Of a stretch of 64,000 bases of DNA, positions 1 to 64,000 are shown in pieces (position 1 is the first letter of the stretch; each line of letters starts with the position of its first letter). Made by a program: the position numbers and the translations under genes. The stretch comes from Octopus sinensis (taxonomy: Eukaryota): NCBI RefSeq assembly GCF_006345805.1, contig NC_042997.1:179862001-179926000 (forward strand), read 5' to 3'. The notes beneath the pieces were generated by a model, which was not told where the DNA came from, ran no database searches, and worked only from the letters and a program-made list of their open reading frames with translations.

Positions 1-59
1 CTACGCCTATAGCTTATCTAAATACTTACATTTTCACTATATGTATATATATGTATACA

Positions 60-240
60 TTCAAAATGTGACCGCGTGTGTACCGTTGGATCTTTCCTTT
101 TCCTATGTTTCTGACGAAGAGCTCCGCTCGAAACGTTGAACCCTCCTTCTTTCCTTCTTTCCTGAGCGTCCAATAATACTATACTTGTTCCACGTCCTCG
201 CGTTGATGTGTTTTCTCTTTGTGTTTTCATGTTTGGATTA

Positions 241-245
<5 letters not shown>
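60..245 (+). mobile_element. Penelope-like pLTR/retrozyme-like fragment ending in (TA)n
   Basis: Contains a hammerhead motif, has a pyrimidine-rich 3' part and runs directly into a long (TA)n tract, the same layout as other PLE ends in this window. Confidence 0.55.
107..141 (+). ncRNA. Minimal type I hammerhead ribozyme motif
   Basis: gttt-CTGACGA-a-GAGC tcc GCTC-GAAA-cg-TT-gaac. Intact core boxes, stem II GAGC/GCTC, palindromic mini stem III (AACGTT), stem I gttt/gaac. Confidence 0.65.
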
Positions 246-320
<75 letters not shown>

Positions 321-322
321 TA
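246..322. repeat. (TA)n microsatellite
   Basis: Direct reading. Confidence 0.95.
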
Positions 323-454
323 TGTGTATGTGTGTGTATTGAACATGTTTAAATGGCACTATCCCTTTAAATGGACTATCCCTTGCTTTAGTCCATGTAA
401 AAATCTAAAAGGCTCTAAACTATTTACCACATTTCAATCTATAATATTGATTTA

Positions 455-898
455 AAATTTTTACCCGAGACTAGCAATTTCTGGGAGTGGGCAATTCGAT
501 TACATCGAAGCTAGTGGTCAACTGATACTTATTTTATAGACCATCAAAAGATGAAAGACAAAGTCCATTGCAGTGGGATTTGAACTCAGAACGTTAAGTC
601 AGGAGAAATGTGCAAAGCAATTTTCCGTCGCGGTAACAATTCTGTCAGGCGGCTGCCATATTTCAAAACATAATATTGGTTTCAAATTTTGGAACAGTGC
701 CAGACATTTTGGGTCCAGGTGTAAGGTTAGTCTATTATATTGACTGCAGTGCTGAATTGCTATTCAATTTATCGAACCAGAAAGGATGAAAAGTAAAAAT
801 CAACCTCAGCGGAATTTAAACTCAGAACGCTAAGACGGACGAAAGACCAGTAAGCATTTGATCTGGTAAGCTAACGATTCAAGCAATTCGCCACCTTA
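455..898 (-). mobile_element. Two degenerate SINE copies (GGCGGCGAGCTGGCAGAA / GAGTTCAAATTCCGCC family)
   Basis: Reverse complements of 455-660 and 672-898 match the cleaner copy at 62679-63094. Confidence 0.65.
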
Positions 899-954
899 GT
901 TCAAGCTATAATTATTATTATCAATTTACATATCATGCAAATACATTTAATAAT

Positions 955-1396
955 ACAGGAGTGGCGGTGTGGTAATTAGCTTGCTTACAAACCACATGGT
1001 CCTGGGTTCAGTCCCACTGCGTGGTACCTTGGCAAGTGTCTTCTGCTATAGACTCGGGCCGACCAAAGCTTTGTATGTGGATTTGGGAGACGGAAAGTGG
1101 AGCTACATGGCCTAGTGGTTAGAGCAGCGGACTCGCGGTCGAGGGATCGCGAGTTCGAATCTCAGAACAGTCGATGTGTGTGTTTATGAACGAAACACCT
1201 AAGCTCCACGCAACTGCGGCGGAAGGTAATGGCGAACTTCTCCTGATTCTTTCGCCACAACTTTCTCTCACTCTTTCCTCCTGCATCTTGCAGCTCACCT
1301 GCGACGGACCGACGTCCCGTCCAATTGGGGAACCTATACGCCAAGGAAACCGGAAAACCGGCCCTAATGTGTCAGGCGTGGCTCGAGAAGGAACAA
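955..1396 (+). mobile_element. Two adjacent tRNA-derived SINEs of different families (955-1097 truncated; 1097-1396)
   Basis: Pol III A/B boxes (TGGCGGTGTGG..GGTTCAGTCCC and TGGCCTAGTGG..AGTTCGAATCTC). They match the copies at 44734 and at 9564/42360 respectively. Confidence 0.8.
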
Positions 1397-3213
1397 ATAA
1401 TATAATTGTCAAAGTTGTATGGTACCGTCTTAATCACTATTAGACTATCAAAATATTTTTATCTAACTGCAAAATACAATGCCATTAAATATGGTTACGT
1501 TATTTTAAAACGATATAAAACAATATAAAACAAATTAATATAAATTTTGTCACAAATCGTTTCTGTAGTGTTAATGGAGTTACGGTTTCGAACGTAAGCA
1601 CTTTAGCACAAGGGACGTAATCGAGTTATTTCAAGTGACTTAAATATGTCACTAAGATCATGTAGGCATGTAAGAATGCTATGTCAAGTCAAAATGCAAT
1701 TATATACAATGTATGTATGTATGTATAAAAATTGCATTTTTGTTTATTCACTCTACAAGTCCTCACATGGGTAAACACGGAAAATACAGTTCTTAACCGG
1801 TTCAAGTCAACTAGATCGATCCCATTGCTATTGAGGAAAGGTATACTTCTACATTTCTACTTTGCTCAACAACATTAATCAAACATTTATCGTATTTTTC
1901 CTTCAGCATCGTTCTTCTTACACTGCCGCGTTTTGTTGTCTTGTGTCTTATTTAAATCGTTGTAGACATATGTTTTATTATACCGAAAAAACCTTTATTT
2001 TATCTAGTAACGTTATAAATAGACCTCGTATTTTTATTTTAGTAGCTACGCTTAACCATACACCCTTATTTGTTTTCCTCCCTCGTCGCTTAGATTAGAT
2101 CGTGCCTTTGGAATGCTCAGTTCCTTCCAAGCTTGTCAAAGAGCAGGTGATTCATCTGGTCAAACGACTGACACCATAGTTGAATCCAATGGAGATGCAT
2201 AAATACATTCTACTATTTATTGATAAATTCTACTATATTTATGTATACAACTTCCATATAATTGCTTACATGTCTCCCATGAATGAGTTCAATGCATAAC
2301 TTAAACGAGCTTTTCGAATGCTCAGTTATCAGGCACTTGTCATGGGAATTTGATAGTATTGTTTTAGAACATTAACATAAGTGTCCAACTTATTTAAATA
2401 TCTATATACCAAATGATTGCTGTCGTCAAAATTTTCTTTATCGCTACTGAATATTCCTTCCCAAAATATTCCTTTTTGCACTTTCATACAACTATCAACA
2501 GAAAGAAAGGTATTTCATTATATATACACACACACATACACTTACGCGCAGACACAGACAGACACACAAACACATATATACTCTCACGAACACATGCAAG
2601 CACAGACACACTCTCAGACACTCATATACATAAATTAAGAGAGCATATTAGTGTGTGCACATGTGTACATGGCTAAGCGTTGTAGCATTGTTTCAAGTAT
2701 GAGCCTTAGGTATCGCTATTATATATATTTAATCTCACAGCGACATATGCATTCATGTGTATGTACAAGCCTATGCACTTCTCCTTGTCTGCATGTGCGA
2801 CTGTCTGTGTGACTTTCTCATTCTATATATGTATAAGTCGCGTGCTTGCGTTGTGTGTTGATGTGTGTATTATTATATATATTTTTAGTAATATTTGCAT
2901 GTCCATACCACAGGCTGACATAGGAAAATACATATACGAACACAGACAAATATGTGCATATGCAGGCATGTGTTTGCGCGTTCATGAATTTATTTAACAA
3001 TATAGATCTGATGTAAAGGATTATGTCAATGGTGATATATAATATAATTATTTGCATTTGCGTATCACACGGTATATATTACTAGTATATACTCGTTTGC
3101 GTATATGTATTCATGAACATTCAACTATTCTGCACATTCTTCGCCTTGCATGTACAAACATCAAATCATCCTTCAATGACTGATGGAGGCGTTTATGGAT
3201 GTATGAAATTATT

Positions 3214-3244
<31 letters not shown>

Positions 3245-4015
3245 TCATAGGTAAATATGTTCACACGATATTTTTACATACTTTTATTGAGAAGTGATAT
3301 GCATGTGTGTGTCTGTGCGCACGCATAAACACACGCACACACACACATATACATACACGCGTATAGATATCTATCTCGTGCGTCTGCGGGTATGTGTGCG
3401 TATATGTTTCAATATACTTACATGCGTATATGTTTCAATATACTTACATGCGTATGTTTGTAGCAAACTTTGAAAAAGATCAGATCGCCAAAGCATTAAG
3501 TCATTTATAATAAAAGCTCGTTTGGGAAAGTGGCATGCACATATAATCAGAAAAGATGACAACAGAATCGTTAAACAGTCAAACGAAGGCAAATATTCAA
3601 AACATAAAGCAACAGCGAATTACAGAGAACGCCATTAAGTGCCTCTTGAGAAATGGAACGTTGCCGGGAATAATCGAAAAAGCGTTGTCAGGGCCGTTTT
3701 GCTATTAGGAATAAATGTAATGAGCAAGAAGCTGCCAGGCTGTGGTGATATGATTTGAATCATTCAAAAATAAGAGTCATACTAAGGTTTGCAGCATTCA
3801 CATCGTGTTCTTCCAATAATATCTTAGAAAAGGAAAAGGTAATATTTTAAAGTAACTTATATACTCGGTAATTAATTCTTGCTGTCGTGGGAGTGTGAAA
3901 AAAAGCTGCGGTATTACGTTTTTCATTGGATCTTTATTGCATTATACATACACACATTAACTCATATAAACATATACATATATATTAATATATGCGTGAA
4001 AGAATGTATGTGTGT

Positions 4016-4055
<40 letters not shown>

Positions 4056-4179
4056 CGGGTTCTTACTCAGTTACATCTATCAAATGATTGCAAAGCTAAT
4101 TTCTATCTCTCTCTCTCTCTCTCTTTATATATATATATATATCTGTAAATGTAATATGTGACAATTATTCGGTAGGCAT

Positions 4180-4240
4180 GATAAAACTCCGAATTTCGGA
4201 TGCCGAGGTGGAAATCCACGCCGCCATCTCTTCAGTTATC
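4180..4240 (-). ncRNA. Type I hammerhead ribozyme motif in a PLE-type terminal repeat
   Basis: Minus strand: gataa-CTGAAGA-gatg..gtgga ttt ccac..catc-c-GAAA-ttcggag-TT-ttatc. Stem I gataa/ttatc, long stem II, near-palindromic stem III; lies beside (TA)n. Confidence 0.6.
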
Positions 4241-7200
4241 CGGCCATCGGAAAAATACTATGAAAAATGACCGTTATAAAAAGAGAAATTAACTGTGACT
4301 GAACGTTATTAAGAAAAAAGGGCTATTTGAATGACCACTAAGTGAGGAGAGGAAGTAAAAGTAAGGGGGTAAAGAGTTCATAGTATTCGCGTAAGCGCGC
4401 CTGTTCCTACCTACTCATGTGCGGCCGCACACCCTCGTGCGTGCGCCTAAAGCTATACATTCATTCACACTCACTTAAAAACGTACACATCCTCACTTCC
4501 ATCCTTCACCAAAAGTATATGCATATACATACAAGCCCACACACACACACGCGCGCACCATAAAGGTTCATAAACACCTCTACATATGCACAAGCACAGG
4601 AAGAACAGGGTTAAGGGTAACAATAGAGAAAAAAGGCATAAGGGAATATACAAAGAATAAACCATAAATAATTAGATAAACGTCATGCACCGTGTCTTAT
4701 GATATATTAACTTAAAGACCATAAACGAAGAATCGAACTAATTCCTATTTAAATCGACCGTTATTTGATGTAGTTAAAATATATTAATGTTTGTTAAATG
4801 ACTTTCAGCTCTCAGATTCATACTTTACATTCCAAGGAAGGAATTGTTTTATGTATTTATAATAACGGTTATTCAATTTTATTGAAATCAAAACTTGTAT
4901 GTTGTAAATTGCATAAGAAAATGTTGCATTTTTCGTTAGTTTAAATAGAGATTTTTGTAGCGTTTACCATTGGTGACTCATATCGTCATTTGTAAAGTGA
5001 AACTTAGAGGAATTAAAAATAACTAAGCTCAATGGTTAACATGTAACACAGTATTATCTCTTTCAATTACATATGCCTAGAATTCATGATGCAAATAAAG
5101 AATAACATTGCGTTTATATGTCCTAAAAAAGCTTATTGTTCAGTATATTTTTGAAAGCATAATAGATTAGCTTTGATGCAATATTTATCTTGTTATTGCT
5201 CTATTTTCTGATACCAATCTTGGAACATGTCAATTTTACGCCTGTACTCGGCATTAATACTGGTTAAGATGAAATATTCAAAATACAACATAAAAAAATC
5301 TTTATGAAATACACAAACATATATACGCGCGCTGTATACATAACCGTATTACGTCAATATTGTCTGGTCATGTATTGAAAATATGGCGTTGTTTGTGATA
5401 AAGTATCAAATGTGTATAGTATTGTTAAGCTGTTCTCTGACATCACTGGAATGCAGAAAGTGTTGAATGAGAGGATACGTTGCTTAATAAATCAGTAAGA
5501 CTATCAGTGATATACTGTAATATAATGTAATATATTATTTAATGATGCACATACTTTGCACTAATGTATATTGCAGTGCATACGTTTATAGCATAATGTA
5601 GTAGTATAATAATTATTTACTTTACACTTTAAAAGTGCTAAGTATTTTTAAAGATAACAAAAATTTCCAGATGATATGATTTGGCATACTTTATGTAAAA
5701 TATTTACTATTATGGTCACAAAATATGATTCCGAATAATTAATTTCTGACATGGTTTAATGTGGTATCACATGTGAGGAACCGTGGAATATTAAATATAG
5801 TTGAACTTATGTACTTTTGAAATACAAATCACGGAGACGAAATTCGTGCCTCCCAAAATGCGTTCTGCTCATTAGATATTTTTGTGTGAGTATGTGAGTA
5901 TAAACGTGGTAATTGGTATTTGTGTTTAAGTGTGTGTGTGTGTGTGTGCGTGTGTGTGTGTGTGTGTACGTTTTCCGGGAAGATTGTTCGTGCACGCTGA
6001 TACATAGTTGAGTGCATGCATATGTGAGTCTGTGTGTTGGCGAGGTAGAGAGAGATAAATAGAAATAGAATTGCTGTACTTTGTCGGTGTATTGCAATTA
6101 CAATGAGTATACACTAATGATGTATATTGTGAGAGCGTATATATGTTGTGAAGTAAGCTGTGGTGGTGGTGCTGCTGTTGCTGCTAATGACACTAGAGAC
6201 AGTAATGGCGGTGGTGGAAAAGCCAATGATACTTCTATGTGTGTTTGTGTGTGTATCTGTGCACATGTGTGTGTGTGTGTGTGGCTTTGTAGGTGTGTGC
6301 GCGCCCTTCGTAGGTGTGTAGAGTTACTGACAATAGTTTTATATCTAAAAATTAGTCTTTGATATAGCGTGATATCCCTTGTTAATATCACTTAATTGTT
6401 TCTCATCATATCCCATTAACACCCTTATCGCAAGTTTCGATACATCTCGATTATAATCTTTTGATATAACAAGATGAAAAGGTCTGGATATCTCAAAGTC
6501 GATATATATTATATATGTCGTGTTTATTAGCTAACACAAATCGAACCAATGTCTGACTTAGCGGAAATCGTGATTCTGATAGGAATCAAAAACAGAAAAA
6601 TGAATGAAAAAGAATGAGTTGAGAGTGGTCGAAGGGGTTTTGTTGGGGATGGAAGGTATTAGTTTTAAATAACATCTTGTATTAAATGAAATCGAATTCT
6701 TACTTTTAAGTAAAATAATTTGTCACTATAACAGATGGAAGACATGAGACTGTTCGACGCCCATATATCTCTTACAAGCGAACCCGGTCCTTCAATCATT
6801 TTTAAAAATCTTTCTTCTTGTTTATTCTAGCGTCCTAAATCGTGGTGCGTCTCACAATGCTGCGCCTGGGATCTTTGTCTCATATTAGCTTTAGTAGATC
6901 CTCAATTTCATGCTGTGTGTCTCTGCTAGTAATAACAATGCAGTTGAGGGATATTCATCTCCTATTAATGTGCGGAAGCGTCCAAACAAAATATCATTTG
7001 ATTTGGCCTGTTATTCTGTACAAACCAGTGATCAGGACAGAATACTTTGCGTTGAGTAATAAGAGTTGAAATTAATGGCGTATTTTCATAAAACTCCTCT
7101 TTGGCCTTGTGCTCACGTCATGAAATGCTTTGGATATCCATTACAAACTTGTGTATGTACGAAAAACGGGACTTTTTAAATCGAAACTAAAAACACGAGA

Positions 7201-7279
7201 TGTTTCTTTGGTTGGTTATGAACTATGAATAGTTTGTATATCTGATGTAAAATAAAATCATATTAATTGCAAAATAATT

Positions 7280-7281
7280 AG

Positions 7282-7344
<63 letters not shown>

Positions 7345-7353
7345 GATAGAGAG

Positions 7354-7445
<92 letters not shown>
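7280..7445. repeat. (GATA)n/(GA)n compound microsatellite
   Basis: Direct reading. Confidence 0.95.
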
Positions 7446-8968
7446 CTCGTTGATGTGCATTGAAAGAGACCTCATTGATATGTATTGAATTACTCTTGTC
7501 TGGAAGTAAGATTTCGGTCCAAGAAAAAGGTGGCAAAAAATGCAGTTTCTTCCTTTTAACATTTGTTGAAGTTATTCAATGATGCTATTCAAGCGGGGAA
7601 AGGAGTGATCCTTTGATTTTCGCAGTTTAACTCCACCTGCTAGACTGAGAATGCAGATCGGAGAATATCTTTATTGAAAACGTAGTCAAGTTATTTTAAC
7701 ACTATGGCAGTAGGGAAATAGATTATGGATGCAATTTCAACCATTTTTTTCGAAGATAATACTTCAAAGGATGATGAGCGTCTGAGAGAGAAACACATTT
7801 TTCGAATGTAAGTGAAAGGATTATGATAGTCAGAATATCAATAGCTGTGAGAGGTATACCAATCACAGTGCGAAAACATAGTGCATTTGATGGACAGAGT
7901 TGTTGCGGATTTGTGAATGAATTTTTGCTATTCAGTTATATGACTGTTTTAAATTTGATCACAGTAGTCATAGTAGGCACACAACAGCTAATATGACTTT
8001 CTGAATGAACCACTTGACGAAAAAACACTTTATTAGTAGCATGGCCTGCTTGGTTAGGGACCATGTATCATGAAGCACCATTCTCGTATAATTTTTCCCA
8101 TGTTTGATCTGCAGTGATTTAATTAGTTATTACACCTTTTCTGACATTCGAACAGTGCTATATTGTAAGTCGCACCTGAATGTTTTGTGAAAAGTTAGCC
8201 AATAATTTAGACTGAAATATTTCCTAGTGACAGAGAAAAAAAATTATTATTGGGAAAGTATTTTTGATAATGACTTATAAGTGAAGTTGCCATGAGAGAA
8301 CATAGAACTCAATACTAAAACTTTTCATCGAATTGGAAAATTTTGAATGTGCTACTGTTCATGACTGAGAGGAAAAGAGGGAGAGTAGTAGTAGTAGTAG
8401 TGGTGGTGGTGGTGGTGGTGGTGGTGCTGAAGGAGATTTCGTTATGTGGTCCCACTGGAAAATGTTTTTGTGGTTTCTGCTCTTCTGCTCATGGAAGCTC
8501 TACAGGTCTAGTTGGAAATTAATAGATTTGCGTGTGCAAGACACCTGTGTGCGAAACCTTAACGATGATGGATTAATGAATGTTAAGTTTTGCATGAGAG
8601 TGCAGAATTTTAGGAATAACAGTGTGTATATAACATTACTATAGCGAAGAACATGCCCTTACGATGCAGAGAAGTAAGAAATTACGATACCGAGGAAAAA
8701 ATGGGGAGATATAATCAAATAATAGTCTACTATGTCGACAGAATGTAGAATGTCTAGTACAGAAAATTTCTTTTGTGTAAATTCATTATTTCATCGATAT
8801 TCCTTTTTGTATTATAAGGCTACAAACACACTCTGCTCTACTGATTTTAATCTTTTATATTTTTTTTATTGCCGATCCGCTAAGTTACCGGGACATAAAC
8901 ACACCAGCACCGGTTGTCAAACTGTGGTAGGAGACAGGCACAAATACAAAACACACATGCACATAGAC

Positions 8969-9013
<45 letters not shown>

Positions 9014-9021
9014 ATATATAT

Positions 9022-9141
9022 ACGACGGGCTTCTTTCAGTTTTCGTCTCCCGAATCCCCCCATAAAGCTTTGGTCGGCACGGAGCTATAGTAGAAGACAC
9101 TTACCTACGGAGCCACGAGGTGGGACTGAACCCCGAACCAT
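9022..9141 (-). mobile_element. tRNA-derived SINE fragment
   Basis: Reverse complement matches the 5' half of the SINE at 44734-45128. Confidence 0.7.
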
Positions 9142-9504
9142 ATCGTCTTGTAAATATATACGTTAAATATAAGGCAGATTACGACAGTCAAGAAATGTTT
9201 AGTGTCGACAGAACGATTTTACTGTGAAGAAGTATGCTTCGAAACAGAGTAGCTTGGGTTTGACCCTAGTATAGAGTTATTTGGCAAATATTTGTGTTCA
9301 CCAATGTTTCGTATTGATGAAGTGTTAGGATTCTCATTTTGTGGTTTAAAAAGACGCGAGAAAGAGCGAGAAAAGAAGCAAAGGAACTAACCAATGATAA
9401 GTATTTGCAAGTAGGTTGAGTTAAAAGAAAGCGAAAGATGTAGTTTAAATATCAAAAGGCTTCATGATAACAGCGGAGAACAAAGATTTTGCTACTTTTA
9501 GCAA

Positions 9505-10520
9505 GTGTTTTAGACTTCAGATTTAATCGAGAATGCTGATTTCGAATCCGCACTCAGAATTGTTGTAAACGTCACCCTTTTCAAGCCTAGCCAGGCTCAT
9601 GGGCCCGGTTTCCCGGTTTCTGTGGCGTATGTGTTCCCCCTAGCCGGACGGGACGCCAGTCCATCGCATCGTTACTCAAGAAACAGGAAGAGAGAGTGAG
9701 AGAAAGTTGTGGCGGAAGAATACCACAGGCGTCGCCACCACCACCTGCCGGAACATCGTTGAGCTTTTAGGTGTTTTCGCTCAATAAACACACACAACGC
9801 CCGGTCTGGGAATCAAAGCTGCGATCCTCCGACCGCGAGTCCGCTGCCCTAACAACTGGGCCTTTGCGCCTCCACCAGAATTGTAGCACGTCAGAATTTT
9901 GAGTTATGCGTATGCGCAAGTATGCTCATTATTTAGGTTAGTGGTGGATGGTGCTGACGTATTGTGTGCAATGACACATACACCAGTTTGTTCTTGGTAA
10001 CTCTCATTGTCGTTTGCGCTGCCGTTACGTATGGTGTGTGTATCTCTCGCTCAGCGTGATTATAGTTTTAATTGTGTCCATTGTGTTAGATCATGAATAA
10101 GAGAGACTTTGTGAATCACCTAGGCAACTTTTGATATGTCTCTGGCAAATTTGCTTCCCGTGACCAGGGGAGGAACATTGCCACCAAATTAAAAATTGCC
10201 TATAAATATTATTTCGAATGTGAAGTTGGGGACCAAGAAAAGAGGTAGGTCCGTGTGTTACACAATGGCTGAATGGAAAACGGAAGGAAATGCCTTTTTT
10301 CTGTACGAATGGTATGCCGTGAGCCAACCAATCCTGTGGCTGATAGTTACTTTTGCATGACTAATGTTAGAAGTTTCTTAAAGAAGAGCACATCAAAAAT
10401 TGTGTATGTAGGTTGTAAGTCGGCTCTAAAACAGATCCCACTTGACTTAGGTAACCCTATCCCAGTTCCCCTCACACATGCTTCACTTGAAAATCTTGAC
10501 ATGTAGCACGATGAACCCCT
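9505..10520 (+). mobile_element. Degenerate DNA transposon left end and N-terminal transposase relic (Chapaev3/CMC-like), interrupted by a SINE
   Basis: Frameshifted translation 10110-10480 gives C.N.....F*YV..K, AY..YFEC.VGDQEK, WLNGKRK.MPF...MVCREPTN..DSYFCMTN. I recognise this Cys-rich N-terminus as Chapaev3-like; the family name is from memory. Confidence 0.55.
9564..9875 (-). mobile_element. Full-length tRNA-derived SINE with 9-bp TSD
   Basis: tRNA-like head and GATGGACTGGCGTCCCGTCC core (V-SINE-like). Flanked by cagaattgt at 9555-9563 and 9876-9884. Confidence 0.85.
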
Positions 10521-11028
10521 GACTCTCCTATCGACGAAGGAGTGCGTCCTACGATAAGGTGGATTACAGGAAATTATTGTAAATAACCCTTCCTTATTTG
10601 GATAGAAGGTTAGCGAATTTGGTACTCAACTGCTACTTATTTTATCGACATGATGAAAGACAAAGTCGACCTCCGCGGTATTTAAAGTCTCAGAACGCAA
10701 AGAGTCGGAAACGGTGCCGCTAAGCGTATATGTATATATATATGTATTATGTATGTGTGCATGTATGTATGTATGTATGTATCTATGTATGTATGTATTT
10801 ATGTATTATGTATGTATGTATGTGTGTATGTTTGCATGTATGTGTGCATGTATGTGTGTATCTATGTATGTATGGATGGATGTATGGATATATGTGTATG
10901 CTTGCGTGTATGTATGTATACATACACACAATAAATCTACTAAAATATTTTTCTCAGAAAATTCCAGTTTCATGAGAGATGGATACATGTATACTTCTCT
11001 ATGTATATGTGCGTGTGAGGTTGTGGTT

Positions 11029-11062
<34 letters not shown>

Positions 11063-11067
11063 TGAGC

Positions 11068-11104
<37 letters not shown>

Positions 11105-11618
11105 TGACAGAGCTTGTGTGAGATTTGTTTGCACAAAAATTAGCAGGAACTGAATTATTTTTTAAGATAAACTCCATAGGGATGTTGAAACATGGATATA
11201 GACTGAATATTAAGGTCATCCATAATGTCATTCATTGTTGTGACAGAGAAATGTAAATGCAAAAGAGCAGGCTACTTGACAGAGTGAAAGTGAAAGTCAA
11301 AAGCGAAACAAATACTTTAATAGAATATATGATATACTCAGCTACCATACGTGAATCAAAAATAAATCAGAATATCACATATAAGCGTTAGTATTTTGTA
11401 TAAATATAGCATTATATTATTTCTATCAGAAGCAAACAGGAGACCACTTGCTGTCATAATTGAATTTACTGAAACCTCGCTATGGATTGTCTTTCGATCA
11501 TCCAAATGGCTTCCGATTCTATATTACAAATGAATCTATCTATCTATCTATCAACCTACCTATCTGTCTTTCTCTCTATCTGTCTTTCTTTCTACTCACA
11601 CACAGATGTATAAATATG

Positions 11619-11698
<80 letters not shown>

Positions 11699-12984
11699 AC
11701 ATGAAGATACACATTCGCTCTCTCTCTCTCTCTGTATATATATCTGTCTCGTTTACAGATTTCAGTAGTCTTGCAGTTCCATGTTTATGCATTGCGAGTT
11801 TGTGCAGACGTACAAAGTCAAGATGAAAGTCAATAGAAAGTGAGTTTCTAGTGTGAAACAGTTTTATATTTGCTTACATATCTGTGTAGTTAAGACGAAA
11901 CGTATTCTCCTTTCGAACACATCAACGTTCGCTTTTAAGGCATTTATACTATTATACAGTCAGTCAATATCACAGTTACGTATTTATGATTGAGTGCTTT
12001 CTGTTTTGATTCTTTCGATGTTGCAAGCTGCGACAGAATTTATTACAAAAATTTATTATAAAATGTTCGCCGAATCATTTCAAATCCTTCGTGCTGAATA
12101 TAAATCAGACCTCCTTAGAATATGAAGTATATATACATATATACATACGTGAGTGCTTTGCGTTTATGTCTTCCACCAGATTGCTTTGCGTTTATATTTT
12201 TCAACGCATGGATACACATGCGTTTCTATTTCTCCGTTTTTCCTTCTCCGTTTTTCCTTCTCCGTTCTTAATTTCTCCATTTGTATCCTAACTTTCAGAA
12301 AAAGAGTGTATACTCAAAATGTTAAAGACACTTTCTTCTTGTTCTCTCTCCAATTCATGAGCCTCACTCTAATATATTTTTCTATGTTGGTTTTGCACCA
12401 TCTTTGCACTATACATACATAAATACACATACACACACACACACACACACGCACATTTTATATATAGCTAACCTTTAGAAAACCGATCTAAGGTGAATGG
12501 TAGTATTACCTAATTCCTTAGAACTACAGCTAGCCATTGTCTACTGTCGTCGTAGTTTAATCTCAATCTATTTTTAGAAAAGGATCCAAAAGACACAAAT
12601 GCTGAAAAATACGAAGCATACAAAGGATGCTGCTATCTCACTCTGTATGCAACTCTCCCTGCATTAAGATGTGAACGAATACATGTCAATTTTTGTCTTG
12701 AAGAGATTTTTACATTTTAAATGCATTATGCAGTCTTCATTGCAAAATATGAATGAAGGTTAGAATTTGAAACGTACGTAGGCGATATAAAACTGACTAT
12801 TATATAAATGAATTGATTTTTCCTGTGTTCAAACTCTCCGTTTTCCCTATATTCTATACATACATATGTCCAATTCAGTGGTTATAGAAATGAAAATTTA
12901 TCGGAATCTATGTGTTACGGTTTATGTAACGTAAGACTGTTTAAGCAGGTAGTAAAACTAAACCAAAGGAATAAGTCTATATAT

Positions 12985-13212
12985 TACCAGAGTTGCCTTT
13001 TAGGTGATTCGTACATGCGATAAAGTATTGATGTCCATATCGATCTCCAGATCGCGATCTCTGTTTGACTCTGGGATTGCTGCTCCTTCTGGACCAAAGT
13101 AACTTTCTTGTGGCGCTGTAGTACAAGCTGGCAGATACCGGAGGGCTTCGAATTTCCCTGGATTAAATTGCATGTTGTTTTCTTCAGGCCATTTATATAT
13201 GGCATCTAGATC
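12985..13212 (-). mobile_element. LINE (CR1 group) RT C-terminal fragment
   Basis: DLDAIYKWPEENNMQFNPGKFEALRY...RDLEIDM matches the post-YADD 'DL..L..W...N.M.FN..K...RDLG' region of CR1/L2-group RTs. Confidence 0.75.
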
Positions 13213-13775
13213 TTTATTTATGTATATGTAAACAAAGAGAGAGAGAAAAAAGTGTATGTCTGCGTGTGTGTAAGACATAGAGAGGGGGGTGGCTGGACAT
13301 ATAGACAGTGAAAAGAGAAAAGAACAGAAATAGAGATAGAGATAGATGCACACGGTCTACATAAAGTAATTTACAACTCATAAAATTTTAACTCTTTATG
13401 GTTCTTAAAGTTTTACTACACTATTTGCCTAATAAAACTTTCCAAAACGAATTTTTATTTAGTATCAAAATATTCTCATATAAATCTTTAATAATTCAAA
13501 TGTTATCTTCTTTTGTTTTTATCTTTCCTTAGGTTTTGTTTGCCACATTGTCGACCACATTATACTATTGTTTTGTTGTTTCGTAGACTAAATATTGTTT
13601 AAGCTGTTTATTTATTATTTTTCTCGCTTGCGAATTTTATTTTACTCTGATATCTTGGTAATATTAGTTTGTTGATCTTTTGCAAATAAAATGTTTTCTT
13701 TATAATTTCTTCAAAACTATATTTTGAAATAAAAAAAACTGTTTCAGAAATATCTATATTACAGATATACCATAC

Positions 13776-13817
<42 letters not shown>

Positions 13818-13875
13818 CTATCATATATATATATAGAGATAAATTTATCATATATATATATATATAGATAAATTT

Positions 13876-13925
<50 letters not shown>

Positions 13926-15899
13926 AATTTATCATATTTTTTTCTTGAAACTCCGATTACATTTCTGTCAGAATTGTCCTTATTACCCAGTTTCTACGAC
14001 GCTTAGAAATCCGTGTTTATTTTTTCCGTATGCACTACAAACCGCTGTCTTTATTGTTACCTTTATGTAATCATGTTCTGGTGCTTTTTGTATTTTATAG
14101 TCGATATTTATTACCATCGATTACTTATTGCCACTTACTAATATTTTATTACAGTGTTTTTCATTGCCTTTTCGTGTTGATACAGTCATTACTTTTGTCA
14201 TAGTTTATGGTATTTTAGTTAAAATGTTGTAGTAATTAGTACTTAGGAAACTATATCAATAACAATTTTTGAGAATGAAGTAGTAATGAAAGGAAAAACA
14301 GAAAATAAGTATTGGCTTCCGGTCAGTTACAAACAATATTGTAATTAAATGTAAAACGTTTTTACAAAACTATCTTTTTAGTATTCATATGGCCAAAGAA
14401 ATATCACACTTAAGCTATTCACAACTATATTTATCACGTATTATGTCTTGTTATTTTCCAACTATATATTTATGATTTTTAAATATTGACAATTTGCCTT
14501 CTTTTTAAGAGGAATATTCTCTTATGTCGCATGGAGCGCATGAATTAATAGTGAAATAGTGAAGTGAATGTCAGAAAAAGAAAACAAAAGAGGCTAGTTT
14601 TAAATCATTTAGATATGTTTGCTCGATTCACGATTCAATGTATCGTAAGGCTGGATGATGGCTAGGTTTTTCAAAAGACTGAGCTTCTAGGCCTCCATAT
14701 GATACAGCTGATGCTTGTTCTTCTAGTATGCAGAAGACGAAATAGTGGAAATAATATAAAGTAATGCAGATGAGCATGTTGACGGGGACTTTGACCATTG
14801 TATTATTATAAATTAAATGAGAGACGTTAAGGAGAAATATTTACATATTTTATATGTTCTTTCCATCTGAGTAATACATGTTCTACACCATTTGGAAGTA
14901 GTCAAGAGATAATGCTTCTTTCCAGAACAAAGATAGATTGCCCGTTTTAAGACAGTACATATTTAAGTATAGAAAAATTGAAGCCGAAAATTTCTTTAGA
15001 TTGGTTAGTAAGATTCATACAGAACATTGATCAAATCTGATCAATGTTGCAGACTCTCAATTATGCGTGTCTAAAAGGAATTTGATCTATAGCTATTCGA
15101 TAAGTATAACAAATATACCAGGTTAAAATGAACGCTGAAGATGGTCTCATTTATTATTCATATTGAAGGTAGCCCATTAATACGACTGAAACTAATAAAT
15201 CAATGGAAGACTGAAACAAAATGCTTATTATACGAGCAAGAGTGCTGACAATAATTATACCGTGCATGTTATCTACATAGCAGCAGGTAGAAGAGACATC
15301 TATAAAAAATGACTTTATAGAAAAAAATATTAAAATAAAAGGTAAATTTATGTAGTCAGATAGTTCAGAGTAACAGTTACAATAAACAATGTTCTGGAGA
15401 TAAATTTAGTTGGGACAACAATAATGCTGATTAAATGTAAGCATCATCCATACGGTAACCGAATGGAGAATTGCATTATACTTTTGTAAAGCTTCAACTT
15501 GTCTTCATTAATTACGGGGATGCCAAAAACAATTCTCGATGCATTTCCGATCTGTTGTCAGATTAGAGGATATTTAATAAAGCGTCTATGCACTACACAA
15601 CAAAGTATTAATTGGAAGTTGTTCCAACGGTAAAATCTGGGTTTGAAGTGTGTGGTTCACATGTTACTCAACCCATAGCTGGGATGCTACGAAATACTAC
15701 TACTCCTGGTCAGAGCCAACCTGGGAACAATAGTGACTAAGAAGTGGTTCTGCACTCCTCAAAACTGGAACTCACGTATAAACGCCCCACTACCGGATGC
15801 AGTTTAAATTCTTAGCCAGGACTCCTGATAATCAGCGTAGACTTACTCAGCGACTCTTTTGCGGCGATCGTAGTCTAATACTATATGAGCTTCTACGAA

Positions 15900-17600
15900 T
15901 CACACAATCCTGAAGTGTTTATGCATGTGACCGGGAACCACGTTTGAGCTTGTATTCCCACTAGAAAAACTTCGAATATGAACTCTTCTCCTCAACAACG
16001 AAGGACGACTACGGCTATGGCACCCGACCTGCTTGCTCTCCCAGTGAGGCATTTGTCAAATTTCCAAACTGGATATTTGGCCGCAGACGGAAGCCATACT
16101 TTGCCTTTTGCTTGCTGGAACTTTTGAGCCGACCGTCGAAAGCGATTAGCTAGCACAACTCACCACAGGTAAATGCCTCCACAAGAGCAAGTAAGTACTA
16201 TAGTTAGATAAAGTACATAGAACATGTCTACAAAGACTTACTCAAAAATGAACAAAGTAGCAATATATTATAACTCACCATTTGGTTTATAAGTAACTAC
16301 AACCATTAAAATGAGGTTCTTAACCTTCATATCTTCACACTTTCACATTTATCACAGATATCCTAACGTTTTAAATTGCAATTTTGCCAATATCGGCTGA
16401 TCAAATAATGGAGAATCAAAATTTAAAAGATAACAAACTCTCTAGAAATGCTATAATTCTAACATGACTGTAAGTAATAATATAAGTGTTTTCTTAAGAG
16501 TATTTGTTGATTCAGGAGATTAGTATTCAAAATCTATGAAAAAGATATTGATAGCAAGACAAAATAGATACCGGGATTAGTAAATATATGATAAAAACTT
16601 CATGCACCTATTACAGAATAACTTTATAGCAATGTCAGAACTGGCAACGACTTCGTCAAAACCACGAACTTGCGGTGTCCCACCGAAAAACTAAAGATAT
16701 ATATCCTGTCGACAAATGTATCAATCAAGGAAAATGAATGATTTCTTTTCTATTTGTTTGCATTGGAGAAAATATAATTTGAAGCATATTGGTCTTCTCG
16801 ATATAGTCTATTTAACAATTAGTTTAACATCTGTATCCCGTTCAACTGCAAAACATGACATCTTAAATAAGACATGCAAAACAAGATCGTCGGTTGGTGA
16901 CTTCTCTACACATCATTGGATGAAATCCTTCATGATCTAATATTTATGTACGTATGTTGAAGAGGAACTTTAGTTTTCATGGAAATATACTAAAATTCAA
17001 GGACCAAACCCGACTATTCAACGTGTAGTCGGATATGCTCTTTACTTTCAAATACCTTCAACAAAGTTTTATACAATAATTATTACTTCAAAGTGTTGAG
17101 CCCAAATTGATTTTAATACGTGTGAAGAACACCTGATGTACTTTAGTATTCCATGAAACAAATCATCGAGATGAAGCGAAACCTCAACCTTTCCGCGGTG
17201 GATTTGGCAATGAACTACAGTAATAAAAGGAAATACTTAATCTTTAAACATTTTATACGTTTTAGAGGGGTTAGATTAAGTTACCATAAAAAAAACATAA
17301 AGCTGAACGGGACACAGTTGGACCGCTTAACTACTCCATTATTTTCAATAAACATTGATACTTCAGTTATTCAGATATCATAGTATGATAACACAGGGCG
17401 TTGATAATACCAGAACGGCGTAACAAAGGATGCCAATAAGAATAGATACCTATGCTAACATATACCGCTGCAACCATGACAAACTCAGAAATTCAATTTC
17501 CATTGCGTAAATACTACGTTAAACTACTCCTCTGGAACAAATCAACCCGTCTAAACATCCAACCCTGATTAACCCTATTGCATGTAATCCTTACTGATTT
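15900..17600 (+). mobile_element. Possible very decayed Gypsy-like LTR retrotransposon relic
   Basis: Weak resemblance near 17080-17210 to the integrase 'IxSDNGPQF..GI....SS..PQ.N' region, with many stops. Confidence 0.2.
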
Positions 17601-18001
17601 ATTATCGCTAATCCTGTAAGATTTACAGTCTATTCTATCGTTCGATTAATTTATATCCCTCAATTATTCTAATTACTAGCGAAATAATTACTTCCATTTT
17701 ATGTTATCTTCCTCTTGATAGTAACCCCCAATCGAATTTACAATTACAGTTACAATTAGCCACTTGCTGATAATCTCCATTGTCTCATTTGGTTCCTGCA
17801 CAATCTTTGTTTAGTTTCCGTGTTCCTTTGCGTAAAATCTATCAGTGATCAGTCTCAATGAATGGCATATCTTCTTGATATTCCCCCTAATGCAATTGAC
17901 TTCTCATCAAAATTTCTGTGCTCGCAGAAGTGTAGAACGTGGATATTACGAACAACAACAGAAGTGTATCAACTAAATAGATCATATATATATATATAAA
18001 C

Positions 18002-18085
<84 letters not shown>

Positions 18086-18301
18086 AAATACTAAATTTCT
18101 AAATCTCTCGTAGAGACATGTATGGTAGTGGGGCTATAGAATGGTTGTATACTGTCAATTTAACACGAACGTGACAGTTGGGGGGTACCCCACCGCTGTA
18201 TAGCCCTAGGAAGCATCGACGCCTCCTGATGGCTTTGACACATTTTTCCCTGTGTCCTTATATACATTTACGAAGGGGAGACAAACACCCCCGGAGCTGC
18301 A

Positions 18302-18346
18302 TCTAGGGACACGTGTTTCAGGATCATTGTCCTTTATCGGCCTAGA
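18302..18346 (-). ncRNA. Type I hammerhead ribozyme fold with variant core (CCGAUAA instead of CUGAUGA)
   Basis: Minus strand: tctagg-CCGATAA-AGGA caatga TCCT-GAAA-cacgt-GTC-cctaga. Perfect 6-bp stem I, 4-bp stem II, palindromic stem III (ACACGTGT), GUC cleavage triplet. Confidence 0.7.
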
Positions 18347-18375
18347 GTAGCATACACCGGTCAGCTGGCGATATT

Positions 18376-20110
18376 ATATCTTTATTATGGGCACGATGGC
18401 CCGAATGCAGAGGGGACATTACAAGACGGGACATGGGGTACATAAAGTAAAAATAAATTATGAAATAAAGCTGAATTATGTGTAATGATTTAGATGGAAC
18501 GGCTTACGAGCCCCCCAACTCGCAGTTCCGTTTAAAATACAACTTTACATTTTACAATTTTACAATTACATATATTCCAGTTCAAAATACAATTTTACAT
18601 TTTACAATTTTACAATTTACAATGTTACAATTACATAAATTCCAGTTCTGTTGGACGTTCGTCCGTAACGTACTTTGTTAATTCCATCTGGTCTATCACA
18701 TTTGGCAAATTGTCATAACATACATAATACGTTAAATAAACCTCATCAAACATACTTTTCAATTTAGTAAATGTTCCTTTATCTACAACTACCCCTTTCA
18801 CAACGTCATCATACAGTTTTGGGTGTAATTTAACCCTAATCAATCCTTTCCTACCTGCAAGTCTTTTTTCCACTTCTGTGTCTTTGACGTACAACACGAA
18901 TACTTTCAGGTATTTTCCTACAGGTCTTTTTCCCTTTTTACAAGCATCCAACTGTTCTCTCACTTTTTTTCTCCATTCTAGGTTTACCTCTGTCTTTGTC
19001 TGTTCGTCCTTTTCTTTGCACGTTCTCTCTTCTTTTTCTTCTGTTATCTTGCTTTTGATTTTTTTCTTTTTTAGAACTTTCGGTGGTGCTTCCACCCTTG
19101 TTCTCTTCCTATCTTCTGTTCTTTCACCCTCTGCACTTGCACGTTCTTCTTCCATATCCTCAATTAGCTGCTCCTCCGTTTGCGCCTCGACTACTTTCTT
19201 TTCCTCCTCCAATTCTCCCTCCTCCACACACGTATCTTTCCACTCATTCGTTACAGCCTCCGGTGCTATCGTTTTCTCCAGCGGGCACACATCCTTCATG
19301 TGGCCTCTTAATTTGCAATTATAACAGACTGGAGGTCTTCCCTCTAACACGACTCTAAGCCGTGTCTCATTAGGGAAGACCAACTCCTCCGGGATGTTGT
19401 ATAGGTCTGGCACGGTTATATGTGCCAGAACCTGTACCGCATATCCCCACCACTTAACTTCTGTTGACTTTTCCACCTTCACCACCTCCACACTTTCCTT
19501 GCAATTGAAAACTACTGCCGCTAATATCCTCTCCATGTTAAGTTCGGGCGAAATCCTACTAATTCTTATTCTGACTGCCCTCTTTCCGCAGTAACTAGGT
19601 AATAAAGTCCAACTTTCAGATTACAGAATTTTTGTCGCATTCTTTCTTGCTTCATTTTCATTTTTAAAGTGTACCACCACTGTGGGATATTTCCTTCCTC
19701 TTTTGAAAAAGGTAGGTTCACCCTCAATTCCTTGCAGACATTTCTCTATTTCTTCCGTCTCTGCTACTTCTATTTTTCTTGACGCCACACACCATGTCCT
19801 GTATGTTATCATACGTTTCTCCGCGTTGTTTTCTTCTTCTTCGGACGGTGTGACTCTCACGCAGTCACCCTCCCTCTTCAAAATGTCGTAATATTTTTCT
19901 AAAGTCTTCTTCTCGACTACCACTTCTTCCATTTCTAGTTCACTCGCAACCAGGCCTCTGCCTGCTGCTCTCGCATACGTCTGGTCTTGCATTTTCAAAA
20001 TCTCCAAATAAAATTCACCACGTCCTCCAGCAACGAACTCGAACTCACAACCTCTTCACAATGACGCACTCAAAACAAACACACCAGAATAACGACTCCA
20101 ATAAAAAATA
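18376..20110 (-). mobile_element. ORF1-only non-autonomous non-LTR retroelement (Tx1/L1-group ORF1, HAL1-like)
   Basis: ~120-nt 5' UTR, one ORF1, ~250-nt 3' UTR ending in AATAAA (18381-18386). Flanked by ggtcagctggcgatatt (18359-18375) and ggtcggctggtgatatt (20111-20127). Confidence 0.7.
18631..19992 (-). pseudogene. Gag-like/ORF1p nucleic-acid chaperone with CX2CX4HX4C zinc knuckle (~453 codons, one internal stop)
   Basis: Track ORFs 19621-20007 and 18631-19536 are in the same frame, separated by a single TAA (19621-19623). The bridge reads SESWTLLPSYCGKRAVRIRISRISPELN. Motif IPEELVF..RLRVVLEGRPPVCYNCKLRGHMKDVCP is typical of Tx1/L1 ORF1; N-terminal TYARAA. Confidence 0.8.
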
Positions 20111-20478
20111 GGTCGGCTGGTGATATTTGTCTCGACATCGTATTGTATATATCTATAATTCAGTGAAGTCTATTCACTGATTATCAAAATAAGAAATACT
20201 AAATTTCTAAATCTCTCGTAGAGACTTGTACGGTGGTGGGGCGATAGAATGGTTGTATACTGTCAATCTAACACGAACGTGACAGTAGGGGGGTAACTCA
20301 CCGCTGTATAGCCGTAGGAAGCATCGACGCTTCCTGATGTCTCCCCTTCGTAAATATATATTAGGAAACAGGGAAAAATGTGTCAAAGCCATCAGGAGGC
20401 GTCGATGCTTCCTACGGCTATACAGCGGTGAGTTAGCCCCCTACTGAAACGTTCGTGTTAGATTGGCAGTATACAACC

Positions 20479-20536
<58 letters not shown>

Positions 20537-20612
20537 TATATATATGTATGTATGTATGTGTGTATATGTAGAGAATGTTAGGTGAGGTGTACAGAAATTG
20601 AATATTGAGAAA

Positions 20613-21662
20613 AAAGTCGTCAGAATTTTGGTAAAAAATATTTTTATTTCTTCATTTTTATTATTAGCGCTTTCGCTCGTTTCTCGAACTTGTCAAATAA
20701 AAATCTTGTGAATGTACAAACAGCTTCGTATTTATATAAAACAGATGATTTTGGGGGTGGAGTCTTAGAAGACGAGAGCATTGTTTTTGTTTTTGAGGGT
20801 GAGGTTCCATGACAATGTAGATAGATAGAGCGAAATATAGGTAGGTAAAAAGGCTGACAGACAGATACATAGATAGGTAGAGAGAGATAGAGAGAAGGGG
20901 AGCCCCCTTCCTATTCACCATTCATTTATTTATTTAGTCATTTGCCATTGTATTGGAAAGGGTTTAAAAATAAAAAAAAGAACAGGTATGGTGTGGTCAT
21001 CACTGAAAGTCTTTTTGCTTTCTTTCTCTCTTACCCTCTCTTTTTCTTCCTTTTCTCTTTCTTTTTTCTCCTCATTCCTTCTTTGTCCCTCTTTCTTTTT
21101 CTCCTCTTTATATATAGAATTGAAAGTCGTCAGAATTTTGGAAAAAAATCTTTTTATTTCTTCATAATTATTAGCGCTTTCGCTCGTTTCTCGAACTTGT
21201 CAAATGAATTTTTGTGAATGTACAAATAGCTTCTTAATTATATAAAACATGTTTTTTGGGGGGGGAGGGTGTGCAGTTGTTTAGAAGAAGAGAACCTTGT
21301 TTTTGCTTTTTGGGGTGAGGTTCCATGACAATGTAAATAGATATATGGAAATATAGGTAGGTAAATAGGCTGATAGACGGATAGATAGGTAGAGAGAGAG
21401 AGATAGAGAGAAGGGGAACCACACTTCCTATTCAGCATTCAGTTATTTATTTAGTCATTTAACATTGTATTGGAATGGGTTTAAGGATAGTGACATCGTC
21501 AAAAGGTCAAAAAAAGAACAGGTGTGGTGTGGTTATCAGTGAAAGTCTTTTTGCTTTCTTTCTCTCTTACCCTTCTTTTTCCTTCCTTTTCTCTTTATTT
21601 CTTTTCTCCTCATTCCTTCTTCGTCCCTCTTTCTTTTTCTCCTCTTTATATATAGAATTGAA
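20613..21662. repeat. Diverged tandem duplication of a ~520-bp unit (possibly Helentron/HINE-like ends)
   Basis: aaagtcgtcagaattttgg...ctcctctttatatatagaattg occurs at ~20613-21122 and ~21123-21662. Confidence 0.8.
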
Positions 21663-21779
21663 AATGTACTGTCACCCCTTTTCTTTCAAACATACAATTT
21701 TGGAGATAATTTTTTGATGAAATGTAGTTCTGCATGAAAAAACATTAGTATAATATTCGCAAATTAAAAATTAAAATAC

Positions 21780-21836
<57 letters not shown>

Positions 21837-21889
21837 AACTTACTTGGAGAAAAGAAACGAAACGACGCGAGGGTGCTCACTCATATAAT

Positions 21890-23218
21890 AATTTAATAAA
21901 TAAAATATATGCATACATACATACATATATGTACGTACCTACATCTATATGTATATATACATGCATATATATATATATATATATAATATATATATATTAT
22001 ATATATAATATATATATATATTTATGAGTCCAGGGCACCACACATAAACATAGAACACAACGAGAAGTAAAAACATAAAAACAAACTAGGAAACGGCCTT
22101 TTTTAACAACGAAAAAACAGAGTACAAGACAAACAATTAAAGGAATATTCCTCTTCATCAGCTGTCCCTTGTTCGACTCAATGCGTGTTTCGAAGGTAAG
22201 GACAGAACACGATCCGGCCGAAGTAGTCCTTCCTGCAAAATAATTAAATAAAATTCTTTTGCAGAGGAGTAAAACAAGGAAAGAAAAAAAAAGGAACAAG
22301 AACAGGACGTAAAAGCAATACAAATAAAAATACAGTACACATAAAGAATAAAAACAGGACAATGAAACCAACATTGAGGGCTTTTTTAAAGCCTAGACGA
22401 TGGAAAAATTCGGAACGCAATTGAGAATCGACTTTCTAGAGACAGAAAAAGTTGGTGTTGACTTGTAGAAAGCTGCGAGCAAAAGAAAGTTAGTAGTCCA
22501 CTCAGCAGTGAGAGAAATGAGGAGGAGTGAGAGAGATGAGGAGGAATGAGAGAGAGAGAGAGAGGAAAGGAAACCAGAAAGGGTGAAAAATAAGAAGGAG
22601 AGAGATAGGTAGAGAGGAAGACAGACAGGAAGAAAGGAAAGGTCAAGTAAAGGGTTAGAGAGTTCGCGTCATAATTATATATAAAAACTTACTTGGAGAA
22701 AAGAAACGAAACGACGCGAGGGCGCTCAGTCGTATAAAAATTTAGTGGACTACTAACTTTCTTTGGCTCGAAGCTTTCTACAAGTCAACACCGACGTTTT
22801 CTGTCTCTAGAAAGTCGATTCTCAATTGCGCTCCGAAATTTCCATCGTCTAGGCTTAAAAAAGCTCTCAATGTTGGTTTCATTGTCCTGTTTTTATTCTT
22901 TATGTGTACTGTATTTTTATTTGTATTGCTTTTACGTCCTGTTCTTGTCACTTTTTTTCTTTCCTTGTTTTACCCCTCTGCAAAAGAATTTTATTTAATT
23001 CTTTTGCAGGAAGTATTGTTTCGACCAGGTCGTGTTCTGTCGTTACCTTCGAAACATGGATTGAGTCGGACCAGGGACAGCTGATGAAGAGGAATATTTC
23101 TTGTATTGTTTGTCTTGTACTCTGTTTTTTCGTTGTTAAAAAAAAGTCCGTTTCCTAGTTTGTTTTTATGTTTTCGTTTCTCGTTGTGTTCTACGTTTAT
23201 TTGTGGTGTCCTGTACTC

Positions 23219-23251
<33 letters not shown>

Positions 23252-23352
23252 AATATATATATAATATATATATATATATATGCATGTATATATACATATA
23301 TATGTAGGTACGTACATATATGTATCTATGCATATATTTTATTTCTTAAATT
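21890..23352. mobile_element. Penelope-like 3' ends arranged as a large inverted repeat (~610-bp arms, ~240-bp spacer)
   Basis: 21890-22502 is the reverse complement of 22744-23352. The arm translates RRFLSLESRFSIALRNFHRLGLKK, resembling the PLE GIY-YIG C-terminus (E..FI..L.T..P.GLN). A ~55-bp direct repeat also occurs at 21836 and 22686. Confidence 0.75.
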
Positions 23353-23399
23353 ATATATATATATATATCCATACGCAAAGCTAGAACTCCCAATGCTAC

Positions 23400-24120
23400 A
23401 CAATATATGCCTGAACATTTGTAGGGATGAGCCACATTTGGAATAAAAAATGCAAATTCTCCGCTTTAGCTTCAAACATTCAATTTTGGAGAGAATCCCA
23501 TGATGAAGTGAGTGTGTGTGTGTATGTGTGCGTGCGCGTGCGTACGTACGTGTGTGTGTGCGTTTGGGAACATCTCCATGTTTATACTGTGTAACTTCGA
23601 TGTTTTGCAAAGAAAAACAAAATAGAGGCCTCTTTCAATTCCATGTTTTTCCATTAGAGAACTTTAGTATAACACTTACAAACTAGAAAAAAACACGCAA
23701 AGCTCAGAACTTTTCAATGCCACACATATACACCTGGATATTTACAGAGAGGAGCATTATGTTTCTCATCAGGAAATGTAGTTCCATTGCTTTTCCCGTG
23801 CACATTGGTGAAAGGGAAAAATTTTTAATTTTCAGTTTCTGCATATTTCCAAATGCTTATTTAATGGAATCTTGCGGAATTCCTCTTGTCGGATATGTTG
23901 CCTATGGATTCTTGCACATTGGCAAAGGGAAATATTTATTTCGCCAATGTTATTTTCTTTGCAGTTTGGGCAGGTATTGCAATATATGAGGTTTTGTGTT
24001 TTGCAGTTCGTATCTGCATTTTGTTTGGAAAGGGATCCGCTTTTGAATTTTATGTGGGAGACTTTGCAGGGTACATGTGAACCATAGAAATTCAAAAGAA
24101 AGGACTACTCTATTGTCATA
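23400..24120 (-). mobile_element. Penelope-like element GIY-YIG endonuclease relic (continues at ~25605-25760 beyond the CR1 insertion)
   Basis: NCKTQNLIYCNTCPNCKENNIGE...RIHRQHIRQ...PLNKHLEIC is the PLE GIY-YIG with CCHH motif. The distal part reads IIASKRNDAFLQAILQAK, like the PLE linker SKRQP.NLK.IL..AK. Confidence 0.75.
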
Positions 24121-24146
24121 TGTTGTTCATATTAATAAAAATCTTA

Positions 24147-25603
24147 ATTAGTTAGTTAGTTAGTTAGTTAGTTAATTTGGCTCAAAAGCAAATAGCAAGG
24201 CCATGTAGGGGGACATGGAGTTAAGTACAGGGTGGTGTTCATGTAAAGAGTTCAGGCCACTTGAGGTCAAGGGAGGCTTTGAACAAAGCGGTCGTAGGCA
24301 TCTTCACCATCTCGTCTGGCAGCTTGTTCCACGGATTCGCAACCCGGACGGAGAAAGCTCCTCTCCTTCGATTGAGATGAAATCGTCGCAGGTAGAGCTT
24401 TTCGGAATGACCCAGCAGCCGACGCTCTGGAGCAGGAGTGAAGAACAGCTCTTTCGAGAGGTTACACTTTCCGCTTATGATGTTGTAGGCGAGAATGAGA
24501 TCACCACGGCGGCGGCGTTTTTCAAGAGAATAAAGGTCGAGCGTCCTCAGCCTTTCTTCGTAGGACAAATTTTTGAGACCATGAACCATGCGGGTAGCCA
24601 GCTTCTGGACTCTTTCGAGATGCTGTATGTCTTTGAGGAGATAAGGAGAAGAGGCTTGAATCCCATACTCCAATATGGGTCTCACCAGCGTGACATAGAG
24701 TGGTAGGAATATGGCTGCTGTGAGCATTCCGAATGACCATCGAATCAAGAACAGAATTCCGCGTGCTTTGTTGGCAGCATGGACGCACTGGGCCGAAGGC
24801 GAAAAGGAGGAATCCACCAAGATACCTAGGTCCTTTACCTGATCGGTCCTCTCCAGCAGCAGACGACCCGGCTCGAAATCAAGTTGAGTTGCAGGAGTAG
24901 AGCCGACAGGCAGATGACAGCACTTTGACACGTTTAGACACAGGTCCCAATTGTTAGACCACTTCCAAATTTGGTGGAGGCATCGACGAAGATCCTCTAT
25001 ATTACCGCGAGGAGCGACCAGTTTGATATCGTTGGCAAATAGAAGGGTGTGTTGCGTGAGATCGTCGGGCAAGTCATTTATGAAGACTAAGAACAACAAG
25101 GGCCCAAGCACTGAACCTTGAGGCACGCCACTGCTCGCACTGGAGACGTCGGACCGCGAACCATTAACTTGGACTTGGAAGGAGCGATCTGAGAGGAAGG
25201 CACCAACCCATCGTACAATATCCGGATGGAAACTATATGCTTGAAGCTTGACAAGCAATAGGCGGTGGTTTACCGAGTCAAAAGCTTTGGCAAAGTCCAG
25301 TAAAACGATGTCAACAGCATCACTATCATCGAGGATGCGCGTCACTATTTCTTCCATTACTAGTAGGTTGGTCAAGCATGATCTCTTCGGCACGAAGCCG
25401 TGTTGGGAATCAGAGATAGAGGCTGTGTTTAGGAGGTGGAGCATCATACTTTTCTTAAGGATGGTTTCGAACATCTTGCTGATAATTGATGTAAGGGAAA
25501 CCGGTCGGTAGTTAAGCGGGTCTTCGCGGCTCCCTTTCTTGAAAATTGGGCAGATTATCGCTGTTCTCCAGTCTGCAGGTATAACACCCGTCGCCAATGA
25601 CAT
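24147..25603 (-). mobile_element. 5'-truncated young CR1-clade LINE with (TAAC)n tail
   Basis: Uninterrupted RT ORF, short 3' UTR, tetranucleotide tail at 24147-24174, GC content clearly higher than the flanks. Confidence 0.95.
24239..25603 (-). CDS. CR1 ORF2 reverse transcriptase domain and C-terminus (partial, catalytic motif FAND)
   Basis: NYRPVSLTS, QHGF...SCLTNLL, LDFAKAFDSVNH, SGVPQGSVLGPLLF, FANDIKL, LERVQKLATRM, RRRRGDLI, WNKLP. Confidence 0.9.
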   Translation of the reverse strand: MSLATGVIPADWRTAIICPIFKKGSREDPLNYRPVSLTSIISKMFETILKKSMMLHLLNTASISDSQHGFVPKRSCLTNLLVMEEIVTRILDDSDAVDIVLLDFAKAFDSVNHRLLLVKLQAYSFHPDIVRWVGAFLSDRSFQVQVNGSRSDVSSASSGVPQGSVLGPLLFLVFINDLPDDLTQHTLLFANDIKLVAPRGNIEDLRRCLHQIWKWSNNWDLCLNVSKCCHLPVGSTPATQLDFEPGRLLLERTDQVKDLGILVDSSFSPSAQCVHAANKARGILFLIRWSFGMLTAAIFLPLYVTLVRPILEYGIQASSPYLLKDIQHLERVQKLATRMVHGLKNLSYEERLRTLDLYSLEKRRRRGDLILAYNIISGKCNLSKELFFTPAPERRLLGHSEKLYLRRFHLNRRRGAFSVRVANPWNKLPDEMVKMPTTALFKASLDLKWPELFT

Positions 25604-26735
25604 TTTTGCTTGCAAAATTGCTTGCAAGAACGCGTCATTTCGTTTTGAAGCAATAATACTACCAAATATATTAAAGGTTTATTTGTCAATATTGTGCCTT
25701 ATTTTTGCGTTAGCAATGTAATGTTCTCATTTTAAAGTTTAACTCTATAGATGTTCTGTAGAATTCAGAGCTATCACTGAAAATTATGACGTTTTGTGTA
25801 CGTTTATATAAACAATGCGACCGAAGATAGGAAAAATAAGTGATGGGTGTATATACATATTTAAAAAATTACTGCTCTTTCATCAGCACCATATTCAACC
25901 CATTAACTATTCACAAACGCTTTGCTTAAACACCCACTACATTTCGCGTCATAACACTAGTGGAGGAGAATTTACATATTAAACACATTTCTGGTAGATG
26001 GTACGTGAATATTAATTGCCGGCGCAATATTGACTTGTAAATCATTAATATACGTGGTAGTATATTATGGCTTCAAATAAAATAATATGTCCTTCTATCA
26101 TTTACATTCATTAATACTCTCAGATGGAGAATAAATATTTATCCAGCAAAACAAAGAACAAACAGTACAGATGCATCACAACCATTATGAAGGCAAGTAA
26201 ATTTGAAAGAGAAATTTGTAGGGCTTTAGATGCAAACATAACTGATGGACTCACTAAATTGTCAAGAATAACCTGGGAATTATACAATAATCTAAGAAAA
26301 CCCATGCATAACATATGATGCTTGCTGAATCAGTATACACGAAAATACATATTCACTAATAATTTAGTGTACGTTAATAATGAGCATAATTCTTTTCAAT
26401 AGTAGCCAAATCTCCCTAAAACCACAACGAAAGAGCGAAACAAATGTCTTTAGATACTCTACACACACTACTTTTCATTGATCACTCCCACCTGCATAGC
26501 ATATTGTATACTTATGCATATACAGTATAGGAATATATAATATAATGATATCAATTCAATGTAAAACATGGTATCTTAAAGATAACATTTCGTACTAGTT
26601 TAATTACACACAAGCACACATACATAGAGGTATATATATATATGTGTGTGTGTCTGAGTGTGTTTGTGTGTGTGTATGTGTGTGTGCGCGCATGTGAGTG
26701 TAATTATATATATAATTATATATTATTTATTTATA

Positions 26736-26766
<31 letters not shown>

Positions 26767-26771
26767 ATATA

Positions 26772-26826
<55 letters not shown>

Positions 26827-27119
26827 CGCAGGAGTGGCTATGTGTTAAGAAGTTCGTTTCCCAATCACATGGCTCCTTGTTCTCTTTGTATCGTCTATCT
26901 GGATGTTTTGTTGTCCCTTTTTGTATCACCTAGTTGTCCGGATGTTTTGTGCTCTTGTCCCATTTTGTATTTTATATATATGTGTGTATATATATATATA
27001 TAAATAAATATAGGGATGGTATTATTAAAATACCATCACAAGTGGTAAGCGAATTATTAGCCGTACAGGCAAATTAATAAAATATATACATACAATGTAT
27101 ATATGTATATATATATATA

Positions 27120-27516
27120 AGAGAGAAAAGCAAAGACTGGTAACGGCTCAAAGAGCCATGGAAAGGTCAATGCTTGGTATCTCGTTGAGAGAGCACATAA
27201 GTAGCAAGATCATCAGAAAGAAGTCCGGCGTGAGACATGTCATCGCAGAGTATACACGCAGCAAGTATAGATGGGCTGGACACGTCGCCCGGCTCACCGA
27301 TAATCGCTGGACGCACGCAGTTGTCGAGTGGTACCCGCGAGAGCGGAAAAGACCACCCGTAAGACCTCCGCGACGGTGGAGTTATGATTTCAGGAGGACG
27401 ATTGGGATCACGTGGATGAGAAAGGCGCGATCCAGAGAGGAGTGGACAGCGTGCTGTGACCAGCGGTGTCAAATGGACGCCTGACGGACTGGTCGGTCAA
27501 AGTGATCAAAGTGATA
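27120..27516 (+). mobile_element. RTE-clade LINE 3' fragment
   Basis: QRAMERSMLGISL...RWAGHVARLTDNRWT..VVEWYPRERKRP..RPPRRW, followed by a short UTR with a (TCAAAGTGA)2 tail. Confidence 0.9.
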
Positions 27517-27589
27517 TATATATATATTTTGTTTGTTTGTTTTTGTTTTTCCAGTTTCAGCTCTTGAGCTGTGGCCATGCTGGGGCACC

Positions 27590-27755
27590 GCCATTGTGGT
27601 GAAAGAGTACAGCAGGGATCACCACCCCCTGCCGGAGCCTTGTAGAGCTTTTAGGTGTTTTCGCTCAATAAACACACACAACGCCCGGTCTGAGAATCGA
27701 AACCGCGATCCTGCGACCGCGAGTCCGCTGCCCTAACCACTAGGCCATTGCGCCT
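27590..27755 (-). mobile_element. SINE 5' part (same family as 9564-9875)
   Basis: Near-identical head sequence. Confidence 0.8.
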
Positions 27756-29136
27756 GTATATATATATACAAACTATATAATTTATATAACATACATATTG
27801 TAATATCTATATATGAAATATATATATAATGCATAATATGTATATATATATATATGTGCGTGTGTGTGCGTGTGTGTGCGTGCGTACGTGTGCATGTGTG
27901 TGTGCGTGTGTTTGAGCGTGTGTGCTTACGCGCGTGTTTGTGTGAGATAACTACAACGTGATTATAACACAGTTTGGTATTAAGAAACTGGTAACTGGAT
28001 ATTGTCATGTATAATTCTAGAACGGCTAGAACATTCATAAGTAGAATTATCTACAGCGTCCTTTAATTTACCCTCTTAAAATTCAACATCAACATTGGTC
28101 TGCCATTTCTTAATAGACTAATTGTTAAAAATTATCACTACCGTGTCACTATTAATAACTCCGTGTCCATACATGCATGGTCTATTTTCAGTAATATTAA
28201 TTAAATGAAAGGCTTTGATGTTCATAAAATCTTCCGTGGATCATTCTACTGACAATATTATGAGTGACAGATCGAAAACAAAATTTATTTTGATACTAAG
28301 TATTCAAAGTAATTACATTTTTACACCTTCTCCAACACAACAGACTTCTGACATATCTCTCTGTATCAGTTTCTGATCTGTTAGTGATAAACATCTTGTT
28401 AATAGTCGTGATGGTGATGATAATACTAGTAATAAGTGGTGTCTATAGTGCTTGCAATAATTATGTCTGTATTTAACGTGTATGTACTACAATCTCTTGT
28501 TAAGGGTGATCGTGTTTACAAGTTGTTTTTAATATCTTATTGTTGATTGATAATGCCAGTCGTTTGCTGATAGTTTTATATATATATTTCCAAAATGGTC
28601 TTATCGTATCTGTTGTATATGTTCACCAAATGAAATTATACTAAGCGAGGTATTTGTCGGATTTTAACGTGATAGGAGATTGATATTCGAGTCTCTTGAA
28701 AGTGATATGTGGCACAGAAACAGTATGAAGTCCTGTGTTTTATCTTAAGGAAAGTAATTAGAATTTAGGACAAATCAATGCCATAAAGAAATTCGTGGAA
28801 ATCAAAAAACAGGTGTAAATCAGACAGGTGGACTGGACTTAAGAATTAGGAAAAAATCATAGGCCAATGTTTTTAGTGTAAAGAAAATATCTTTTAATCA
28901 GATTATGTAAAATTGCCCGTAGGAAGAAGTGAGATTTTCGAAATAACGGGTTGAATTTCGGAAAATTGCCAGAAGAGTTCTTATTAACAATGTAAGGGCG
29001 TCGGTGACGTAACAAAACGGAATATCATTCAAATAAAACGGTTAGTTTAAACTACGATTCTTACTCACTCAACATATTTCACCGTTTTTTAAATTACTAC
29101 AACTTATTATTACTACTACTACTACTACTACTATTT

Positions 29137-29195
<59 letters not shown>

Positions 29196-29215
29196 GCTAC
29201 TACTACTACTACTAC

Positions 29216-29402
29216 TAAGGCGGTGAGCTGGCAGATTCACTAGTATGCTGGACGAAATCCTTAGTGGCATTTCGCCTGTCGCTACGTTCTGAGTTCCGCA
29301 GAGGTTCACTTTCATCCTTTCGGTGTCGATATATTAAGTACCAGTTGAGTATTGGGTTGATGAAATCGACTACTCTTGTGCCTATAGTAGAAATTATTAT
29401 TA

Positions 29403-29469
<67 letters not shown>

Positions 29470-29700
29470 CAGCAGCAGCAGTAAGGAGGCGAGCTGCCAG
29501 GTTCATTAGCACGCCGGGGAAAACTCTTAGTGGCATTTCATCCATCTTTATTTCCGTGTTCAAATTCTGCCGAGGTGGACTTTGCTTTTAATCCTTTGAG
29601 GGTAGATAACTTAAGTACCAGAGAAACGCTGGGGTCGATGTAATCGACTAGTCCCTCCCCACGAAAATTTGAGGTCTTGTGCCTCCAGTAGAAAAGATTA
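29216..29700 (+). mobile_element. Two SINE copies embedded in (TAC)n/(TTA)n/(TAG)n microsatellites
   Basis: taaggcggtgagctggcag... (29216) and taaggaggcgagctgccag... (29482) match the 62679 family. Confidence 0.75.
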
Positions 29701-29789
29701 TTATTCGATTTGTTTCAGGTATGTTCTTATTACTGGTAGAATTTATGTGGGTAGCAATGTTACTACTTCTAAAATTATATATCTTTCTG

Positions 29790-30300
29790 ATAAACTTTCC
29801 TCTCCGTGACGAAGAATTGGAGGAGAGCACAAGTTACAAATCCAATCGAGGTGTGGGCCCCATTTGTCTAGGAGAGACTGTATCAGCAAAAACACGATGC
29901 CTGGAAGAAGCTAAGAATAGACAGGTAGAAGGAATCCTGAGAAAAATATGAAGTTATTTGAATAGGTCAAGTTTGTTTGGGAATGCGCATGTCTTCTTGA
30001 AGAGCGAACCATTTGTGGCGAAGTACTCCATAGGGAAGTACTTCCACTCAGCATAATTTGTGAGAAAAGCCTTTTCTGTTAAGATATTAAACACTCCTTC
30101 GAGACATCAGCTGGAGTTGGCTTGTGGTGTTTTTCAGGGCACTCTACTCGATGTAAAATGAACTGAAAGGGAGATTTGGTTTGAGAGTACACAGGGAATT
30201 TTATTCCGAGTGAAACCTTAGGATGTAGAAAAGATACCTGTTATTACCTACCTGCTAGATGGAGAGAAGGGGTTGCGGGCAGGGGCCAAGGTGCCAACTG
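29790..30300 (-). mobile_element. Decayed LINE AP-endonuclease relic
   Basis: Minus strand gives RIP...LDLF-like motifs with frameshifts. Confidence 0.3.
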
Positions 30301-30461
30301 TTTGGTTCTGAATGCCATTTAAGAATTTACTGTCTGTAACAATGTACGGGTGAGAGGTATCCCTCTCACTACCTCTGTGCCTACACCATAGTCCCATTAA
30401 CAAAAGCAGCTTATAGTTGTAACAGCAACAACAGCAGTGAAGCGAACGAAATCTACTGCAA

Positions 30462-31460
<999 letters not shown>

Positions 31461-32310
31461 ACACAAATTCATAAAAGTGTGTATGGGTTATGTTAAGATA
31501 AATCTCGAAAGTTGACAAATATCACGCCCTCGGCGAAAATCAAATCAAATTTTCATGTCTGACTTGCCTTTATTGGAACCGTAAAATTGAGATAGGCAAT
31601 CGAAAACAGATTCTAGAGCAGCATAAAAATAGCAACCACATCCCACACTATCAGCAGACATTAAAATTCTAGTTCCTTTAGGTCATCTCGAGTTCTAATT
31701 ACACATCTTCCTAACTTACTGTCCTATCCCATTTATATCATTGCTCTGACTTCTTTTCCTCGATAAATATTATGATTATAAGTAGTGTCGGTGATAAATC
31801 TTGTTAGTTTCACTTTCGTTAATATCAGTTATCTTTATGGAATTTGACTGCGATGTGATTCTAATTGAACTCATGTTGATTACCACCCATCTAAAATAAG
31901 CGGCATCGTATTATTGTCATCAATCAACATTTCAGTTGTTATTGGCACTATCACAACACGAAACTTTTTCCATTCCGTTATCTATCTATAAAATCCACAA
32001 TATATATATTGCGCTATTACAATAACACAATAAGACTATATTTACACAAATACAATAACACAATCGCTAGATTTAGATTATTTATGCATTCATAGATTTA
32101 TTTATTCATTCAAAAATAGCAAATAAGTAAATAAGATCAAATCACGTCTCTTTGTTTGGGTAATCAAGTACTTTCGCTTCTATTTATATTCACATTAGAG
32201 AGAAACGAAATGTGTTACTAAATCAAAATCGAATACATTTTTTAAAGCTAATTAAAAAAATTAAACTTTATACTTTATTCTCTTTTTATTTCTATCATAC
32301 ATGTACATAT

Positions 32311-32344
<34 letters not shown>

Positions 32345-32468
32345 CATATATATGTATAAGTATATATATAAGTATGTGTATTTATATATATCTTTATATA
32401 TGTGTGTGTTTATGTATGTATACATATGTTTGTATATATATATATATCTGTATGTATATATGTGTATA

Positions 32469-32515
<47 letters not shown>

Positions 32516-34436
32516 CTTTTTTGTCTTGGGGAAAAAAGAACACTTAAGTGTGAGGAGATTGTCTTTTTGAGTGTCTGGCATCTCATTATGTGTGTAAAGT
32601 TGTTAAGATTTTGCTGTTAAAATTTGTTTCATCTTTCTTAACCAATATTAAATAAGAAGAAAATATACGCAATTTTCAATCAAAAATCAATTACTTTAAA
32701 CTATGTTTTGGTGAGTATATACGGCCATCAAACAAATGTTTTTTTCTTGCCTCTTTATTTTTCTATTTATATTTTCCTATACATGTGTGTGTGTGTGTGT
32801 AAATATATACATATATAAGCATACATACGCCTACATGTACATATACAAACACACACACACACGCATGTATATATACGAGCATATGAATATACATACACAC
32901 ATACATGTTTGTGTGTGTGTCCTGAGTTCAAATTGCGCCACGATTCATTTTATATTTCATGCTTATGCGCTCAATAAATCAAAGTACCAGTTAAATTACA
33001 ATAGGCGATTGGGAAAGGTATAGCGACCAACGTATGATAGAGGCGATATTGAATCTAAACCATTTTGCGAAAACGAAACTTGAGCGCTGCAAAATTCGAT
33101 CCTTTGTAGACTGTATTGCCTTGTGTTGGTCGATTCCAAGGAGTTTTTTTTTTTTTTTAGTTTCTAATGACTATTTACACAATTATTCATGGATTGTTCT
33201 GTGAGAGACAGGAGACTGTAATTCGTTTTAGAAATACTTGTTCACGTATTGGTCGTACAATTATTCAGGAAATAATACCACGGTCAACACCACATTTGTC
33301 ACTGAATATATCGTCCCCACCTTATGGAGTATTTGTGGCCCAATTTGAACTGCTAGTCAGTGTAGATATAAATGTCGGGACTATATGGTTGGGTGAAGTT
33401 ATGTCCGGCATGGAAGTTGTGAGGACACGTTCATAAGTCGACAGAACAATCCCCGATGAATAGTACTGAGAAAAAAAAGCTTGAAATTTGTAAAGCCATT
33501 GCAGATAGCCCAGGAACCTCCCTTGTAGTAATCACATCCACTTAAGTTTTACTTATTTGCTTATTCGTCTTCAATATATAAAAACATGTAACAGCATAAC
33601 AGCCACCATATATCTACGGAGTAACTTACCGATTAAGTAGCCTTGAGTGTACAGCTGTCGTCTTCAGGAAAAAAAATTGCCTTGACTTCATTTATAGGAC
33701 TCAGATTACAAAAAAAGTTCTGTGTGTAGCCATATGAGTCGGTGATAACGGGCATAGAGGTTAAGAAAATGTGTGTTTATATGTGTGAATGCATATGTAT
33801 ATGTGTGTGCGCGTGCGTGCGTTTGTGTGCCTGTGTGTGTGTGAGTGTGTGCATGGGTACGTGTGTCAGGGTAACAAAAACAACGAGTAGCAAACGACAA
33901 CGAATTCTCCTCACATGTTGGTTATCTCTTCATTCATTTTGTCGAGATGAGCTCCAGACAAAAGCCGTGAAGATCAGCAAATATTTACAAGAAGTGAAAA
34001 AGATTAATCCGATTTTCATCATTAGCACGCAAAAACTGCCTTTGCGTAGACAACTTGATCAAAATAGGCCGGTGCATACGAAACCATAAAGATTTTTGTA
34101 TCCAATATTTACGTCATAAAGTACTGTTTTCGCCGAATCAAATGCAATCATGTACCATAATAATGATAATAAAGGAAGTACAAATAAATTATAGTCTTAA
34201 ATTATAACGGAGAAATTTGAATGTTTTCAGAAGTAATATTCCAATTTAAATTGTAATTTGAAGGGGAATTATAAACGTAAAAAATATAATAAGTCCGTTT
34301 AATAGAGACTCCATTTGTTAAGAATTACATTTTCGAAATGAACAATATTAATTGAACAAGTTGTTATTTTACATGTAGTTATATGCACTATCGAAACACG
34401 TTGAATTTCAACGGATTATGCTAGTGGTGGTGGTCG

Positions 34437-34470
<34 letters not shown>

Positions 34471-34494
34471 TATTATTATTATTATTATTATTAA

Positions 34495-34543
<49 letters not shown>

Positions 34544-35095
34544 GAGTGAGAGAGCAGTTCATGCCATCAAAGTGACACTGGGGTAAAATATACGAAGCCC
34601 AATATACCCATCATGACTACCCGTCTGATAAAGGTACACCAGGCACATGCATCACAACCATATGTGCGCGACATGGTGATCTCATATCAAGATAAACAGC
34701 ACATGACCTTGCAGGTGGGGCCCAGTTTGAATTTTCTTCAGGTTGAGTAGCCCATCCCGCTCAAACGGTCCCCGAATAAGGGTTGTTTAAGGATGTTGAA
34801 AGAACCACCCATGTTTCCAGAGGTGAACTATTCAAACCCCAAAGCATCCCTCTCAACACATGGCTATGATGCTCCCCCACTACTTCTGCTCGTGATCAGA
34901 GATGCACATATCGTCAGCCACTAAGGGACATGCTCAACTGGTTAAGGTCAAACAACTGACAAGCAAATCTGTGGTATTGAGCAGAATATTTGCTGTAGCC
35001 CATCTTTTATACCAAGACAAAACAATGTACATGATAACACTTCCAATCAGTTAAGATCAGAAGCCATGAGAGCCACTGCCTGGTACTGCATCAGG
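34544..35095 (-). mobile_element. ~550-bp non-coding retroelement inserted in (TAA)n (R4/Dong-associated candidate)
   Basis: Sharp-edged higher-GC block flanked on both sides by (ATT)n, with no ORF. Dong elements are known to target (TAA)n; the family assignment is inference. Confidence 0.5.
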
Positions 35096-35105
35096 ATTAT
35101 TATTA

Positions 35106-35136
<31 letters not shown>

Positions 35137-35670
35137 GTGAGCTGGCAGAAACGTAAGTGCGCCAGACAATGTGGTTACCAGTATTTCGTGCGTCGGTACG
35201 CTCTGAGTTCAAATTCTGCCGAGTTCGATTTTCCTTTATATCCTTTCGCGGTCGATAAATTAAGTACCAGTGAAACACTGGGAGCGATGTAATCGACTAT
35301 CTTCGTACCCCAAATTCCAGGCCTTTCACCCTTTCAGGGAAATTAAGTAAGTACCATTTGCATACTGGGGTCGATTTAATCGACTTACTCCTTTCCCGAA
35401 ATTTCAGGCTTTGTGCCTACATTAGGAAGGGTTATTATTTTTAATGTCGTTAAGGCGACTAACTGACAGAGTCGTTAGTAAGCCGGGCAAAATTCTTAGA
35501 GGCATTTCATTCGTCTTTACAATCTGAGTTCAAATTCCGCTGGGGTCAAAACTTTGCTTTTCATTCTTTCGGGATCGAGAAAATAAGTACCAGTCGAGTA
35601 CTGAGGTCAATGTAATCGGTTTGTGCCTTCCCTAAAATTTCATGCCTAATGCCTTTAGTAGAAAGGGTCA
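35137..35670 (+). mobile_element. Two SINE copies (62679 family)
   Basis: ctgagttcaaattc(t/c)gc...tcctttcg.ggtcgataaattaagtaccag motifs. Confidence 0.7.
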
Positions 35671-37552
35671 TTGTCAATGTTAAAAACTGAGAAAATGCAC
35701 AACTGGATCTAGTAAGATTACTTAAATCATGTTGCTGTCAAGTTTATTGCCACTCAAGGGTCGTTATATATAAATACCAGCACTTCAATCTATACATCGC
35801 AACTGGTTTAAGTTCATTGGCTTAGGCTAGAGCAAGGCTCGGGATGCTTTTTTAACCGATTACCCCAAAATATATTTTATTTATGCCGACGTTATAACAT
35901 GCGACTCTTTCTACACTCTTATGGTTTGATTTCAGAGGCATTTGGTTGAAAATTTTAACCGTAGCAGTTGCAGAGATATATCCGTTGTTGGAGTTGTCCT
36001 TTGTAGGTCGATAAAACAAGTACCAGGTTTGCATTAATTTCAATAATAACGACACTAACATTAGTCTCCTTTTATTTTTTTGGCGAGAACAATCAAATAC
36101 TGGCAACAGTATCATGCAGGTGTCAGTTGTATAATTCTTATGAGTTCAAATATAACCAGTTAAGTTTCTTATTCATTATTCTTATCCGGCTGTTAATTTG
36201 ATCTCTCCACGACTCATCTAAAGCAACGAATTATCCACGTCTTTAAATAGTGAAATAGAATTTCTGTGGTGTTAATTCAGTCAATCGCTGCTCTGAGTTC
36301 AAATGTAATCGAGATCAACAAAGACCTTTTTTTTTACCTGGTCGACAAATAAAGCCTGCAATGAGATCGATTTTTCTCTGTTTCACTTCCAGAAAAAAAT
36401 AGGTTGTGCTCAGATATGGAGATGGATAGATTCTTCCAGATTTGTAATGTTAAAAGACACTATATTTCACATTAATGTCACTAGGTCTCCGTATCGAATG
36501 GAAGACTCAAAGCAAAGACACGCCTTGCATAAATATCACCTTGATCCGATTTATACAAGATAATTATTAAAACATCTATTTCAAATTTCAAGTTGCACGG
36601 TGTTTATTTTCCATTTCATAGCATATATCTTTATAATACTCTTCGTTTAACGTTGATATAGCCATGGCTGTGTACGTAATACCAACACGAAGAACATTTA
36701 TTCTCTCACATTAAATTTCAGTACGCGTCAATCAATCACATTTCGTGTGAAGTGATATAAGATACGTTGGTGATGTTAGCACTGATTGCTTATAGCGCTG
36801 TCAGTTTTAGTAGTTTTATTAATATTAGTCTTATCGCTGATGGTGGTAATGGTGATGACGATGGTAACATCAATAGTGATAATCGTTTTCCGGTGACGGT
36901 GTATTTTGGCACGTTAAATGACAGCCAACAAATGCATGAATACCGAAGCAGCTGATTTAAACGACAACTAAATAAAGATGACGTCAATATTTAGGAGATA
37001 GCTGCAGAGATGAAAGATGCTGAGATTGAGGATGATTTTCATGTCTACCTTCCCTTCTCTATAACTTAATCTCGACATCTATTTCGTAACGTATTCCTCT
37101 TTTTCCTCAAATTACTTTTATGTATAAACACACAGGTGAAATCACATACGTGGAAATATACATATTACGCTAAATCCTGTATTACATCATTTTAAAAACG
37201 TTTTTTTGAAGTATGCGTGGATTCCCTTTTTCTGTCATGCTGGAAGGTATCACTAGATTTGGTGAAACAAATGACAGAGAGAGAGATGCAGAGTGACGTG
37301 AGAGAGGAGGAGGAGGAGGTGAGAAAGAGAGAGGGCGAGTAGGAGAGTTGAGAGAAAAAGAGGGAGTAATAAACAGAAGACGAGAGAGAAACAGAGAGAC
37401 TGAGAGAGATAGACAGATAATAAGACAGTGCACGATAGTGTGTTAGGAAGAGAGATATATTTAGGTTTTAAATGCTACCTATCCGTAATATTTTCACTGA
37501 ATGAGAGTCACCAGCTACTGAAACACGCAAAATATCGTTATCTGTATGTCTG

Positions 37553-37842
<290 letters not shown>

Positions 37843-37843
<1 letters not shown>

Positions 37844-38027
37844 ACGAGGGTGGGTTACTGACTTTGAGAAAAAGAAAATACAAGAGGATCAGTTAAATAT
37901 GATTTTATTTAATATATACCCCGCTTGGATTCACACACTTATTGCAGCGGTCTTTCAATTTTTCTAAACTACTTAGAATAACTTGGAAGGCTGGGCCTCC
38001 AACCGGGCCATCCATGATACTGTAAAG
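37843..38027 (-). mobile_element. Mariner terminal fragment
   Basis: Begins TA-CGAGGG (mariner TIR start). The minus strand resembles the transposase C-terminus (RCNKCVNPSGVYIK). Confidence 0.55.
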
Positions 38028-38049
38028 TCACACACACACACACACACAT

Positions 38050-38435
38050 CTTTTATCTTCTCTCTTGTTTCGGTCAGGTGAGTGCGGGCATGCTGGAACA
38101 CCACCTTCAAGGGTTTTCTCCGAGTAAATCGACTACTTACTTTTTTAAAGCCTAATACTTATTCTATCGAACGCTGAGATGCTGGGTTGCGGAGACGTAA
38201 ACATACCAACACCGGTTGTTAAGCGGTGGTAGCGGATAAGCACAGACCACAAAGATGCATCAACATCGGTATACACACACACATACACGCACACATTTAC
38301 GACCGGCGTCTTTTAGTTTCCGTCTGCCAAATCCAGTAATAAGGTTTTTGTCAGTCCGAGGTTGTATTACAAGACATCTATCCAATTTTGCACGCAGTAG
38401 TACTGAACTCGGGACTATGTGGTTTGGAAACACGC
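38050..38435 (-). mobile_element. tRNA-derived SINE, degenerate (44734 family)
   Basis: Reverse complement has the head, the CA-repeat spacer and a GGTGTTCCAGCATG tail. Confidence 0.65.
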
Positions 38436-39559
38436 TGGCACTGTGTCGAACTTTGAAACCAATATTAATAGTCATGTTGCATCATTAAAGCGAAAGGCCT
38501 AGTGATTATACACAGAACTTCTTAAATAGCATGATAATGATTTTTGCTTTAACTTTTTTCTGAAGATTAATTTTGTTATTTATGGGACTTGTAATTCGTA
38601 AAATCAAAATGTAAACACGATGATGGTCATGTGGTTTATTAAATACTAATTTACACACGCGTGCGCAAACGCACACACACACAAACATATAAATCACACC
38701 TCATTAGGCAATACTCATGTCTATAGTAAGTAAAATATGCAGTTGATCCCGGATCTTCCTTCCATTTTTAATTGAACATAAATCATAGGTTAGAAATAGC
38801 AACTGAACACTTCTATTATTGAAATAGCTGTCAAGCACTTTATTACCACTTACGATAGCAAAAGACTATTGTAAGTAGATATGACAAGTAAAATAATAAA
38901 TCTTTGTAAAGAAAACATGATGACCTTTGGGGCTTATATATATATATATGGTGAATCTTCTTTAGGCGCTTTCACTCCTTTCCAAAAAGAATGGTGTTCG
39001 TTGTTTAATTCAAAGTTGTTTGGGTGGAATTATGCTCAAAGATATACCAGCCGAGTCTTTTATTCTAACTTAAACTGTGCATGTGTAAAAATATATGATG
39101 CAAAATAATTCTTCCTTATTTTGAAGCATAAGTATATGTGTGAGATTGGTTTTTATTGCTATTTCGAATGATCGTGCAGCGAATCCAGCAATGGCTGTCC
39201 ATAGATAGATTTGTTAATATATGAATTTTCTTTCACTGACAGAGCAGCAGCTTAACTTAACTGGATGGATTGACTAAAATATCTTAGATTTGATCTTTTA
39301 AAAGCAGTTCTGTACAATGTAAATCCTATAATTTTTATATGGGTAGAAATATAAGGGCAGGTACAATCGACCAAATTACTTGAATATATTTTTAGTTGTA
39401 CCATTGTTGGTGAGAAGCATTTCTCATCCTGCAGGATCAGATAGTTTGGCGGAAACAGTCAAGATTAATCTGTGAAACTGGCGTTTAAACAACTGTAAAT
39501 TAATTAACTGCAGAAGCAGAAACAGCGGAAACAGAGATTTAAATCATTTATACATTCAT

Positions 39560-39980
39560 TAATTTATTTAACCACACAACGACACATTTATCCATCCGTT
39601 CATCGATAGATTCAATCATCCATCTACCAATTTATTCATTCATCTATCAGTCAATTGATGGAATGATGGAACTGATTGATTGTCTCATTCAATGACTTTT
39701 CCATTCTTTCCACCATTTATTATTTCTTCTGTCCATCCAATCTTCCTTCATTTAACCAGCCATTCCTTTACTTGCTTACTCACTACCTGTTTAGTCATTC
39801 ATCTTACAAATGCGTTCATTCATCTCTATAGAGAATTCGTCTATTCCTACATCTATTCAATCATTTATTTATCAACCGTCCATTCTGTCACCCTATCATT
39901 CATTCATCTCTTTATTCTGTCATTCAACCATTCTGTGACTTTTCCGTGCATACGTTCACTTATCCATTCATTCATCTGTA
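39560..39980. repeat. Degenerate (CATT/CATC)n low-complexity tract
   Basis: Recurrent attc/cattc/catcc units. Confidence 0.6.
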
Positions 39981-40153
39981 TTGTGTGGAAAACAGATTAT
40001 GTGTTGTAAAGCATAAAAGGAAAATAGAAAAACTCCTGTGCTTCCGGTCAGCTTCCGGACATTATCATGTCATTTCGTTTTTTTTTAACTTATCGACGCA
40101 AATGATTCTTGGACGGACATATCTGCACTAGTAGAAACACGTTATCCACTCCG

Positions 40154-40208
<55 letters not shown>

Positions 40209-40395
40209 CCTCAAATGTTCTTATAGGTAAAATTAGCTTCAAAAGTGGGATGTTCTAATGAAAGGTTGACGTACCATCAAACATTGAATTGCAATATTTT
40301 ATCAAAACAAAACAAGGTACAGTGATAAATCTATTTACAATTAATATTATATGATTTATAAAAATAAAATAGCAAAAACAACAACAACAACAACA

Positions 40396-40585
40396 TCCGG
40401 GTTGCGGATCCGTGGAACAAGCTGCCAGACGAGATGGTGAAGATGCCGACGACCGCTTTGTTCAAAGCCTCCCTGGACCTCAAGTGGCCTGAACTCTTTA
40501 CATGAACACCACCCTGTACTTAACTCCATGTCCCCCTACATGGCCTTGCTATTTGCTTTTGAGCCAAATTAACTAACTAACTAAC
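40396..40585 (+). mobile_element. CR1 3' end, second copy of the 24147 element
   Basis: Matches the reverse complement of ~24160-24348 with about 3 substitutions; (TAAC)n tail; inserted between (CAA)n and (TAA)n. Confidence 0.95.
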
Positions 40586-40633
<48 letters not shown>

Positions 40634-41170
40634 CCTTTCTTCTCTAGGCACAAGGCCTGAAATTTTGGGGGTAACTTCAAAGTATGTTTGTGCTCATGCG
40701 CGCGCAAAGACACTCACAAGACTCCCTCCAGTTGAAATAAAAACATTCGAAACCAACTAAGTTGGCTCACTCATAAAACAATTAATGTAAACCGCAAACT
40801 AATTGGTTAAAATAAAGGCGGGATTTATGCCAGTAATATCGGTTCGCCCGGCAAACTGTGACGTTTAAGCTGCTTGCGAATCGGTCAAAACCGTATTCGA
40901 AAAATTCAGCTTGCTGGAGCGTTCTAAGAGATACTACAGTTGTCAAGAACTCAACTGTCAGCAAAATACATTTTGAAATCTGATGATTACTAAGAAAGTA
41001 AAGATACATAGATATACTGTGTATAACCAGCCACTATGCACTCATTCATGTTAGCATGTAGATCAGATGATCAGGAAACTGATGAATACCGTCGAAATCA
41101 GTGAAAATCTAGTTTATATTCACAAATATCTATCTATTTATATCTCTCTTTTGTGTGTGAGTGTGTATAG

Positions 41171-41209
41171 GTAGACAGACAGACAGACAAACAGACAGAT
41201 AGATAGAGG

Positions 41210-41299
<90 letters not shown>

Positions 41300-41300
41300 C
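41171..41300. repeat. (GACA)n/(GATA)n microsatellite
   Basis: Direct reading. Confidence 0.95.
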
Positions 41301-42359
41301 GGATGGAGGTATAGCTACGTACATGTGCACACACAATCATGTGTAATGGTTAATAAATTTTATTTTAAAAAGAGGTTTATTTGTGGATTTAAATACAACA
41401 TGCCACATGTTTTATCAAGTATCTACCATCAGAAACTCTTTCGAAACGATTATTAAATGAACTTAGTCACTAGAAAACCATCTTACCAGAGGTGAATGCA
41501 CAAAATTAGCAAGGCATTCCGTTTGCAGAAAAGAATAGTGGTTGTTTATACAGAACACTGAAGAAATCACCTGGAAAACTGTATTACAAACGTAAATTCG
41601 TCTAACAATACACTGATTATTAGTGTGAACATAGTTACGAATATCGACTTAAAGCTGCTTGCGTATTCGTCGCATGAACAATTATTTAACAATGTATCCA
41701 ACGCTTACAATGAAGCATTCTGCCGAAGCCTTGGCAGGAAAATGTAAAATTCATTCACGATATGTTATTAACATGCTTGAAACGTCAGTTGGAACGTTTT
41801 AAAGGGTATAGCCTGCCATTTTACTTGCTGGTTTCTATCTCTGCATCCAAACCTTTGTCTTTGAAGTCTTACACAAACGTTATATTACCGACCCAACTAC
41901 CACAAGTTAATCAAAATATGCACATCTCATGCTGCATAGCATACAATTTTGAACAAATACTTCCTAATTCAAATTTTTCGTACATATTTATCCATCTAAT
42001 CCATCAGCACTATTCTATGTCTGATAATTGCTACTGTATCGATACAAATGCTTGTCTACTAAAACGAAACTGTATTCGAACAAACTTATTAATCTGTGCC
42101 ACGTTCAATACGATTTGCACAATTATTTGCTACGCAGTATTAACAATTAAGGTCTTTTAAAATGATATTTTTATATTTTCATTCTGTGAACTAATTACAA
42201 GAACAAATACTAAGGTTTATATAGTCATTAAAATAGATTGACTGCTTTATGATATAGTTGAGAACAACCAACAATTAGAATAGGCTCAGCTATAAGGGTG
42301 AGGTAATTGTATTCTCAATTGTTTTCTATAAACCCTTTTGCTCTTGAATATTGTTTGTT

Positions 42360-42580
42360 ACTTCTCGAGCCATGCCTGGCTCATAAGGACCGGTTTCCCG
42401 GTTTCCTTGGCGTATAGGTTCCCCACCTGGACGGGACGCCGGTCCGTCGCTGGTGAGCTGCAGGAGGAAAGAATGAGAGAAAGTTATGGCGAAAGAGTCA
42501 GCAGAAGTTCGCCTTTACCTTTACCTGTACTCCCTCGACCGCGAGTCCGCCGCTCTAACTACTGGGCTATGTGCCTCCAC
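42360..42580 (-). mobile_element. SINE, internally deleted (1097-1396 family)
   Basis: Reverse complement matches the head and tail of 1097-1396. Confidence 0.75.
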
Positions 42581-43910
42581 ACTCTTGAACATTACGTAAC
42601 CAATATATTCCCAATTCTTATTGCTTCACAGGGCTAAGCTTAAATTGCATGTAAGCTTTCAAGTAAGAGAATGCAGAAAAACTTTAACTGGTGTTGATAT
42701 ATACAGTTAATTATTTTATAAGGATGTTTATATAATAAAGAATTGATTTGTAAGATTACTTTGTCTTTGACGTTACAATAACTTTTGCAACAAGGGTTTC
42801 AATTTTTCATCTCTGTTTAATGTCGTGGCAGTTACCCTTACTGAATATGTAGTATAGTTTTGTTTAAAGAGTATTCAAGGTGCAGCTAGAAAAGAGATAG
42901 AGACATGTTGATTTCGAATTGATTCTAGCTGTATTACATTTAAAACTGATATTTTGATTTTATATTAGATTTCGGTATTTGGTTTTTTTTATTTATAGTT
43001 AATTTTAAAACAAAAAAAATATCAATATAACCATAGAATACAAAATTCTTAATTAAAACAAAAAAAGATTTTGTTCAGAGTTGCTATAAAATATGTGGGC
43101 GGTTTATTTTATCGTTTGATTAAGTATAATTCAGTTGCATCTGCAGTAAAAATTGTCTTGTGATCATTGATGTTAAAATAAGGACTTTACGCAGCGGGAG
43201 TATAGATTCTATCACCACAGTACAATTTTGTGCAAATTTCCTTAGAAATGATATTAAAACGTGAAGGCTGCTGGATACATCTTGTTTTATATCCATTTCA
43301 AATAGAGTAAAATAGGGGTGTGCGTGACATATCTCCTTGATAAATTCATGTGCATTCTTAATCGTATGAGATGTAACAAATTTGATGTGATTAGATTTCA
43401 AAACTTTAAAGCTGTCTTGTCGTTTCTTTTGGAAAGAATTACAAATAAATATATTTTTAATCTTACAAAACACATTCCATTCCCTTTGAAAGTTACAGTA
43501 GAATCTATAGAGAAAAGTATAATCCTTTTTAACACCAGAAATTGTTCTTACATTTATGCGCAATCGAGTTTATCGCATAAAGAGAAATTAGGTATTTGAC
43601 AATTTTCACGGAACTGGCCATATTAATTAGGAAACATTTTCGAGATAGACATCAAAGGAAATTGTATATATTGCACATTGTATGGAACTAGTTGTGGCAT
43701 CTTTTATTATTTTCCTCTTTATAAAAATATGAATATAAAATATGTTATCTATTCATATTTTACTAAAAGAAATTGATAATCGCCAAAATTCAGCATTATA
43801 TGATTCAGGATCTTATTGAGGATTGTAAAACTACATAAAATGTTGAAATATCTCTTTCACTCTTTCTTTCTTTCTCCCTCTTCTCTCTCTCTCTCTCTCA
43901 CTCTCTTTAA

Positions 43911-45183
43911 AACGAAGTGTTTTCAAAATGTTCCCGGAGTAGTTCTGTAGCGCACTAATAGTAGGCTTCACACGGTTGCGAGCTCTTCGAGAGCTAGCAG
44001 TTACCTTCATGAGGTAATATGCCGAGTGACATTGCTGCGTTTACTTAGAAAGTAGTGAACTTTGTGTTTTTGTTGTCACGTGTTGGCTGTAGGCTCCGAT
44101 TTTGTCATGGACAGGAACAGAGAGCAAACGTGAAATTTTGCTTTAAACTTGGGAAGTCTGTTACACAAATTTTGGGATTGCTTTAGCCAGCTTACAGCGA
44201 CGAGGCAATGTGTCATACGCACAGTTTCGAGCGGCATGTGCCCTTCAAAAGCAGAACAACATTCCTGCAAGACGATGAGCGATATGGAAGACCTAGCACG
44301 AGCATCACCCCGCGCAAATGTGTTCTTTTGCAGTGAGAATTTGATACCCAGGTCCAGACCGTCAATCGAGAGTTCTACTGCGACGTTTTGAAGCGTCTGA
44401 GGGAGAACATTCAGTGAAAGGACAGTCTGGTGGACATTCAGAGGAGCGCGAAGAATTGGACTCTTCACGACGATAATGCAGTTTGTCACCAAGCTCTCCT
44501 CATTCATGAGTTTCTTGCAAAAGACAACATGGTATCGCTTCCACACCAGATCTGCAGACTTCCCCTTCATCCCCAAGATGAAAATGCTGCAGAAGGATCA
44601 CCGTTTTAACACCGTTGTCTAGACCCAGAGCGAATCGCAGATTTCCAGGGCGGATTCCAAAAGTGTGAGGGACGCTGGGACCGGTGCATTGTTGCGCAAG
44701 GTGACTATTTTGAATGAGATGATATTAAAACTTAGGCGTAGGAGTGGATGTGTGGTAAGTAGCTTGCTTACAAACCACATGGTTCCGGGTTCAGTCCCAC
44801 TGCGTGGCACCTTGGGCAAATGTCTTCTACTATAGCCTCAGGCCGACCAAAGTTTTGTGAGTGGATATGGTAGACGGAAACTGAAGGAAGCCCGTCGTAT
44901 ATATGTATGTGTGTATAAGTTTGTGTCTGTTTTTGTCTTCCCAACATCGTTTAACAACCGATGCTGGTGTGTTTACGTCCCCGTCACTTATCGGTTCGGC
45001 AAAAAAACCCGATAGGCTTACAAAGCATCAGTCCTGGGGTCGATTTGCTCTACTAAAGGCGGTATTCCAGCATGGCCACAGTGAAATGACTGAAACAAGT
45101 AAAAGAGTAAAAGAGAGTAAGAGTAAATAAGTTACTTTATATTAAACAAGACCAGTCCTGGAACTTTTTGAGACCACCTCGTA
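43911..45183 (+). mobile_element. Internally deleted mariner transposon with nested SINE
   Basis: Degenerate TIRs (acgaagtgttttcaaaatgttcccggag vs ccagtcctggaactttttgagaccacctcgta). Transposase relics EQRANVKFCFKLGKS, FYCDVLKRLRENI, WTLHDDNA, FIPKMK. Confidence 0.85.
44734..45128 (+). mobile_element. Full-length tRNA-derived SINE with LINE-derived tail
   Basis: A/B boxes, CCTTGGGCAA core, tail GGCGGTATTCCAGCATGGCCACAG..CTGAAAC(AAGTAAAAG)n. Confidence 0.85.
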
Positions 45184-45634
45184 TGTATGTATGTATGTAT
45201 GTATGTATGTATGTATGTATGTATGTATGTATGTATGTATGTATGTATGTATGTATGTATGCATGCATGTATGTATGCATGTATTTATGCGTGTATGTAT
45301 GTTTGTATGTATGTATGCATGTATGTATGTCATCCTTTTTAAATGAGAAATAGCTCAATGCAAGTAAAATTCCCAATGATGTGAATTCAAATTTTCGCGT
45401 GAAAAATGCCCGTACTCGAGGGATTTAATATTACATTTATCTCATTTAGTAAAAGGAGCCACACAAAATACTGGACGGAGAGGAAATATATATGAAGATT
45501 TGATGAAGAAATAGTAGAAATAAAGAAGATGGTTACTTTGAGAGACAGAGATGCGATTCGGATGAAATTAGAAAAGGCCAAATCAATTACTCATTTTGAT
45601 GCATATTATGTTTGTATATGTAAGTGTGTGCCTG

Positions 45635-45699
<65 letters not shown>

Positions 45700-46039
45700 A
45701 GAAACACAGAGAGAGGGAAAGAGAGGAAGAGAAATTTTTAAAATTACAGGCGTTATAGGAAATGGGACTATAGGGAACATGTATTATTATGATAAAACAT
45801 TTAAGTAGCTCTCGTATATAGTTAATAAAATGGCCTTAATTGATACATTTTTTACGCGCGTCGTACAGTACAATATCACAAATTTACCCCCAGGCTATAT
45901 TGCTTTCCTCGTTTCGTTTGCTTAAATGCACGATTTGATATCTATGAAATGTAAAGAAAAAATATCTTTACTTTCACTCTTTTTTTAGATTTCCTCTTAG
46001 CCCAAAGCTGTGTATTTATTATCAGTGCTGTACCACGCC

Positions 46040-46720
46040 GCTATAAACATGAATGGCCCCTAACAATGACAGGGTCTTTTTCCTACCGACACTAACTCGT
46101 AAATCACTTATAGCTGATAGTAGGTATTCTTTACTTCACAAATTATGGAGAACAATTTTTCTTTATAAAGTTATTACAATTTTTCTTATATATACAATAA
46201 ATTGCATTTTCCTCTTTGTGAAACATAAAACATTTATAACAATGAGCTTCATCTCTCGGGTTAGATGTACACTTATCTCTACAACGGTTCATAACAAGGC
46301 CTTTTTATTATTTAAATTCATCACGAATTTGAATTTACTGATCGAATCTAACCGTTAAAATATCCCACACCATCCAACCCACCACCACTACTACCTCACT
46401 TTTCATGAATTATTGCATTCATACCCACCCCGAAGGGACTTTGGCGCAAAACGTTTGTCTTTTCATCATTTCCTCCCTCCGTTCAACCCTTCCATCTCTT
46501 CTATCTTCCTTCGCCATAAACAAGTCAACACTTCATAACTATCAGATTTTTTCCAGTTGCTTAGGTCATCCCCTTTAACAATATTTTACAAATGTAATCT
46601 CGTACTAATTTCAATATACACTGAAGAGTTTCTTCAGGGGAATAATCTTTGCATTGTAATTTCTCTTTATGAATAACAAATCTGTAACTGTTTTACATTT
46701 GTTGTGACGATTTCAGTTAA
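46040..46720 (+). mobile_element. Decayed Penelope-like 3' end
   Basis: RCTLISTTVHNKAFLLFKF resembles the PLE C-terminal RSELISKCRH.NKFLL. A downstream CTGAAGA at 46621 may be a decayed hammerhead. Confidence 0.4.
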
Positions 46721-49474
46721 AATTTTATTTCAGTTTTACTTATATTGTGATGTATAAAAGTTGCAGATGATAATAGTAGATACTTATTTTTGAACAAGCT
46801 CTTATTGAACGTTTATTGAAATTAAGAAATACCAAAAAATATGTAAAATCCCTCTCTAGTAAAATATAATATTTCTTTCTGAAAAAGATCAAGAAATGTT
46901 CTTGAAAGAGTAGAACGCTTCGTGAAAAGGATTAAGTGTAAATTCAATTTTATGAAAAAAATTCGACTCGAGCTACAAATAAGTGCAACTAAAGATTCAA
47001 TACAATAAAATGCCAGACGCCAAATATTTTACATCACTTTTTGTTGGCAAGTATTATATTCAGTATGTATACTAATCTTTTCCAAAATGAATTACAAAAC
47101 AAAATAAAACTGTGCAAGTATAGCCAGGATGTCACCGTTAATCTCCTAAGACTAAGAATCTATACAATGTTAATAAACAAGCCCAACTCCATTTCTTTCC
47201 TGCTACTATAACAAATACTTAGATAAATCGCATCAGGCTGTCGTAAATGTTTTTAACATTACTGCTGTGGAGATTGTCTCAATCATTAACTAAGATGATG
47301 ATATCGATGGCTCTATTAAGTGAATATTTTACTCTCAAATACTAAAAGAATAATTTTACTCACCAACTGTCTACACATTACTCAACGATATATACACAGA
47401 ATCATGCTAAGGTTACCTTGAGCATGGATAAGAAGGCTAACAATTATAGCCAAGTTCCATCCGATAGATTACCGCAGTTTAAGGCTATTAAGTTTCCCGT
47501 AAAAAGATTGGGTTATTTAAGTACAGGAATCCCAACTTATTCTTATAATATCAGGGACAACGAAATTGCTATATGCGAATGTAACTAGAGGAAAAATTAA
47601 AGGGGGAAACAATTCTGTTTAAATATTAAAGGATATAGCACTTTACCTGTCGTTGAATAGAAAAAAAAAAAGAAAACTGGAAACTGATTGTTGTCATTTG
47701 TAACTGTGATGCATCACACAGAGGCAGAGATAATTGTAAGTAATCAAATATTGATGATCCTGTATTTGTCTATATAGAACATGTATACGTACATTTATGA
47801 CAATATATATGCATATATGTACATATGTATATGCATATATATGTACACACACACACGCATACACGCACACACATATAAGCAAATTAGACAGAACAATATA
47901 AAAGGTATACTAAATACATGAAATACAAACATTGTATAAATGTATATAGGGTTCTGTACCACTGCGTGGCACCTTGGGCACGTGTCTTCTATAGCCACGT
48001 GCCGACCAAAGCCTTGTGAGTGGATTTGATAGACGAAAGCTTAAAGAAGCCTCTGTATTTTTCTCCACTCTTTCTCTCTCTGTCTCCCTTTCTTTTTCGT
48101 TCTCTCTCTCTCTCTCTGTAATCCCCTCTTTCCCTCTTACACTATCCTTTTCCACCCCTAATCTTACTCTCTCTTTTTCTATCCTTACTCTTTTCCGCCT
48201 TCCCTTGCTTCTCTTGCACCGTTCCTTTCTTTCTCTTTCTTACTCTGCTCCTTCGTTCACCCTCTCTCTGTCAATTCCCTTCTCTTTCTGATTCTGCTCA
48301 TTCGTTCTCTTTCTGTCTCTCTCTCTCTCTGTCGTCCCATTTTCCTCTCTTAACATTTCCTCTTCTATACTACGTGACCGGTCCCCAGAAAAAAACGGTG
48401 TCGTTCTTTTTTGCTCTATCTTTGACCAGACTGGTCACGCTCCTGCTACATCTGTTCTGTCCAGTAAACTTAGTCTATTTCATCATTGCGCAACCCCACT
48501 CAGTTCGTTCGACAGCTGCAAAGCTCTTTCAGTTGTATTTGTGGCATATGTTTAATTATTACTATTTGTTTCTTCGTTTGTAAATTGCCGTAAAGCTTCG
48601 TGCTGTTATATATGTCTCTTTTATTTATATAATGTCTTGCTTGTTTCTGTCTTACCACACATTTGCTAGCTTTATCCCAGTAGCTAAAAAAAGTACTGGC
48701 ACCTGCAAAATTGAGCAGTGTCAAAAGTAATTGGCGTGAAACTGCTATGATATTTTGTGTCTTTGACTGAAGAGGAAAATTCAGCTGCGTGTATAGTGTA
48801 TAGTGTCGTTGTCTAATTTCCTATCCGTTTAGTTTTCGTCTACTTTCCCGTTTAATTTGCTTTCGTCTAACTTTTCTCCTTGTTGTATTCTTTCTGTTTA
48901 ATGCCCATCGTTTGTTTATTCTATATGTGTGTGTATGTGGTGTGTTTGTGTGTGTATGTCTGTGTGTGTGTTTCTTTGTGTCTGTGTTTGTCCTCACACC
49001 ATGGCTTGACAATCGATGTTGGTGTGTTTATTTCTCCGTAACTTAGCAGTTCGGTAAAATGTTACAAAGTCCTGGGGTCGATTTCTTCGACTTAAAAAAC
49101 CCTTTAAGATGGTGTCTCAGCATGTCCGCAGTCAAAATGACTGAAACAAGCAAAAGAATAAAAGAAAGTAAAAGATTGTATACATATAAAATGGTCCAAT
49201 TACACAGAGTTCAAATGGTTTAGAAAATTAAATTTCTTCCACCTCTTTAGTTTTCTATATCATTTGTACTGTGTAAATTGAACCCTTTTATATCTATACA
49301 TATACACATTTTGTGAATTTCAAGCATTTAGAATATTTTTATCTTGATCTATCTAATATGCCTATCATCACATTTGCTTCTATACCCGTTCAAGTTTGAA
49401 TCTCTTCAGCCACCAAGTGTATTCTATACGTGGAGTATCTGAATCTCATCTATGAACTATATATATATACATAT

Positions 49475-49555
<81 letters not shown>

Positions 49556-49930
49556 ATACACACATATATATCACAATTTTAAAATGAGAAGAGCATAACA
49601 AACACTACAATTGTTTCGATGCATCATTATCACCTGATAATTGCTGTATGTTACCCATATTATAGTATTAATATCATTCAGCAGTAGGTGTTTACACGTG
49701 CATTTTCAGTTACTCTTAGTTTTGTGCATAGACATCATCTTTAGTTTCTCTTAGTTTTATACCTACACCATTATGTTATTTATGGCATTCCATCGACAAA
49801 GAACAGCTTGGAAATACCAAGATATATTAATGAGAAAAATCGCAAACGTATACTGACTGAAATAAAAAAACAAAGAAATCACTTATTCACTCCATCGAAT
49901 CTAAGAAGAATAAATGAATATCTTAAGATA

Positions 49931-50143
49931 TTAACCCTTTCGTTACTGTATTTATTTTGAGATGCTTTGTGTTTCTTTGAATTACTTTAAATATAATAAA
50001 CAATTTAGTAAAATAACTTAGGTACCATTCAGCTAGCTTTAGGAACATAAATTGTGACTAAGGTTTGGTGTAAGAATTTGATTGAAAACTTATGTAAACA
50101 AGACATTTGTACTCAGAGCCAGAGCCGGTTTCAGCCGGGTTAA
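49931..50143. mobile_element. piggyBac-like MITE
   Basis: TTAA-CCC...GGG-TTAA boundaries, ~205 bp, no ORF. Confidence 0.6.
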
Positions 50144-51404
50144 ATTTAAACAATTACTTGTCTTTTGTGTCCGTTACTGTTCCACTTCAAAGGAAATCGG
50201 TGGCATATTATCACTTCCTTGGTACAGCAGGAAACCAAAACTGTCGGATTACAGACTTTAATTTGGCTGCATAGCATTGCTATCATAGGTTTTGTCATAG
50301 TTGCTTTAGAAGTTATTAAGAGTAGTTATTAAACATAGAAGAACCATCTGCGCACAATTCCAGTCCTTGCTGTGATGAAGTAAAAGTATACAAAACTTAT
50401 TCTGGTAAATGGTAGGAAAATAATATATGTTTTCAGCAATTTTTGGTCATTGAGCTTGTTGTAATTCATCGTATGATGATTAAATACAATACGCACAATG
50501 AACAAACATGACTGCAAACACTCGATTGTCTAAAACAAAAACTTACCACCTTCAGAAAATAGATTAATTATGTGCAGCATTAGAGAAAAATGGTGAACTA
50601 AAGCAATACGCTTTTGAAAACAACTCGTTAAAATTCTGTAGTATAAAATGCAGTAGCAACACAGAAATTCATAAAATAGAAATGGATCTTCGTCGTTCGA
50701 AAATTGGAATACATTTGTTCAATTAACTGAATAACCTGTTATTCAATTAACTTATTAGTAATTATTTTTGAGTAACAGGAATTTTTCAGCTGACAGTTTT
50801 CTGTAGAATTTCCATCAGCCCAATCTCCTTCAGAAGGGTCAAAATTAAGGTTATAAGTATAAAATTCTATAAAGATGGTACGCATTGGAATCGAACTCCA
50901 TACCTTTTTCTTGCAAAGCCGATTTTGCAATCATTCGGCCATATTGCACCTACAGAAGTTGATAATACATGCACTCGAAAAACAGTAATATTTAGGAATT
51001 ACTCTACATTGTATACTAATCTGGACTCGAAAGAAGAAAGAAGGTATATTAGGCGTTATTTATGTAGTGTTTAGTAAAGTTTGTACTAGTATTTTCTTTA
51101 TCCAACAGTAGATATAATACTTTCTTATTTAAATAACAGTAGACTAAAAGACATGTTAAGTTCTATGAATGATAAAGTATAAATATATATATATAATTAA
51201 TATAGATGGCAGTGTGCAGTGTTTTACTAAATATGACTAGGGTGTTAGAAACATCTGTATTGCTATAAATAAGATCTGAAATGCTCTAATGTATTCAAAA
51301 CACATAATTGTATATATACTGACAGGGACTATAAACGCCCGAAAACACCAATCGAGAATTATTTAAGCTGACCGGTCAGCTTCGGGAATTTCCGTTGCCT
51401 CATC

Positions 51405-51736
51405 ATCAGCGGTTAGAGCAGTGGACTCGCAGTCATAGGATCGTAGTTTCGATTTCCAGACCGGTCGTTGTGAGTGTTTATTGAGTGAAAACACCTAAAT
51501 CTCCACGAGGCTCTAGCAGTGGATGGTGGTGATTCCTGCTGTAACTTTCTCTCACTCTTTCTTCCTGTTACTATTGTACCTGTATTTCAAAGGGCCAGCT
51601 TGTCACAGTGTGTGTCGCGCTGAATCTCCACGAGTTTGAGGAGTGCTCAGCCACTTGCGTGTTAATTACACGAGCAGGCTGTTCCGTTGATCGGATTAAC
51701 TGGAACCCTCATCGTCGTAATCGACGGAGTACCAAG
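51405..51736 (+). mobile_element. tRNA-derived SINE (head shared with 1097/9564 family, different tail)
   Basis: ggttagagcagtggactcgc...gtttattgagtgaaaacacctaa head; tail ...ggaaccctcatcgtcgtaatcgacggagt. Confidence 0.7.
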
Positions 51737-52654
51737 ATTATTATGTACAATGTCACTTCCGTTAAACAGTAAATTTTAACTTACACTCAGTTTATAAACG
51801 GTCTTTTGACAGTGTAATAATTTTAAATGAAAAAAACTGTCTTTGCTTTCTTTACTTTCTTCAAAACCCATAGATGCAATGCTACATATATAATGAACAT
51901 TATTATTACGATTTTTGTTTGTTTTAATTAGTTTTACATTATATGCGTGTGTGTGTGTATGTGTGTGCGTGTGCGTGCGTGCGTGGGTGCGTGTGTGTGC
52001 TTAGGTGAAAATATTGGTTCAAGTTATATTTTCTATAATTACAGTTAAAGGCGTAGGTGATACACGTCGGATAGTTAAAACAATATGATATTCCGCCGGT
52101 TTACGTTTTGTGAATTGTAATTATGTTTATACGCTTTAAGTATATTAGTATTTTCGTTAAGATTTGTGCTTCAGTCAAATCTTATATTATCTCTGTGATT
52201 TTCTGTGGAAATATTGGTTTATGTATAGTTTCTACAATTAAGGTTTATATTTCATAGATACATTAGTTTCTTCCCATTTCGTGTTATATTGATACGACTG
52301 AAGCCTGCGAGTCAAGGTGATATGATATTCTGTTAGTTTCCGTCATATGTAAAGTTATTTAGTATCTGATACAAACTACTGCAGATACATACAATCAGGT
52401 AGAAATATCGGTCATATATCATGTCTAGTACAGCTTACACTCCTCAGAAAACAGTTTTTCAGAAAAGAAAAGCACTGTCAGTGATAGAACTCTTTTAGTC
52501 ATAGATATGCTTGAGCCAGACGGGGCTGTGGTTATACTACTACAATAGAAAATAATACATTTCATCCATAATTCGGATATGAAATGAAATTAGCTGTTTC
52601 TAAATATATTAACTAACCATACAACTTTTATCTTTTGCATTTAACAATAGAGTA

Positions 52655-52691
<37 letters not shown>

Positions 52692-53160
52692 GATGTATCA
52701 GCAAAATTTAAAGGTAGCAGCTTGTCCCAACCGTTTTCCATCTATTGAGACGCAGACGACCGAAATGCTAACTGTATCAATTATTCCGGCTTATCAATAA
52801 TGATAATAATTTCTAACATTAACGTTGAGTCACACATTTTGCAAAACCGATATGTTGAAAAAAATATATCGTAAAGCTATGTTTTCGATATTTCGGAAGA
52901 AACCACTTGCTTTTCTTCTCTGTTTGCAAAAATTTCCCTATCGCCAGCAAACATCAGCTTAGTGATATAACCACGTTGGCCATAGTGTCTGCTATGTACG
53001 AAGCTGAACACTTCCATCATTATCGCAACCACAACTAATTTGATATTTTGAAGAACCTTGTCTGACGCCTGTTCATTGAAAACAATACAAGCTGAATGTG
53101 ATGTCTGTATTTATTTTGGTGTTTAAGCTTTTGTTTACAAAGCATACGCATAAACGCGCA

Positions 53161-53213
<53 letters not shown>

Positions 53214-54229
53214 CTATGTTCTTATGTATCATATAATAGAGTGCGTGTGTATGTGTGTGTATGTGTGTGTATGTGTGTATACACCACAAACACAAACATA
53301 CATATATTCACATACTAACGTATATATCAGTGTGTGTGTGCTTGTGAGATTTTGTAAGCTATGTATACATTTTGAAAAACTAAAGCCTAAACATTAAAAT
53401 AAACACAGACACAGTAGAGATAGCTATTTTGTTTTGTTCGACTTATCTTGACTAGACACTTTTGGTAAAGTAAAACACCAAAACAAATATTAATGTCAAA
53501 TGAATAATATCGCTGTACTTTATCTCAGCTATATGCGTCTCTCTCTCATTCTACGTCTATATGTTTCTCACTGTCTTTCTCTGTCTCTCCCTCGCTCTCT
53601 GTCTTCCTCTCACTCTTCCTTCCTCACGCACAACACTTTCTGTAGCTTTGAGAACCTCTGTTTTCTACTATTTCTTTCTCCATTCCTTTTCCTCTCACTT
53701 TCACACTATTTTTGCTTTCTCTCCTTTTCTCTTCTGATTACCTCCTTCCTCATTTTTTCCCTGTCATTATGTTATTATGTTTATGAAATTCAAACCACCC
53801 TCTCCTGTACAGACACACACACACATATACATATATGTACTTACATAAATACACTCACACACGCACACACACACATGTACAATACATTCACTCATTAACG
53901 CATTTATAGATATTCATCTATCTCATTCATAAACACTAACCGCGGTTCATGCATGCACACTGTGTCTCTGTCTCTGTCTCTCTCTCTCTCTCACACACGC
54001 GCGCGCACATACACACTCACACACACACGCACACACACACACACATATATATATATCTATATTATCGTTTGTTTCAGTTATTAGACTGCGTCAATGCTGG
54101 AGTATTGCCTTCAAGAATTTGTAGTCGAATGTATGGAATCCAGTACATCTTTATAAGCCTTGTACGTAGTCTATCGAACTCTTTTGCTAAACCTCTAAAC
54201 TACGGCTGTCGAGCGGCGGAGGGGAAACA

Positions 54230-55160
54230 AACATGTTACGGAATATCAGGCTGAGATTTGAGATAATAAAAAGTCAATGTAATTAACTATGAAAAAAGCT
54301 TTTGTGTGTTCCGAGAGAACATTACCCTCAGTAGCGCTAGTGTTGGTATATTTGTGAATAAGACACTAACCGTAATAAGTGGATCTATTATTTCGAAGTA
54401 TACTACTTACTTGTTTAAGCGTTGTACTGGATAAATTGAGAAAAATAACTAAAATATTTCAAATACTAAGAAATAAGTATACCCAATTTCATTGTTACCA
54501 AATAATGTACGTAGGAGGGAATGGGTTATTTTCCTTGGAAGCTTAAAAATAATTACGCTCGCTGTTCAAGCACGCCCAAATGTTATTCCTCCGCCGTTTA
54601 TCCGCACATTTTTTTGAAATCAATTTATGCTTAAAACCTCCCCAGACTGATAAGCAATGTGCGTGTAAAGTTTAAGAAAAAATCGGTCGATCTGTTTTGG
54701 CGCAAAACGAGGACACAGCGATACATACATACACTTTCAGTCTTAATATGTAAGATATACTAGCTGACGTACTCGGTAATTCCCAGGAAAGTGGGGCTTA
54801 TCACTTGGTTCCGTTCTCATAACTGTCTCGCTAATCCAATAACGTTCATTTTTAGAGAATACCGAACTGTCCTACACAGGATCTTGATTTTAGGAACTTC
54901 CAGTAAGTTATGAAACCCAAATTGTGAAGTCAGTTATATAACAACATGAAATAAGTTACACAATAGGAAGAGTTCAAATAAAGTAGCTCCGAAAAGGGCT
55001 TTAATATGTTCCCAGAGTATATAGAACATAGGAGGAAATACTAATGTCTGCAATCTAAAATCGTAAAGCATGTTATGTAATAAAAGGCTACTCAGGTATG
55101 AGATAATAACAATTCATAGTGAATAACTCTGAAAAGAGTTTTGTGCGTTCCTAGAGAATA
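54230..55160 (+). mobile_element. Helitron/Helentron-like non-autonomous elements in tandem (HINE-like)
   Basis: End signature aaagttt..aaaatcgg..(acat)n..ctttcagtcttaatatgtaagat is followed by tactagctg. Diverged ~75-bp internal repeats near 54250, 54955 and 55090. Confidence 0.4.
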
Positions 55161-55895
55161 TTACTGTTTGTCAGCAACAAATTCCGGTGGTGTATATTTC
55201 GATTGTCACTCTTATTTATGACATATTTTATCTCAGTTACGTTCGCATGAATAAACGAGTGTATCTGAAGCACGTTTAGTTCATGACACCACCAGAAATG
55301 TTCGTGCATTTCTACTGTTTGTAGGCTTTTTTCCCCGTTTTTCAGCTACTATTTTCGGAAAGCCCCCCCCCCCATTTTCTCGCAAATTATTGTTTTGTAT
55401 TTTATTTTAAAATTATTTTATTGCCAAATACCCAGCTTTCCGGATACGGGGATTCCGGAAAATTGTCAAAAATTGGAATTTTGAAATGTTATGCCCCAAC
55501 CCCTTACCCCTCCCTCTCCAATTTCTTCATTTTTCCCTTTTCCCGTAACCCTAGGCCTAAAACCATAACCCTACCTAAAACCCTAACCCTGAACGTAAAA
55601 CTAGTACAAAAGCACGAACGATGTCATAAATAACAGTGACAAACGAAATATACACCACCGATAGTTACTGTTGACAAACAGCAGTAACTTTATTCAGCTC
55701 AATAGACGTCATTGATTGGTTGAAATTACCGAAATACGACAAATTTAGCACGAAATATCTTCGAAAATAGAAACTTTTCTCAACAACGCTGAGAGTAAAA
55801 GATGTTTTATATGACACATTCTACCAGTGTCCGAGGTTTCAAAGTGTTTAGATAAAGAAAATTAATTAATCGAGCTGCCCACGAAAAGCAAATGA
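55161..55895. mobile_element. Non-autonomous DNA element with ~65-bp inverted repeats and degenerate (CCCTAA)n interior
   Basis: 55161-55224 is the reverse complement of 55621-55687. ccctaa-like units at 55549-55591. The segment continues to a ...cctcTTAA end (Kolobok-like). Confidence 0.6.
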
Positions 55896-56404
55896 TTCCT
55901 CTTAAAGACTTGCAAAGCAACTATGACAAAACCTATGACAGTAATACTCTGCAACCAAAGTTAAGTCTGGTTTACTGCAATGCCAAGGCAGTGACATGTG
56001 TCACTGATTTCCTTTGAAGTGGAGCAGTAACAGATACATGAGACAAGTAATTGTTTGAATGTATATTTTTATGAATCGATACAAGTCTGTGGTTAATGAT
56101 AGAGTGAATAAGGGATTTCTATAGTTTTTAAATTCCATTGATTTACTTTATATATAGGAACAATTCATTTTATCTTTCTGTAACCAATAAAGAACATCGA
56201 AATATTTAAATGCTTACACTATTAAGTATGTGAAAGGGAACATTTGTTTAGAGATTTCTGAAATAATCAGGTACCTGTTCGATATTGCTACCGCACCTGT
56301 GTCTAAAAGAAGAAATCATTACTATGATTGTTGTTGAGTTGTTGTTGTTGTTGTTCTTCTTCTTCTTCATCTTCTTCTTCTTATCATCATCATCATCATC
56401 ATCA

Positions 56405-56477
<73 letters not shown>

Positions 56478-56949
56478 GGCGTCGAGCTAGCAAAATCATT
56501 ACAGAGCCGAGTAAAATGCTACGCGGCATTTCGTATTTTATTACGTTCTGCGTTCAAATTTCATCGAAGTCGACCTTGGCTTTCATTATTTCAATGTTGA
56601 TAAATTAACTACCAAATTAGCGCCGGTGGTCCTTCTCACACAATTTATGGCTTTCTAACAAACTTTGAAATCTTTATAATTTTGGGAATTATAATTATTG
56701 TTGTTGTTTTGTTGTTGTAACTGTTGTTGTAACTGTTGTTGTAGTTGTTGCTGTTGTTCTTGTCTACTGAGAACTATTTTGCTTCAATGAGCCTTGCACT
56801 TTCTTGAGGATTATTTGAAAATATTTGAAAAATTCGTCTTGTCTTTCTGTGACCAATAAAGAACTTCCAAACATGTAAATTCTTATAGTATTACGTATGC
56901 GAAAGGGAACATTTTTTTTTTAGAGATTTTTGAATTCTAGGTATGCAAA

Positions 56950-58200
56950 GCCAGCCGAAGTACTTGGTGTCTAATTTGAGATGGTTTCCAAAGAGATAAC
57001 AATTCGGACAAGGATTCGAGAGTGTAGGCAGTTAGTTTTTGAATTTGGATGGGAGAAAACATTCACTAACAAGTCAACAGAAGTAGCGAATGCTTACATA
57101 CTCTTTAGAATGTATGCTCTTTCACTTTCTATGGCATGGCCGTATTTTCACCTGTTGCAACTTCATAGTGTTGGTTTAGAAGTTTCGATATACCGTGTCT
57201 GAAAAATCTTCTGACAGCACAAAATCGAAATTAGAAAAGGCGTCAAATGATGTAACACGGAAATAAACAGACTTAATTTTAAACAGACAGCTATAATATG
57301 ATGAGGGAAAATATAAAATGAAAATCTGTCAACAATAGTGAACCATTTGCTGGTTTTCAAAGTAAAAATAGAAAACTTGAAAGATGGACAAAGGGAAAAT
57401 ATCAAAGAATTTACCGAGGTATTTACATGCTGGTGGAGGAGAACCCTCAGATTCTATGTTGTCACTATCATTTGGTGGTAGTAGCTTTGGAAATGGCGTG
57501 ATTTCGCTTTTCTCCCTTCGTCAAATAATTCTTAGTGTCTCCACCAGTCGTGTCATGGAAACAGGTCTAACAATGCAGTCACGAAAGTTTTGCTTAAGAA
57601 ATAAAACGGAGATAAATTTTATATGCTCTTGGAAGAGAAGTTGGAGGAAGTTATTGCCTGTACATTTTATGTTCCATCAATCGAGATATAATATTTGGAG
57701 TCGTGCCTGGTGAGTAAGACCAAATATAGGATGAGGGTAGAGACAGATGTAGAGTATAATAGATACTTCACCCAAGATAGATGCAATATTGAGTGACTAA
57801 AAGAAATGGTAATGTCACGTCCAGGTACATAGTTAACAACTTATAGTTTAACTTGTCAACAACTTTCAGAAACAAATTTGGTGCACATGGAAGTGATATG
57901 CAGCATATAGTTTGTTGTGATCTATATAGTTGCACAGTTCCTAATGAATCTGAAATACAAGATTATTATGAACCTGTACCTCGCACAGGGAGCGCAGTAG
58001 GAGATATCAGCGTAACAACAGCAGCAAGCCCCAGAAAAAATATTCATTACTGTTTTCAAATATTCACATGCAGTACCACCGGGAATAGACAAACACAAAA
58101 AAAAAAACAAGCAAAATCATCATGATGATAATCAAACGACAGCAGCCGAGGCGCATCTTTCTTCATCACAGGCCCGCCCAGAGACTGCAAGTAACAGCTG
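56950..58200 (-). mobile_element. Decayed Penelope-like RT to GIY-YIG relic
   Basis: On the minus strand, in the expected order: YID(H) for YIDD, KFVSE, YLDVTL, YLLYS..HP, and later a YIG-like segment; many frameshifts. Confidence 0.45.
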
Positions 58201-58670
58201 TTCCTCTTAGTATTTACACACATAAACTAGAGAAAATTCAGAGACTGTCGTAGACTGCAAGTAAACAATATCACTTAAACATTGCTTTCATTTAATATTT
58301 AATATATTCAAAGAACGTGGTTTAGATAACATGTTTGTCACAGTTTATTTAACATGTTTGTCACAGCTTGTTATAACGAAATTGTCGCCTTCTTTTGACT
58401 AAGTTTTGAAAATACGAGGGTGATAGTAATGGAGTATTTTCGGTTAAATATATACATGTAGACGCATAGGCAATATAATGGATTAAAAAAGCGTTACAAT
58501 ATGTTACATATGCTGTATACAATTTTATATAACACACTCAAGGAGTTACATTTGTTTATCTGTATTACGTTAGAACTATATTTTGGAATTTCAAAATAGA
58601 AACTTCTTCTTTCACCTCCCTTTTTCCTTTTCTTTTCCCCCCTCCCCTCCTCCTCCTCCTCCTCCTCCTC

Positions 58671-58716
<46 letters not shown>

Positions 58717-59364
58717 GTTTTTCCTCTTGCTCCTCGTTTTCTTTCTCTCTTGATCCCTGGTAAGCAACAAAGAAGAAACAGAAAAAAAAAAGTATTTCAT
58801 CTTACATTCTTAGATTTTGGCAAGAAAAATACATGTATCCTTCTTTGAACTTTTTTGATCGGTGATATTCATAAATCGATGGCTCAGGGTTCTCCATCTG
58901 AGTATTTTTATTACGTTGTTATGTAACAGCAACATCACCCGCAACAGCAGCAGCAACAGTAGAAATAATAGTATTAATAGTTGAATTGTTGTGGTAGTTG
59001 TGAGATGGTGGCGAGGTTTGTGATTGTGGTGGAGGTGGTGATGGTAATTGTGGATGCTGTTCATGTTACTCGTGTAACTGTAGTTGTTATTTTGGGCTCC
59101 ATCGTTGTACAATCTTTTGTAAAATATGCGGTTGTGTTACAAACAATATTACACACACACACACATATATATATATTTCTTGGCTCGGCCGTCGTTCGTG
59201 CAACAACTATATTCCTCACCATGCCTGTGAAATCTTTTATCCCTTCCTTAAGGCTTTACTTCCACACACGCCAGCTTAATTTAATTCGTCCTTAGTCGAA
59301 AGACACCTGTTGTTATGTTCTATTATTTGTATTTGTGTTATATTATCCGTTTTCTGTCCTTGTC

Positions 59365-61610
59365 TTCGCATCTGTGGTGCCAACAGATTAGAAGAAAAGT
59401 GCATTTATCAGTTCCTTTGAACTCATCAGATCCCATTTGGAAAAACTGGATGCCATTTTTAAGAATGTTGAACACCTAGGTGAAACACTTGGCACAACGA
59501 AAAAGTTCCAATATTGAAACACCTTTTAGATGGCCCAATTTGGAAGGCAACTGGGCAACTTTCAATGAAGATATTCAGGTTCATGGGTATGAAGAAACTG
59601 AAAGAAATGAAAAGGAAAACCTTTAAGAAAAGCAGCACCAACAGCACTTTCCAAAATAGAAGATGTACAGGAACTAAACTACAGAAACAGAAATAAAGAA
59701 AACAGCAATAAAACGGAGACAAAACGGTACCTGATGTACGTACCTAACAGGTAAGCACTGACATGAAGAGATGGAGACGAACTGCTGCTTTACAAATCCA
59801 AAACTTAGGCAGAATGATGCCCATGGCGAAAATCACTCTCCACTTAACCAACAGGATAGGACAAAACCAGACCCACATGAATCCGTATAAGAATACAGAT
59901 CTACAGTGTAGGTTACTAAAAAGCCGTATGTGAATACAGTGCGAGTTGCAACTGTAAAACAGCAAATCTTTCTAAGTGTGGTAGAAAAAATAGTGCATGG
60001 TTTTTGCATGGTTGCAAAACGGAAAAAAAATAAGCCGCGCACATCTATATACAAAATGGTGCAGATAACAAACCCATGATGGCCTTCATTGCTACAAAGC
60101 CGACATTCATATCAATTCTTCTAATAAATATTCGAGGTCTCCTACAAAGCAGCAGCAAGCGCAAATTCCGCACCTGAGGGATCTTTCTGCGTGCAAGCAA
60201 GCAATATGCTTTGCACTTAAAGAAAGACATCTGTCTACAGTCGTACATCATCCAGAGATGCTGTACGCTGTGCAGGGAGAAAAGTAAGATGGCATTGTAC
60301 ATCGGTAAGGACATCGCACCAATAACTCAAACTCAGTCAGTGAGTCACTCATAGTACATTTAAAGCAATTTGATGTGGAAATATGCACATTATACCGCAC
60401 ACCTGATACCTCAAATCACGATGGTAAATTTGATGAAAACCTTTAAATAATAGAAAAAAATGCACTAACAAAACTAGATCAAAGCGTTAATGTACTTCTA
60501 ATGAATAACTTTAACTAGCCCAACATCAGGTGGCCTGAAGCCGACATAATCTCAGGAATGACACGCAAAGACGGCAATCAAGCAGAATCTATATTTGATC
60601 TCACAAAGCTACTCTTCATGGAGCAAACCATACTTCCTCCAACCGGGAACGATAACATATTAGACCCCTGTTTCACCAACAACATGGATTTTAAGATATC
60701 GCCGACAATCATTTCAGACCACAACATAATAGAACAGACAATATATGGTTTAAAACCAGTTACTGATGTATTGATGTACTCCACACAGACGGCACTTAAA
60801 ATCTATCCAGGGTGAACTGCTACAAGGTTGACTGGAAGTCAAATGAAAAACAGTTGCACCAGAAAAATCGGTTCAAAAGTCCCTCTATGAAAGACTTTGA
60901 TATGAAATTTTAAGAATTCATATCAATAGGGAAGAAAGTGACTACATACAAAAAATATAATTCCCCGAGATAAGACTGTCCTTATGAGACTGAGAATAAA
61001 AATCTCTAATTGTTTAAATAGACAACTTAACGGCAGCAAACACCCCTACTCAAAGTGGTACTTCTAGAGATCGAAAAAAAAAACAGGCTCTCCAACGAAA
61101 TGGAAATGGTAGAAAGAGGAACCAAGACGAAGGAAAAACAAATAAAATGAATCCCAAAACCTTCTACAAGTTTGCAAAAAATCTGCCGCAATGTACCAAA
61201 AGGTAGGGCCAGTTTGAAGAAGACGGCGCTCTAATGGCAGACCTCCAAAAGGATTGGTGAAGTGCTAAATGGACAATTCTAAAGCGTCTCCACCTCTTCA
61301 TTGGGACACATATGCATATAAGCAAGCCTAAACAGTGTTTCAACATTGTAGACCTACATGAGAAAAAGGCAACCATCAGTTAATTCTGGACAAATTTCCA
61401 TCTGAAATACCAGATGAGCCCATATCCCAGAAGGAGGCACAAAGAAGAGTGGCTCCGTCCAACATGCTACTTCACCAAAAACAGTACAGAAAGGAAACCC
61501 AAAGAAACTGAAAGGCGGTACTCCAGCATGGCCCCAGTCTTTGGCTGAAATCAGTAGACGCTGAAAGGTAAAAAGGTAAAAGGTAAAAAAAGGTAAAAGG
61601 TAAAAAAAAA
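59365..61610 (+). mobile_element. Old, internally deleted CR1-group LINE: Cys/His-rich ORF1 relic, AP endonuclease relic and 3' end
   Basis: INIRGL, YRTPD, NFN*PNIRW, PTGNDNILDPCFTN, SDHNII, NPKTFYKFAK, then LDKFPSEIPDEP....RVAPSN and a (GGTAAAA)n tail. Confidence 0.8.
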
Positions 61611-62678
61611 TGAATTCAATGAAAATTTAGTAAAAAAAAGCTATAAATAATTCCACCCGCAAAAAAAATAAAAAAAGCTAGAAAGGAAAATACAACAAAA
61701 TATTCCGTCAGTGCAGAACACGTCAGCGGGTTGGTCGATTATGCGAATCTCCCTGTAGCAATCAATCACATCGGGTTAGATTCAAAGTCAGTGGAGAATT
61801 GACAGACATACTGAAATGAGTGATTTTGTAGGCAACGATCTAAAATCTTTATCGAACCTGTAGACAAAAAAAAAAAAGAAAAGAAGCATATATGTTTTTC
61901 AAAATATAAGTAAAAATAGAGGAAAAAAAAAAAGAAACACGCATCTATGAGAAATAAGACACATAATTCAACAAAGTATATATATTCTATTTATATCGAT
62001 TGAGAGTTACTCATAAAATACTCGCCTATAATTTAGAAAAATTCATATTTCGGGGGCTTGCGTCAAAATGTCTCCAGTGAAGGTAAAACATCGAAAGAAA
62101 AATCACGGATACAAATCTTTTTGTATTTTTCCATTCAAATTATGTTTATGTGCATATCATCTACCGTCTCCTCATAGAAGAGATAGGCACAAACACATAC
62201 ACACACATACATATACACACATATCTATACATGAGATGACACAATATGTACGTATTTCAATGTAAATGGTATGAGTGTATAATTGATCATTGTATGTACA
62301 TTAGCATAAAACGCTTTTTTGTTACACAGGATGTAATTATTTTTCTCGAGGATAAGCTTGTGTAATTATATGCAGACAACTTCTATCTTCATCAATAGGA
62401 CAGCAGATAGAGACAACTCGTCGCTATAAACTCATCTATATATATATACTGTAGGTTATCGTAAACTGAGAACGTTGAGTGTTTTTAAAACGAGGAACCA
62501 TTTCGTTTTTGATGCAAAATCTTGTAGAAATTATGAATTAATACTTAAAATTGAAACCACAGATTTATAGCTATATCACTAGAACTCAAAGTCATGATTA
62601 AGGTGAGCACAATAGCAAAAATTAAATAGAGAGCGGTGAGGATAGGAGTACACTTGTGTATATATTTAAATGTCTTTA

Positions 62679-63094
62679 TAGGCGGCGAGCTGGTAGAAAC
62701 GTTAGCACACCGGGCGAAATGCTTTGCGGTATTTCGTCTGCCGCTACGTTCTGGGTTAAAATTCCGCCGAGGTCGACTTTGCCTTTCATCCTTTCGGGTT
62801 CGATTGAATAAGTACCAGTTACGCACTGGGGTCGATGTAATCGACTTAATCCATTTCTCTGTCCTTGTTTGTCCCTTCTGTGTTTAGCCCCTTGTGGGTA
62901 GTAAAGAAATAGGTATTTCGTCTGTCGTTACGTTCTGAGTTCAAATTTCGCCGAGGTGGACTTTGCCTTTCATCCTTTCGGGGTCGATAAATAAAGTACT
63001 AGTTTCGCACTGGGGTCGATGTAATCGACTTAATCCTTTTGTCTGTCCTTGTTTGTACCCTCTATGTTTAGTCCCTTCTGGGCAATAAAGAAAT
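62679..63094 (+). mobile_element. SINE with internal tandem duplication of a ~185-195-bp unit
   Basis: ggtatttcgtctg...taaagaaata occurs at 62728-62910 and 62912-63094. Flanks share tatatatttaaatgtcttta (62658-62678 / 63095-63115), a probable TSD. Confidence 0.85.
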
Positions 63095-64000
63095 ATATAT
63101 ATTTAAATGTCTTTAGAATGGTGCACTTGAGTGTGAAGAATCTAACCGAAAGAGGTTTTACTGGAAGTCTACTTTTTTTGTTTAGAAGATAGTTTTTAAT
63201 ATACACCCTACCATTGACTCATGATTGATTTTACATCGCTACCTTTCTATTATCCTGCTGTTGAAGAGAAGAGATATGTCTACATATTTACATATATATC
63301 CTAGAATTATATTCTAATCCTAGAATTACAATTATATCCTGGAGAAATAATTTGTCTAGTGTATAAATAAATATGAATCTTACTATATATGATTTATGTA
63401 TTATTGATGTAGACTTACACAAATTTATTGAGGTCTTTGGCAGAATTTACAAACATAAATTATTGAGGGATTTCGTCAATATTTACAGCTATCTGACACT
63501 AAATTTCTTGAGAACAATTTCAAATTTTTAGTCCAAAATTTCAGAGTATTTGATATGAAGAAGATTGTCCAAGAGAGATTTAACTTAAAATTTACTGTAT
63601 ATACCTAGTGATTATTTCGAAAAACTGCCTTTCTGATGTATTGCTAATGAATAATAAAGGCATGTATATATTTGTAACTAGTGTGTCCTTGTTTTATGTA
63701 ACAAACACTCTTTCAGAAGGGTTTGTTTACTTTCCATAGATGTAACGTTTCAAATATTTGCTACCTTGAATTAGTGTACCAGGTAGTTTATATAAGTTGT
63801 TGATGTAATCGAATTTATTTGGTGCTGCTATTATCGACTCGGAAAGCATGTAGAAAGGCATAAATAGGCGCTATGTTTGTTGCATTCTACATACGTACAT
63901 ACAAGCAAGTGCATACAAACACTGAAACACACACACATACACATCGTTTGCTTATTTCAGCCATTAGAGTGCGGCAATGCTGAAACACCGCTGTGAATGG

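Follow-up and report, generated by a model that had tools for sequence, protein, structure and literature searches.

In the 64,000 nucleotides of Octopus sinensis DNA analysed here (NC_042997.1, positions 179,862,001 to 179,926,000; hereafter the window), a retroelement unit was found on the minus strand, inserted into a ribozyme repeat, the second half of which is at 20128-20342. The features of the locus are as follows.

17984-18083, no strand: (TA)n flank of the whole composite, from the sequence.
18081-18375, minus: downstream half of the host repeat (monomer positions 1-302 of 363), ending on (TA)n, from host comparison.
18298-18352, minus: minimal type I hammerhead with stem I at 18341-18346/18302-18307, core at 18334-18340 (CCGATAA), a predicted cut after 18308 and a palindromic stem III, from descriptor and covariation.
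18359-18375, minus: inner (3') 17-mer of the target duplication, equal to the commonest empty-host variant (17/27 nearest empty sites).
18376-20110, minus: body of an ORF1-only non-autonomous LINE (T-run, 5' UTR, ORF, 3' UTR, tail), with ends common to 51/77 genome matches.
18376-18425, minus: 3' tail A, consisting of TGTAATGTCCC, a stem-loop (18389-18402), AATAAA (18381-18386) and GATAT, a layout common to autonomous partners.
18631-19992, minus: ORF1, 453 codons plus stop, with the ATG at 19992, the stop at 18631-18633 and an interrupting TAA at 19621-19623; the frame is open in relatives (L004, 452 aa).
18652-19005 (approximate limits), minus: family-specific C-terminal part, a long helix plus a beta-alpha-beta-beta-alpha-beta domain, not in autonomous ORF1.
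19285-19326, minus: CCHC zinc knuckle after two predicted RRMs, from sequence, model and fold searches.
20111-20127, minus: outer (5') 17-mer, with two differences from the host variant and seen in 0/27 nearest empty sites; likely an element-borne RNA leader.
20128-20342, minus: upstream half of the host repeat (positions 149-363), with TATA-like TATAGATATATACA at about 20144-20157, from host comparison.
20338-20485, plus: inverted 5'-truncated host arm (positions 100-247), Penelope-type, from host comparison.
20481-20557, no strand: (TA)n flank of the whole composite, from the sequence.

A sequence check found the anatomy described in the first-pass annotation in every particular and at its coordinates: an ORF of about 453 codons broken by one stop, a CCHC knuckle, AATAAA, 17-mers identical at 15/17 positions, and a hammerhead whose stem I begins 12 nt beyond the inner 17-mer. 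No ORF2 occurs within 18376-20110, and the unit is a decayed copy of its family. Other repeats in the window include a segment of about 540 nt duplicated beside the composite (20580-21720), a MITE-like inverted pair of about 190 nt (22099-22290 / 22952-23143; 91%, 661 nt apart), a second inverted repeat pair of about 190 nt (24159-24348 / 40396-40585; 98%), and a 184-nt two-copy tandem that is likely a common octopus SINE (62728-63095).

A structure model of the ORF1 protein was built from 118 sequences (pLDDT 80.7). It placed RRM-type domains at about residues 56-136 and 137-220, then the knuckle and a disordered stretch, and at the C terminus a long helix (320-351) and a compact beta-alpha-beta-beta-alpha-beta domain. 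Foldseek with this model retrieved tandem-RRM proteins (best E 4.4e-5), and a wide fold search retrieved the La RRM (Z 8.9, rmsd 2.6, 80 aligned); the wide search with a first structure model, which was unsuccessful for residues 1-325, had returned helices only. Furthermore, Atlas gave CCHC and ZCCHC3 RNA-binding clusters at 0.90-0.93, and the knuckle matched Pfam zf-CCHC at only E 0.038. A word-based protein search with residues 1-260 gave no match, where a profile search gave 484. The N-terminal profile matched 20/20 autonomous loci and the profile of the C-terminal domain 0/20. The latter domain had no significant fold or Atlas match, only weak ferredoxin-like rows, and its likeness to the N-terminal RRMs was not significant (P 0.12). 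The marks of an LTR-type Gag were not found, there being no LTR and the model matching tandem RRMs and not a capsid fold. Judged by the model, the protein earlier labelled Gag-like is better read as a LINE ORF1p of RRM-RRM-CCHC type than as a capsid Gag.

The unit proved to have many relatives. A DNA search of the 2.72-Gb genome gave at least 77 matches, with the best 40 of 273 candidates scored, and 51 of the 77 were near full length (from query position 18 or earlier to 1699 or later), many of them head to tail. A protein search of the genome gave at least 94 matches of 51-100% identity (93 of 29,409 candidates scored). Among the loci collected, 29 distinct ORFs of 410 aa or more were open; some near-identical loci (L102 and L120; L088 and L151; L174) are likely haplotype or segmental duplicates, so that copy counts are slightly inflated. 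Relatives with the C-terminal domain are also annotated in Octopus bimaculoides. The ORF is under purifying selection, with dN/dS (Nei-Gojobori) about 0.2 in a sample of 26 ORFs of 430 aa or more that held open ORFs only and whose pairs are not independent: values were 0.19, 0.22 and 0.17 for dS classes 0.05-0.2, 0.2-0.5 and >0.5, 0.36 in the 7 closest pairs, 0.09 for the RRM-CCHC part in the deepest class, and 0.17-0.35 for the C-terminal domain in the larger classes.

Two tail types were distinguished, A with 163 exact matches and B with 76. The family's ORF was present in 107 of 120 distinct tail-A copies, and an ORF2 match in the 1.2 kb upstream of tail A in none of the 120, which upholds the claim that the element has no ORF2. 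Nor is the window unit a unique internal deletion, the outcome that had been named as fatal to the proposal: its family is real and long-lived, and the one join to an ORF2 that was seen is the L115 chimera, where the family's first 201 codons are joined out of frame, at a non-homologous point, to another family's ORF1-ORF2. Homology of the ORF1 to that of autonomous LINEs, selection on it, an ORF1p without ORF2, fixed ends and target duplications together mark an ORF1-present non-autonomous LINE. In L113, L118, L081 and L066, units with tail A and units with tail B agree at 97% over the ORF and differ at the 3' end, the tail-B units lying upstream of the tail-A units; this is tail swapping between lineages. 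Units of about 1.38 kb in L098 (5960-8730) join a partner-type 5' end and ORF1 to the family's 3' part and tail, and represent another, more recent ORF1-only derivative that occupies the same site. Another ORF1-like family (L061:700-4570), 31-40% identical, tandem and apparently without ORF2, has a 5' end that is itself a target.

Empty copies of the host repeat are 363-nt monomers in partial tandems. Each carries a single 17-mer, as the first-pass annotation had supposed of unoccupied repeats. Exact empty sites numbered 203 in the genome versus 23 exact filled junctions, and the reversed sequence gave 0 matches against these 23. The host shows a type I hammerhead on tandem monomers in the 150-450-nt range (here at 363-nt spacing), together with an inverted truncated arm and a one-sided extension, and the last two have been described for Penelope-like elements (PMC8557442). 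Host arms ended at position 302 in 21 cases and at 247 in 15 (L031-L060). The host repeat fits a non-LTR retrozyme, for which self-cleavage and circular RNA would be expected; none of the listed sequencing runs is recorded as RNA.

In the window copy, the hammerhead core reads CCGATAA and not CCGATGA, which is the core of 24/66 descriptor matches; the C3-G8 pair has therefore likely been lost from this copy. Rfam reported no hammerhead, either in the window at gathering score or, with E allowed up to 5, in an empty host, and energy folding of the lone motif gave no hammerhead fold (z -0.40), because such minimal motifs fall outside those models. Nevertheless, covariation upholds the fold in 20 hammerheads from target repeats, where 12 of 15 pairs showed changes on both sides (0/500 shuffles) and 90.3% of cells were paired (slid controls 20-45%), figures that are inflated by kinship among the sequences. 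Among their cores is U3-A8, a variant that has been reported in Penelope hammerheads (PMC4209133).

One protein search supplied 30 + 20 Penelope loci, in none of which an autonomous Penelope partner sharing the host repeat was found. The L076 Penelope RT was considered as owner of the adjacent hammerhead repeat and dropped, such a repeat being absent from 50 loci of that and related families. L202, L210 and L220 (782-aa ORF) represent a young, abundant Penelope family with an RT and a GIY-YIG-like end, which is not the owner of the target repeats; one copy of this type lies 2 kb behind the L076 array. An origin of the window's host halves from different variants was also rejected. The halves match at 92.9%, as do the two arms of the locus, which is thus simply older.

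Full-length autonomous relatives occur alongside the family. In the arrays of L076, L103, L116 and L095, its units are accompanied by frames with APE, RT and zf-RVT, and a search with one partner returned 71 matches, many with open frames of 1126-1181 aa. A partner ORF2 of 1134 aa carries APE, RT and zf-RVT, and the partner ORF1 is 25-33% identical to family residues 31-235. The ORF2 in L115 had human L1 ORF2p as its best solved match (E 2.6e-52, versus 8e-24 for R2). Partners have the domain set of the Tx1 clade, namely APE, RT and a C-terminal zinc domain, and are nearer L1 than R2; searches returned no named Tx1 reference, the nearest named ORF2 match being an Argonauta hypothetical protein. 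By sequence, the partners belong to the L1/Tx1 group, and the assignment stops at that level, not at Tx1 proper.

The partner tail has the family's layout of TGTAATGT, stem-loop and AATAAAGA, and tail B nearly equals the tail of a second partner family (L115, L091); the autonomous partner sharing the 3' end, which had been proposed as a thing to look for, does exist. Of 20 partner sites fetched, 16 were at the hammerhead repeat, 1 at U2 and 3 elsewhere. The nearest to the window's host were partners in L132 and L133, which lie in repeats 78-81% identical to it; its exact subfamily (the AATATCACC host) held none of the intact partners. The family likely uses partner RT and endonuclease in trans, given the tail layout, sites and arrays that it has in common with the partners.

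Within 70 nt of the end of tail A, a strict descriptor detected a hammerhead in 66/120 copies, and in 29/61 among loci picked by tail alone (controls, 33/4000 random and 5/3600 shuffled). A multicopy target preference has been defined as more than 20% of flanks (PMC4494074); both the partners (16/20) and the tail-A copies exceed this share. When the 120 tail-A sites were sorted by eye, 77 were hammerheads (11 degenerate), 22 the next array element, 1 U2, 3 other and 17 unrelated. In all descriptor matches but one, the 3' junction fell at AATAAAGA, 21-38 nt before the hammerhead core. Target duplications were mostly 12-20 bp. The hammerhead targets comprise several diverged families with differing 17-mers, and tail-B targets were a repeat of about 1.6 kb with CCAAT and TATA, LTRs, and the 5' ends both of other LINEs and of tail-A units. 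The first-pass view of a non-autonomous Tx1-like family at a ribozyme repeat thus stands as to same-length copies, open selected ORFs and partners with the tail, and fails in its wording that insertion is always at AATATCRCCAGCYGACC, since several hammerhead-repeat families, U2 snRNA and unrelated promoters were also hit. Targeting is not absolute, with 17/120 tail-A copies at unrelated sites and other targets used by sister tail B.

The second host (L072:3900-8200; also L065, L067, L068, L070 and L084) is a repeat of about 1.6 kb with partial tandems and inverted arms. An E-box, CCAAT and TATA precede the point of insertion and a short internal repeat follows; the second host has no Rfam family and may be of Penelope type, lacking a canonical hammerhead. 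Two insertions were found at nucleotide 1 of U2 snRNA, one of a partner (L123:8114-8307) and one of an ORF1-only copy (L179:303-493), both 2-4 nt before Rfam model position 1. L087 holds a U6atac snRNA gene at 435-544 (Rfam 68.7 bits).

TATA-like motifs cluster at -24 to -32 of the insertion points (64 arrays tallied, many of one family). Among 16 targets that were neither hammerhead nor U2, a strict TATA at about -29 to -32 was present in 8 versus a background of 4.7% (binomial P about 2e-7, motif and window having been chosen after the data were seen; six were scored by script and L139 and L187 from printout, and L187 may be host-2 kin). It was missing from 8/16. This result suggests that unrelated targets have promoter geometry in common, not sequence. 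The Penelope pLTR has likewise been reported to contain a transcription start site (PMC8557442). Targeting of start sites, as predicted from sequence, has in our judgment close to an even chance of being correct, if slightly under it.

The arrays are built mostly by separate insertions: in a comparison of 51 units, the closest relative lay within the same array for only 9 of 28 array units, and adjacent units diverge by up to 14%. The host halves on either side of an element were mostly 92-99.5% alike, like neighbours in empty loci. Leaders of foreign origin were also found: a host-2 leader after a true duplication in L091, L061, L062, L071, L096 and L253, a host-H leader in off-target L024, and a hammerhead-repeat leader carried by a partner into U2 (L123). 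Since such leaders are carried into new sites, element RNA likely begins inside the duplicated host sequence. The 5' 17-mer appears, from these comparisons, to be partly element-borne, and this accounts for the 15/17 match in the window, where the inner variant occurs in 17/27 empty sites and the outer in none.

Taken together, we consider it likely, with a probability of about 0.8, that this is an ORF1-only LINE family moved by the RT and endonuclease of related full-length L1/Tx1-group elements, inserting with a 12-20-bp duplication upstream of hammerheads, at the predicted start, where it likely exploits the promoters of its targets. RNA polymerase II would start at the host promoter inside the duplicated 17-mer and read to the element's AATAAA, and the RNA would make its own ORF1 protein, which would bind that RNA. 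The partner ORF2 protein would recognise the common 3' stem-loop tail and prime at a nick 3-5 nt before the start site. Insertion rebuilds the site, as seen in the arrays, where later copies of different lineages accumulate head to tail. At five loci, read-through RNA of element plus host may occasionally have been integrated by the Penelope route. The hammerhead is part of the host and flags the site of insertion; the ends of the element are not produced by it.

It had also been proposed that a retrozyme captured a Gag-like gene and uses self-cleavage to form its RNA ends, that is, that a hammerhead repeat with an RNA-chaperone gene spreads whole by Penelope machinery, self-cleavage giving a 2.1-kb RNA or circle. 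In L197, L095, L117, L157 and L185 (5 of 17 loci picked for looking inverted or arrayed), element DNA truncated within the element does lie inside inverted arms ending at host 247 or 302, so that Penelope machinery likely integrated a composite RNA that was uncut or circular, and most full-length copies are within hosts. The idea survives to this extent, as a side route, but is not supported as an origin; the window's locus may have arisen by either route. The ends are LINE-type (tail, AATAAA and 12-20-bp duplication) and not at the cut site, the 3' junction AATAAAGA(TAT) lying about 70 nt before it; the element also occurs without any hammerhead (L024, host 2, LTRs and U2); and APE-RT partners use the same sites, arrays mix lineages, and most host sites are empty. 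As the main route the composite is largely refuted already, and we regard it as improbable. Each copy might instead be an internally deleted remnant of an autonomous element, its ORF without a role of its own. The L115 join of the ORF's 5' part to an ORF2 and the short units of L098 demonstrate that such deletions arise, yet in L115 the frame is not kept across the join, which falls at a non-homologous point, copies have fixed ends in common, and the C-terminal domain, missing from all 20 autonomous copies, is itself under purifying selection. With partner ORF1 so distant in sequence (25-33% identity), this explanation has very little to commend it.

A closer competitor keeps the same family and partner and takes the targeting to be the DNA-sequence specificity of the partner endonuclease. 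The start-site match would then be a by-product, only promoter-landed copies being transcribed and found full length, and lineages having drifted to multicopy targets. Tx1 target choice has been ascribed to the endonuclease (PMC4494074); moreover, U2 has TTyATCGCT around the nick in common with hammerhead family 3, the sites of 5'-truncated copies show no common feature, and tail type tracks target type. However, tail-B units 97-99% alike were found at no fewer than five unrelated one-off sites, with TATA at -29 to -32 and no nick sequence in common, and selection on expression leaves single new insertions at such sites unexplained. We take this competitor seriously, at somewhat worse than even odds. 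Our own wider proposal is a tentative one, which we would not yet back at even money: an octopod L1/Tx1-group clade would target RNA polymerase II start sites, rather than a DNA sequence, and take the promoter and first 17 nt, and the ORF1-only element would be its hyperparasite, with an extra domain, tail-swapping between partners and targets, and occasional travel as Penelope cargo. Hammerhead retrozymes, U2 snRNA, LTRs and other LINEs would, in that tentative scheme, all be targets, and one RNA would serve two unrelated retro-systems.

The locus displays a three-layer parasitism of Penelope, retrozyme, LINE and ORF1-only LINE. If start-site targeting is true, LINEs would have a counterpart to the tethering that guides yeast LTR elements; a ready-made set of natural targets would be at hand for examining it, and programmable insertion would gain a starting point. 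From the insertion points, the start sites of animal retrozymes can be predicted to within a few bases, and filled sites offer a test of whether insertion stops circle production. Furthermore, the extra domain and its selection make the benefit of the protein to ORF1-only elements testable.

ORF1-only LINEs and repeat-targeting Tx1 elements are known separately; the combination was not found in print. Literature searches on Tx1 with hammerheads, on Tx1 with TATA or start sites and on octopus retrozymes brought up no such family, which Repbase or supplements may already list. A 2026 octopus repeat annotation gives 13 active L1-Tx1 and 30 Penelope families, and its main text contains neither 'ribozyme' nor 'ORF1' (PMC13282606). 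HAL1, HeT-A and Ag-Sponge are ORF1-present bipartite non-autonomous LINEs (PMC5786205, PMC5753468), and a long-lived ORF1-only lineage has been reported for telomeric elements (PMC13534243). The octopus family resembles these in its single ORF1, lack of ORF2, LINE-type 3' end, probable dependence on a partner and long life, whereas it targets ribozyme repeats and promoters, has an extra C-terminal domain absent from its partners, takes its leader from the host, and uses two exchangeable tails with different targets.

Tx1-clade LINEs are reported to insert in a target-specific manner, Tx1L into Tx1D, Keno into U2, Tx1-Mar into Mariner-N4, Tx1-8_Crp into LTR elements, and others into microsatellites, and reliance on flanking transcription has been proposed for SINEU and R2 (PMC4494074). 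An APE-RT partner, insertion into other repeats and U2, and tandem insertion are alike here; the hammerhead/Penelope-type targets, U2 insertions at nucleotide 1 and a common promoter geometry differ, and the partner is assigned to the L1/Tx1 group only. The host repeat, in turn, resembles the non-LTR retrozymes and Penelope pLTR minimal hammerheads (PMC7229834; PMC4209133; PMC8557442; bioRxiv 10.64898/2026.07.22.740005) in its 363-nt tandem monomer, type I hammerhead, short palindromic helix III, U3-A8 variants, inverted 5'-truncated arm, one-end extension and microsatellite insertion; retrozymes as described, however, encode no protein and are not reported to serve as insertion targets. Finally, the telomeric HeT-A/TART elements of Drosophila also form head-to-tail arrays that mix ORF1-only and autonomous elements (PMC13534243), but they do so at chromosome ends and belong to Jockey, whereas the octopus arrays occupy internal sites rebuilt by target duplication and belong to the L1/Tx1 group.
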